Source of the DNA: Octopus vulgaris
Lineage: Eukaryota
Direction of reading: 5' to 3'
NCBI GenBank assembly: GCA_951406725.2
Contig: OX597834.1
Span: forward strand, 3,534,001 to 3,598,000
Length of the DNA: 64,000 bases
Shown: in pieces, positions 1-64,000 of the stretch
Layout: each line of letters starts with the position of its first letter
Numbering within the stretch: the stretch's first letter is position 1
Position numbers and translations under genes: made by a program
The notes under the pieces: model-generated
What the model was told of the DNA's origin: nothing
The model's database searches: none
What the model saw: the letters and a program-made list of their open reading frames with translations, nothing else

Positions 1-891
1 GTGTAATTAATGAAATATTCTAGAAACCAAACACCTGTTGCCCGTAATGGAATTGATCAAAGTCCAGCCATCTCTACAATTGGTCAGTTATATTTAAACC
101 AAGGACAAGTTAAGACCGTTACAGGGGTAGCCGTAAATAAAGACGAAAATGAACCAGTAAATAAAAAGGTATCGGGGAGAAGACTATGTTATAAGTGGCC
201 CGAGGCCGCTTATGCCCCTCTACACCATCTCAACATAACATAAAATAGAAATAAAGTAAGTACTAGCAATCAATACGGCCAAAAACTTTTTAACAGTTAA
301 GGTGAGACTACTGATAGGGAGCTGAATACTAATAGAAATTACCTTCGAAATATAATGCTAAACCTGACATCTTAAATAGCCAGCATACTTCCAAGTGGTG
401 ATTACAAGATGTAAATGTCTACACGTTACTGAGTGCATTCTGCCTCTTAGACAACCACTTGAAGGTTTATCTTACTCCAGGCCAAAATAAGTTATAGCTG
501 TAATTCAAAGGCACCAGCCTTGTCATATTCTGTGTGAGGTTGAATCTCCCCGAGAACTACATTAATGATATGCATGTCTGGGGATTACTCAGCCATTTGC
601 GAGTTAATTTTATCCTCGTATGGTAATGAAAAGTGAAAGTGTCATCCTATATTTTATGTGTCTATGTATCTATGTACCAACTTTTCTTTCGATCTATGTA
701 TCTACTGTCTCTCTCACTTTCTCTCTTTCTCTGTCACTTCCTCTGTGTCCCTCCTCTCTCCCGTTTTTAATTAAACAACGTGTGCATGTATCTGTGTGTC
801 AAATTTTCTTTCGATCTATTTATCTACTTTTCTTGCGATGTAATAAACATTTAGAAACACAAAACGAACGCCATCACCACTCACTGTTTAT

Positions 892-892
<1 letters not shown>

Positions 893-929
<37 letters not shown>
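893..929. repeat. (CT)n microsatellite upstream of each DUF229 copy, length varies between units
   Basis: Directly visible. Confidence 0.9.
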
Positions 930-933
<4 letters not shown>

Positions 934-1175
934 ATCTTTCACTCTCATTCTCTCTTTCTTTCTCACTCTCTCTTTCTCTCTTACTTCCTCTCTGTCCTCT
1001 CCCTCGCTTTGCCACTGACTTCTTCCTTTGAAGTAAGTGTGACACACACCACAGATGCGTACAAAAAGAACAAGTTGGCGTATTAATATTATTAATAAAT
1101 GTAACTATGTCTAATATAAATGTGTAAGCGTTTGTAAAGTATTTCATTGTTTTAGGTAAATTTTAAAATAAAATA

Positions 1176-1191
1176 TTTTAACCTTTTTCAG
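1176..1191 (+). other. Putative splice acceptor 5 nt upstream of the DUF229 ATG, implying an upstream non-coding exon
   Basis: ttttaacctttttcAG|gtttcATG, a pyrimidine tract plus AG, is conserved before all three copies. Confidence 0.55.
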
Positions 1192-1196
1192 GTTTC

Positions 1197-3161
1197 ATGA
1201 GGAAAAAAGTGAAAGAAATGAATAAAAAAGCAATAATTCCTATTCTGTGTTTGGGTACCACAATTTCCATATTTATTATACGGAGTTTCAACCTGAATAA
1301 GGAAAACATGCAATTGATAGAAATGGAAATTAACAAAGGATTCTTGGTTGATTCGAAAATGTGCAGGATACCAAATATTGATCCATTCGACATTTCCGTG
1401 CGTAAATATTTCTCGATAAGTAAATGGCGACCCTGTCCAGGTAAAGCTTCTTTGACGTACCAAGAGGATAATGTTTTGAGAATTAATAAAGCTGTTATCA
1501 TACAAAAGTATAAAAACAATTTCCATTCATGCAAAATATATCCAATAGTAAGGAATGATACTGACGATGATCATGTCGACTACATGAAGGAATCTTTACT
1601 GTTTAAATCAGATGTGAATATAACTGATGAATTTATTAGAGTTCAATGTTTTAATAGAAACAATAAAACAATTTCCACAAATTTCCACGCCTTTGTCCAG
1701 ATGAAAGAATTACGGCCTAAGGATACGAACCCATATAATACTGGTTACGATGGCATATACTCTTCAAAAGATTCTATGAAAAACATTGATTTTTCAAACT
1801 TTGCAGAAAACAAGCTTTCACTGAATGTTCTTTTAATTGGAATTGATTCAGTTTCGCGATTGAATTTCATACGACAGATGCCGTTAACTCGTCAGTTTCT
1901 ATTAAGTCATGGCGCTATTGAAATGTTAGGTTACAACAAAGTGGGTGATAATACATTTCCCAATATCATACCATTTCTTACTGGGAAATACCTAGAAGAA
2001 CTACCTGAATCAAAGAAACTGGAAAGGGAGCCATTTGATAAATACGATATAATTTGGAAACATTATAATAAATCCGGGTACGTTACTATGTTTGCAGAAG
2101 ATTCAACATCTGGAGCAATATTTAACCACTTGAGGTACGGTTTTAAGAAACAACCGACTGACCATTATTTGAGACCATTTGCACTAGCAAGAGAGAAAGC
2201 AAAGTCTCTTTGGTCAAATAATAATTTTTGCTTTGGTAATCGAATGGAACCAGCTATAGTTCTACAATACACACATGATTTTCTCAGAGTCTACAAGGAT
2301 AAGCCATATTTCACTTTTACATTTATCACACGTATTTCACATGATGACATGAATATGGCTGGTCGTGGAGATTTTGAATATCTGAGGTTCCTTAAGAAAT
2401 CCTTTAATCAAAACCTTCTAAACAATACTATTTTGTTTTTCTTTTCTGATCATGGAATTAGATTTGGCTTATTTCGTAAGACTTATGTTGGTCGACTAGA
2501 AGAACGACTGCCTGCTATGTACATCCTTCCACCTGACTGGTTCAGAGACAAATTTCCGACATTATGGAATAATCTCAAAGTAAACACTCACCGATTGACA
2601 ACACCATTCGATATCTATGAAACCCTTCAAGATATTTTGGATATCGAAAAAACAGCAGAACGTTCTAAATCTAATGAAATTGACTACAACAATCTCAAAC
2701 GAATCAGCCTGTTCAGAGAGATACCTTTAAATCGTTCTTGTGAGGCAGCACATATTAAACCACACTGGTGTACATGTCACCTCTTTAATCCACTTGCTCT
2801 TAATGATAGCATTGTAATTAACGTAACTAATTACCTCGTGAATTATATAAACAACATGACATCAAATTCTAGTAAAGTGTGTGCCAGGTTAAAATTACAG
2901 GAAATCAAAAATGCTGAAATTTCAGTGATGAATGACCAGGTACTTTCCTATTTAGGCAAAGGAGTTCAGACTTATACGGATTACCGAATTATTATGCAAA
3001 CACTTCCCGGTGAAGGTTTATTTGAAGGAACAGTAAGATATTACAGTGACAATGAGCAGTTTTCATTGTTGGGGGAAATTAGTCGAATAAATCGCTATGG
3101 ACATCAATCTGAGTGTGTTCATGACTTTATCCTCAGGAAATATTGCTACTGTAACAAATAG
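1197..3161 (+). CDS. DUF229-family protein (alkaline phosphatase/sulfatase superfamily), type II membrane-anchored, 654 aa, copy 1
   Basis: Uninterrupted ORF. Basic N-terminus followed by a hydrophobic anchor (AIIPILCLGTTISIFII). Motifs LIGIDSVSRLNF, GYNKVGDNTFPN, GFKKQPTDHY, SHDD, FSDHG, EERLP, LTTPFDIYETL, RSCEAAHIKPHWCTC and C-terminal SRINRYG..C..KYCYC are typical of DUF229. Confidence 0.9.
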   Translation: MRKKVKEMNKKAIIPILCLGTTISIFIIRSFNLNKENMQLIEMEINKGFLVDSKMCRIPNIDPFDISVRKYFSISKWRPCPGKASLTYQEDNVLRINKAVIIQKYKNNFHSCKIYPIVRNDTDDDHVDYMKESLLFKSDVNITDEFIRVQCFNRNNKTISTNFHAFVQMKELRPKDTNPYNTGYDGIYSSKDSMKNIDFSNFAENKLSLNVLLIGIDSVSRLNFIRQMPLTRQFLLSHGAIEMLGYNKVGDNTFPNIIPFLTGKYLEELPESKKLEREPFDKYDIIWKHYNKSGYVTMFAEDSTSGAIFNHLRYGFKKQPTDHYLRPFALAREKAKSLWSNNNFCFGNRMEPAIVLQYTHDFLRVYKDKPYFTFTFITRISHDDMNMAGRGDFEYLRFLKKSFNQNLLNNTILFFFSDHGIRFGLFRKTYVGRLEERLPAMYILPPDWFRDKFPTLWNNLKVNTHRLTTPFDIYETLQDILDIEKTAERSKSNEIDYNNLKRISLFREIPLNRSCEAAHIKPHWCTCHLFNPLALNDSIVINVTNYLVNYINNMTSNSSKVCARLKLQEIKNAEISVMNDQVLSYLGKGVQTYTDYRIIMQTLPGEGLFEGTVRYYSDNEQFSLLGEISRINRYGHQSECVHDFILRKYCYCNK

Positions 3162-4546
3162 CATTCTTTAGTCCTGTTTTCGCAATGTCTAATTATATTA
3201 GAACACATCAAACTACTTAAGCTGTTTTTTGTATTTGATGGTCTCTGTATTTACAATACCTAACATGTTTGATGCGAAACTGTTTACATTTTATTGTGGA
3301 AACCGTCGAATGTATTAGAAGTTGATGCAACATTGCACAAGAATTATAGGATTTCGTAAATGTGTATTTTTTTATATTAACATCGCAGCTGAAATCGCTG
3401 TATCGCAGACGCATCGAATACTATTACGTTAACGGTTGGACACAAGCAGTCATGTGTGAGTTGTCTACGATAGATCATCCAATCGAGAGACAGCAAAACG
3501 TTACTCCTTCCCTCTCTCCGTGCGTGCATATTTTGTATATGTGCTCAAGCACGTGGTTTGTGTGTCTGTTTAAAGCTGAAAAATAAATATTCACTAAATG
3601 TTTCTAAACTTTAGTTTATTTGTAATTAGTTGATTAGTCCCTTCGTCAAAATTCGGAGTCTCACGTAAGTATACATATGTACACTTTTTTCACATCATTT
3701 CCCACAATATTTCCATAACTGAAGCAGAGTACTGAGTGCATTTTTTTTTCTTTTGTATAATAAAAATGTTATTCTCACCCTACTCTTATTAATCTCTGTC
3801 TATGAAGCAAGAATAATGAGTTTAATATAGAGAAACATCGGTACCTTTTCTCTTTGAAGAACAATCAAATTGCATTCCAGAAACTTTATAACATTCTTTT
3901 GTCAGTTTGTAGTAGAAAACTGAGCAGACAACCTCGTTATCTCCAAACCTTCCATCACTATTAAAGATCAAAAGGCATTTCCCGGCACAGTTTCAACTGC
4001 AGGTTAATAAACCGGATGCAAATAGCTTTAAATTCAGATTATTGCAAAGCACCCTTGCTTTTTAGTGATTTCATAGTATAAAAACTAACCTTTCTGCCCA
4101 TTCACCCAATGAATGAATTTTAAAAATCTATTTCCCATCAAATCCCTTCTCCTTGGACATCAGGACATGATTTGATACGATACATAGAAAATAATGCACA
4201 CACACAAATGCGTGCGCACTCACACACATAATTACAAATTAAAAGCAGCTCTGGTAATGTCTACATTGCCGGTTGCTCATATATAATAGTGTATGTATTT
4301 TGTTTATATGCTGAGGGGTAGCGTCTGGGGAACATTCCTTATACGATGCCGAAGGTTAAAGGACGCCAGGTGTCCCAGACCAGGCAAGGCAACTCGCCCC
4401 GAAAGGATCGAGAATGGAAGATACGGGTATTTCACCAATTTTGTGGCTTATCATTGCAATGTACTCAGATCACCTCAGAACGAAACGATTGTTTGTATGT
4501 TATTATTGAGTGAAGTTTATTTGCTGATGTACTGCGGCGTAGCACA

Positions 4547-5076
4547 TCTATATGTATAAAACTGTAGTTGTGTGAGTGTCTGTCCCCTTCGATTTAGATT
4601 CCTAACTACTCCCACATTTTGCGGTGCAGTTTAACCAAATTCGGGTATCTTATAGTCGTGATTCATATCGAGCCCGTCTGGCTATTAGCGCGCGTCTACG
4701 ATGAGTCTACGATTTTAAAAATAATTTAACATAATTTTTTATTCCATTTTAATGCACATTTTTTCGTGTGTCGATGGCGGCGGAGTTGGCGTCCACGCTC
4801 ACGCCTGCACCTGTTTGCTTCTCCCCCTTCTTCCTTCCCTCGTGAAGCTGTGGGGAAGGGAGTGTAAGGAAATCAACGTCGTAATGCGTTGTCAAGGAGA
4901 CCAGCGTTCTTTTAGAACAACGACTTCATGGCTTGAAGACACTGAGTCAACGATTAAAAAAAAAATTATCATAATTTTTTATTCCATTTTTAATGCATTT
5001 TTTGCTATAACTCTCTAAAAATGCTTATATAGTTATTTCCCTTACAAACCCGAGCAACGCCGGGCGATACTGCTAG
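4547..5076 (+). mobile_element. Non-autonomous Helitron
   Basis: A|TC 5' end, subterminal GC hairpin cccgagcaacgccggg, CTAG|T 3' end, no TSD. A second family member lies at a different site (29061). Confidence 0.75.
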
Positions 5077-5619
5077 TATGAAATAAAATTAAATTACGCA
5101 CGTAAAGCAATATCGGTTGCACATGTGTTTTGTTTAAACGGCCATTTGCTGCGGGATAGCATCCTGGCAAAGGTCCCTATACGACACTGTTAAAGAACAT
5201 CGCGTGTCCCAGACCAGGCGAGACAACCCGTCCCGAAGTGATCGACAATGGTATATATTGACATTTCGCCATTATCGAGGCTCCTCAATGTGTTTGGATC
5301 ACCTCGAAACGAAAGGAATCGCTGGTCTGGGACATGTTATATAACTGTTCAACATTTGGTAGATCGAGGCAAATTTCTACTGCGTCACCTGCTACGCCTC
5401 CGTGTTGCTGGGGTGTGTGTGCAGCATTGTGTGTTCTTTTCTGATGTTGGGAGTGTGCGGACTCTTCTCGGTGCTGTGTTGTGTTAGTCTTTTCCCCCTT
5501 GAGGTGTGGTGCCGTCTTTTGTTCTATTCTGTGTTGAGTGTGTAATGCTCTGGTTTTTCTAGCCTGCTGGTGGATTTTATTTCACTGGGCACACGCTGTA
5601 TAGAGTGTGTCTTGTATTT

Positions 5620-6300
5620 GTAGGTTGTTTTGTTTAGGTTGTATTATTGGATTGCTAGTGTCTTGCGTAGGATGTGGGCTGTTCCTTGCAGTGCTATGTT
5701 TTAGACAGTGTGTAGTGTTGAAGATCCAGGTATAGCTTCTACATTTTTGTTCATTTGATTCTTTATCATGCCCAATGCTCCAATTATTATTGGCATTGGT
5801 TTTATCCTCTTGCCACACATTTTAATACTTCAATTTTGTGGTCTTTCTACTTCGGCTATTTCTCCACTTTTTTGACAATAGTTTGGTGATTAGGGACTCC
5901 AATGTCTATCAGTAAATAGATGTTTTTTCCCCTAATCCTTGACAATTATGTCTGGGCGATTAGCTTTTATTTCTTTGTCGGTTTGAACCGGCAAATCACA
6001 GATGATCTTTGTCTTGTACCTTGCTTGGCACATGTTTATACCACCTGCTGTCAGTTTTGATGTTGTAATGTGGGCATATTATCCAGTGGATATAATTGCT
6101 TGCTTTACCGTGTCTGTATACATATTCAGATTTGGTAAGGACTGGACAGCCCGAGATAATGTGGTCAACTGTCTCATTGTGCTGGCTGCACATTCTGCAT
6201 TTGATGTTGTGACTTGTTTTCATTATTTTGGTTTTATAATTGTGTGTAATCAGGCATTACAAACATTACAAAAAATCCAGAGATCATTCTCAAATAATTT
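5620..6300 (-). mobile_element. Decayed RLE-type (R4/Dong-like) LINE 3' fragment
   Basis: CRMCSQHNETVDHIISGC zinc knuckle and RPDI-type endonuclease remnant, frameshifted; the paralog translates PIIIGALGMIK. Boundaries approximate. Confidence 0.75.
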
Positions 6301-7502
6301 TCAGTTCCTTTACTGATCATTTCAAGTGTTCCTACAATCACTGGTATTGTAACCGTCTTGAGATGTGTGGTCTTATTAAATGTTGTTTAGCTTTGACTTT
6401 TGTCTTGTACTCGAGATAATAATAAATATGTGAGGGTTGGAGTTAAAACTATTCCTGCCTCAGGGCTTGCAAATTCCAAGTTCATATCATACGAATAAAA
6501 AGAAGAAATGTCGTTTTGTGCAATGAAGAAAGAAGTCATTTTGTGCAATGTTGTTTCGGGGGGAGTTGAGTGACAAATAAAATGGGACGAATTTTCATTA
6601 TGGGCGACGGACACAAGCTTGTCTCCACATGAATCTTAGTCTCTCAAGCGTAAACCATTGGAAAATAGATAAGAGTGGCTTGTGTAAATGTGGGAATTTT
6701 TGAGTGACGAGCACGTACTCACCAACTACTCTACCCCCTCAGCTTGGAGTACAGATAGACATGTCGATGAAATAAAGTCCTTAGTTTGATACATCAGAGT
6801 AAAGGCTACAAACAATATATAATGCAAAATAAAAAAAAAACGAACTATGAATTTTGCAAGAAAGGCAAACTGTTAGAAGACCAATCTAAAATGGGATGGT
6901 ACGTGTGTGGTATTGCTGACTATGACATTAAATATCGCTGACCATATTTTACCATGAAAAGAGCTGACCTCGTATGAGGTACACGGAGAGGAAGGCGGAA
7001 TAAAGATGGCAGAGCTGACAATTACCTGAGAGGTGAAAACCAGTGGCGAGTTTGATTTGGGACGATGGAAGGTACATCAAGCTGGCAAAATACTGGATGA
7101 AAAACAACATGCTTTCCTGTAGGAGTGAATGTTAGAAAATTTGTTAGAACCAGGGCTCAGTCGATGCGGAGAAGCTTTGTAAAGCGGCAAAAGAAAGAAA
7201 CAAACTTTCAATGAAATTGTCAGCAACCGCAGAGAAAGCAAATCATTGTATATGGCTCATGAGATAAGATTTAATGTATTTAGTACAGCGAGGAACTTCT
7301 GATCTGTAACAGCTGGCTTTAAGGTTGACAGTGACAAATAGTTGAAAGTCATGACGTCTGACTGTGTAAAAGTATCGTCACCTTTATTTATGGGTGATCC
7401 TGAGTAGTTTTGATGAAATCTCTACATCTGCATTCTTCGGAGACGAAATACAATACAAATACGATTGATACGGAAGACGGAGTGTAACTAGAAGCTATAT
7501 TG

Positions 7503-7607
7503 GCACAACAATCGTTTCGGCTTCATTCTGCAGTGCTCCCTCGTAGGTGCGGGACGATGTAATGACATCAGATGCAACGCACAGTGAAGTAAACCTCATC
7601 AGGTGAC
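7503..7607 (-). ncRNA. Degenerate type I hammerhead motif with long stem II (copies ~24759-24863 and ~51280-51384)
   Basis: Minus strand CAC-CTGATGA-GG(T/C)TT...AAGCC-GAAA-CGATTG-TT-GTG. Confidence 0.45.
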
Positions 7608-8052
7608 GTAACATGCTTCAAAAGTTAACAGATTTACATTTTCTTTTCGCTCCAAGTTATATGCTGGTGGTGAGTTGCTCGCAGTTCAGATACATTTCGG
7701 TTAAGTGAGGAAGATGTAGTCAGGAAGAAACTAGAAAAATAAATCACAAGAATCTAATGTAAATAGGGATGAGGGGGTGTTTATAGTTGTGGTCAAGAAG
7801 TGGTTGTTAAAAAATAGAAGAAAAAATAATAAAAATAAAATACACAGAATTGAAGGTTAACGGAGGTGTGTATGAGGGAGGGTGTTTATGGCATTGGATC
7901 GAACAGCTTTAGCGTGTGGAGGCAGTCAAGCGCGATGGCGTGGTCGAGAATTTGGTGGGTGTGTGATTCCAGTCTTTAGACTTGGTGGATGCCTACACCG
8001 ACACACATACACACTCACAGATGTATACAAACATGTGGTGTGCGCGCATGTA

Positions 8053-8087
<35 letters not shown>

Positions 8088-8307
8088 CTTTTGCACGCAT
8101 ATTTTTTTCTCTCCTTTCTGTGTTTTTTTTTCTCTGTGTATCTTTCTGTTGAAGAGCGTAGGCTCAAAACGTTAAAGACTTGTTTCATTTATATTTCCTG
8201 AGCGCCATACTAATACAATTGTTTGTTTGTATTCTACCTGCCTTCGTCTTTTGTTTATTTCCGTAAACCTGCCTTCGTCTTTTGTCTATTTTCATAAAGC
8301 TTACCGT

Positions 8308-8342
<35 letters not shown>

Positions 8343-8404
8343 CTATGTGTGCGTGCTCTTACTCATACATAAACGTGTGTGTATATATAAATATAAATAT
8401 ACGA

Positions 8405-8636
8405 AGGCGGCGAGCTGGCAGAAACGTTAGCACGCTGGGCGAAATGCGTAGCCGTATTTCGTCTGCCGTTACTATTTGAGTTCAAATTCCGCCGAGGTCG
8501 ACTTTGCCTTTCATCCTTTCGGGGTCGATAAATTAAGTACCAGTTGCGCACTGGGGTCGATGTAATCGACTTGATCCCTTTGTCTGTCCTTGTTTGTCCC
8601 CACTATGTTTAGCCCCTTGTGGGTAATAAAGAAATA
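8405..8636 (+). mobile_element. tRNA-derived SINE
   Basis: A-box-like (gagctggcagaa) and B-box-like (gagttcaaattcc) head, central gcctttcatcctttcggggtcgataaa, AATAAAG tail. A family member sits at an independent site (12371). Confidence 0.8.
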
Positions 8637-9477
8637 TATAAATATAAATATACATACATACTTACACATACAACAGTGATATAAAAATTACACATTCACA
8701 CTAACTCAGAGTATAGCAATTTACATTTGTAATCATTGATCTAGAATCTGGCAAATAGAGTAACAAGCAATAGCTTTCCAATTGATGACAGTATAATATA
8801 TAAAAGAAGATGAGGAAACGAAAAATCGCACACACACACACACACATACACACAAACACACAAACAAGTACAAACATGCACATTTAGATAAAGGTTTAAA
8901 GTGACACGTACACTCGAATGCAAGAACGGTACATTGTTACACATTTGTTATCTCCGATTTTAGTTGTAGCTAACACAATGTGTCATGCAAATGACTAATT
9001 CATGATAAAGAACTTTCAGACAAAGATACATACACACAAGTTCAGGTACAGGCATGCGCATGTACATGCATACACATATATATAGAGGCTAATGTAAACT
9101 CTCTCAAACACGACAGAGAAGTACTCTGGCACTCATTTTAACGTAATATATATCCAAGCGCAGAACGTCGCTAATTGTGGTATTTTGTCTCAGAAAATTT
9201 CTCCTGGGAAACTTTGAGTATTATAAAACAGAGTTCACTGAGATTGATGCCAGTGCATTATCAGATACCAGTCCTTCAGCATTATTTGGCCTCCGCAGTG
9301 GTTGAACATCACAGGACATTCTGAGGTAAGTCGGAACCTTCGTTGCAATATAGAAATTAGTAAACAAGACATTCATTGATTTGTATGAAAGCATGCCTTC
9401 GTACTTCGAACAGCATTATATTAAAATAACAATAGTCGTAACATTTAAAGTGTATATAAAAAGTAGCTGTAATATTC

Positions 9478-10114
9478 TGTAACGGAGAAGTTACCTCTTG
9501 TTGCAGAGAAGACGTGGTCTAAAATGTGTAGTGACCCTATAGCGGTGCGCGCTCGCGCACGTCCATTTGTATTTCGCGGTGTTGGTGCCTTTACCAAGGC
9601 ACAGAAAGGAAGGGCCCTCTCGCGCATGCGCGAACCACCGGAAGCACGACCCTGGCCAAGGCAGGGGGATCGTAGAACGTTTGACCACTAGCAGCAGCAA
9701 GCGGCGACTTGGGACCCAGCGATTGAAGGCGGCGGTCACGCATATATTCTCTCCGTCTGAACTAGCTTCTAGCAGTCCTTACCAAAAGGGCTTTAACCTG
9801 GATTGTTGCAGACCAACATCGTCTCCATTGTTCGACGCCATCTTGGACCCTTTCTGTTTTTGGCGGCTGGACATTGTAAATATTACAATCGATTTACTTT
9901 CAGCCTTGCGCGCCCCGAACCAAGGACATCAGATAACACACTTATTGTTATTGTTACCAAGAAAGAGAATAAAGTAGTTATATATATTTTACGTCTGCGT
10001 CTTGTTGTTTCTGACTAGTAGAATTCTGGATTATTAAAGCAACGGCTAGTGAGTGATTGCTTTCTTGTACCCCGAAAGTACAAGACAAGACAAACTCACG
10101 CTAAGTTCGTTACA
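9478..10114 (+). mobile_element. Putative solo LTR
   Basis: TGTAACG...CGTTACA inverted termini, CpG-rich interior, AATAAA at 9968; no clear TSD. Confidence 0.6.
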
Positions 10115-12370
10115 AATGAAACAGAAGTTGAAATTTTTAATAATTTTTTCACCCGAATCGCAACGTCTAGAAAACACATAACCAGACACATACAATATTC
10201 CACACTGCGCCGATCTTAGGACACTTGAAGTCAGACAGTTGGTGGGAATCTTCTCAAATTTATGGCAATTATCTCTGATAAAACTCTGTCAGCTGGCCCC
10301 CGCTAAAATAGTTATGTCCCTCCATGTCCATCACAAGAAAAACGCAATGTACATTTTGGAATCCTGAAGTATTCCATTGTTGCTACAGATCCATAAACCT
10401 TTGCTAAATCTAACTACAAAACATTCAGCATATCCTTCTTTTCACATTCAATGGTTTTCCCACCAGCCAGATATTTTTGCATTACATAATTTCTGGACTG
10501 GGCTGTCAATATAGTCTTTGTTTTTCTCTCTTTCTCTCTCTCATAAATTTATTTGTGAAAGTGTGTTGTTCATAGGCTCTCTTCTCTTTTATACATTCAT
10601 TTTTATTTTTGCAATTAAGGTGTGTGTCCTATGAATCTTTTTATCTTAATTTTAGTTATAGCAAGGTATAGCAACTGACATACTTGCTGTGTGATTGGCC
10701 CTGGGCCAATTCTTCAACGCTAAACACGAAGTTTGCATTGTCAGAGTTAAGGTGCTTGCTGTAAGGCAAGGAGGAACAAAAGCGGCTCGTGGGCCCGTGT
10801 GGCAGAAGTGCAACGTTGCATCGAAGCCATTATTCGGTCTTTAGTGGACAAAATGGGCGCATGGTACTTGAGGTCAAGCAGATGTTTGAGGAACGAGATT
10901 TTTTATGTATGTTCGTATTTCAATAAATACCTCCTGTCAGAATTTAAAAGTCGACCAATGGACACTCAGTAAACGATTAACATCTGGTTTACGTTTGCTT
11001 GACATCGAATTATCGTAACGTTGGTTATCTCCGCTGTGAGAGTGTCTTTAATCTTTTCGTCCATCCAAGACACCGTTCTTTCATTTTTATTGTCATCACC
11101 TTGTTTCTGACATTGTCTGGACTGTCCTGATAGTACTTTTGTTTAGAAACATCCCCCGTTTTGCAGAGAGTGCATATCAATATTTTTTTTTATATATTCG
11201 CCAACTATCGGAGAAAGCAAATATTTTGCTATTTTCCAAATAATTTGAAGCATGGCTGAGAAAGAAGTAATCATAATGTTCGACGACGCGTTCCTCGTCG
11301 GAGAAAAGAATACTGGCGTAGCTTTGACAACAGTAAAGGACATCGCCGCCTCACCAGCGAAAGTAAAATCCGAGCCTAATACACTTTCGTCTCTAAGCTT
11401 ATTAGTCTGCTTCAGCTGGTGCTGTTCAGGGATAGAAGTAAGATGAACTACACGAGCTGAAGCAGACTACTATGGTCCCTTAAAGATTGAAACCAGAGCT
11501 TTACCACAGAGTAGGGGATAATTAGTATGGCTAAGCTGTATGGAAGAGGGGTAAATAAATGTTATGTATGGAAGAACTGTATCAAATCTTTACATCGAGA
11601 CACAAATTACTTAATAGCAAGCTGGAACCGATCCTAAGATTCTTGCATAAACATAGCAAGACTTTTAAGACATTTAACACACGTTCTAGATAACTGAGTA
11701 GTAAAGATAAAAGCACAACTCCCCAAATACATAGTCTCTTTTTCAGTCAATCAAGTATATATTCCTTTATATATATATATAAATATATGCATACATACAT
11801 ATATGTACATACCTACATCTATATGTATATATACATGCATATATGGGTACAGGACATTAAAAAACGTTGAACACAATGAGAAACGAAAACATAAAAAGAA
11901 AAACATAGAAAACTTTATTAAAGTAACGGTAAATAAATACTTCTTTACAACTTCGATCTCTGTTCTTCTTTCATCTTTCACATCTTACAATATGCCGTGG
12001 TAATAAATCTTTGCTGTTCACACACACACACGCTTTTTCTTTTCCAATTTTTATTATCTGCTTCAGCTCGTGAGCTGTGGCCGTGCTGAATACCACTATT
12101 GGTTTTGCTACGTTTTCCTTAATACTCTTTCTATGGTTGGCTTGGTGAATGAGGGAGTTCAACATTACCACTTTCGATTGCCTTTCCTGATGTGAAGTTG
12201 GCTCATCTGGGACTTTTGACTAGGAAATCCATTTCTGGTTTGAAGACGTTTGTATCCACTCCATGTAGGTCTCTCATGTCTTTTCAGGAGGATATTGAAA
12301 GACTGTGAGCACTTATATCATAAACTGTTGCAGTATCCGGTCCTGTATTTCGACGGTATGGGTGGGATCT

Positions 12371-12590
12371 GGCAGAAACGTTAGCGCGCCGGGCGAAATG
12401 CTTAGCGGTATTTCGTCTGTCGTTACGTTGTGAGTTCAAATTCCGCCGAGGTTGACTTTGCCTTTCATCCTTTCGGGGTCGATAAATTAAGTACCAGTTA
12501 TGCACTGGGGTCGATGTAATCGACTTAATACCTATGTCTGTCCTTGTTTGTCCCCTCTATGTTTAGCCCCTTGTGGGTAATAAAGAAATA
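12371..12590 (+). mobile_element. tRNA-derived SINE with 16-bp TSD
   Basis: Perfect direct repeat ggtatgggtgggatct at 12355-12370 and 12591-12606. Confidence 0.88.
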
Positions 12591-12887
12591 GGTATGGGTG
12601 GGATCTTTGGCACTACGCTCTGGAATTTTTGTAACTTCCAATGCCAAAGTAAGGTCCAGGACAAGACGTTCCATATCTTCCAAGTGTATATTACACCTCA
12701 TCTTTCCACCCTCCGCACCTGGGAGTCACAACCTTTTCAGTTTTTACCAATAACAATTCTATTACACTGAGATAATCTTCATTGAATTGCTTCAAGTTCA
12801 GCCACTCATTGTACTCTATGTGGTGGCCATTGTGGGAATCAGTGGTCAAAAAGCCCTAGGACAAATATCCCCCAGAGGGCTCTCATG

Positions 12888-13075
12888 GTTTCTTGTTGTC
12901 ATAGGTGCCCTGGGAATGATAGCAAAAGGGGCTGATTGCTACCTAACTCAGATACTAGGAAACCCCAAAACGGTAGAAATTCAAAAGATAGTGCTCATGG
13001 GAACTGCCCATATCCAGCGTAGAATACTGTCTCTGTTTTAAAACAAACTCATAATTTTCTTATGGTTTCTTAAAC
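12888..13075 (+). mobile_element. Short RLE LINE 3'-end fragment (copies near 39848 and 61796)
   Basis: VVIGALGMI...EIQKIVLMGTAHI.RRIL matches the C-terminus of the other LINEs in the window. Confidence 0.65.
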
Positions 13076-13145
13076 ATTCTCTAAAACAATATTATTTACA
13101 TTATTTACATCAGACGGATATTTGTCCTCATTTTGTTTGATGTTA

Positions 13146-13189
13146 ATACAACGTTTCGGATGATATACGCTCCAGCCTTCATCAGGGGT
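13146..13189 (-). ncRNA. Degenerate minimal hammerhead motif (Penelope-type terminal repeat remnant); copies at 40106-40149 and 62046-62089
   Basis: Minus strand CTGATGA-AGGCTG..CATCC-GAAACGTT with palindromic AACGTT stem III; mismatches in stems I and II. Confidence 0.5.
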
Positions 13190-13239
13190 CTTGGGGAAAT
13201 TTCGAACCTGGGTTCTCATTCTTAAGGTATTTTTTGAAG

Positions 13240-13292
<53 letters not shown>

Positions 13293-13847
13293 GAGTGAGA
13301 GAGCAGTGCATGCCATCAAAGTGACACTGGGGTAAAATATACGAAGCCCGGTATACCCATCATGACTACCCCGTCTGATAAGGGTACATTAGGCACATGC
13401 ATCACAACCATATGTGCTCGACGTGGTGATCTCATATCAAGTTAAACAGCGCATGACCTTGCAGGTGGGGCCCAGTTAGAATTTTCTTCTGGTCAAGTAG
13501 CCCATCCCGCTCAAAAGGTCCCTGAATGAGGATTGTTTAAGGATGTTGAACGAACTACACATGTTTCCAAAGGTGAATTATCCAAACCTCCAAGAATTCC
13601 TTTCAACATACGGTTATGATGCTCCCCCGTTACTTCTGTTCGTGGTCAGAGATGCACATATCGTCAGCCACTAAGGGACACGCTCAACTGGTTAAGGTAA
13701 AACAACTGACAAGCAAATCTGTGGTATTGAGCAGAATATTTGCTGTAGCCCATCTTTTATACCAAGACAAAACAATGTACATGATAACACTTCCAATCAG
13801 TTAAGATCAGAAGCCACGAGAGCCACTGCCTGGTACTGCATCAGGGA

Positions 13848-13850
<3 letters not shown>
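13293..13850. mobile_element. ~560-bp non-coding interspersed element embedded in (TTA)n (copies at 40250-40807 and 62217-62773)
   Basis: Sharp boundaries with (TTA)n on both sides, like the neighbouring Dong-like LINE, and no coding capacity. Confidence 0.45.
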
Positions 13851-13881
<31 letters not shown>

Positions 13882-13891
13882 GTTGTTGTTG

Positions 13892-14574
13892 TTGTTCAAA
13901 GAAGCGCTGGCGTTTCTCGTACCGGCGGATCCTTTGTGCTTTGGCAAGCATATCTTGCTCCGCTTTTCTTTTATCTCAGGTAAATAGTTGAACTTTTTGT
14001 TTTGTTCAAAGAAGCGCTGGCGTTTCTCGTACCGGCGGATCCTTTGTGCTTTGGCAAGGATATCTTGCTTCCGCTTTTCTTTTATCTCAGGTAAATAGTT
14101 GAACTTTTTGTTGTTGTTCAAAGAAGCGCTGGCGTTTCTCGTACCGGCGGATCCTTTGTGCTTTGGCAAGGATATCTTGCTTCAGCTTTTCTTTTATCTC
14201 AGGTAAATAGTTGAACTTTTTGTTTTGTTCAAAGAAGCGCTGGCGTTTCTCGTACCGGCGGATCCTTTGTGCTTTGGCAAGGATATCTTGCTTCCGCTTT
14301 TCTTTTATCTCAGGTAAATAGTTGAACTTTTTGTTTTGTTCAAAGCAGCGCTGGCGTTTCTCGTACCGGCGGATCCTTTGTGCTTTGGCAAGGATATCTT
14401 GCTTCCGCTTTTCTTTTATCTCAGGTAAATAGTTGAACTTTTTGTTTTGTTCAAAGAAGCGCTGGCGTTTCTCGTACCGGCGGATCCTTTGTGCTTTGGC
14501 ATGGATATCTTGCTTCAGCTTTTCTTTTATCTCAGGTAAATAGTTGAACTTTTTGTTTTGTTCAAAGAAGCGCT
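13892..14574 (-). repeat. 111-bp LINE-derived minisatellite, ~6 copies
   Basis: Period 110-112 bp. The minus strand encodes a 37-aa unit KFNYLPEIKEKRKQDILAKAQRIRRYEKRQRFFEQNK. Confidence 0.88.
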
Positions 14575-14577
14575 ACG

Positions 14578-14664
14578 TTTCTTCTTCTTCTTCTTCTTCT
14601 TCTTCTTCTTCTTCTTCTTCTTCTTCTTCTTCTTCTTCTTCTTCTTCTTCTTCTTCTTCTTCTT

Positions 14665-14695
<31 letters not shown>

Positions 14696-14716
14696 TTATT
14701 ATTATTATTATTATTA
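14578..14716. repeat. (TTC)n followed by (TTA)n microsatellite
   Basis: Directly visible; the (TTC)n tract is present only in unit 1. Confidence 0.95.
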
Positions 14717-15745
14717 TCATTCAGTAGTTTTATTTTTATAGCGTGCTTTCACTTCACTACCGAGCACAGCTCTGTGTGCCTTGGGTATATGCTGTGATTT
14801 GTTGTGATGCTCTGATGGTTATTGTATGGAAAGTGTTCTGCGTAGGATGTGTGCAGTGCCTAGTAGTGCAATTTTCTGTATGTTATATGTGTTTGTAAGT
14901 CCTGGTGTTTTTGTTGTGTATTTGTCTGAATATTTTTTTATCATGCCTAATGCACCTACTATGATAGGAATTGTTTCTGTTTTCAGATTCCACATTCTAG
15001 TTACCTCTATTTCCAGGTCTTTGTATTTTGAGAGTTTCTCCATTTCTTTTAGAGACACGTTGTCATCAGCCGGTATTGATACATCAATTAGAAAGCATTT
15101 TTTTTCTTCATGATCTCTGACAACTATATCTGGTCTGTTGGCCTTAATTTCTCTATCTGTGTGTATCGGCATATCCCAGAGTATGGTTGCTTTCTCGTTT
15201 TCTGTGACCTTTTCTGGTGTGTGCCTATACCATCTTTTTTCTGTTGTTATTCCATAATGTTGGCATAGCTTCCAATGTATGTAGGTTCCAACTCTGTCAT
15301 GTCTGTGAATATATTCCTTCTTAGCCAGGACTGGGCAGCTAGAGATAATATGATTTATTGTTTCTTGTCTATCTCCACATATTCTGCAGTTACTTGTAAT
15401 ATTTCTTTTCATTACATGTTTTTGGTAATTTCTGGTGGGGAGGCTTTGGTCTTGTGCTGCAATTAAAAATCCCTCTGTTTCTGCTTTGAGTCCTGAGCTT
15501 CTCAACCATTGCTGGGATTTTTCTTTGTCTATTTCTTTTGCGTTTAGTTTAGTCCAGTATTTACCATGAAGGGGCTTTTCTTGCCATCGTTTTATCATGG
15601 TTCGTTGCTGTTCTATTTTTAGTTTGGATTTCATTTGTTTTATAGCTTTTGTTGTTTCTTCATCTTCTTCTTCTTCTTCGTGTTTATTAGGTGGTATGAT
15701 TTCTTGTTTGTATTTGTCAGCTTCCTTAAATACTGAGAACAGTTT
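14717..15745 (-). mobile_element. Young 5'-truncated R4/Dong-like LINE (CCHC knuckle plus restriction-like endonuclease) inserted in (TAA)n
   Basis: Open frame with HGKY, ETEGFLIAAQDQSLPTRNY, CRICGDRQETINHIISSC, YIHRHD, RPDIVV..LIDV, EKLSKY and PIIVGALG, then a short 3' UTR. (TTA)n on both flanks matches the known TAA-repeat targeting of Dong. Confidence 0.88.
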
Positions 15746-15763
15746 TATTATTATTATTATTAA

Positions 15764-15814
<51 letters not shown>

Positions 15815-15959
15815 TACTATTACTATTACTATTATTATTATTATTATTATTAATAATATTTTCCGATTGATTTGCATAATAATAAATGCAAATCAATCTT
15901 CTGACCGGGTACCAACCAGAGACCTAAGGTACATTTATATTAGATGGAGAGAAACTTTT

Positions 15960-17254
15960 TGAGAATGTAGGCGTTTGATGTCAACAAAAGATTTTGAGTC
16001 TTATTGAGTGTTGGTTTCCCAAGGATCTGGTCAAAAAATTTGTGTCTTTTTTTATCATTCCTAGGGCACCTACAACAACAGGGATGGTTTTGGTTTTTAA
16101 CTGCCACGACCTAGATATCTCAATCTCAAGGTCCTTATATTTCGACAGTTTTTCAAATTCCTTTGTTGAAATGTTTCTATCAGTAGGCAGGTATGTTTTT
16201 TTTTTCTTTTTCGCCTTTGATGACGATGTCTGGTCCGTTAGCATTTATTTGCCTGTCTGTATGTATCCCATAATCCCATAGGATGGTAATAGTCTCTCCC
16301 TCAGTGGATGGCCCTGGATGGTGTTCATACCAGTTCTTAGGGTGCAGAATATCATAGCGACGACACATGTTTCAGTGCAAGTATTGGCAAACTCGATCAT
16401 GCCTGGTTTTATATTCTGTAGGGGCAAGGACTGTGCAGCCACCATCAATGGGGTCAACACTCTCAAGTTTGTCATTGTAGAGTCTACACTTTGTGTCTAC
16501 ATCATTGTGTGTGACATTTGCTTAATAGTTCCGGGTAAGGAGATTCTGATCTTGTGCCCCTAGGATAAACCCTTCTGTTGCGGCTTTGAAACCAACTCTC
16601 TGCAGCTACTGAAGGGTTCTTCTTATATCCCCATCAGCTTCCCCAGCTCGTTTAGAGTATTGCCCATGCGATGGATTTTCTTGCCACAGTCTTGATATTT
16701 CCTTCAAGCTTTCTTGTTTGGCTTTTGCTTTACACTTTTTTGTTGTCTTAGTAGGTGGTATGTTCTCATTGTCATCATCATAAACAAGCCTCCTTTACAT
16801 GCACCCTTTGGGATTGAGTGCAGTTTCTTACACTGTTCGTGTTGCTTTACCAGCTGTATCTTCCAGTTGGTGTTACTTCGGATGTACACTTGGAGTCCTA
16901 TCGCGGTCGTTTTATACGACATTTCAAGCTGGATTAGGCCCCTGCTGCCTTCCTTCCGTGGGAGATAGAGCCTGTCGACGTCTGATTTTGGGTGATGCAT
17001 CCTGTTTAGTGTCAGTAGTTTCCTGGCCTTTATGTCCATACGCTTGAAGATCAGTCGGATTCCAATTAATGACATTAAGGCTATACTGGATATCTGTATA
17101 TATAGCTTATATCTGCAATTCTATTCTGAGAGTTCAGCACAGTATTCAGGACCATTCTGACACGTCTATAATACTCTTTCCTTGTCTTTGATTGCTCCAT
17201 GTTGAATCCCTTTTCCTTTCTGTATCCCAATATACTTATAAAAGCCTTTTTGTC
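15960..17254 (-). mobile_element. Older frameshifted R4/Dong-like LINE fragment (RT thumb to RLE)
   Basis: HHPKSDVDRLYLPRKEGSRGL, TILWD..PDIV, EKLSKYKDLEIEI and IPVVVGALG are spread over several frames. Confidence 0.82.
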
Positions 17255-18145
17255 GAAATATTCTAGAGACCAATCACCTGTTGTCCGTAATGGAATTGAT
17301 CAAAGTCCAGCCATCTCTACAATTGGTCAGTTATATTTAAACCAAGGACATATTAAGACCATTACAGGGGTAGCCGTAAATAAAGACGAAAATGAACCAG
17401 TAAATAAAAAGGTATCGGGGAGAAGACTATGTTATAAGTGGCCCGAGGCCGCTTATGCCCCTCTACACCATCTCAACATAACATAAAATAGAAATAAAGT
17501 AAGTACTAGCAATCAATACGGCCAAAAACTTTTTAACAGTTAAGGGGAGACTACTGATAGGGAGCTGAATACTAATAGAAATTACCTTCGAAAAATATAA
17601 TGCTAAACCTGACATCTTAAATAGCCAGCATACTTCCAAGTGGTGATTACAAGGTGTAAATGTCTACACGTTACTGAGTGCATTCTGCCACTTAGACAAC
17701 CACTTAAAGGTTTATCTTACTCCAGCCCACTCAGTTGGCCAAAATGAATTGTAGCTGTAATTCAAAGGCACCAGCCTTGTCATATTCTGTGTGAGGTTGA
17801 ATCTCCCTGAGAACTACATTAATGATATGCATGTCTGGGGATTACTCAGCCATTTGCGAGTTAATTTTATCCTCGTATTGTAATGAAAAGTGAAAGTGTC
17901 ATCCTATATTTTATGTGTCTATGTATCTATGTACCAACTTTTCTTTCGATCTATGTATCTACTGTTTCTCTCACTTTCTCTCTTTCTCTTTCACTTCCTC
18001 TGTGTCCCTCCTCTCTCCCGTTTTTAATTAAACGTGTGCATGTATCTGTGTGTCAAATTTTCTTTCGATCTATTTATCTACTTTTCTTGCGATGTAATAA
18101 ACATTTAGAAACACAAAACGAACGCCATCACCACTCACTGTTTCT

Positions 18146-18181
<36 letters not shown>

Positions 18182-18444
18182 ATCTTTCACTCTCATTCTC
18201 TCTTTCTTTCTCACTCTCTCTTTCTCTCTTACTTCCTCTCTGTCCTCTCCCTCGCTTTGCCACTGACTTCTTCCTTTGAAGTAAGTGTGACACACACCAC
18301 AGATGCGTACAAAAAGAACAAGTTGGCGTATTAATATTATTAATAAATGTAACTATGTCTAATATAAATGTGTAAGCGTTTGTAAAGTATTTCATTGTTT
18401 TAGGTAAATTTTAAAATAAAATATTTTAACCTTTTTCAGGTTTC

Positions 18445-20409
18445 ATGAGGAAAAAAGTGAAAGAAATGAATAAAAAAGCAATAATTCCTATTCTGTGTTT
18501 GGGTACCACAATTTCCATATTTATTATACGGAGTTTCATTCTGAATAAGGAAAACATGCAATTGATAGAAATAGAAATTAACAAAGGATTCTTGGTTGAT
18601 TCGAAAATGTGCAGGATACCAAATATTGATCCATTCGACATTTCCGTGCGTAAATATTTCTCGATAAGTAAATGGCGACCCTGTCCAGGTAATGCTTCTT
18701 TGACGTACCAAGAGGATAATGTTTTGAGAATTAATAAAGCTGTTATCATACAAAAGTATAAAAACAATTTCCATTCATGCAAAGTATATCCAATAGTAAG
18801 GAATGATACTGACGATGATCATGTCGACTACATGAAGGAATCTTTACTGTTTAAATCAGATGTGAATATAACTGATGAATTTATTAGAGTTCAATGTTTT
18901 AATAGAAACAATAAAACAATTTACACAAATTTCCACGCCTTTGTCCAGATGAAAGAATTACGGCCTAAGGATACGAACCCATATAATACTGGTTACGATG
19001 GCATATACTCTTCAAAAGATTCTATGAAAAACATTGATTTTTCAAACTTTGCAGAAAACAAGCTTTCACTGAATGTTCTTTTAATTGGAATTGATTCAGT
19101 TTCGCGATTGAATTTCATACGACAGATGCCGTTAACTCGTCAGTTTCTATTAAGTCATGGCGCTATTGAAATGTTAGGTTACAACAAAGTGGGTGATAAT
19201 ACATTTCCCAATATGATACCATTTCTTACTGGGAAATACCTAGAAGAACTACCTGAATCAAAGAAACTGGAACGGGAGCCATTTGATAAATACGATATAA
19301 TTTGGAAACATTATAATAAATCCGGGTACGTTACTATGTTTGCAGAAGATTCAACATCTGGAGCAATGTTTAACTACTTCAAGTACGGTTTTAAGAAACA
19401 ACCGACTGACCATTATTTGAGACCATTTGCACTAGCAAGAGAGAAAGCAAAGTCTCTTTGGTCAAATAATAATTTTTGCTTTGGTAATCGAATGGAACCA
19501 GCTATAGTTCTACAATACACACATGATTTTCTCAGAGTCTACAAGGATAAGCGATATTTCACTTTAACATTTATCACACGTATTTCACATGATGACATGA
19601 ATATGGCTGGTCGTGGAGATTTTGAATATCTGAGGTTCCTTAAGAAATCCTTTAATCAAAACCTTCTAAACAATACTATTTTGTTTTTCTTTTCTGATCA
19701 TGGAATTAGATTTGGCTTATTTCGTAAGACTTATGTTGGTCGACTAGAAGAACGACTGCCTACTATGTATATCCTTCCACCTGACTGGTTCAGAGACAAA
19801 TTTCCGACATTATGGAATAATCTCAAAGTAAACACTCACCGATTGACAACACCATTCGATATCTATGAAACCCTACAAGATATTTTGGATATCGAAAAAA
19901 CAGCAGAACGTTCTAAATCTAATGAAATTGACTACAACAATCTCAAACGAATCAGCCTGTTCAGAGAGATACCTTTAAATCGTTCTTGTGAAGCAGCACA
20001 TATTAAACCACACTGGTGTACATGTCACCTCTTTAATCCAGTTGCTCTTAATGATAGCATTGTAATTAACGTAACTAATTACCTCGTGAATTATATAAAC
20101 AACATGACATCAACTTCTAGTAAAGTGTGTGCCAGGTTAAAATTACAGGAAATCAAAAATGCTGAAATTTCAGTGATGAATGACCAGGTACTTTCCTATT
20201 TAGGCAAAGGAGTTCAGACTTATAAGGATTACCGAATTATTATGCAAACACTTCCCGATGAAGGTTTATTTGAAGGAACAGTAAGATATTACAGTGACAA
20301 TGAGCAGTTTTCATTGTTGGGGGAAATTAGTCGAATAAATCGCTATGGACATCAATCTGAGTGTGTTCATGACTTTATCCTCAGGAAATATTGCTACTGT
20401 AACAAATAG
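18445..20409 (+). CDS. DUF229-family protein, 654 aa, copy 2
   Basis: Intact ORF with about 17 aa differences from copy 1 and all motifs retained. Confidence 0.9.
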   Translation: MRKKVKEMNKKAIIPILCLGTTISIFIIRSFILNKENMQLIEIEINKGFLVDSKMCRIPNIDPFDISVRKYFSISKWRPCPGNASLTYQEDNVLRINKAVIIQKYKNNFHSCKVYPIVRNDTDDDHVDYMKESLLFKSDVNITDEFIRVQCFNRNNKTIYTNFHAFVQMKELRPKDTNPYNTGYDGIYSSKDSMKNIDFSNFAENKLSLNVLLIGIDSVSRLNFIRQMPLTRQFLLSHGAIEMLGYNKVGDNTFPNMIPFLTGKYLEELPESKKLEREPFDKYDIIWKHYNKSGYVTMFAEDSTSGAMFNYFKYGFKKQPTDHYLRPFALAREKAKSLWSNNNFCFGNRMEPAIVLQYTHDFLRVYKDKRYFTLTFITRISHDDMNMAGRGDFEYLRFLKKSFNQNLLNNTILFFFSDHGIRFGLFRKTYVGRLEERLPTMYILPPDWFRDKFPTLWNNLKVNTHRLTTPFDIYETLQDILDIEKTAERSKSNEIDYNNLKRISLFREIPLNRSCEAAHIKPHWCTCHLFNPVALNDSIVINVTNYLVNYINNMTSTSSKVCARLKLQEIKNAEISVMNDQVLSYLGKGVQTYKDYRIIMQTLPDEGLFEGTVRYYSDNEQFSLLGEISRINRYGHQSECVHDFILRKYCYCNK

Positions 20410-21795
20410 CATTCTTTAGTCCTGTTTTCGCAATGTCTAATTATATTAGAACACATCAAACTACTTAAGCTGTTTTTTGTATTTGATGGTCTCTGTATTT
20501 ACAATACCTAACATGTTTGATGCGAAACTGTTTACATTTTATTGTGGAAACCGTCGAATGTATTAGAAGTTGATGCAACATTGCACAAGAATTATAGGAT
20601 TTCGTAAATGTGTATTTTTTTATATTAACATCGCAGCTGAAATCGCTGTATCGCAGACGCATCGAATACTATTACGTTAAAGGTTGGACACAAGCAGTCA
20701 TGTGTGAGTTGTCTACGATAGATCATCCAATCGAGAGACAGCAAAACGTTTCTCTTTCCCTCTCTCCGTGCGTGCATATTTTGTATATGTGCTCAAGCAC
20801 GTGGTTTGTGTGTCTGTTTAAAGCTGAAAAATAAATATTCACTAAATGTTTCTAAACTTTAGTTTATTTGTAATTAGTTGATTAGTCCCTTCGTCAAAAT
20901 TCGGAGTCTCACGTAAGTATACATATGTACACTTTTTTCACATCATTTCCCACAATATTTCCATAACTGAAGCAGAGTACTGAGTGCATTTTTTTTTCTT
21001 TTGTATAATAAAAATGTTATTCTCACCCTACTCTTATTAATCTCTGTCTATGAAGCAAGAATAATGAGTTTAATATAGAGAAACATCGGTACCTTTTCTC
21101 TTTGAAGAACAATCAAATTGCATTCCAGAAACTTTATAACATTCTTTTGTCAGTTTGTAGTAGAAAACTGAGCAGACAACCTCGTTATCTCCAAACCTTC
21201 CATCACTATTAAAGATCAAAAGGCATTTCCCGGCACAGTTTCAACTGCAGGTTAATAAACCGGATGCAAATAGCTTTAAATTCAGATTATTGCAAAGCAC
21301 CCTTGCTTTTTAGTGATTTCATAGTATAAAAACTAACCTTTCTGCCCATTCACCCAATGAATGAATTTTAAAAAATCTATTTCCCATCAAATCCCTTCTC
21401 CTTGGACATCAGGACATGATTTGATACGATACATAGAAAATAATGCACACACACAAATGCGTGCGCACTCACACACATAATTACAAATTAAAAGCAGCTC
21501 TGGTAATGTCTACATTGCCGGTTGCTCATATATAATAGTGTATGTATTTTGTTTATATGCTGAGGGGTTGCGTCTGGGGAACATTCCTTATACGATGCCG
21601 AAGGTTAAAGGACGCCAGGTGTCCCAGACCAGGTAAGGCAACTCGCCCCGAAAGGATCGAGAATGGAAGATACGGGTATTTCACCAATTTTGTGGCTTAT
21701 CATTGCAATGTACTCAGATCACCTCAGAACGAAACGATTGTTTGTATGTTATTATTGAGTGAAGTTTATTTGCTGATGTACTGCGGCGTAGCACA

Positions 21796-22328
21796 TCTAT
21801 ACGTATAAAACTGTAGTTGTGTGAGTGTCTGTCCCCTTCGATTTAGATTCCTAACTACTCCCACATTTTGCGGTGCAGTTTAACCAAATTCGGGTATCTT
21901 ATAGTCGTGATTCATATCGAGCCCGTCTGGCTATTAGCGCGCGTCTACGATGAGTCTACGATTTTAAAAATAATTTAACATAATTTTTTATTCCATTTTA
22001 ATGCACATTTTTTCGTGTGTCGATGGCGGCGGAGTTGGCGTCCACGCTCACGCCTGCACCTGTTTGCTTCTCCCCCTTCTTCCCTCACTTGTGAAGCTGT
22101 GGGGAAGGGAGTGTAAGGAAATCAACGTCGTAATGCGTTGTCAAGGAGACCAGCGTTCTTTTAGAACAACGACTTCATGGCTTGAAGACACTGAGTCAAC
22201 GATTTAAAAAAAAAATTATCATAATTTTTTATTCCATTTTTAATGCATTTTTTTTCCTATAACTCTCTAAAAATGCTTATATAGTTATTTCCCTTACAAA
22301 CCCGAGCAACGCCGGGCAATACTGCTAG
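21796..22328 (+). mobile_element. Non-autonomous Helitron (unit 2 copy)
   Basis: Paralog of 4547-5076. Confidence 0.75.
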
Positions 22329-22869
22329 TATGAAATAAAATTAAATTACGCACGTAAAGCAATATCGGTTGCACATGTGTTTTGTTTAAACGGCCATTTG
22401 CTGCAGGATAGCATCCTGGCAAAGCTCCCTATACGACACTGTTAAAGAACATCGCGTGTCCCAGACCAGGCGAGACAACCCGTCCCGAAGTGATCGACAA
22501 TGGTATATATTGACATTTCGCCATTATCGAGGCTCCTCAATGTGTTTGGTTCACCTCGAAACGAAAGGAATCGCTGGTCTGGGACATGTTATATAACTGT
22601 TCAACATTTGGTAGATCGAGGCAAATTTCTACTGCGTCACCTGCTACGCCCCCGTGTTGCTGGGGGTGTGTGCAGCATTGTGTGTTCTTTTCTGATGTTG
22701 GGAGTGTGCGGACACTTCTCGGTGCTGTATTGTGTTAGTCTTTTCCCCCTTGAGGTGTGGTGCCGTCTTTTGTTCTATTCTGTGTTGAGTGTGTAATGCT
22801 CTGGTTTTTCTAGCCTGCTGGTGGATTTTATTTCACTGGACACACGCTGTATAGAGTGTGTCTTGTGTT

Positions 22870-23560
22870 TGTAGGTTGTTTTGTTTAGGTTGTATTATTG
22901 GATTGCTAGTGTCTTGCGTAGGATGTGGGCTGTTCCTTGCAGTGCTATTTTTTAGACAGTGTGTAGTGTTGAAGATCCAGGTATAGCTTCTACATTTTTG
23001 TTCATTTTGATTCTTTATCATGCCCAATGCTCCAATTATTATTGGCATTGGTTTTACCCTCTTGCCACACATTTTAATACTTCAATTTTGTGGTCTTTGT
23101 ATTTCGACAATTTCTCCACTTCTTTTTTGACAATAGTTTGGTGACTAGGGACTGCAATGTCAATCAGTAAGTAGATGTTTTTTTCCCTAATCCTTGACAA
23201 TTATGTCTGGGCGATTAGCTTTTATTTCTTTGTCGGTTTGAACCGGCAAATCACAGATGATCTTTGTCTTGTACCTTGCTTGGCACATGTTTATACCACC
23301 TGCTGTCAGTTTTGATGTTGTAATGTGGGCATATTATCCAGTGGATATAATTGCTTCCTTTGCAGTGTCTGTATACATATTCAGATTTGGTAAGGACCGG
23401 ACATCCCGAGATAATGTGGTCAACTGTCTCATTGTGCTGGCTGCACATTCTGCATTTGGTGTTGTAACTTGTTTTCATTATTTTGGTTTTATAATTGTGT
23501 GTAATCAGGCATTACAAACATTACAAAAATCCAGAGATCATTCTCAAATAATTTTCAGTT
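22870..23560 (-). mobile_element. Decayed RLE LINE fragment (unit 2 copy)
   Basis: Paralog of 5620-6300. Confidence 0.7.
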
Positions 23561-25238
23561 CCTTTACTGATCATTTCAAGTGTTCCTACAATCACTGGTA
23601 TTGTAACCGTCTTGAGATGTGTGGTCTTATTAAATGTTGTTTAGCTTTGACTTTTGTCTTGTACTCGAGATAATAATAAATATGTGAGGGTTGGAGTTAA
23701 AACTATTCCTGCCTCAGGGCTTGCAAATTCCAAGTTCATATCATATGAATAAAAAGAAGAAAATGTCGTTTTGTGCAATGAAGAAAGAAGTCATTTTGTG
23801 CAATGTTGTTTGGGGGGAGTTGAGTGACAAATAAAATGGGACGAATTTTCATTATGGGCGACGGACACAAGCTTGTCTCCACATGAATCTTAGTCTCTCA
23901 AGCGTAAACCATTGGAAAATAGATAAGAGTGGCTTGTGTAAATGTGGGAATTTTTGAGTGACGAGCACGTACTCACCAACTACTCTACCCCCTCAGCTTG
24001 GAGTACAGATAGACATGTCGATGAAATAAAGTCCTTAGTTTGATACATCAGAGTAAAGGCTACAAACAATATATAATGCAAAATAAAAAAAAAAACGAAC
24101 TATGAATTTTGCAAGAAAGGCAAACTGTTAGAAGACCAATCTAAAATGGGATGGTACGTGTGTGGTATTGCTGACTATGACATTAAATATCGCTGACCAT
24201 ATTTTACCATGTAAAGAGCTGACCTCGTATGAGGTACACGGAGAGGAAGGCGGAATAAAGATGGCAGAGCTGACAATTACCTGAGAGGTGAAAACCAATG
24301 GCGAGTTTGATTTGGGACGATGGAAGGTACATCAAGCTGGCAAAATACTGGATGAAAAACAACATGCTTTCTTGTAGGAGTGAATGTTAGAAAATTTGTT
24401 AGAACCAGGGCTCAGTCGATGCGGAGAAGCTTTGTAAAGCGGCAAAAGAAAGAAACAAACTTTCAATGAAATTGTCAGCAACCGCAGAGAAAGCAAATCA
24501 TTGTATATGGCTCATGAGATAAGATTTAATGTATTTAGTACAGCGAGGAACTTCTGATCTGTAACAGCTGGCTTTAAGGTTGACAGTGACAAATAGCTGA
24601 AAGTCATGACGTCTGACTGTGTAAAAAGTATCGTCACCTTTATTTATGGGTGATCCTGAGTAGTTTTGATGAAATCTCTACATCTGCATTCTTCGGAGAC
24701 GAAATACAATACAAATACGATTGATACGGAAGACGGAGTGTAACTAGAAGCTATATTGGCACAACAATCGTTTCGGCTTCATTCTGCAGTGCTCCCTCGT
24801 TGGTGCGGGACGATGTAATGACATCAGATGCAACGCACAGTGAAGTAAACCTCATCAGGTGACGTAACATGCTTCAAAAGTTAACAGATTTACATTTTCT
24901 TTTCGCTCCAAGTTATATGCTGGTGGTGAGTTGCTCGCAGTTCAGATACATTTCGGTTAAGTGAGGAAGATGTAGTCAGGAAGAAACTAGAAAAATAAAT
25001 CACAAGAATCTAATGTAAATAGGGATGAGGGGGTGTTTATAGTTGTGGTCAAGAAGTGGTTGTTAAAAAATAGAAGAAAAAATAATAAAAATAAAATACA
25101 CAGAATTGAAGGTTAACGGAGGTGTGTATGAAGGAGGGTGTTTATGGCATTGGATCGAACAGCTTTAGCGTGTGGAGGCAGTCAAGCGCGATGGCGTGGT
25201 CGAGAATTTGGTGGGTGTGTGATTCTAGTCTTATATGA

Positions 25239-25470
25239 AGGCGGCGAGCTGGCAGAAACGTTAGCACGCTGGGCGAAATGCGTAGCCGTATTTCGTCTGC
25301 CGTTACGTTGTGAGTTCAAATTCCGCCGAGGTCGACTTTGCCTTTCATCCTTTCGGGGTCGATAAATTAAGTACCAGTTGCGCACTGGCGTCGATGTAAT
25401 CGACTTGATCCCTTTGTCTGTCCTTGTTTGTCCCCACTATGTTTAGCCCCTTGTGGGTAATAAAGAAATA
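25239..25470 (+). mobile_element. tRNA-derived SINE (unit 2 copy)
   Basis: Paralog of 8405-8636. Confidence 0.8.
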
Positions 25471-26309
25471 TATAAATATAAATATACATACATACTTACA
25501 CATACAACAGTGATGTAAAAATTACACATTCACACTAACTCAGAGTATAGCAATTTACATTTGTAATCATTGATCTAGAATCTGGCAAATAGAGTAACAA
25601 GCAATAGCTTTCCAATTGATGACAGTATAATATATAAAAGAAGATGAGGAAACGAAAAATCGCACACACACACACACATACACACAAACACACAAACAAG
25701 TACAAACATGCACATTTAGATAAAGGTTTAAAGTGACACGTGTACTCGAATGCAAGAACGGTACATTGTTACACATTTGTAATCTTCGATTTTAGTTGTA
25801 GCTAACACAATTAGTCATGCAAATTACTAATTCATGAAAAAGGACTTGGAGACAAAGATACATACACACAAGTTCAGGTACAGGCATGCGCATGTACATG
25901 CATACACATATATAGAGAGGCTGATGTAAACTCTCTCAAACACGACAGAGAAGTACTCTGGCACTCATTTTAACGTAATGTATATCCACGCGCAGAACGT
26001 CGCTAACTGTGGTATTTTGTCTCAGAAAATTTCTCCTGGGAAACTTTGAGTATTATAAAACAGAGTTCACTGAGAATGATGCCAGTGCATTATCAGATAC
26101 CAGTCCTTCAGCATTATTTGGCCTCCGCAGTGGTTGAACATCACAGGACATTCTGAGGTAAGTCGGAACCTTCGTTGCAATATAGAAATTAGTAAACAAG
26201 ACATTCATTGATTTGTATGATAGCTTGCCTTCGTACTTCGAACAGCATTATATTAAAATAACAATAGTTGTAACATTTAAAGTGTATATAAAAAGTAGCT
26301 GTAATATTC

Positions 26310-26948
26310 TGTAACGGAGAAGTTACCTCTTGTTGCAGAGAAGACGTGGTCTAAAATGTGTAGTGACCCTATAGCGGTGCGCGCTCGCGCACCGTCCATT
26401 TGTATTTCGCGCGTGTTGGTGCCTTTACCAAGGCACAGAAAGGAAGGGCCCTCTCGCGCATGCGCGAACCACCGGAAGCACGACCCTGGCCAAGGCAGGG
26501 GGATCGTAGAACGTTTGACCACTAGCAGCAGCAAGCGGCGACTTGGGACCCAGCGATTGAAGGCGGCGGTCACGCATATATTCTCTCCGTCTGAACTAGC
26601 TTCTAGCAGTCCTTACCAAAAGGGCTTTAACCTGGATTGTTGCAGACCAACATCGTCTCCATTGTTCGACGCCATCTTGGACCCTTTCTGTTTTTGGCGG
26701 CTGGACATTGTAAATATTACAATCGATTTACTTTCAGCCTTGCGCGCCCCGAACCAAGGACATCAGATAACACACTTATTGTTATTGTTACCAAGAAAGA
26801 GAATAAAGTAGTTATATATATTTTACGTCTGCGTCTTGTTGTTTCTGACTAGTAGAATTCTGGATTATTAAAGCAACGGCTAGTGAGTGATTGCTTTCTT
26901 GTACCCCGAAAGTACAAGACAAGACAAACTCACGCTAAGTTCGTTACA
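26310..26948 (+). mobile_element. Putative solo LTR (unit 2 copy)
   Basis: Paralog of 9478-10114. Confidence 0.6.
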
Positions 26949-29060
26949 AATGAAACAGAAGTTGAAATTTTTAATAATTTTTTCACCCGAATCGCAACGT
27001 CTAGAAAACACATAACCAGACACATACAATATTCCACACTGCGCCGATCTTAGGACACTTGAAGTCAGACAGTTGGTGGGAATCTTCTCAAATTTATGGC
27101 AATTATCTCTGATAAAACTCTGTCAGCTGGCCCCCGCTAAAATAGTTATGTCCCTCCATGTCCATCACAAGAAAAACGCAATGTACATTTTGGAATCCTG
27201 AAGTATTCCATTGTTGCTACAGATCCATAAACCTTTGCTAAATCTAACTACAAAACATTCAGCATATCCTTCTTTTCACATTCAATGGTTTTCCCACCAG
27301 CCAGATATTTTTGCATTACATAATTTCTGGACTGGGCTGTCAATATAGTCTTTGTTTTTCTCTCTTTCTCTCTCTCATAAATTTATTTGTGAAAGTGTGT
27401 TGTTCATAGGCTCTCTTCTCTTTTATACATTCATTTTTATTTTTGCAATTAAGGTGTGTGTCCTATGAATCTTTTTATCTTAATTTTAGTTATAGCAAGG
27501 TATAGCAACTGACATACTTGCTGTGTGATTGGCCCTGGGCCAATTCTTCAACGCTAAACACGAAGTTTGCATTGTCAGAGTTAAGGTGCTTGCTGTAAGG
27601 CAAGGAGGAACAAAAGCGGCTCGTGGGCCCGTGTGGCAGAAGTGCAACGTTGCATCGAAGCCATGATTCGGTCTTTAGTGGACAAAATGGGCGCATGGTA
27701 CTTGAGGTCAAGCAGATGTTTGAGGAACGAGATTTTTTATGTATGTTCGTATTTCAATAAATACCTCCTGTCAGAATTTAAAAGTCGACCAATGGACACT
27801 CAGTAAACGATTAACATCTGGTTTACGTTTGCTTGACATCGAATTATCGTAACGTTGGTTATCTCCGCTGTGAGAGTGTCTTTAATCTTTTCGTCCATCC
27901 AAGACACCGTTCTTTCATTTTTATTGTCATCACCTTGTTTCTGACATTGTCTGGACTGTCCTGATAGTACTTTTGTTTAGAAACATCCCCCGTTTTGCAG
28001 AGAGTGCATATCAATATTTTTTTTTATATATTCGCCAACTATCGGAGAAAGCAAATATTTTGCTATTTTCCAAATAATTTGAAGCATGGCTGAGAAAGAG
28101 GTAATCATAATGTTCGACGACGCGTTCCTCGTCGGAGAAAAAGAATACTGGCGTAGCTTTGACAACAGTAAAGGACATCGCCGCCTCACCAGCGAAAGTA
28201 AAATCCGAGCCTAATACACTTTCGTCTCTAAGCTTATTAGTCTGCTTCAGCTGGTGCTGTTCAGGGATAGAAGTAAGATGAACTACACGAGCTGAAGCAG
28301 ACTACTATGGTCCCTTAAAGATTGAAACCAGAGCTTTACCACAGAGTAGGGGATAATTAGTATGGCTAAGCTGTATGGAAGAGGGGTAAATAAATGTTAT
28401 GTATGGAAGAACTGTATCAAATCTTTACATCGAGACACAAATTACTTAATAGCAAGCTGGAACCGATCCTAAGATTCTTGCATAAACATAGCAAGACTTT
28501 TAAGAAATTTAACACACGTTCTAGATAACTGAGTAGTAAAGATAAAAGCACAACTCCCCAAATACATAGTCTCTTTTTCAGTCAATCAAGTATATATTCC
28601 TTTACCTTTCAACGACTCAGCATAGTTAACACCACAGCTACGAAAATATCTGAATAACTTAGAAGATAACACGGAACTGAACCACCCGACAATAATATAC
28701 AAGAACTATACTTAAAAGCAAGCTTATTAAGTACAAAGTACCCAACTACTACAATATACCAAGAAACCCGCGAAAATAGTAACATAAACTTTGGTCCAAT
28801 TAAATAGAACCTTGACTTCGGCCAGCAACAGGTGTGAAACCGAGGTCAACCACACAAGTTTACAAACAGATCAGATTTTAGATTCAAACCAATCTCACCC
28901 CACTTCTTGAACCAGTAAACAACTAATTGAATTCAGGTGGCTTAGAGCCAAGCTGGTTCAAAGACCCTGGACAGAAAACTATGCCCGGTTGTATATGCAA
29001 CTGCATGTACTCTCTGCCGTGAAGGTCGTCGTAACCATAAAAAGGACATTCCGTATGACA

Positions 29061-29456
29061 TCTTTATATATAAAAGAGAGGTTGTGTGTCTGTCTGCTAC
29101 GATTTAGATTCCTAACTACTCCCACATTTTGCGGTGCAGTTTAACCAAAACCGGGTATCTTATAGTCGTGATACATATCGAGCCCTTCTGGGTATTAGCG
29201 CGCGTCTACGATGAGTCTACGATTTAAAAAAAAAATTACCATCATTTTTTTCCATTTTAATGCATTTTTTCGCTATTATATAAGGGAAGTAACTCTCTAA
29301 AAATGTCTACGATGAGTCAACGATTTAAAAAAAATTTACCATCATTTTTTTCCATTTTTAATGCATTTTTTTGCTATGTTTTGGCTACAACTCTCTAAAA
29401 ATGCTTATATAGTTATTTCCCTTACAAACCCGAGCAACGCCGGGCGATACTGCTAG
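29061..29456 (+). mobile_element. Non-autonomous Helitron, shorter variant at an independent site
   Basis: A|TC...hairpin...CTAG|T. Shares the 5' and 3' portions with 4547-5076 but has a different middle. Confidence 0.75.
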
Positions 29457-29459
29457 TTG

Positions 29460-30830
29460 TAAAATAAAATGCTTCAGAATTGCCAAGTTAACAGTTTGAC
29501 CAGGAGGAACTAATTCTGTGTGGACAACTCCTTTCGCATTAATGAAACAAATTAGCATCGTCTTAACATTGGACTTTACTTGACACGTTTTTTGTGGTGT
29601 GGTGACATCGAATGCTTCCATTGACTTAATTGCTGCTTCGTTTCCAAATCGTAGCCGTAGCACCATCTTTCGTCAGGAGTGATGACCTTCGAAAAAAAGG
29701 TCCGGATCAATTTCTAACTATTCTTTCAGTTCATGACACACATTCAGTCGTGACCGTTTTTGATCTTCCGTGAGCAAATGAAGAACAAATTTTGTTGCAA
29801 CTCTTTTCGTTCGCAATTCCTCGTTCAGAATTCGTAAGCAGGATCTCCAGGACACAGCAGTCATATCAACACGTTCGTCAATTGTTCAGTGACGGTCCTC
29901 CAAGATCAGTTCATGAGTTTTCATGATTTTTCATTCGTTCTGGAGGTCAATGGTCGTCCTGAACGAGGTTGGTCTTCAAGCGACAAGTGACCATTCCTAA
30001 AGCATGTGTAGGCATCTAGCTTGACCCTGCCTGAGATTTGAAACCAAATCCACCTGTTTGTTGCTTGTCAAAACTAGCGGGAAATCTTCTGCACACCAGT
30101 TGATTGATGAGAAAACACTCGACCCCCTACGACCTGTGCTGGTCAAGGAAAGGTCAGTCTTTTGTTTAAGGTTTGACCTATATTACTAACCATAGTTTAT
30201 ATAACAGAAAGAATTTCCTATCTCTTCCTCTGATGTGTCAGCTATGACCAACGAGCAACACGCTCTTTTGCGTTAGTCATGACCAAGAACAGCAGTTTCT
30301 TCGGCCGCAAGAAAGACGATGCCACCTTTATTCTTTCTTCCTTTCTAGTCAGCATCGTGCATGCCTTACTCTTTCACTCTCTGCTGACCGACAACCTTCT
30401 TCTACACTATCAACTACTAACTAGTGAGCCAACCTTGAAGAATTGCTATTGTCTCTTCAACTAACTGTCGGGTAAACGAATAAACATATGCAAATAATAT
30501 TTCTTCCTTCTTGGTGTTGATTCTTCGATCTTCATTGGCTACTCCGACGGGAGCACCCTGAAGCGTTACATCTACACCCTACATTCTGTAGTGGGCTACA
30601 TCATATCCACATGATATAGCACATCACATCTAGCCCGCTATACGTGGAAACCACTCGTAAACTTGTGTTTTGCTCAAAAGCGGCTTCCTTGAAGCGTGAC
30701 AGCTGTTTCGGTTGTCGTTTCTCCCGGTAGAAAACGGAATTTCACGGAAGCACGCTGTTCCTTTGTTTTCATCCACCGCAAAAATCGACGAACAGAGGAG
30801 AAGCACTGCAAAACAAAGAAGGCACCCACA
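29460..30830 (-). mobile_element. Decayed mariner (Tc1/mariner) transposase relic, interrupted by an insertion at 30007-30642
   Basis: TPQKTCQVKSNVKTMLICFINAKGVVHTELVPPGQTVN (catalytic-domain segment) and N-terminal LSKTQVYEWF helix-turn-helix segment. Confidence 0.75.
30007..30642 (+). mobile_element. Solo-LTR-like insertion inside the mariner (copy at 56530-57165)
   Basis: Starts TGTAG, ends CTATA (CTACA-like), internal AATAAA, flanked by CATG/CGTG (a 4-bp TSD with CpG decay). Mariner coding sequence resumes on both sides. Confidence 0.55.
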
Positions 30831-31792
30831 GTATGGCCTCAATAGAAAACGCCGGTCGGAAGCCTGACCTACCACGGGCTTATCACACAGAGAACGTTTC
30901 TGTTTTCTTTTGGGTACCCCATCGTATACTAAACCTGCAAAGTAACTTATTCCTTAAATGCGGGTACATATGTGCACGCACCATTGTTCATTTACCGAAT
31001 AGTCAGCCTTCACTATATTTTTTTGAATGCCCTGATATGAAAAGGTGAACAAATTTGATATCAGGTATCTCAAATAATTAATCACGAAATTCATTAATAC
31101 ATATAACAACAGACACACACACACACACACACTCACACACACACAAACACAGACACACACACACACACACACTCTCTTACACACACACACACACACACAC
31201 ATACGCGCGCGCGCATTCTCGGTTTTCGTTTGATCCAAATTGACACTCGTGTGTACACAAGCACACACACAGACACTTAGAAATGCAGACACGTACACAC
31301 GCACACACAAATACTCACTCATTCTTCTACCCCCCCCCACATGTGTATTTAAAAAAAAAAATTATCCAAACTGTTTTAATTGTAATTAACGTGGATGTTG
31401 CAACGAATATCAAAGTCCAAGACACTGTTGTTGTATTTTGTATTATTCAGACATCGTTTTCTCCTGGTAACAAAGGATTGTGCTTAGATAACAAACACAG
31501 TGATGTTTCGGTCGATGACGCATGGGAAATACATAACAAAAAAACATATATGTATATATATGTATGTATATATAATCAACCATAGAGTTAAACCAGTGCA
31601 TCGGTTAATATTGGCATAATGACTCTCTACAGACACAACAAAATGATAAACTTACGAAGGTGAGTCTCCCTTTTATTTTACCTGTCGTCTACTATTTCGC
31701 TTCCTATTTCCTTAGTCTAATGAATGGATTGGCTCTTGGAGGTCCATGTGAGACTTTGCTGTTAAAATTCTTGTGCAATAAATTGGTTATAT

Positions 31793-31955
31793 AGGCGTAG
31801 GCGAGGCTGTGAGGTAAGACGCTTGCTTCCCAACCACATGGTTCCGAGTTCAGTCTCACTGCGTGGCACCTTCGGCAAATGTTTAATATAGCCTCGGGCC
31901 GACCAGAGCCTGGTGAGTAGATTTGGTACAAGGAAACTGAAATAAGTCCGTAGTA
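31793..31955 (+). mobile_element. Second tRNA-derived SINE family, diverged (copy at ~58365-58527)
   Basis: ggctgtgaggtaag...ggttccgagttcagtc A/B-box-like head, a gcaccttcggcaa core-like segment, ending in a simple repeat. Confidence 0.55.
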
Positions 31956-32239
31956 TCTATCTATCTGTGATACACGATCCCTATTGATCGTTTTTTTTTC
32001 CTCGTCCCCTTTTTTTCCTTTTTTTCTTCTTTTTTCATTTTTCTTTTCTTTTGTTCCTTTTCCTTTTTTTCATTTCCTTTTTTTTGTTCTTTTTTTCCTT
32101 TTACGATCCCTTTTGATCGAAAACCTACGCCACCTTTTTTTTCTTTTGTTTTTTGTTATTTTTCATCCCCCAAAAGAAAAGCTCTACCTTGTAACTTGTC
32201 CCATCTGTGTGCAGCCCTGTGTGGCCAATAAAGAAACTT

Positions 32240-32244
32240 ATCTG

Positions 32245-32313
<69 letters not shown>

Positions 32314-32378
32314 GTGTGTGTGCATTTATGTATGTGTGTATGTGTGTGTATATATATATATGTATATATATATATGTG

Positions 32379-32414
<36 letters not shown>

Positions 32415-32436
32415 TGTATGTATGTATGTATGTATG

Positions 32437-32477
<41 letters not shown>
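32240..32477. repeat. Compound (TATC)n/(TG)n/(TATG)n/(TA)n microsatellite (copy 58810-59071)
   Basis: Directly visible. Confidence 0.95.
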
Positions 32478-32480
<3 letters not shown>

Positions 32481-32576
32481 TTATATAAATAAGGATAAGA
32501 TCGTTATTTTAATTATCGATCTTATCAGGTGGCCAGTATGGGAATAAAAACCTTCAAAGGTAATAATTATTATTAA

Positions 32577-32679
32577 AATTATAATTTAGGGTATCTAAGA
32601 GATACCGCCACGCTGGAAATAGAGTCAAGTTTTGGCTGCTATTTCCAGCGTGAATGTATCTCTTAGATACCCTAAATTA

Positions 32680-32684
<5 letters not shown>
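32577..32684. repeat. ~108-bp fold-back (long inverted repeat)
   Basis: Perfect 29-bp outer arms (aattataatttagggtatctaagagatac / gtatctcttagataccctaaattataatt) and 14-bp inner arms (cacgctggaaatag / ctatttccagcgtg). Confidence 0.9.
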
Positions 32685-32744
<60 letters not shown>

Positions 32745-32862
32745 CAATTAAGGAACGGCCATAATAGGCCATTCACCCACTAGAAATAACAGCCAAAGCT
32801 TCTACCGCAAATAAAGATCAATTCCGTAAACAGGAGAAAATTAAAAAAACATTTACCCTGTA

Positions 32863-32969
32863 ATTTCTTGTACGGTATACCGTTTCATCTGCTGTTTAAT
32901 GGTAAACTAACCTGATTAAATTAAATCAAGCCAATCTTCCATAAGCCCTCAGATTCTTCAGCAAGAAAT
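32863..32969 (-). ncRNA. Type I hammerhead ribozyme (inverted monomer)
   Basis: Exact reverse complement of the hammerhead at 33641-33747. Confidence 0.85.
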
Positions 32970-33640
32970 AGCTCAAGTCGGAACAGATATTTACACGAGG
33001 CATACCCAATCCTGCCAAGGCAATATCTGACCTAAAATTTTCAAATCGTCGCACTCGCGCCAAATTTATCGGCAGCAAATAAATCGTCGATTCCATTACG
33101 GAATTAACCAAAAAATTCATAATTAATCAATATAGGGTGGCAAGGAAAATTTTGTAGAATTTTTTGCCACCAGCGGCCCAGTGGGAAAAAATTAAATAGT
33201 CATAGACCATTTTTAAGTTCAACATTAACAATTAAGGAACGGCCATAATAGGCATAATAATTTACAGGGTAAATGTTTTTTTAATTTTCTCCTGTTTACG
33301 GAATTGATCTTTATTTGCGGTAGAAGCTTTGGCTGTTATTTCTAGTGGGTGAATGGCCTATTATGGCCGTTCCTTAATTGTTAATGTTGAACTTAAAAAT
33401 GGTCTATGACTATTTAATTTTTTCCCACTGGGCCGCTGGTGGCAAAAAAATTCTACAAAATTTTCCTTGCCACCCTATATTGATTAATTATGAATTTTTT
33501 GGTTAATTCCGTAATGGAATCGACGATTTATTTGCTGCCGATAAATTTGGCGCGAGTGCGACGATTTGAAAATTTTAGGTCAGATATTGCCTTGGCAGGA
33601 TTGGGTATGCCTCGTGTAAATATCTGTTCCGACTTGAGCT

Positions 33641-33747
33641 ATTTCTTGCTGAAGAATCTGAGGGCTTATGGAAGATTGGCTTGATTTAATTTAATCAGGT
33701 TAGTTTACCATTAAACAGCAGATGAAACGGTATACCGTACAAGAAAT
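33641..33747 (+). ncRNA. Type I hammerhead ribozyme, monomer 1
   Basis: Stem I ATTTCTTG/CAAGAAAT; core CTGAAGA; stem II ATCTG...CAGAT with internal hairpin; GAAA; stem III ACGG-TATA-CCGT; cleavage triplet GTA, with the predicted cut after 33739. Confidence 0.9.
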
Positions 33748-34125
33748 TACAGGGTAAATGTTTTTTTAATTTTCTCCTGTTTACGGAATTGATCTTTATT
33801 TGCGGTAGAAGCTTTGGCTGTTATTTCTAGTGGGTGAATGGCCTATTATGGCCGTTCCTTAATTGTTAATGTTGAACTTAAAAATGGTCTATGACTATTT
33901 AATTTTTTCCCACTGGGCCGCTGGTGGCAAAAAAATTCTACAAAATTTTCCTTGCCACCCTATATTGATTAATTATGAATTTTTTGGTTAATTCCGTAAT
34001 GGAATCGACGATTTATTTGCTGCCGATAAATTTGGCGCGAGTGCGACGATTTGAAAATTTTAGGTCAGATATTGCCTTGGCAGGATTGGGTATGCCTCGT
34101 GTAAATATCTGTTCCGACTTGAGCT

Positions 34126-34232
34126 ATTTCTTGCTGAAGAATCTGAGGGCTTATGGAAGATTGGCTTGATTTAATTTAATCAGGTTAGTTTACCATTAAA
34201 CAGCAGATGAAACGGTATACCGTACAAGAAAT
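34126..34232 (+). ncRNA. Type I hammerhead ribozyme, monomer 2
   Basis: Same sequence as 33641-33747. Confidence 0.88.
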
Positions 34233-34610
34233 TACAGGGTAAATGTTTTTTTAATTTTCTCCTGTTTACGGAATTGATCTTTATTTGCGGTAGAAGCTTT
34301 GGCTGTTATTTCTAGTGGGTGAATGGCCTATTATGGCCGTTCCTTAATTGTTAATGTTGAACTTAAAAATGGTCTATGACTATTTAATTTTTTCCCACTG
34401 GGCCGCTGGTGGCAAAAAAATTCTACAAAATTTTCCTTGCCACCCTATATTGATTAATTATGAATTTTTTGGTTAATTCCGTAATGGAATCGACGATTTA
34501 TTTGCTGCCGATAAATTTGGCGCGAGTGCGACGATTTGAAAATTTTAGGTCAGATATTGCCTTGGCAGGATTGGGTATGCCTCGTGTAAATATCTGTTCC
34601 GACTTGAGCT

Positions 34611-34717
34611 ATTTCTTGCTGAAGAATCTGAGGGCTTATGGAAGATTGGCTTGATTTAATTTAATCAGGTTAGTTTACCATTAAACAGCAGATGAAACGG
34701 TATACCGTACAAGAAAT
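34611..34717 (+). ncRNA. Type I hammerhead ribozyme, monomer 3
   Basis: Same sequence as 33641-33747. Confidence 0.88.
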
Positions 34718-35095
34718 TACAGGGTAAATGTTTTTTTAATTTTCTCCTGTTTACGGAATTGATCTTTATTTGCGGTAGAAGCTTTGGCTGTTATTTCTAG
34801 TGGGTGAATGGCCTATTATGGCCGTTCCTTAATTGTTAATGTTGAACTTAAAAATGGTCTATGACTATTTAATTTTTTCCCACTGGGCCGCTGGTGGCAA
34901 AAAAATTCTACAAAATTTTCCTTGCCACCCTATATTGATTAATTATGAATTTTTTGGTTAATTCCGTAATGGAATCGACGATTTATTTGCTGCCGATAAA
35001 TTTGGCGCGAGTGCGACGATTTGAAAATTTTAGGTCAGATATTGCCTTGGCAGGATTGGGTATGCCTCGTGTAAATATCTGTTCCGACTTGAGCT

Positions 35096-35202
35096 ATTTC
35101 TTGCTGAAGAATCTGAGGGCTTATGGAAGATTGGCTTGATTTAATTTAATCAGGTTAGTTTACCATTAAACAGCAGATGAAACGGTATACCGTACAAGAA
35201 AT
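35096..35202 (+). ncRNA. Type I hammerhead ribozyme, monomer 4
   Basis: Same sequence as 33641-33747. Confidence 0.88.
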
Positions 35203-35580
35203 TACAGGGTAAATGTTTTTTTAATTTTCTCCTGTTTACGGAATTGATCTTTATTTGCGGTAGAAGCTTTGGCTGTTATTTCTAGTGGGTGAATGGCCTA
35301 TTATGGCCGTTCCTTAATTGTTAATGTTGAACTTAAAAATGGTCTATGACTATTTAATTTTTTCCCACTGGGCCGCTGGTGGCAAAAAAATTCTACAAAA
35401 TTTTCCTTGCCACCCTATATTGATTAATTATGAATTTTTTGGTTAATTCCGTAATGGAATCGACGATTTATTTGCTGCCGATAAATTTGGCGCGAGTGCG
35501 ACGATTTGAAAATTTTAGGTCAGATATTGCCTTGGCAGGATTGGGTATGCCTCGTGTAAATATCTGTTCCGACTTGAGCT

Positions 35581-35687
35581 ATTTCTTGCTGAAGAATCTG
35601 AGGGCTTATGGAAGATTGGCTTGATTTAATTTAATCAGGTTAGTTTACCATTAAACAGCAGATGAAACGGTATACCGTACAAGAAAT
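35581..35687 (+). ncRNA. Type I hammerhead ribozyme, monomer 5
   Basis: Same sequence as 33641-33747. Confidence 0.88.
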
Positions 35688-36064
35688 TACAGGGTAAATG
35701 TTTTTTTAATTTTCTCCTGTTTACGGAATTGATCTTTATTTGCGGTAGAAGCTTTGGCTGTTATTTCTAGTGGGTGAATGGCCTATTATGGCCGTTCCTT
35801 AATTGTTAATGTTGAACTTAAAAATGGTCTATGACTATTTAATTTTTTCCCACTGGGCCGCTGGTGGCAAAAAATTCTACAAAATTTTCCTTGCCACCCT
35901 ATATTGATTAATTATGAATTTTTTGGTTAATTCCGTAATGGAATCGACGATTTATTTGCTGCCGATAAATTTGGCGCGAGTGCGACGATTTGAAAATTTT
36001 AGGTCAGATATTGCCTTGGCAGGATTGGGTATGCCTCGTGTAAATATCTGTTCCGACTTGAGCT

Positions 36065-36171
36065 ATTTCTTGCTGAAGAATCTGAGGGCTTATGGAAGAT
36101 TGGCTTGATTTAATTTAATCAGGTTAGTTTACCATTAAACAGCAGATGAAACGGTATACCGTACAAGAAAT
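36065..36171 (+). ncRNA. Type I hammerhead ribozyme, monomer 6
   Basis: Same sequence as 33641-33747. Confidence 0.88.
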
Positions 36172-36549
36172 TACAGGGTAAATGTTTTTTTAATTTTCTC
36201 CTGTTTACGGAATTGATCTTTATTTGCGGTAGAAGCTTTGGCTGTTATTTCTAGTGGGTGAATGGCCTATTATGGCCGTTCCTTAATTGTTAATGTTGAA
36301 CTTAAAAATGGTCTATGACTATTTAATTTTTTCCCACTGGGCCGCTGGTGGCAAAAAAATTCTACAAAATTTTCCTTGCCACCCTATATTGATTAATTAT
36401 GAATTTTTTGGTTAATTCCGTAATGGAATCGACGATTTATTTGCTGCCGATAAATTTGGCGCGAGTGCGACGATTTGAAAATTTTAGGTCAGATATTGCC
36501 TTGGCAGGATTGGGTATGCCTCGTGTAAATATCTGTTCCGACTTGAGCT

Positions 36550-36656
36550 ATTTCTTGCTGAAGAATCTGAGGGCTTATGGAAGATTGGCTTGATTTAATT
36601 TAATCAGGTTAGTTTACCATTAAACAGCAGATGAAACGGTATACCGTACAAGAAAT
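36550..36656 (+). ncRNA. Type I hammerhead ribozyme, monomer 7
   Basis: Same sequence as 33641-33747. Confidence 0.88.
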
Positions 36657-37034
36657 TACAGGGTAAATGTTTTTTTAATTTTCTCCTGTTTACGGAATTG
36701 ATCTTTATTTGCGGTAGAAGCTTTGGCTGTTATTTCTAGTGGGTGAATGGCCTATTATGGCCGTTCCTTAATTGTTAATGTTGAACTTAAAAATGGTCTA
36801 TGACTATTTAATTTTTTCCCACTGGGCCGCTGGTGGCAAAAAAATTCTACAAAATTTTCCTTGCCACCCTATATTGATTAATTATGAATTTTTTGGTTAA
36901 TTCCGTAATGGAATCGACGATTTATTTGCTGCCGATAAATTTGGCGCGAGTGCGACGATTTGAAAATTTTAGGTCAGATATTGCCTTGGCAGGATTGGGT
37001 ATGCCTCGTGTAAATATCTGTTCCGACTTGAGCT

Positions 37035-37141
37035 ATTTCTTGCTGAAGAATCTGAGGGCTTATGGAAGATTGGCTTGATTTAATTTAATCAGGTTAGTTT
37101 ACCATTAAACAGCAGATGAAACGGTATACCGTACAAGAAAT
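37035..37141 (+). ncRNA. Type I hammerhead ribozyme, monomer 8
   Basis: Same sequence as 33641-33747. Confidence 0.88.
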
Positions 37142-38525
37142 TACAGGGTAAATGTTTTTTTAATTTTCTCCTGTTTACGGAATTGATCTTTATTTGCGGT
37201 AGAAGCTTTGGCTGTTATTTCTAGTGGGTGAATGGCCTATTATGGCCGTTCCTTAATTGTTAATGTTGAACTTAAAAATGGTCTATGACTATTTAATTTT
37301 TTCCCACTGGGCCGCTGGTGGCAAAAAAATTCTACAAAATTTTCCTTGCCACCCTATATTGATTAATTATGAATATATATATATATATATATAAATATAT
37401 GCATACATACATATATGCACATACCTACATCTATATGTATATATACATGCATATATGGGTACAGGACATTAAAAAACGTTGAACACAATGAGAAACGAAA
37501 ACATAAAATCAAAAAGATAGAAAACTTTTTTGGGGCTTCATGCAGGCCTAGAGTAGATTAGAGTAGATTCGTAAGCCAAAGTCTACCCACGGGTCCGAGG
37601 TGCGGGCGTGTCAGTGAAACTGTCGTACACGCCTTCGTACATGGTGAAGAACTGAGGGGATTGATAACCCATGCGGAACAACTGGTGTCAGATACGGAAA
37701 GAGTACGGTTATCGACTGAGTCTTCATCAAGATTGTACCGCCTCCCTCTTGGAACAAGGATAAGAAGGCGTAGAAGAGGAATCGAGACAGGCAACTTTAT
37801 CTCCGGACACGGGTTGGTTAGTTTTTTTTAACTACCACCTGCCCAGGGAAGATGAGTCTGGAGAGGAGGTGCCTCTGCCTCAAAGAGCGTTGGAGAAAAG
37901 ATGGACAAATGTAAGGAAGTTGAGAGTGAATGGGGCTACGCCGGTGTAGCCGGTCTGAACGGAAAAGAAGGAAAAGAAAAACGGAAGAACAATGAAACGA
38001 AAAATTATTATAAAGAGTAAAAAAGAGAAAAAAAAAACCCCGGCGGGTCGAACAGAAATCCGGAAAAATATATTATTATTTAATTTTTAATTCATTTAAT
38101 TCGTTTCGATTTCATTGTATTTTTCAAATTCATTCGAATTCATTATATCGAACTAAATAATGTATAACCCCAGTCCCTAAATGTGTTTGTTTTGCCCTTG
38201 TTTTGTCCCCTCTATGTGAGCCATGTATTGGCAATAAAGAAATCAGTGTGAACCGAGTCTGGCTGACCGGCGGCTCAACGAAACGCAGTCTGTGAATGGA
38301 AAAGCAGAAAAAGGACAGCCATGGTAACTCACCAAGGGAAGCAGCGATTTTGTCCAACCACCCTCACTTTCCATTAACTCACTTTCTATTCCCTGTAACA
38401 TTACCATATCTCTCTCTTTATACTACCATGAGAGCGTGTACACACACATACACAGGCGGCCAAAATTAACTTTCATTACCTTGCATGCTTTACGAACTGT
38501 GTTATACTATTACACAAGCCGAGCC

Positions 38526-38599
<74 letters not shown>

Positions 38600-39330
38600 T
38601 CAAAATAAAAACATGATTTGGCATCATATTTTAATTTTGATTAATTTACTCCACCACCTACACCACCAAACGGTATATACAGGTGCTTACAATTATCAAG
38701 TACTCACCCTGAATTTCTCTCTCTCTCTATATATATATATAAATATATGCATACATACATATATGCACATACCTACATCTATATGTATATATACATGCAT
38801 ATATGAGTACAGGACATTAAAAAACGTTGAACACAATGAGAAACGAAAACATAAAAAGAAAAACATAGAAAACTTTATTAAAGTAACGGTAAATAAATAC
38901 TTCTTTACAACTTCGATCTCTGTTCTTCTTTCATCTTTCACATCTTACAATATGCCGTGGTAATAAATCTTTGCTGTTCACACACACACACGCTTTTTCT
39001 TTTCCAATTTTTATTATCTGCTTCAGCTCGTGAGCTGTGGCCGTGCTGAATACCACTATTGGTTTTGCTACGTTTTCCTTAATACTCTTTCTATGGTTGG
39101 CTTGGTGAATGAGGGAGTTCAACATTACCACTTTCGATTGCCTTTCCTGATGTGAAGTTGGCTCATCTGGGACTTTTGACTAGGAAATCCATTTCTGGTT
39201 TGAAGACGTCTGTATCCACTCCATGTAGGTCTCTCATGTCTTTTCAGGAGGATATTGAAAGACTGTGAGCACTTATATCATAAACTGTTGCAGTATCCGG
39301 TCCTGTATTTCGACGGTATGGGTGGGATCT

Positions 39331-39550
39331 GGCAGAAACGATAGCGCGCCGGGCGAAATGCTTAGCGGTATTTCGTCTGTCGTTACGTTGTGAGTTCAAA
39401 TTCCGCCGAGGTCGACTTTGCCTTTCATCCTTTCGGGGTCGATAAATTAAGTACCAGTTATGCACTGGGGTCGATGTAATCGACTTAATACCTATGTCTG
39501 TCCTTGTTTGTCCCCTCTATGTTTAGCCCCTTGTGGGTAATAAAGAAATA
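39331..39550 (+). mobile_element. SINE with 16-bp TSD (unit 2 copy)
   Basis: Paralog of 12371-12590. Confidence 0.85.
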
Positions 39551-40199
39551 GGTATGGGTGGGATCTTTGGCACTACGCTCTGGAATTTTTGTAACTTCCA
39601 ATGCCAAAGTAAGGTCCAGGACAAGACGTTCCATATCTTCCAAGTGTATATTACACCTCATCTTTCCACCCTCCGCACCTGGGAGTCACAACCTTTTCAG
39701 TTTTTACCAATAACAATTCTATTACACTGAGACAATCTTCATTGAATTGCTTCAAGTTCAGCCACTCATTGTACTCTATGTGGTGGCCATTGTGGGAATC
39801 AGTGGTCAAAAAGCCCTAGGACAAATATCCCCCAGAGGGCTCTCATGGTTTCTTGTTGTCATAGGTGCCCTGGGAATGATAGCAAAAGGGGCTGATTGCT
39901 ACCTAACTCAGATACTAGGAAACCCCAAAACGGTAGAAATTCAAAAGATAGTGCTCATGGGAACTGCCCATATCCAGCGTAGAATACTGTCTCTGTTTTA
40001 AAACAAACTCATAATTTTCTTATGGTTTCTTAAACATTCTCTAAAACAATATTATTTACATTATTTACATCAGACGGATATTTGTCCTCATTTTGTTTGA
40101 TGTTAATACAACGTTTCGGATGATATACCCTCCAGCCTTCATCAGGGGTCTTGGGGAAATTTCGAACCTGGGTTCTCATTCTTAAGGTATTTTTTGAAG

Positions 40200-40249
<50 letters not shown>

Positions 40250-40804
40250 GAGTGAGAGAGCAGTGCATGCCATCAAAGTGACACTGGGGTAAAATATACG
40301 AAGCCCGGTATACCCATCATGACTACCCCGTCTGATAAGGGTACATTAGGCACATGCATCACAACCATATGTGCTCGACGTGGTGATCTCATATCAAGTT
40401 AAACAGCGCATGACCTTGCAGGTGGGGCCCAGTTAGAATTTTCTTCTGGTCAAGTAGCCCATCCCGCTCAAAAGGTCCCTGAATGAGGATTGTTTAAGGA
40501 TGTTGAAAGAACTACGCATGTTTCCAAAGGTGAATTATCCAAACCTCCAAGAATTCCTTTCAACATACGGCTATGATGCTCCCCCGTTACTTCTGTTCGT
40601 GGTCAGAGATGCACATATCGTCAGCCACTAAGGGACACGCTCAACTGGTTAAGGTAAAACAACTGACAAGCAAATCTGTGGTATTGAGCAGAATATTTGC
40701 TGTAGCCCATCTTTTATACCAAGACAAAACAATGTACATGATAACACTTCCAATCAGTTAAGATCAGAAGCCACGAGAGCCACTGCCTGGTACTGCATCA
40801 GGGA

Positions 40805-40838
<34 letters not shown>

Positions 40839-40848
40839 GTTGTTGTTG

Positions 40849-41412
40849 TTGTTCAAAGAAGCGCTGGCGTTTCTCGTACCGGCGGATCCTTTGTGCTTTG
40901 GCAAGCATATCTTGCTCCGCTTTTCTTTTATCTCAGGTAAATAGTTGAACTTTTTGTTTTGTTCAAAGAAGCGCTGGCGTTTCTCGTACCGGCGGATCCT
41001 TTGTGCTTTGGCAAGGATATCTTGCTTCAGCTTTTCTTTTATCTCAGGTAAATAGTTGAACTTTTTGTTTTGTTCAAAGAAGCGCTGGCGTTTCTCGTAC
41101 CGGCGGATCCTTTGTGCTTTGGCAAGGATATCTTGCTTCCGCTTTTCTTTTATCTCAGGTAAATAGTTGAACTTTTTGTTTTGTTCAAAGAAGCGCTGGC
41201 GTTTCTCGTACCGGCGGATCCTTTGTGCTTTGGCAAGGATATCTTGCTTCCGCTTTTCTTTTATCTCAGGTAAATAGTTGAACTTTTTGTTTTGTTCAAA
41301 GAAGCGCTGGCGTTTCTCGTACCGGCGGATCCTTTGTGCTTTGTCAAGGATATCTTGCTTCCGCTTTTCTTTTATCTCAGTTAAATTCAGCTTTTCTTTT
41401 TTCTCAGGTAAA

Positions 41413-41413
<1 letters not shown>
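40849..41413 (-). repeat. 111-bp minisatellite, ~5 copies
   Basis: Same unit as 13892-14574. Confidence 0.88.
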
Positions 41414-41480
<67 letters not shown>

Positions 41481-41481
<1 letters not shown>

Positions 41482-42510
41482 CATTCAGTAGTTTTATTTT
41501 TTATAGCGTGCTTTCACTTCACTACCGAGCACAGCTCTGTGTGCCTTGGGTATGTGCTGTGATTTGTTGTGATGCTCTGATGGTTATTGTATGGAAAGTG
41601 TTCTGCGTAGGATGTGTGCAGTGCCTAGTAGTGCAATTTTCTGTATGTTATATGTGTTTGTAAGTCCTGGTGTTTTTGTTGTGTATTTGTCTGAATATTT
41701 TTTTATCATGCCTAATGCACCTACTATGATAGGAATTGTTTCTGTTTTCAGATTCCACATTCTAGTTACCTCTATTTCCAGGTCTTTGTATTTTGAGAGT
41801 TTCTCCATTTCTTTTAGAGACACGTTGTCATCAGCCGGTATTGATACATCAATTAGAAAGCATTTTTTTCTTCATGATCTCTGACAACTATATCTGGTCT
41901 GTTGGCCTTAATTTCTCTATCTGTGTGTATCGGCATATCCCAGAGTATGGTTGCTTTCTCGTTTTCTGTGACCTTTTCTGGTGTGTGCCTATACCATCTT
42001 TTTTCTGTTGTTATTCCATAATGTTGGCATAGCTTCCAATGTATGTAGGTTCCAACTCTGTCATGTCTGTGAATATATTCCTTCTTAGCCAGGACTGGGC
42101 AGCTAGAGATAATATGATTTATTGTTTCTTGTCTATCTCCACATATTCTGCAGTTACTTGTAATATTTCTTTTCATTACATGTTTTTGGTAATTTCTGGT
42201 GGGGAGGCTTTGGTCTTGTGCTGCAATTAAAAATCCCTCTGTTTCTGCTTTGAGTCCTGAGCTTCTCAACCATTGCTGGGATTTTTCTTTGTCTATTTCT
42301 TTTGCGTTTAGTTTAGTCCAGTATTTACCATGAAGGGGCTTTTCTTGCCATCGTTTTATCATGGTTCGTTGCTGTTCTATTTTTAGTTTGGATTTCATTT
42401 GTTTTATAGCTTTTGTTGTTTCTTCATCTTCTTCTTCTTCTTCGTGTTTATTAGGTGGTATGATTTCTTGTTTGTATTTGTCAGCTTCCTTAAATACTGA
42501 GAACAGTTTT
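41481..42510 (-). mobile_element. R4/Dong-like LINE fragment (unit 2 copy, 1-bp frameshift in a T run near 41865)
   Basis: Paralog of 14717-15745. Confidence 0.85.
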
Positions 42511-42527
42511 ATTATTATTATTATTAA

Positions 42528-42584
<57 letters not shown>

Positions 42585-42729
42585 TACTATTACTATTACT
42601 ATTATTATTATTATTATTATTAATAATATTTTCCGATTGATTTGCATAATAATAAATGCAAATCAATCTTCTGACCGGGTACCAACCAGAGACCTAAGGT
42701 ACATTTATATTAGATGGAGAGAAACTTTT

Positions 42730-44024
42730 TGAGAATGTAGGCGTTTGATGTCAACAACAGATTTTGAGTCTTATTGAGTGTTGGTTTCCCAAGGATCTGG
42801 TCAAAAAATTTGTGTCTTTTTTTATCATTCCTAGGGCACCTACAACAACAGGGATGGTTTTGGTTTTTAACTGCCACGACCTAGATATCTCAATCTCAAG
42901 GTCCTTATATTTCGACAGTTTTTCAAATTCCTTTGTTGAAATGTTTCTATCAGTAGGCAGGTATGTTTTTTTTTTCTTTTTCGCCTTTGATGACGATGTC
43001 TGGTCCGTTAGCATTTATTTGCCTGTCTGTATGTATCCCATAATCCCATAGGATGGTAATAGTCTCTCCCTCAGTGGATGGCCCTGGATGGTGTTCATAC
43101 CAGTTCTTAGGGTGCAGAATATCATAGCGACGGCACATGTTTCAGTGCAAGTATTGGCAAACTCGATCATGCCTGGTTTTATATTCTGTAGGGGCAAGGA
43201 CTGTGCAGCCACCATCAATGGGGTCAACACTCTCAAGTTTGTCATTGTAGAGTCTACACTTTGTGTCTACATCATTGTGTGTGACATTTGCTTAATAGTT
43301 CCGGGTAAGGAGATTCTGATCTTGTGCCCCTAGGATAAACCCTTCTGTTGCGGCTTTGAAACCAACTCTCTGCAGCTACTGAAGGGTTCTTCTTATATCC
43401 CCATCAGCTTCCCCAGCTCGTTTAGAGTATTGCCCATGCGATGGATTTTCTTGCCACAGTCTTGATATTTCCTTCAAGCTTTCTTGTTTGGCTTTTGCTT
43501 TACACTTTTTTGTTGTCTTAGTAGGTGGTATGTTCTCATTGTCATCATCATAAACAAGCCTCCTTTACATGCACCCTTTGGGATTGAGTGCAGTTTCTTA
43601 CACTGTTCGTGTTGCTTTACCAGCTGTATCTTCCAGTTGGTGTTACTTCGGATGTACACTTGGAGTCCTATCGCGGTCGTTTTATACGACATTTCAAGCT
43701 GGATTAGGCCCCTGCTGCCTTCCTTCCGTGGGAGATAGAGCCTGTCGACGTCTGATTTTGGGTGATGCATCCTGTTTAGTGTCAGTAGTTTCCTGGCCTT
43801 TATGTCCATACGCTTGAAGATCAGTCGGATTCCAATTAATGACATTAAGGCTATACTGGATATCTGTATATATAGCTTATATCTGCAATTCTATTCTGAG
43901 AGTTCAGCACAGTATTCAGGACCATTCTGACACGTCTATAATACTCTTTCCTTGTCTTTGATTGCTCCATGTTGAATCCCTTTTCCTTTCTGTATCCCAA
44001 TATACTTATAAAAGCCTTTTTGTC
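42730..44024 (-). mobile_element. Older R4/Dong-like LINE fragment (unit 2 copy)
   Basis: Paralog of 15960-17254. Confidence 0.8.
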
Positions 44025-44918
44025 GAAATATTCTAGAGACCAATCACCTGTTGTCCGTAATGGAATTGATCAAAGTCCAGCCATCTCTACAATTGGTCAG
44101 TTATATTTAAACCAAGGACATATTAAGACCGTTACAGGGGTAGCCGTAAATAAAGACGAAAATGAACCAGTAAATAAAAAGGTATCGGGGAGAAGACTAT
44201 GTTATAAGTGGCCCGAGGCCGCTTATGCCCCTCTACACCATCTCAACATAACATAAAATAGAAATAAAGTAAGTACTAGCAATCAATACGGCCAAAAACT
44301 TTTTAACAGTTAAGGGGAGACTACTGATAGGGAGCTGAATACTAATAGAAATTACCTTCGAAAAATATAATGCTAAACCTGACATCTTAAATAGCCAGCA
44401 TACTTCCAAGTGGTGATTACAAGGTGTAAATGTCTACACGTTACTGAGTGCATTCTGCCACTTAGACAACCACTTGAAGGTTTATCTTACTCCAGCCCAC
44501 TCAGTTGGCCAAAATGAATTGTAGCTGTAATTCAAAGGCACCAGCCTTGTCATATTCTGTGTGAGGTTGAATCTCCCTGAGAACTACATTAATGATATGC
44601 ATGTCTGTGGATTACTCAGCCATTTGCGAGTTAATTTTATCCTCGTATTGTAATGAAAAGTGAAAGTGTCATCCTATATTTTATGTGTCTATGTATCTAT
44701 GTACCAACTTTTCTTTCGATCTATGTATCTACTGTTTCTCTCACTTTCTCTCTTTCTCTTTCACTTCCTCTGTGTCCCTCCTCTCTCCCGTTTTTAATTA
44801 AACAACGTGTGCATGTATCTGTGTGTCAAATTTTCTTTCGATCTATTTATCTACTTTTCTTGCGATGTAATAAACATTTAGAAACACAAAACGAACGCCA
44901 TCACCACTCACTGTTTCT

Positions 44919-44959
<41 letters not shown>

Positions 44960-45224
44960 GTATCTTTCACTCGCATTCTCTCTTTCTTTCTCACTCTCTC
45001 TTTCTCTCTTACTTCCTCTCTGTCCTCTCCCTCGCTTTGCCACTGACTTCTTCCTTTGAAGTAAGTGTGACACACACCACAGATGCGTACAAAAAGAACA
45101 AGTTGGCGTATTAATATTATTAATAAATGTAACTATGTCTAATATAAATGTGTAAGCGTTTGTAAAGTATTTCATTGTTTTAGGTAAATTTTAAAATAAA
45201 ATATTTTAACCTTTTTCAGGTTTC

Positions 45225-47174
45225 ATGAGGAAAAAAGTTAAAGAAATGAATAAAAAAGCAATAATTCCTATTCTGTGTTTGGGTACCACAATTTCCATAT
45301 TTATTATACAGAGTTTCAACCTGAATAAGGAAAACATGCAATTGATAGAAATGGAAATTAATTAATGGTTGATTCGAAAATGTGCAGGATATGATCCATT
45401 CGACATTTCCGTGCGTAAATATTTCTCGATAAGTAAATGGCGACCCTGTCCAGGTAATGCTTCTTTGACGTACCAAGAGGATAATGTTTTGAGAATTAAT
45501 AAAGCTGTTATCATACAAAGGTATAAAAACAATTTCCATTCATGCAAAGTATATCCAATAGTAAGGAATGATACTGACGATGATCATGTCGACTACATGA
45601 AGGAATCTTTACTGTTTAAATCAGATGTGAATATAACTGATGAATTTATTAGAGTTCAATGTTTTAATAGAAACAATAAAACAATTTACACAAATTTCCA
45701 CGCCTTTGTCCAGATGAAAGAATTACGGCCTAAGGATACGAACCCATATAATACTGGTTACGATGGCATATACTCTTCAAAAGATTCTATGAAAAACATT
45801 GATTTTTCAAACTTTGCAGAAAACAAGCTTTCACTGAATGTTCTTTTAATTGGAATTGATTCAGTTTCGCGATTGAATTTCATACGACAGATGCCGTTAA
45901 CTCGTCAGTTTCTATTAAGTCATGGCGCTATTGAAATGTTAGGTTACAACAAAGTGGGTGATAATACATTTCCCAATATCATACCATTTCTTACTGGGAA
46001 ATACCTAGAAGAACTACCTGAATCAAAGAAACTGGAACGGGAGCCATTTGATAAATACGATATAATTTGGAAACATTATAATAAATCCGGGTACGTTACT
46101 ATGTTTGCAGAAGATTCAACATCTGGAGCAATGTTTAACTACTTGAAGTACGGTTTTAAGAAACAGCCGACTGACCATTATTTGAGACCATTTGCACTAG
46201 CAAGAGAGAAAGCAAAGTCTCTTTGGTCAAATAATAATTTTTGCTTTGGTAATCGAATGGAACCAGCTATAGTTCTACAATACACACATGATTTTCTCAG
46301 AGTCTACAAGGATAAGCCATATTTCACTTTTACATTTATCACACGTATTTCACATGATGACATGAATATGGCTGGTCGTGGAGATTTTGAATATCTGAGG
46401 TTCCTTAAGAAATCCTTTAATCAAAACCTTCTAAACAATACTATTTTGTTTTTCTTTTCTGATCATGGAATTAGATTTGGCTTATTTCGTAAGACTTATG
46501 TTGGTCGACTAGAAGAACGACTGCCTGCTATGTACATCCTTCCACCTGACTGGTTCAGAGACAAATTTCCGACATTATGGAATAATCTCAAAGTAAACAC
46601 TCACCGATTGACAACACCATTCGATATCTATGAAACCCTACAAGATATTTTGGATATCGATAAAACAGCAGAACGTTCTAAATCTAATGAAATTGACTAC
46701 AAAAATCTCAAACGAATCAGCCTGTTCAGAGAGATACCTTTAAATCGTTCTTGTGAAGCAGCACATATTAAACCACACTGGTGTACATGTCACCTCTTTA
46801 ATCCAGTTGCTCTTAATGATAGCATTGTAATTAACGTAACTAATTACCTCGTGAATTATATAAACAACATGACATCAAATTCTAGTAAAGTGTGTGCCAG
46901 GTTAAAATTACAGGAAATCAAAAATGCTGAAATTTCAGTGATGAATGACCAGGTACTTTCCTATTTAGGCAAAGGAGTTCAGACTTATAAGGATTACCGA
47001 ATTATTATGCAAACACTTCCCGATGAAGGTTTATTTGAAGGAACAGTAAGATATTACAGTGACAATGAGCAGTTTTCATTGTTGGGGGAAATTAGTCGAA
47101 TAAATCGCTATGGACATCAATCTGAGTGTGTTCATGACTTTATCCTCAGGAAATATTGCTACTGTAACAAATAG
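45225..47174 (+). pseudogene. DUF229-family copy 3 with 5' indels and a premature stop
   Basis: ATG at 45225. A net -7 change near 45360 gives in-frame ATG GAA ATT AAT TAA (stop 45363-45365), and a further -8 deletion near 45391 restores the original frame. The remainder is intact; the 601-aa ORF in the track starts at a TTG. Confidence 0.75.
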
Positions 47175-48559
47175 CATTCTTTAGTCCTGTTTTCGCAATG
47201 TCTAATTATATTAGAACACATCAAACTACTTAAGCTGTTTTTTGTATTTGATGGTCTCTGTATTTACAATACCTAACATGTTTGATGCGAAACTGTTTAC
47301 ATTTTATTGTGGAAACCGTCGAATGTATTAGAAGTTGATGCAACATTGCACAAGAATTATAGGATTTCGTAAATGTGTATTTTTTTATATTAACATCGCA
47401 GCTGAAATCGCTGTATCGCAGACGCATCGAATACTATTACGTTAACGGTTGGACACAAGCAGTCATGTGTGAGTTGTCTACGATAGATCATCCAATCGAG
47501 AGACAGCAAAACGTTTCTCTTTCCCTCTCTCCGTGCGTGCATATTTTGTATATGTGCTCAAGCACGTGGTTTGTGTGTCTGTTTAAAGCTGAAAAATAAA
47601 TATTCACTAAATGTTTCTAAACTTTAGTTTATTTGTAATTAGTTGATTAGTCCCTTCGTCAAAATTCGGAGTCTCACGTAAGTATACATATGTACACTTT
47701 TTTCACATCATTTCCCACAATATTTCCATAACTGAAGCAGAGTACTGAGTGCATTTTTTTTCTTTTGTATAATAAAAATGTTATTCTCACCCTACTCTTA
47801 TTAATCTCTGTCTATGAAGCAAGAATAATGAGTTTAATATAGAGAAACATCGGTACCTTTTCTCTTTGAAGAACAATCAAATTGCATTCCAGAAACTTTA
47901 TAACATTCTTTTGTCAGTTTGTAGTAGAAAACTGAGCAGACAACCTCGTTATCTCCAAACCTTCCATCACTATTAAAGATCAAAAGGCATTTCCCGGCAC
48001 AGTTTCAACTGCAGGTTAATAAACCGGATGCAAATAGCTTTAAATTCAGATTATTGCAAAGCACCCTTGCTTTTTAGTGATTTCATAGTATAAAAACTAA
48101 CCTTTCTGCCCATTCACCCAATGAATGAATTTTTAAAAATCTATTTTCCATCAAATCCCTTCTCCTTGGACATCAGGACATGATTTGATACGATACATAG
48201 AAAATAATGCACACACACAAATGCGTGCGCACTCACACACATAATTACAAATTAAAAGCAGCTCTGGTAATGTCTACATTGCCGTTTGCTCATATATAAT
48301 AGTGTATGTATTTTGTTTATATGCTGAGGGGTAGCGTCTGGGGAACATTCCTTATACGATGCCGAAGGTTAAAGGACGCCGAGTGTCCCAGACCAGGCAA
48401 GGCAACTCGCTCCGAAAGGATCGAGAATGGAAGATACGGGTATTTCACCAATTTTGTGGCTTATCATTGCAATGTAGTCAGATCACCTCAGAACGAAACG
48501 ATTGCTTGTATGTTATTATTGAGTGAAGTTTATTTGCTGATGTACTGCGGCGTAGCACA

Positions 48560-49089
48560 TCTATATATATAAAACTGTAGTTGTGTGAGTGTCTGGCCCC
48601 TTCGATTTAGATTCCTAACTACTCCCACATTTTGCGGTGCAGTTTAACCAAATTCGGGTATCTTATAGTCGTGATTCATATCGAGCCCGTCTGGCTATTA
48701 GCGCGCGTCTACGATGAGTCTACGATTTTAAAAATAATTTAACATCATTTTTTATTCCATTTTAATGCACATTTTTTCGTGTGTCGATGGCGGCGGAGTT
48801 GGCGTCCACGCTCACGCCTGCACCTGTTTGCTTCTCCCCTTCTTCCCTCCCTCGTGAAGCTGTGGGGAAGGGAGTGTAAGGAAATCAACGTCGTAATGCG
48901 TTGTCAAGGAGACCAGCGTTCTTTTAGAACAACGACTTCATGGCTTGAAGACACTGAGTCAACGATTTAAAAAAAAATTATCATAATTTTTTATTCCATT
49001 TTTAATGCATTTTTTTGTTATAACTCTCTAAAAATGCTTATATAGTTATTTCCCTTACAAACCCGAGCAACGCCGGGCGATACTGCTAG
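48560..49089 (+). mobile_element. Non-autonomous Helitron (unit 3 copy)
   Basis: Paralog of 4547-5076. Confidence 0.75.
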
Positions 49090-49624
49090 TATGAAATAAA
49101 ATTAAATTACGCACGTAAAACAATATCGGTTGCACATGTGTTTTGTTTAAACGGCCATTTGCTGCGGGATAGCATCCTGGCAAAGCTCCCTATACGACGC
49201 TGTTAAAGAACATCGAGTGTCCCAGACCAGGCGAGACAACCCGTCCCGAAGTGATCGACAATGGTATATATTGACATTTCGCCATTATCGAGGCTCCTCA
49301 ATGTGTTTGGATCTCCTCGAAACGAAAGGAATCGCTGGTCTGGGACATGTTATATAACTGTTCAGCATTTGGTAGATCGAGGCAAATTTCTACTGCGTCA
49401 CCTGCTATGCCTCCGTGTTGCTGGGGGGGGGGGGTGCAGCATTGTGTGTTCTTTCTGATGTTGGGAGTGTGTGGACTCTTCTCGGTGCTGTGTTGTGTTA
49501 GTCTTTCCCCCCTTGAGGTGTGGTGCCGTCTTTTGTTCTATTCTGTGTTGAGTGTGTAATGCTCTGGTTTTTCTAGCCTGCTGGTGGATTTTATTTCACT
49601 GGACACACGCTGTATAGAGTGTGT

Positions 49625-50080
49625 CTTGTAGGTTGTTTTCTCCACTTTTTTGACAATATTTTGGTGATTAGGGACTGCAATGTCTATCAGTAAGTAGATG
49701 TTTTTTCCCCTAATCCTTGACAATTATGTCTGGGCGATTAGCTTTTATTTATTTGTCGGTTTGAACCGGCAAATCACAGATGATCTTTGTCTTGTACCTT
49801 GCTTGGCATATGTTTATACCACCTGCTGTCAGTTTTGATGTTGTAATGTGGGCATATTATCCAGTGGATATAATTGCTTGCTTTACCGTGTCTGTATACA
49901 TATTCAGATTTGGTAAGGACTGGACAGCCCGAGATAATGTGGTCAACTGTCTCATTGTGCTGGCTGCACATTCTGCATTTGATGTTGTGACTTGTTTTCA
50001 TTATTTTGGTTTTATAATTGTGTGTAATCAGGCATTACAAACATTACAAAAATCCAGAGATCATTCTCAAATAATTTTCA
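49625..50080 (-). mobile_element. Decayed RLE LINE fragment (unit 3 copy, internal deletion near 49635)
   Basis: Paralog of 5620-6300, lacking roughly 230 bp. Confidence 0.7.
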
Positions 50081-51760
50081 GTTCCTTTACTGATCATTTC
50101 AAGTGTTCCTACAATCACTGGTATTGTAACCGTCTTGAGATGTGTGGTCTTATTAAATGTTGTTTAGCTTTGACTTTTGTCTTGTACTCGAGATAATAAT
50201 AAATATGTGAGGGTTGGAGTTAAAACTATTCCTGCCTCAGGGCTTGCAAATTCCAAGTTCATATCATACGAATAAAAATAAGAAAATGTCGTATTGTGCA
50301 ATGAACAAAGAAGTCATTTTGTGCAATGTTGTTTCGGGGGAGTTGAGTGACAAATAAAATGGGACGAATTTTCATTATGGGCGACGGACACAAGCTTGTC
50401 TCCACATGAATCTTAGTCTCTCAAGCGTAAACCATTGGAAAATAGATAAGAGTGGCTTGTGTAAATGTGGGAATTTTTGAGTGACGAGCACGTACTCACC
50501 AACTACTCTACCCCCTCAGCTTGGAGTACAGATAGACATGTCGATGAAATAAAGTCCTTAGTTTGATACATCAGAGTAAAGGCTACAAACAATATATAAT
50601 GCAAAATAAAAAAAAAACGAACTATGAATTTTGCAAGAAAGGCAAACTGTTAGAAGACCAATCTAAAATGGGATGGTACGTGTGTGGTATTGCTGACTAT
50701 GACATTAAATATCGCTGACCATATTTTACCATGAAAAGAGCTGACCTCGTATGAGGTACACGGAGAGGAAGGCGGAATAAAGATGGCAGAGCTGACAATT
50801 ACCTGAGAGGTGAAAACCAGTGGCGAGTTTGATTTGGGACGAGGGAAGGTACATCAAGCTGGCAAAATACTGGATGAAAAACAACATGCTCTCCTGTGGG
50901 AGTGAATGTTAGAAAATTTGTTAGAACCAGGGCTCAGTCGATGCGGAGAAGCTTTGTAAAGCGCCAAAAGAAAGAAACAAACTTTCAATGAAACTGTCAG
51001 CAACCGCAGAGAAAGCAAATCATTGTATATGGCTCATGAGATAAGATTTAATGTATTTAGTACAGCGAGGAACTTCTGATCTGTAACAGCTGGCTTTAAG
51101 GTTGACAGTGACATATGGCTGAAAGTCATGATGTCTGACTGTGTAAAAAGTATCGTCACCTTTATTTATGGGTGATCCTGAGTAGTTTTGATGAAATCTC
51201 TACATCCGCATTCTTCGGAGACGAAATACAATACAAATACGATTGATACGGAAGACGGAGTGTAACTAGAAGCTATATTGGCACAACAATCGTTTCGGCT
51301 TCATTCTGCAGTGCTCCCTCGTAGGTGTGCGACGATGTAATGACATTAGATGCAACGCACAGTGAAGTAAGCCTCATCAGGTGACGTAACATGCTTCAAA
51401 AGTTAACAGATTTACATTTTCTTTTCGCTCCAAGTTATATGCTGGTGGTGAGTTGCTCGCAGTTCAGATACATTTCGGTTAAGTGAGGAAGATGTAGTCA
51501 GGAAGAAACTAGAAAAATAAATCACAAGAATCTAATGTAAATAGGGATGAGGGGGTGTTTATAGTTGTGGTCAAGAAGTGGTTGTTAAAAAATAGAAGAA
51601 AAAATAATAAAAATAAAATACACAGAATTGAAGGTTAACGGAGGTGTGTATGAAGGAGGGTGTTTATGGCATTGGATCGAACAGCTTTAGCGTGTGGAGG
51701 CAGTCAAGCGCGATGGCGTGGTCGAGAATTTGGTGGGTGTGTGATTCTAGTCTTATATGA

Positions 51761-51992
51761 AGGCGGCGAGCTGGCAGAAACGTTAGCACGCTGGGCGAAA
51801 TGCGTAGCCATATTTCGTCTGCCGTTACTATTTGAGTTCAAATTCCGCCGAGGTCGACTTTGCCTTTCATCCTTTCGGGGTCGATAAATTAAGTACCAGT
51901 TGCGCACTGGGGTCGATGTAATCGACTTGATCCCTTTGTCTGTCCTTGTTTGTCCCCACTATGTTTAGCCCCTTGTGGGTAATAAAGAAATA
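51761..51992 (+). mobile_element. tRNA-derived SINE (unit 3 copy)
   Basis: Paralog of 8405-8636. Confidence 0.8.
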
Positions 51993-52833
51993 TATAAATA
52001 TAAATATACATACATACTTACACATACAACAGTGATGTAAAAATTACACATTCACACTAACTCAGAGTATAGCAATTTACATTTGTAATCATTGATCTAG
52101 AATCTGGCAAATAGAGTAACAGGCAATAGCTTTCCAATTGATGACAGTATAATATATAAAAGAAGATGAGGAAACGAAAAATCGCACACACACACACACA
52201 CATACACACAAACACACAAACAAGTACAAACATGCACATTTAGATAAAGGTTTAAAGTGACACGTACACTCGAATGCAAGAACGGTACATTGTTACACAT
52301 TTGTTATCTCCGATTTTAGTTGTAGCTAACACAATTAGTCATGCAAATTACTAATTCATGAAAAAGGACTTGGAGACAAAGATACATACACACAAGTTCA
52401 GGTACAGGCATGCGCATGTACATGCATACACATATATAGAGAGGCTGATGTAAACTCTCTCAAACACGACAGAGAAGTACTCTGGCACTCATTTTAACGT
52501 AATGTATATCCACGCGCAGAACGTCGCTAACTGTGGTATTTTGTCTCAGAAAATTTCTCCTGGGAAACTTTGAGTATTATAAAACAGAGTTCACTGAGAA
52601 TGATGCCAGTGCATTATCAGATACCAGTCCTTCAGCATTATTTGGCCTCCGCAGTGGTTGAACATCACAGGACATTCTGAGGTAAGTCGGAACCTTCGTT
52701 GCAATATAGAAATTAGTAAACAAGACATTCATTGATTTGTATGATAGCTTGCCTTCGTACTTCGAACAGCATTATATTAAAATAACAATAGTTGTAACAT
52801 TTAAAGTGTATATAAAAAGTAGCTGTAATATTC

Positions 52834-53472
52834 TGTAACGGAGAAGTTACGTCTTGTTGCAGAGAAGACGTGGTCTAAAATGTGTAGTGACCCTATAGCG
52901 GTGCGCGCTCGCGCACCGTCCATTTGTATTTCGCGCGTGTTGGTGCCTTTACCAAGGCACAGAAAGGAAGGGCCCTCTCGCGCATGCGCGAACCACCGGA
53001 AGCACGACCCTGGCCAAGGCAGGGGGATCGTAGAACGTTTGACCACTAGCAGCAGCAAGCGGCGACTTGGGACCCAGCGATTGAAGGCGGCGGTCACGCA
53101 TATATTCTCTCCGTCTGAACTAGCTTCTAGCAGTCCTTACCAAAAGGGCTTTAACCTGGATTGTTGCAGACCAACATCGTCTCCATTGTTCGACGCCATC
53201 TTGGACCCTTTCTGTTTTTGGCGGCTGGACATTGTAAATATTACAATCGATTTACTTTCAGCCTTGCGCGCCCCGAACCAAGGACATCAGATAACACACT
53301 TATTGTTATTGTTACCAAGAAAGAGAATAAAGTAGTTATATATATTTTACGTCTGCGTCTTGTTGTTTCTGACTAGTAGAATTCTGGATTATTAAAGCAA
53401 CGGCTAGTGAGTGATTGCTTTCTTGTACCCCGAAAGTACAAGACAAGACAAACTCACGCTAAGTTCGTTACA
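52834..53472 (+). mobile_element. Putative solo LTR (unit 3 copy)
   Basis: Paralog of 9478-10114. Confidence 0.6.
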
Positions 53473-55584
53473 AATGAAACAGAAGTTGAAATTTTTAATA
53501 ATTTTTTCACCCGAATCGCAACGTCTAGAAAACACATAACCAGACACATACAATATTCCACACTGCGCCGATCTTAGGACACTTGAAGTCAGACAGTTGG
53601 TGGGAATCTTCTCAAATTTATGGCAATTATCTCTGATAAAACTCTGTCAGCTGGCCCCCGCTAAAATAGTTATGTCCCTCCATGTCCATCACAAGAAAAA
53701 CGCAATGTACATTTTGGAATCCTGAAGTATTCCATTGTTGCTACAGATCCATAAACCTTTGCTAAATCTAACTACAAAACATTCAGCATATCCTTCTTTT
53801 CACATTCAATGGTTTTCCCACCAGCCAGATATTTTTGCATTACATAATTTCTGGACTGGGCTGTCAATATAGTCTTTGTTTTTCTCTCTTTCTCTCTCTC
53901 ATAAATTTATTTGTGAAAGTGTGTTGTTCATAGGCTCTCTTCTCTTTTATACATTCATTTTTATTTTTGCAATTAAGGTATGTGTCCTATGAATCTTTTT
54001 ATCTTAATTTTAGTTATAGCAAGGTATAGCAACTGACATACTTGCTGTGTGATTGGCCCTGGGCCAATTCTTCAACGCTAAACACGAAGTTTGCATTGTC
54101 AGAGTTAAGGTGCTTGCTGTAAGGCAAGGAGGAACAAAAGCGGCTCGTGGGCCCGTGTGGCAGAAGTGCAACGTTGCATCAAAGCCATTATTCGGTCTTT
54201 AGTGGATAAAATGGGCGCATGGTACTTGAGGTCAAGCAGATGTTTGAGGAACGAGATTTTTTATGTATGTTCGTATTTCAATAAATACCTCCTGTCAGAA
54301 TTTAAAAGTCGACCAATGGACACTCAGTAAACGATTAACATCTGGTTTACGTTTGCTTGACATCGAATTATCGTAACGTTGGTTATCTCCCCTGTGAGAG
54401 TGTCTTTAATCTTTTCGTCCATCCAAGACACCGTTCTTTCATTTTTATTGTCATCACCTTGTTTCTGACATTGTCTGGACTGTCCTGATAGTACTTTTGT
54501 TTAGAAACATCCCCCGTTTTGCAGAGAGTGCATATCAATATTTTTTTTTATATATTCGCCAACTATCGGAGAAAGCAAATATTTTGCTATTTTCCAAATA
54601 ATTTGAAGCATGGCTGAGAAAGAAGTAATCATAATGTTCGACGACGCGTTCCTCGTCGGAGAAAAAGAATACTGGCGTAGCTTTGACAACAGTAAAGGAC
54701 ATCGCCGCCTCACCAGCGAAAGTAAAATCCGAGCCTAATACACTTTCGTCTCTAAGCTTATTAGTCTGCTTCAGCTGGTGCTGTTCAGGGATAGAAGTAA
54801 GATGAACTACACGAGCTTAGGCAGACTACTATGGTCCCTTAAAGATTGAAACCAGAGCTTTACCACAGAGTAGGGGATAATTAGTATGGCTAAGCTGTAT
54901 GGAAGAGGGGTAAATAAATGTTATGTATGGAAGAACTGTATCAAATCTTTACATCGAGACACAAATTACTTAATAGCAAGCTGGAACCGATCCTAAGATT
55001 CTTGCATAAACATAGCAAGACTTTTAAGAAATTTAACACACGTTCTAGATAACTGAGTAGTAAAGATAAAAGCACAACTCCCCAAATACATAGTCTCTTT
55101 TTCAGTCAATCAAGTATATATTCCTTTACCTTTCAACGACTCAGCATAGTTAACACCACAGCTACGAAAATATCTGAATAACTTAGAAGATAACACGGAA
55201 CTGAACCACCCGACAATAATATACAAGAACTATACTTAAAAGCAAGCTTATTAAGTACAAAGTACCCAACTACTACAATATACCAAGAAACCCGCGAAAA
55301 TAGTAACATAAACTTTGACCCAATTAAATAGAACCTTGACTTCGGCCAGCAACAGGTGTGAAACCGAGGTCAACCACACAAGTTTACAAACAGATCAGAT
55401 TTTAGATTCAAACCAATCTCACCCCACTTCTTGAACCAGTAAACAACTAATTGAATTCAGGTGGCTTAGAGCCAAGCTGGTTCAAAGACCCTGGACAGAA
55501 AACTATGCCCGGTTGTATATGCAACTGCATGTACTCTCTGCCGTGAAGGTCGTCGTAACCATAAAAAGGACATTCCGTATGACA

Positions 55585-55979
55585 TCTTTATATATAAAAG
55601 AGAGGTTGTGTGTCTGTCTGCTACGATTTAGATTCCTAACTACTCCCACATTTTGCGGTGCAGTTTAACCAAAACCGGGTATCTTATAGTCGTGATACAT
55701 ATCGAGCCCTTCTGGGTATTAGCGCGCGTCTACGATGAGTCTACGATTTAAAAAAAAAATTACCATCATGTTTTTCCATTTTAATGCATTTTTTCGCTAT
55801 TATATAAGGGAAGTAACTCTCTAAAAATGTCTACGATGAGTCAACGATTTAAAAAAATTTACCATCATTTTTTTCCATTTTTAATGCATTTTTTTGCTAT
55901 GTTTTGGCTATAACTCTCTAAAAATGCTTATATAGTTATTTCCCTTACAAACCCGAGCAACGCCGGGCGATACTGCTAG
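55585..55979 (+). mobile_element. Non-autonomous Helitron, shorter variant (unit 3 copy)
   Basis: Paralog of 29061-29456. Confidence 0.75.
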
Positions 55980-55982
55980 TTG

Positions 55983-57353
55983 TAAAATAAAATGCTTCAG
56001 AATTGCCAAGTTAACAGTTTGACCAGGAGGAACTAATTCTGTGTGGACAACTCCTTTCGCATTAATGAAACAAATTAGCATCGTCTTAACATTGGACTTT
56101 ACTTGACACGTTTTTTGTGGTGTGGTGACATCGAATGCTTCCATTGACTTAATTGCTGCTTCGTTTCCAAATCGTAGCCGTAGCACCATCTTTCGTCAGG
56201 AGTGATGACCTTCGAAAAAAAGGTCCGGATCAATTTCTAACTATTCTTTCAGTTCATGACACACATTCAGTCGTGACCGTTTTTGATCTTCCGTGAGCAA
56301 ATGAAGAACAAATTTTGTTGCAACTCTTTTCGTTCGCAATTCCTCGTTCAGAATTCGTAAGCAGGATCTCCAGGACACAGCAGTCATATCAACACGTTCG
56401 TCAATTGTTCAGTGACGGTCCTCCAAGATCAGTTCATGAGTTTTCATGATTTTTCATTCGTTCTGGAGGTCAATGGTCGTCCTGAACGAGGTTGGTCTTC
56501 AAGCGACAAGTGACCATTCCTAAAGCATGTGTAGGCATCTAGCTTGACCCTGCCTGAGATTTGAAACCAAATCCACCTGTTTGTTGCTTGTCAAAACTAG
56601 CGGGAAATCTTCTGCACACCAGTTGATTGATGAGAAAACACTCGACCCCCTACGACCTGTGCTGGTCAAGGAAAGGTCAGTCTTTTGTTTAAGGTTTGAC
56701 CTATATTACTAACCATAGTTTATATAACAGAGAGAATTTCCTATCTCTTCCTCTGATGTGTCAGCTATGACCAACGAGCAACACGCTCTTTTGCGTTAGT
56801 CATGACCAAGAACAGCAGTTTCTTCGGCCGCAAGAAAGACGATGCCACCTTTATTCTTTCTTCCTTTCTAGTCAGCATCGTGCATGCCTTACTCTTTCAC
56901 TCTCTGCTGACCGACAACCTTCTTCTACACTATCAACTACTAACTAGTGAGCCAACCTTGAAGAATTGCTATTGTCTCTTCAACTAACTGTCGGGTAAAC
57001 GAATAAACATATGCAAATAATATTTCTTCCTTCTTGGTGTTGATTCTTCGATCTTCATTGGCTACTCCGACGGGAGCACCCTGAAGCGTTACATCTACAC
57101 CCTACATTCTGTAGTGGGCTACATCATATCCACATGATATAGCACATCACATCTAGCCCGCTATACGTGGAAACCACTCGTAAACTTGTGTTTTGCTCAA
57201 AAGCGGCTTCCTTGAAGCGTGACAGCTGTTTCGGTTGTCGTTTCTCCCGGTAGAAAACGGAATTTCACGGAAGCACGCTGTTCCTTTGTTTTCATCCACC
57301 GCAAAAATCGACGAACAGAGGAGAAGCACTGCAAAACAAAGAAGGCACCCACA
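55983..57353 (-). mobile_element. Decayed mariner relic (unit 3 copy)
   Basis: Paralog of 29460-30830. Confidence 0.72.
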
Positions 57354-57742
57354 GTATGGCCTCAATAGAAAACGCCGGTCGGAAGCCTGACCTACCACGG
57401 GCTTATCACACAGAACGTTTCTGTTTTCTTTTGGGTACCCCATCGTATACTAAACCTGCAAAGTAACTTATTCCTTAAATGCGGGTACATATGTGCACGC
57501 ACCATTGTTCATTTACCGAATAGTCAGCCTTCACTATATTTTTTTGAATGCCCTGATATGAAAAGGTGAACAAATTTGATATCAGGTATCTCAAATAATT
57601 AATCACGAAATTCATTAATACATATAACAACAGACACACACACACACACACACTCACACACTCACACACACACAAACACAGACACACACACACACACACT
57701 CTCTTACACACACACACACACTCTCTTACACACACACACACA

Positions 57743-57775
<33 letters not shown>

Positions 57776-58815
57776 GCGCGCGCGCATTCTCGGTTTTCGT
57801 TTGATCCAAATTGACACTCGTGTGTACACAAGCACACACACAGACACTTAGAAATGCAGACACGTACACACGCACACACAAATACTCACTCATTCTTCTA
57901 CCCCCCCCCACATGTGTATTTAAAAAAAAAAAATTATCCAAACTGTTTTAATTGTAATTAACGTGGATGTTGCAACGAATATCAAAGTCCAAGACACTGT
58001 TGTTGTATTTTGTATTATTCAGACATCGTTTTCTCCTGGTAACAAAGGATTGTGCTTAGATAACAAACACAGTGATGTTTCGGTCGATGACGCATGGGAA
58101 ATACATAACAAAAAAACATATATGTATATATATGTATGTATATATAATCAACCATAGAGTTAAACCAGTGCATCGGTTAATATTGGCATAATGACTCTCT
58201 ACAGACACAACAAAATGATAAACTTACGAAGGTGAGTCTCCCTTTTATTTTACCTGTCGTCTACTATTTCGCTTCCTATTTCCTTAGTCTAATGAATGGA
58301 TTGGCTCTTGGAGGTCCATGTGAGACTTTGCTGTTAAAATTCTTGTGCAATAAATTGGTTATATAGGCGTAGGCGAGGCTGTGAGGTAAGACGCTTGCTT
58401 CCCAACCACATGGTTCCGAGTTCAGTCTCACTGCGTGGCACCTTCGGCAAATGTTTAATATAGCCTCGGGCCGACCAGAGCCTGGTGAGTAGATTTGGTA
58501 CAAGGAAACTGAAATAAGTCCGTAGTATCTATCTATCTGTGATACACGATCCCTATTGATCGTTTTTTTTTCCTCGTCCCCTTTTTTTCCTTTTTTTTCT
58601 TCTTTTTTCATTTTTCTTTTCTTTTGTTCCTTTTCCTTTTTTTCATTTCCTTTTTTTGTTCTTTTTTTCCTTTTACGATCCCTTTTGATCGAAAACCTAC
58701 GCCACCTTTTTTTCTTTTGTTTTTTGTTATTTTTCATCCCCCAAAAGAAAAGCTCTACCTTGTAACTTGTCCCATCTGTGTGCAGCCCTGTGTGGCCAAT
58801 AAAGAAACTTATCTG

Positions 58816-58898
<83 letters not shown>

Positions 58899-58965
58899 GT
58901 GTGTGTGCATTTATGTATGTGTGTATGTGTGTGTATATATATATATGTATATATTTATATATGTG

Positions 58966-59001
<36 letters not shown>

Positions 59002-59027
59002 TGTATGTATGTATGTATGTATGTATG

Positions 59028-59075
<48 letters not shown>

Positions 59076-59169
59076 ATATAAATAAGGATAAGATCGTTAT
59101 TTTAATTATCGATCTTATCAGGTGGCCAGTATGGGAATAAAAACCTTCAAAGGTAATAATTATTATTAA

Positions 59170-59272
59170 AATTATAATTTAGGGTATCTAAGAGATACCG
59201 CCACGCTGGAAATAGAGTCAAGTTTTGGCTGCTATTTCCAGCGTGAATGTATCTCTTAGATACCCTAAATTA

Positions 59273-59277
<5 letters not shown>
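59170..59277. repeat. ~108-bp fold-back, unit 3 copy
   Basis: Same sequence as 32577-32684, followed by the empty (TA)n site. Confidence 0.9.
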
Positions 59278-59338
<61 letters not shown>

Positions 59339-60462
59339 TACATACATATATGCACATACCTACATCTATATGTATATATACATGCATATATGGGTACAGG
59401 ACATTAAAAAACGTTGAACACAATGAGAAACGAAAACATAAAATCAAAAAGATAGAAAACTTTTTTGGGGCTTCATGCAGGCCTAGAGTAGATTAGAGTA
59501 GATTCGTAAGCCAAAGTCTACCCACGGGCCCGAGGTGCAGGCGTGTCAGTGAAACTGTCGTACACGCCTTCGTACATGGTGAAGAACTGAGGGGATTGAT
59601 AACCCATGCGGAACAACTGGTGTCAGATACGGAAAGAGTACGGTTATCGACTGAGTCTTCATCAAGATTGTACCGCCTCCCTCTTGGAACAAGGATAAGA
59701 AGGCGTAGAAGAGGAATCGAGACAGGCAACTTTATCTCCGGACACGGGTTGGTTAGTTTTTTTTTAACTACCACCTGCCCAGGGAAGATGAGTCTGGAGA
59801 GGAGGTGCCTCTGCCTCAAAGAGCGTTGGAGAAAAGATGGACAAATGTAAGGAAGTTGAGAGTGAATGGGGCTACGCCGGTGTAGCCGGTCTGAACGGAA
59901 AAGAAGGAAAAGAAAAACGGAAGAACAATGAAACGAAAAATTATTATAAAGAGTAAAAAAGAGAAAAAAAAAAACCCCGGCGGGTCGAACAGAAATCCGG
60001 AAAAATATATTATTATTTAATTTTTAATTCATTTAATTCGTTTCGATTTCATTGTATTTTTCAAATTCATTCGAATTCATTATATCGAACTAAATAATGT
60101 ATAACCCCAGTCCCTAAATGTGTTTGTTTTGCCCTTGTTTTGTCCCCTCTATGTGAGCCATGTATTGGCAATAAAGAAATCAGTGTGAACCGAGTCAGGC
60201 TGACCGGCGGCTCAACGAAACGCAGTCTGTGAATGGAAAAGCAGAAAAAGGACAGCCATGGTAACTCACCAAGGGAAGCAGCGATTTTGTCCAACCACCC
60301 TCACTTTCCATTAACTCACTTTCTATTCTCTGTAACATTACCATATCTCTCTCTTTATACTACCATGAGATCGTGTACACACACATACACAGGCGGCCAA
60401 AATTAACTTTCATTACCTTGCATGCTTTACGAACTGTGTTATACTATTACACAAGCCGAGCC

Positions 60463-60535
<73 letters not shown>

Positions 60536-61278
60536 TATATAAATTAATCAAAATAAAAACATGATTTGGCATCATGTTTTAATTTTGATTAATTTACTCC
60601 ACCACCTACACCACCAAACGGTATATACAGGTGCTTACAATTATCAAGTACTCACCCTGAATTTCTCTCTCTCTCTCTATATATATATAAATATATGCAT
60701 ACATACATATATGCACATACCTACATCTATATGTATATATACATGCATATATGAGTACAGGACATTAAAAAACGTTGAACACAATGAGAAACGAAAACAT
60801 AAAAAGAAAAACATAGAAAACTTTATTAAAGTAACGGTAAATAAATACTTCTTTACAACTTCGATCTCTGTTCTTCTTTCATCTTTCACATCTTACAATA
60901 TGCCGTGGTAATAAATCTTTGCTGTTCACACACACACACGCTTTTTCTTTTCCAATTTTTATTATCTGCTTCAGCTCGTGAGCTGTGGCCGTGCTGAATA
61001 CCACTATTGGTTTTGCTACGTTTTCCTTAATACTCTTTCTATGGTTGGCTTGGTGAATGAGGGAGTTCAACATTACCACTTTCGATTGCCTTTCCTGATG
61101 TGAAGTTGGCTCATCTGGGACTTTTGACTAGGAAATCCATTTCTGGTTTGAAGACGTCTGTATCCACTCCATGTAGGTCTCTCATGTCTTTTCAGGAGGA
61201 TATTGAAAGACTGTGAGCACTTATATCATAAACTGTTGCAGTATCCGGTCCTGTATTTCGACGGTATGGGTGGGATCT

Positions 61279-61498
61279 GGCAGAAACGATAGCGCGCCGG
61301 GCGAAATGCTTAGCGGTATTTCGTCTGTCGTTACGTTGTGAGTTCAAATTCCGCCGAGGTCGACTTTGCCTTTCATCCTTTCGGGGTCGATAAATTAAGT
61401 ACCAGTTATGCACTGGGGTCGATGTAATCGACTTAATACCTATGTCTGTCCTTGTTTGTCCCCTCTATGTTTAGCCCCTTGTGGGTAATAAAGAAATA
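61279..61498 (+). mobile_element. SINE with 16-bp TSD (unit 3 copy)
   Basis: Paralog of 12371-12590. Confidence 0.85.
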
Positions 61499-62139
61499 GG
61501 TATGGGTGGGATCTTTGGCACTACGCTCTGGAATTTTTGTAACTTCCAATGCCAAAGTAAGGTCCAGGACAAGACGTTCCATATCTTCCAAGTGTATATT
61601 ACACCTCATCTTTCCACCCTCCGCACCTGGGAGTCACAACCTTTTCAGTTTTTACCAATAACAATTCTATTACACTGAGACAATCTTCATTGAATTGCTT
61701 CAAGTTCAGCCACTCATTGTACTCTATGTGGTGGCCATTGTGGGAATCAGTGGTCAAAAAGCCCTAGGACAAATATCCCCCAGAGGGCTCTCATGGTTTC
61801 TTGTTGTCATAGGTGCCCTGGGAATGATAGCAAAAGGGGCTGATTGCTACCTAACTCAGATACTAGGAAACCCCAAAACGGTAGAAATTCAAAAGATAGT
61901 GCTCATGGGAACTGCCCATATCCATACTGTCTCTGTTTTAAAACAAACTCATAATTTTCTTATGGTTTCTTAAACATTCTCTAAAACAATATTATTTACA
62001 TTATTTACATCAGACGGATATTTGTCCTCATTTTGTTTGATGTTAATACAACGTTTCGGATGATATACCCTCCAGCCTTCATCAGGGGTCTTGGGGAAAT
62101 TTCGAACCTGGGTTCTCATTCTTAAGGTATTTTTTGAAG

Positions 62140-62216
<77 letters not shown>

Positions 62217-62771
62217 GAGTGAGAGAGCAGTGCATGCCATCAAAGTGACACTGGGGTAAAATATACGAAGCCCGGTATACCCATCATGACTACCCCGTCT
62301 GATAAGGGTACATTAGGCACATGCATCACAACCATATGTGCTCGACGTGGTGATCTCATATCAAGTTAAACAGCGCATGACCTTGCAGGTGGGGCCCAGT
62401 TAGAATTTTCTTCTGGTCAAGTAGCCCATCCCGCTCAAAAGGTCCCTGAATGAGGATTGTTTAAGGATGTTGAACGAACTACGCATGTTTCCAAAGGTGA
62501 ATTATCCAAACCTCCAAGAATTCCTTTCAACATACGGCTATGATGCTCCCCCGTTACTTCTGTTCGTGGTCAGAGATGCACATATCGTCAGCCACTAAGG
62601 GACACGCTCAACTGGTTAAGGTAAAACAACTGACAAGCAAATCTGTGGTATTGAGCAGAATATTTGCTGTAGCCCATCTTTTATACCAAGACAAAACAAT
62701 GTACATGATAACACTTCCAATCAGTTAAGATCAGAAGCCACGAGAGCCACTGCCTGGTACTGCATCAGGGA

Positions 62772-62805
<34 letters not shown>

Positions 62806-62815
62806 GTTGTTGTTG

Positions 62816-63824
62816 TTGTTCAAAGAAGCGCTGGCGTTTCTCGTACCGGCGGATCCTTTGTGCTTTGGCAAGCATATCTTGCTCCGCTTTTCTTTTATCT
62901 CAGGTAAATAGTTGAACTTTTTGTTTTGTTCAAAGAAGCGCTGGCGTTTCTCGTACCGGCGGATCCTTTGTGCTTTGGCAAGGATATCTTGCTTCCGCTT
63001 TTCTTTTATCTCAGGTAAATAGTTGAACTTTTTGTTGTTGTTCAAAGAAGCGCTGGCGTTTCTCGTACCGGCGGATCCTTTGTGCTTTGGCAAGGATATC
63101 TTGCTTCCGCTTTTCTTTTATCTCAGGTAAATAGTTGAACTTTTTGTTTTGTTCAAAGAAGCGCTGGCGTTTCTCGTACCGGCGGATCCTTTGTGCTTTG
63201 GCAAGGATATCTTGCTTCCGCTTTTCTTTTATCTCAGGTAAATAGTTGAACTTTTTGTTTTGTTCAAAGAAGCGCTGGCGTTTCTCGTACCGGCGGATCC
63301 TTTGTGCTTTGTCAAGGATATCTTGCTTCAGCTTTTCTTTTATCTCAGGTAAATAGTTGAACTTTTTGTTTTGTTCAAAGAAGCGCTGACGTTTCTCGTA
63401 CCGGCGGATCCTTTGTGCTTTGGCAAGGATATCTTGCTTCAGCTTTTCTTTTATCTCAGGTAAATAGTTGAACTTTTTGTTTTGTTCAAAGAAGCGCTGG
63501 CGTTTCTCGTACCGGCGGATCCTTTGTGCTTTGGCAAGGATATCTTGCTTCCGCTTTTCTTTTATCTCAGGTAAATAGTTGAACTTTTTGTTTTGTTCAA
63601 AGAAGCGCTGGCGTTTCTCGTACCGGCGGATCCTTTGTGCTTTGGCAAGGATATCTTGCTTCCGCTTTTCTTTTATCTCAGGTAAATAGTTGAACTTTTT
63701 GTTTTGTTCAAAGAAGCGCTGGCGTTTCTCGTACCGGCGGATCCTTTGTGCTTTGTCAAGGATATCTTGCTTCCGCTTTTCTTTTATCTCAGTTAAATTC
63801 AGCTTTTCTTTTTTCTCAGGTAAA

Positions 63825-63825
<1 letters not shown>
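62816..63825 (-). repeat. 111-bp minisatellite, ~9 copies
   Basis: Same unit as 13892-14574. Confidence 0.88.
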
Positions 63826-63886
<61 letters not shown>

Positions 63887-63887
<1 letters not shown>

Positions 63888-64000
63888 CATTCAGTAGTTT
63901 TATTTTTATAGCGTGCTTTCACTTCACTACCGAGCACAGCTCTGTGTGCCTTGGGTATGTGCTGTGATTTGTTGTGATGCTCTGATGGTTATTGTATGGA
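63887..64000 (-). mobile_element. R4/Dong-like LINE 3' end (unit 3 copy, cut by the window edge)
   Basis: Matches 14717-14830. Confidence 0.75.

Follow-up and report, generated by a model that had tools for sequence, protein, structure and literature searches.

A young two-armed retrozyme insertion in Octopus vulgaris with two fixed outer ends and a likely Penelope-type mode of integration

The insertion at positions 32742 to 37374 of the window (the whole stretch of 64,000 nucleotides of Octopus vulgaris DNA analysed here) is a genuine structure comprising an inverted arm, a filler and a direct tandem array. It is likely to be a young, non-coding, RNA-derived non-LTR retrozyme with Penelope-type integration. 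We consider it probable that a Penelope-like enzyme, working in trans, placed the retrozyme in a (TA)n tract, with priming from both sides of the cut at RNA positions of about 131 and about 237. Positions within the 485-bp unit are numbered with the base after the predicted ribozyme cut as position 1 (33740 = 1). The parts of the locus, together with the corresponding empty site, are as follows.

32682 to 32741, unstranded: left (TA)n target tract, 60 bp
32742 to 33253, minus strand: inverted arm, 512 bp, reaching from unit position 129 on the outside (family site A, about 131) to 102 on the inside
33254 to 33261, unstranded: junction filler ATAATAAT, 8 nt, the first 6 nt repeating 33245 to 33250
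33262 to 37374, plus strand: direct arm, 8.48 units of 485 bp, with its inner end at unit position 8 and its outer end at 241 (family site B, about 237)
37375 to 37400, unstranded: right (TA)n target tract, 26 bp
59275 to 59335, unstranded: (TA)n tract of 61 bp without insertion (the empty paralogous site), located in the following copy of a segmental tandem duplication

An earlier, sequence-only reading of this DNA had described an inverted stretch of about 512 bp, slightly more than one monomer, and this agrees with the measured 512 bp, which cover 1.06 units (129 down to 102) at 99.8 to 100% identity to the direct array. The inner end of this arm at position 102 sits within the hairpin of site A. 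The direct array begins TTACAGGG at position 8, just past the predicted cut as had been stated, and stops at position 241; its units (485 bp, 36% GC) are identical save for one 1-base deletion in a homopolymer. The nucleotides between the two arms had been taken as untemplated. The 8-nt filler is present, but part of it probably had a template: the first 6 nt match the ATAATA of 33245 to 33250, and a local slip that copied this motif is the probable origin. No frame of at least 150 aa was found within the array, and the insertion is without an RT plus GIY-YIG frame of its own. An autonomous Penelope-like element was therefore rejected as an identity for the insertion.

The flanks of the empty site at 59275 to 59335 were 97.8% and 98.5% identical to those of the insertion, indicating that the insertion boundaries are exact and that the insertion is young. 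The filled tracts (60 + 26 bp) exceed the 61-bp empty site by about 25 bp, which lie inside the microsatellite, and no target-site duplication was definable inside (TA)n. A long palindrome at 32583 to 32687 abuts the target (TA)n tract on its left, and the empty site has the palindrome too. The window itself (12 to 64000) is a tandem segmental duplication with units of 17 to 27 kb that are 98 to 99% identical. A 111-bp tandem repeat, open on the minus strand and present in 4.9 to 8.9 copies at 13886 to 14582, 40843 to 41386 and 62810 to 63798, had no convincing Pfam match. Each duplication unit carries a single long frame matching DUF229 (1182 to 3161, 659 aa, E value of 5e-130), with similar frames at 18430 to 20409 and 45366 to 47174, and the first unit is without about 10 kb (28604 to 38725).

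Every tandem unit of the insertion contains a full type I hammerhead core, as predicted at the following positions.

33641 to 33747, plus strand: first of the 8 predicted type I hammerheads of the direct arm, a sub-gathering match to Rfam RF00163 with stem covariation; stem I pairs 33641 to 33648 with 33740 to 33747, CUGAAGA lies at 33649 to 33655 and GAAA at 33724 to 33727
32863 to 32969, minus strand: predicted type I hammerhead in the inverted arm, the reverse complement of the direct-arm motif

In the first of these motifs stem III is palindromic and the predicted cut falls after 33739. Rfam RF00163 aligned over the full model with 16.3 bits and an E value of 0.24, below the gathering score, at which Rfam gave no matches. 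The hammerhead core was intact in 276 of 283 copies, compensatory changes were seen in stems I and II across subfamilies, and the free core base varies. The predicted fold of the unit was also much more stable than that of shuffled sequences (z of -7.2). Contigs of four runs, whose status as RNA is a guess, cover the unit. A dip in depth across the cut in run X2 was absent in X1 and X14 and was set aside; since contigs cannot show ends, it was not taken as evidence. Runs X1 and X9 (presumed RNA) each exhibited 12 A>G differences in the interval 33500 to 33980, with 9 T>C in X9 as well, possibly due to editing of double-stranded RNA. Among 42 rare alleles fixed at genomic loci there was no excess suggestive of an editing imprint (A>G 8, T>C 10).

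The family was found at 1334 candidate places in the genome, with 703 exact (TA)n-site B junctions. Three sets of loci were analysed, 118 in total: 38 from the 39 top-scoring loci plus the window, after one duplicate and one gap-ended locus were dropped (set 1); 20 of the 47 exact matches to the position-131 junction, 20 others being already in set 1 and 7 being left out (set 2); and 60 of the first 100 listed among the 703 exact matches to the position-237 junction (set 3). Clean head-to-head pairs of arms were observed at 24 of 38, 12 of 20 and 39 of 60 loci, respectively, so that the expectation of inverted segments elsewhere in the family was borne out at 75 of the 118. In all 75 pairs one outer end lay near 131 and the other near 237, with no case of two site A ends or two site B ends. 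The two sites within one unit are as follows.

33834 to 33870, plus strand: site A, a hairpin at about 95 to 118 and then an AT-rich loop ending at 131
33922 to 33976, plus strand: site B, a hairpin at about 183 to 220 and then an AT-rich loop ending at 237

Among 200 arm ends, 55 were exactly at 131 and 22 at 127 (site A), and 89 were exactly at 237 (site B). Both sites are in predicted AT-rich loops, 13 to 17 nt past a hairpin, and we infer that they are the start points of reverse transcription. TA-rich flanks were found on both sides of 57 pairs, on one side of 16 and on neither side of 2. At least one such flank was thus present in 73 of 75 pairs, one end having been pattern-selected in 51 of them. 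The one-of-each rule was also obeyed by 13 of 13 clean pairs in a diverged subfamily (about 69% identical), counted by eye among 29 distinct loci. This older subfamily (L202 to L231) has a variant CCGAUGA core and retains both end sites. The outer-end rule shows that the inverted stretch should not be treated, as had been done, as a leader of arbitrary register, since its outer end at 129 is family site A, fixed in 75/75 pairs. Likewise, the array does end mid-monomer in (TA)n as described, but its end at 241 is the fixed family site and not a truncation. The claim of Penelope-type, RNA-derived integration held up, given the head-to-head arms, the two fixed ends and the (TA)n targets. Counting against the best explanation, the remaining 43 of the 118 loci were single arms, short tails, or truncated or complex.

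The sequence-only reading had further proposed that a self-cleaved RNA end set the 5' boundary of the array and that array starts would cluster at the cut. The stop test allowed for how often arms pass each position and was repeated on pattern-selected loci because the top-score set could be biased; two arms clipped by the locus edge (L060 and L132) were kept, both being outside positions 1 to 30. In the pattern-selected loci, 28 of 137 inner ends were at positions 1 to 30 compared with 9.5 expected (ratio of 3.4, p = 2e-7). This was the best 30-nt window for stops, it was unmatched in 300 shuffles, and the excess was present in both arm types. Positions 1 to 10 held 15 ends (4.2 expected) in all sets and 8 (3.0 expected) in the pattern-only sets, and the start of the array at position 8 (33262) is thus probably ribozyme-related. 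Both arms ended together at positions 1 to 35 in 9 of 75 pairs, compared with 3.9 expected (p = 0.003), and in 7 of 51 at pattern-only loci, compared with 2.2 expected. Independent short-read contigs from four other DNA runs contained 14 inversion joints, of which 11 were at position 35 or below (p of about 0.009), 8 of these piling up at 33258 to 33262; the locus's own junction was absent among the joints in these contigs. The clustering near the cut was therefore confirmed. However, 109 of the 137 inner ends (about 80%) were outside positions 1 to 30, and only 16 to 29% of passes (8% in the top-score set) stopped there, suggesting that the ribozyme cut sets only a minority of inner ends. The fixed boundaries of the family are instead the outer ends.

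Where the two arms meet, the 75 pair junctions showed an overlap in 42, were blunt in 5 and contained filler in 28 (from approximate BLAST boundaries). At L079 (about 1090 to 1220) and L146 the junction fillers consisted of many A-rich 7- to 9-mer repeats, suggesting repeated slippage at the junction, and both arms ended at positions 2 to 23.

Two other accounts of the inner ends were considered. Were a self-cleaved RNA end generally to set the 5' boundary, with the inverted segment as a 5' leader on an ordinary array, the excess at positions 1 to 30 in both arm types, the joint ends of both arms and the short-read joints at 33258 to 33262 would all be accounted for. As a general rule it is nevertheless refuted by the 109 inner ends located elsewhere. 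The inverted segment, moreover, has a fixed outer end of its own and can be the longer arm, and ribozyme cleavage was unnecessary for insertion in vitro (PMC11167929). We regard this account as very improbable. There is a somewhat better, though still minor, chance that the stops after the cut arise because the enzyme stalls on the ribozyme in its folded, uncut state, or on the hairpin and U-tract of positions 8 to 40, rather than running off a cut end. Stem I spans positions 1 to 8 and the array at 33262 to 37374 starts at 8, and the B arms had a second, weaker stop hotspot at the base of the site A hairpin (9 compared with 4.1 expected, p = 0.02). Against this, other hairpins and U-tracts were without an excess in 30-nt bins, and the joint stops of both arms at pattern-only loci are as expected from a shared physical end.

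For the multimers, the earlier proposal had been rolling-circle copying or repeated template jumping, of which the former remains plausible and the latter is disfavoured. Across about 318 passes over the cut, the indel rate was 0.32% (12 in 3809 base-passes) compared with 0.30% elsewhere (426 in 142606), after removal of 13 positions at which subfamily or homopolymer indels are common. Such seamless unit junctions argue against jumping between linear cut monomers, and template jumps of R2 reportedly leave scars. We reject this explanation as highly improbable, even though stops cluster at the cut, so that linear ends probably exist, and extra template switches were seen at a few loci (L083, L096 and L131). 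At 19 of 75 loci the two arms shared rare alleles, and such alleles could be fixed in as many as 8 of the 8 copies of a locus. Overlap was sufficient for comparison at 43 loci; an arm's closest match was its own partner at 15 of these and another locus at 4, with a tie at 24. These data fit a single RNA haplotype per insertion, as expected of a circle, and are also compatible with a homogeneous source array. Copying of uncut multi-unit transcripts from such an array, which would predict the same seamless junctions and locus-fixed alleles, is rather unlikely. In its favour, multimeric RNAs have been reported in axolotl (PMC7229834), and the source could have been missed, since the sampling covered about 118 of the candidate places, which number more than 1300. 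It is countered by arms of up to 14.4 units, the longest observed, by alleles that were found at only 1 or 2 sampled loci and were fixed in all copies there, and by the intact core, which suggests that long transcripts would get cut.

The pairing of the arms could instead arise by self-priming, a proposal made for Penelope palindromic junctions (PMC3846280), in which the RNA-made arm folds back at its 3' end and is DNA-copied into the inverted arm. The locus at 32742 to 37374 is compatible with this, since its short arm nests in the long arm, and the sharing of rare alleles between arms also favours it. Symmetric inner ends were found in 8 of 75 pairs compared with 2.5 expected (p = 0.003), as fold-back priming would give, and these 8 junctions may have been made in that way. 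As a general explanation we find it quite unlikely: 23 of 75 pairs could not be nested, neither arm lying inside the other (21 expected for independent arms), and it offers no reason for the second arm to end invariably at the fixed site that the first arm does not use. Arm lengths correlated with a rho of 0.38, partly owing to the selection of the top-score set. Lastly, the chance that the junction is a fold-back read or assembly artefact is negligible. Its exact form was not among the joints in the four DNA runs, but it is asymmetric (102 compared with 8), both outer ends obey the family rule and join the unique flanking sequences expected from the empty paralog, and short-read contigs from runs X3, X4 and X18 contain joints of the same type.

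In the preferred reading, a Penelope-like enzyme would act in trans, inserting a copy of the retrozyme RNA at a (TA)n tract, and the two sides of the DNA cut would prime cDNA at RNA points of about 131 and about 237. Both cDNAs would derive from a single RNA haplotype, the simplest form being a circular monomer that is circled several times. Each would stop either randomly or at the ribozyme, cut or folded, where the risk would be approximately threefold higher. The cDNA 3' ends would then be joined via short overlaps or fillers. At 32742 to 37374, the long arm would have started from site B and made 8.5 turns before stopping at position 8, probably at the ribozyme, and the short arm would have started from site A, made 1.06 turns and stopped in the site A hairpin. 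In LINE-1 twin priming, both target strands prime cDNA, and a 5' inversion joined by microhomology results. Here, by contrast, the second priming site is fixed (it is variable in LINE-1), there is no poly(A) tail, and the arms overlap in sequence and span many units. We tentatively suggest, as a possibility that we would not yet favour, that a dimeric Penelope-like enzyme grips one small circular ribozyme RNA at the two fixed sites and copies it in rolling-circle fashion, starting on both broken DNA strands simultaneously. If this were true, the one-of-each rule would be a general explanation of the Penelope inverted-repeat-plus-tail structure, and the ribozyme cut would be a leaky brake that sets arm length.

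The element class and the qualitative architecture are already known. Metazoan non-LTR retrozymes, as described in PMC7229834 and the preprint bioRxiv 10.64898/2026.07.22.740005, are likewise dispersed, non-coding tandems of low GC with a type I hammerhead, although their unit is about 300 bp rather than the 485 bp of the Octopus family. Penelope-like elements have been proposed as helpers of such retrozymes (PMC7229834), and the preprint ties the two together by phylogeny. Inverted arms or fixed ends were not found in the texts of these two sources, in which the word "inverted" occurs 0 times (PMC7229834) and once, in a reference title (10.64898/2026.07.22.740005). Penelope-like insertions (PMC8557442, PMC3846280) share with the Octopus insertions the partial tandems, the inverted 5'-truncated copy, the (TA)n targets, the extension at one end and, in some copies, the palindromic junctions. 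They differ in that the retrozyme is without a coding frame and its extension is about 106 nt compared with 30 to 40, and one-of-each, counted in 75/75 pairs here, is described there as optional or frequent.

For PAc (Poseidon, Anolis), PMC11167929 reports that both strands were cut and extended in vitro at AT-rich targets, with two internal start sites that correspond to the tail seen in genomic copies and without a requirement for ribozyme cleavage; a dimer was predicted. The Octopus family similarly has an AT-rich target and two putative internal start sites that lie past the hammerhead cut, but these are AT-rich loops after hairpins rather than an AC-rich stem loop. In that study the start site of PAc did not differ between strands, whereas Octopus insertions always pair both sites, and stops in the Octopus family are enriched after the cut. 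No paper was found, in the literature outside supplements, on two-armed retrozyme insertions or on a strict one-of-each rule, and a search for cephalopod retrozymes gave only unrelated papers. The inverted structures of Penelope and the enzyme that moves animal retrozymes are described as open questions in PMC8557442, PMC11167929 and PMC7229834. The family offers hundreds of young insertions with two sharp ends and makes the effect of the ribozyme site measurable in a genome, the dispensability of cleavage having come from a single in vitro study (PMC11167929). Its 485-nt RNA is also small enough for in vitro tests alongside a seemingly intact enzyme of 899 aa that the same genome encodes.

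This enzyme is encoded by a young Penelope-like family (L182 to L193 and L201) with intact 899-aa frames and a 3624-bp tandem unit, which is inserted in (TA)n and whose terminal repeat contains a type I hammerhead. The frame received no label from sequence searches against Pfam and PDB; its assignment is based on atlas neighbours with RT, GIY-YIG and HTH_animal families and on motifs that we take to be RT- and GIY-YIG-like. Its ends were at about 62 to 67 and about 214 to 227, one of each, in all 8 pairs that the 13 loci yielded. The second Penelope-like family followed the same pattern, with ends at about 44 to 52 and about 197 to 203. At L035 (1 to 2300), a retrozyme array was observed in the (TA)n tail of this second family, which carries a hammerhead of its own and whose ends there are at about 52 and about 203. 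A very young RT family (L232 to L247), presumably Neptune-like, has frames of 776 to 876 aa that are 99 to 100% identical and inverted terminal repeats containing a 44-bp internal tandem, and a pattern search for a canonical hammerhead found none in it. The retrozyme unit had no significant similarity to the loci of the two Penelope-type families and this RT family (L150 to L201 and L232 to L247), separate retrozyme copies in the flanks of the Penelope-like loci excepted. In this the Octopus unit differs from vertebrate retrozymes, for which the abstract of 10.64898/2026.07.22.740005 reports relatedness to the terminal repeat of the helper. The spacing of ends in the coding families, about 150 to 155 nt compared with 106 in the retrozyme, also counts against the best explanation. 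Further type I hammerhead motifs, unrelated to that of the retrozyme, were seen in the flanking DNA of L187, L191 and L196, suggesting additional ribozyme repeat families.
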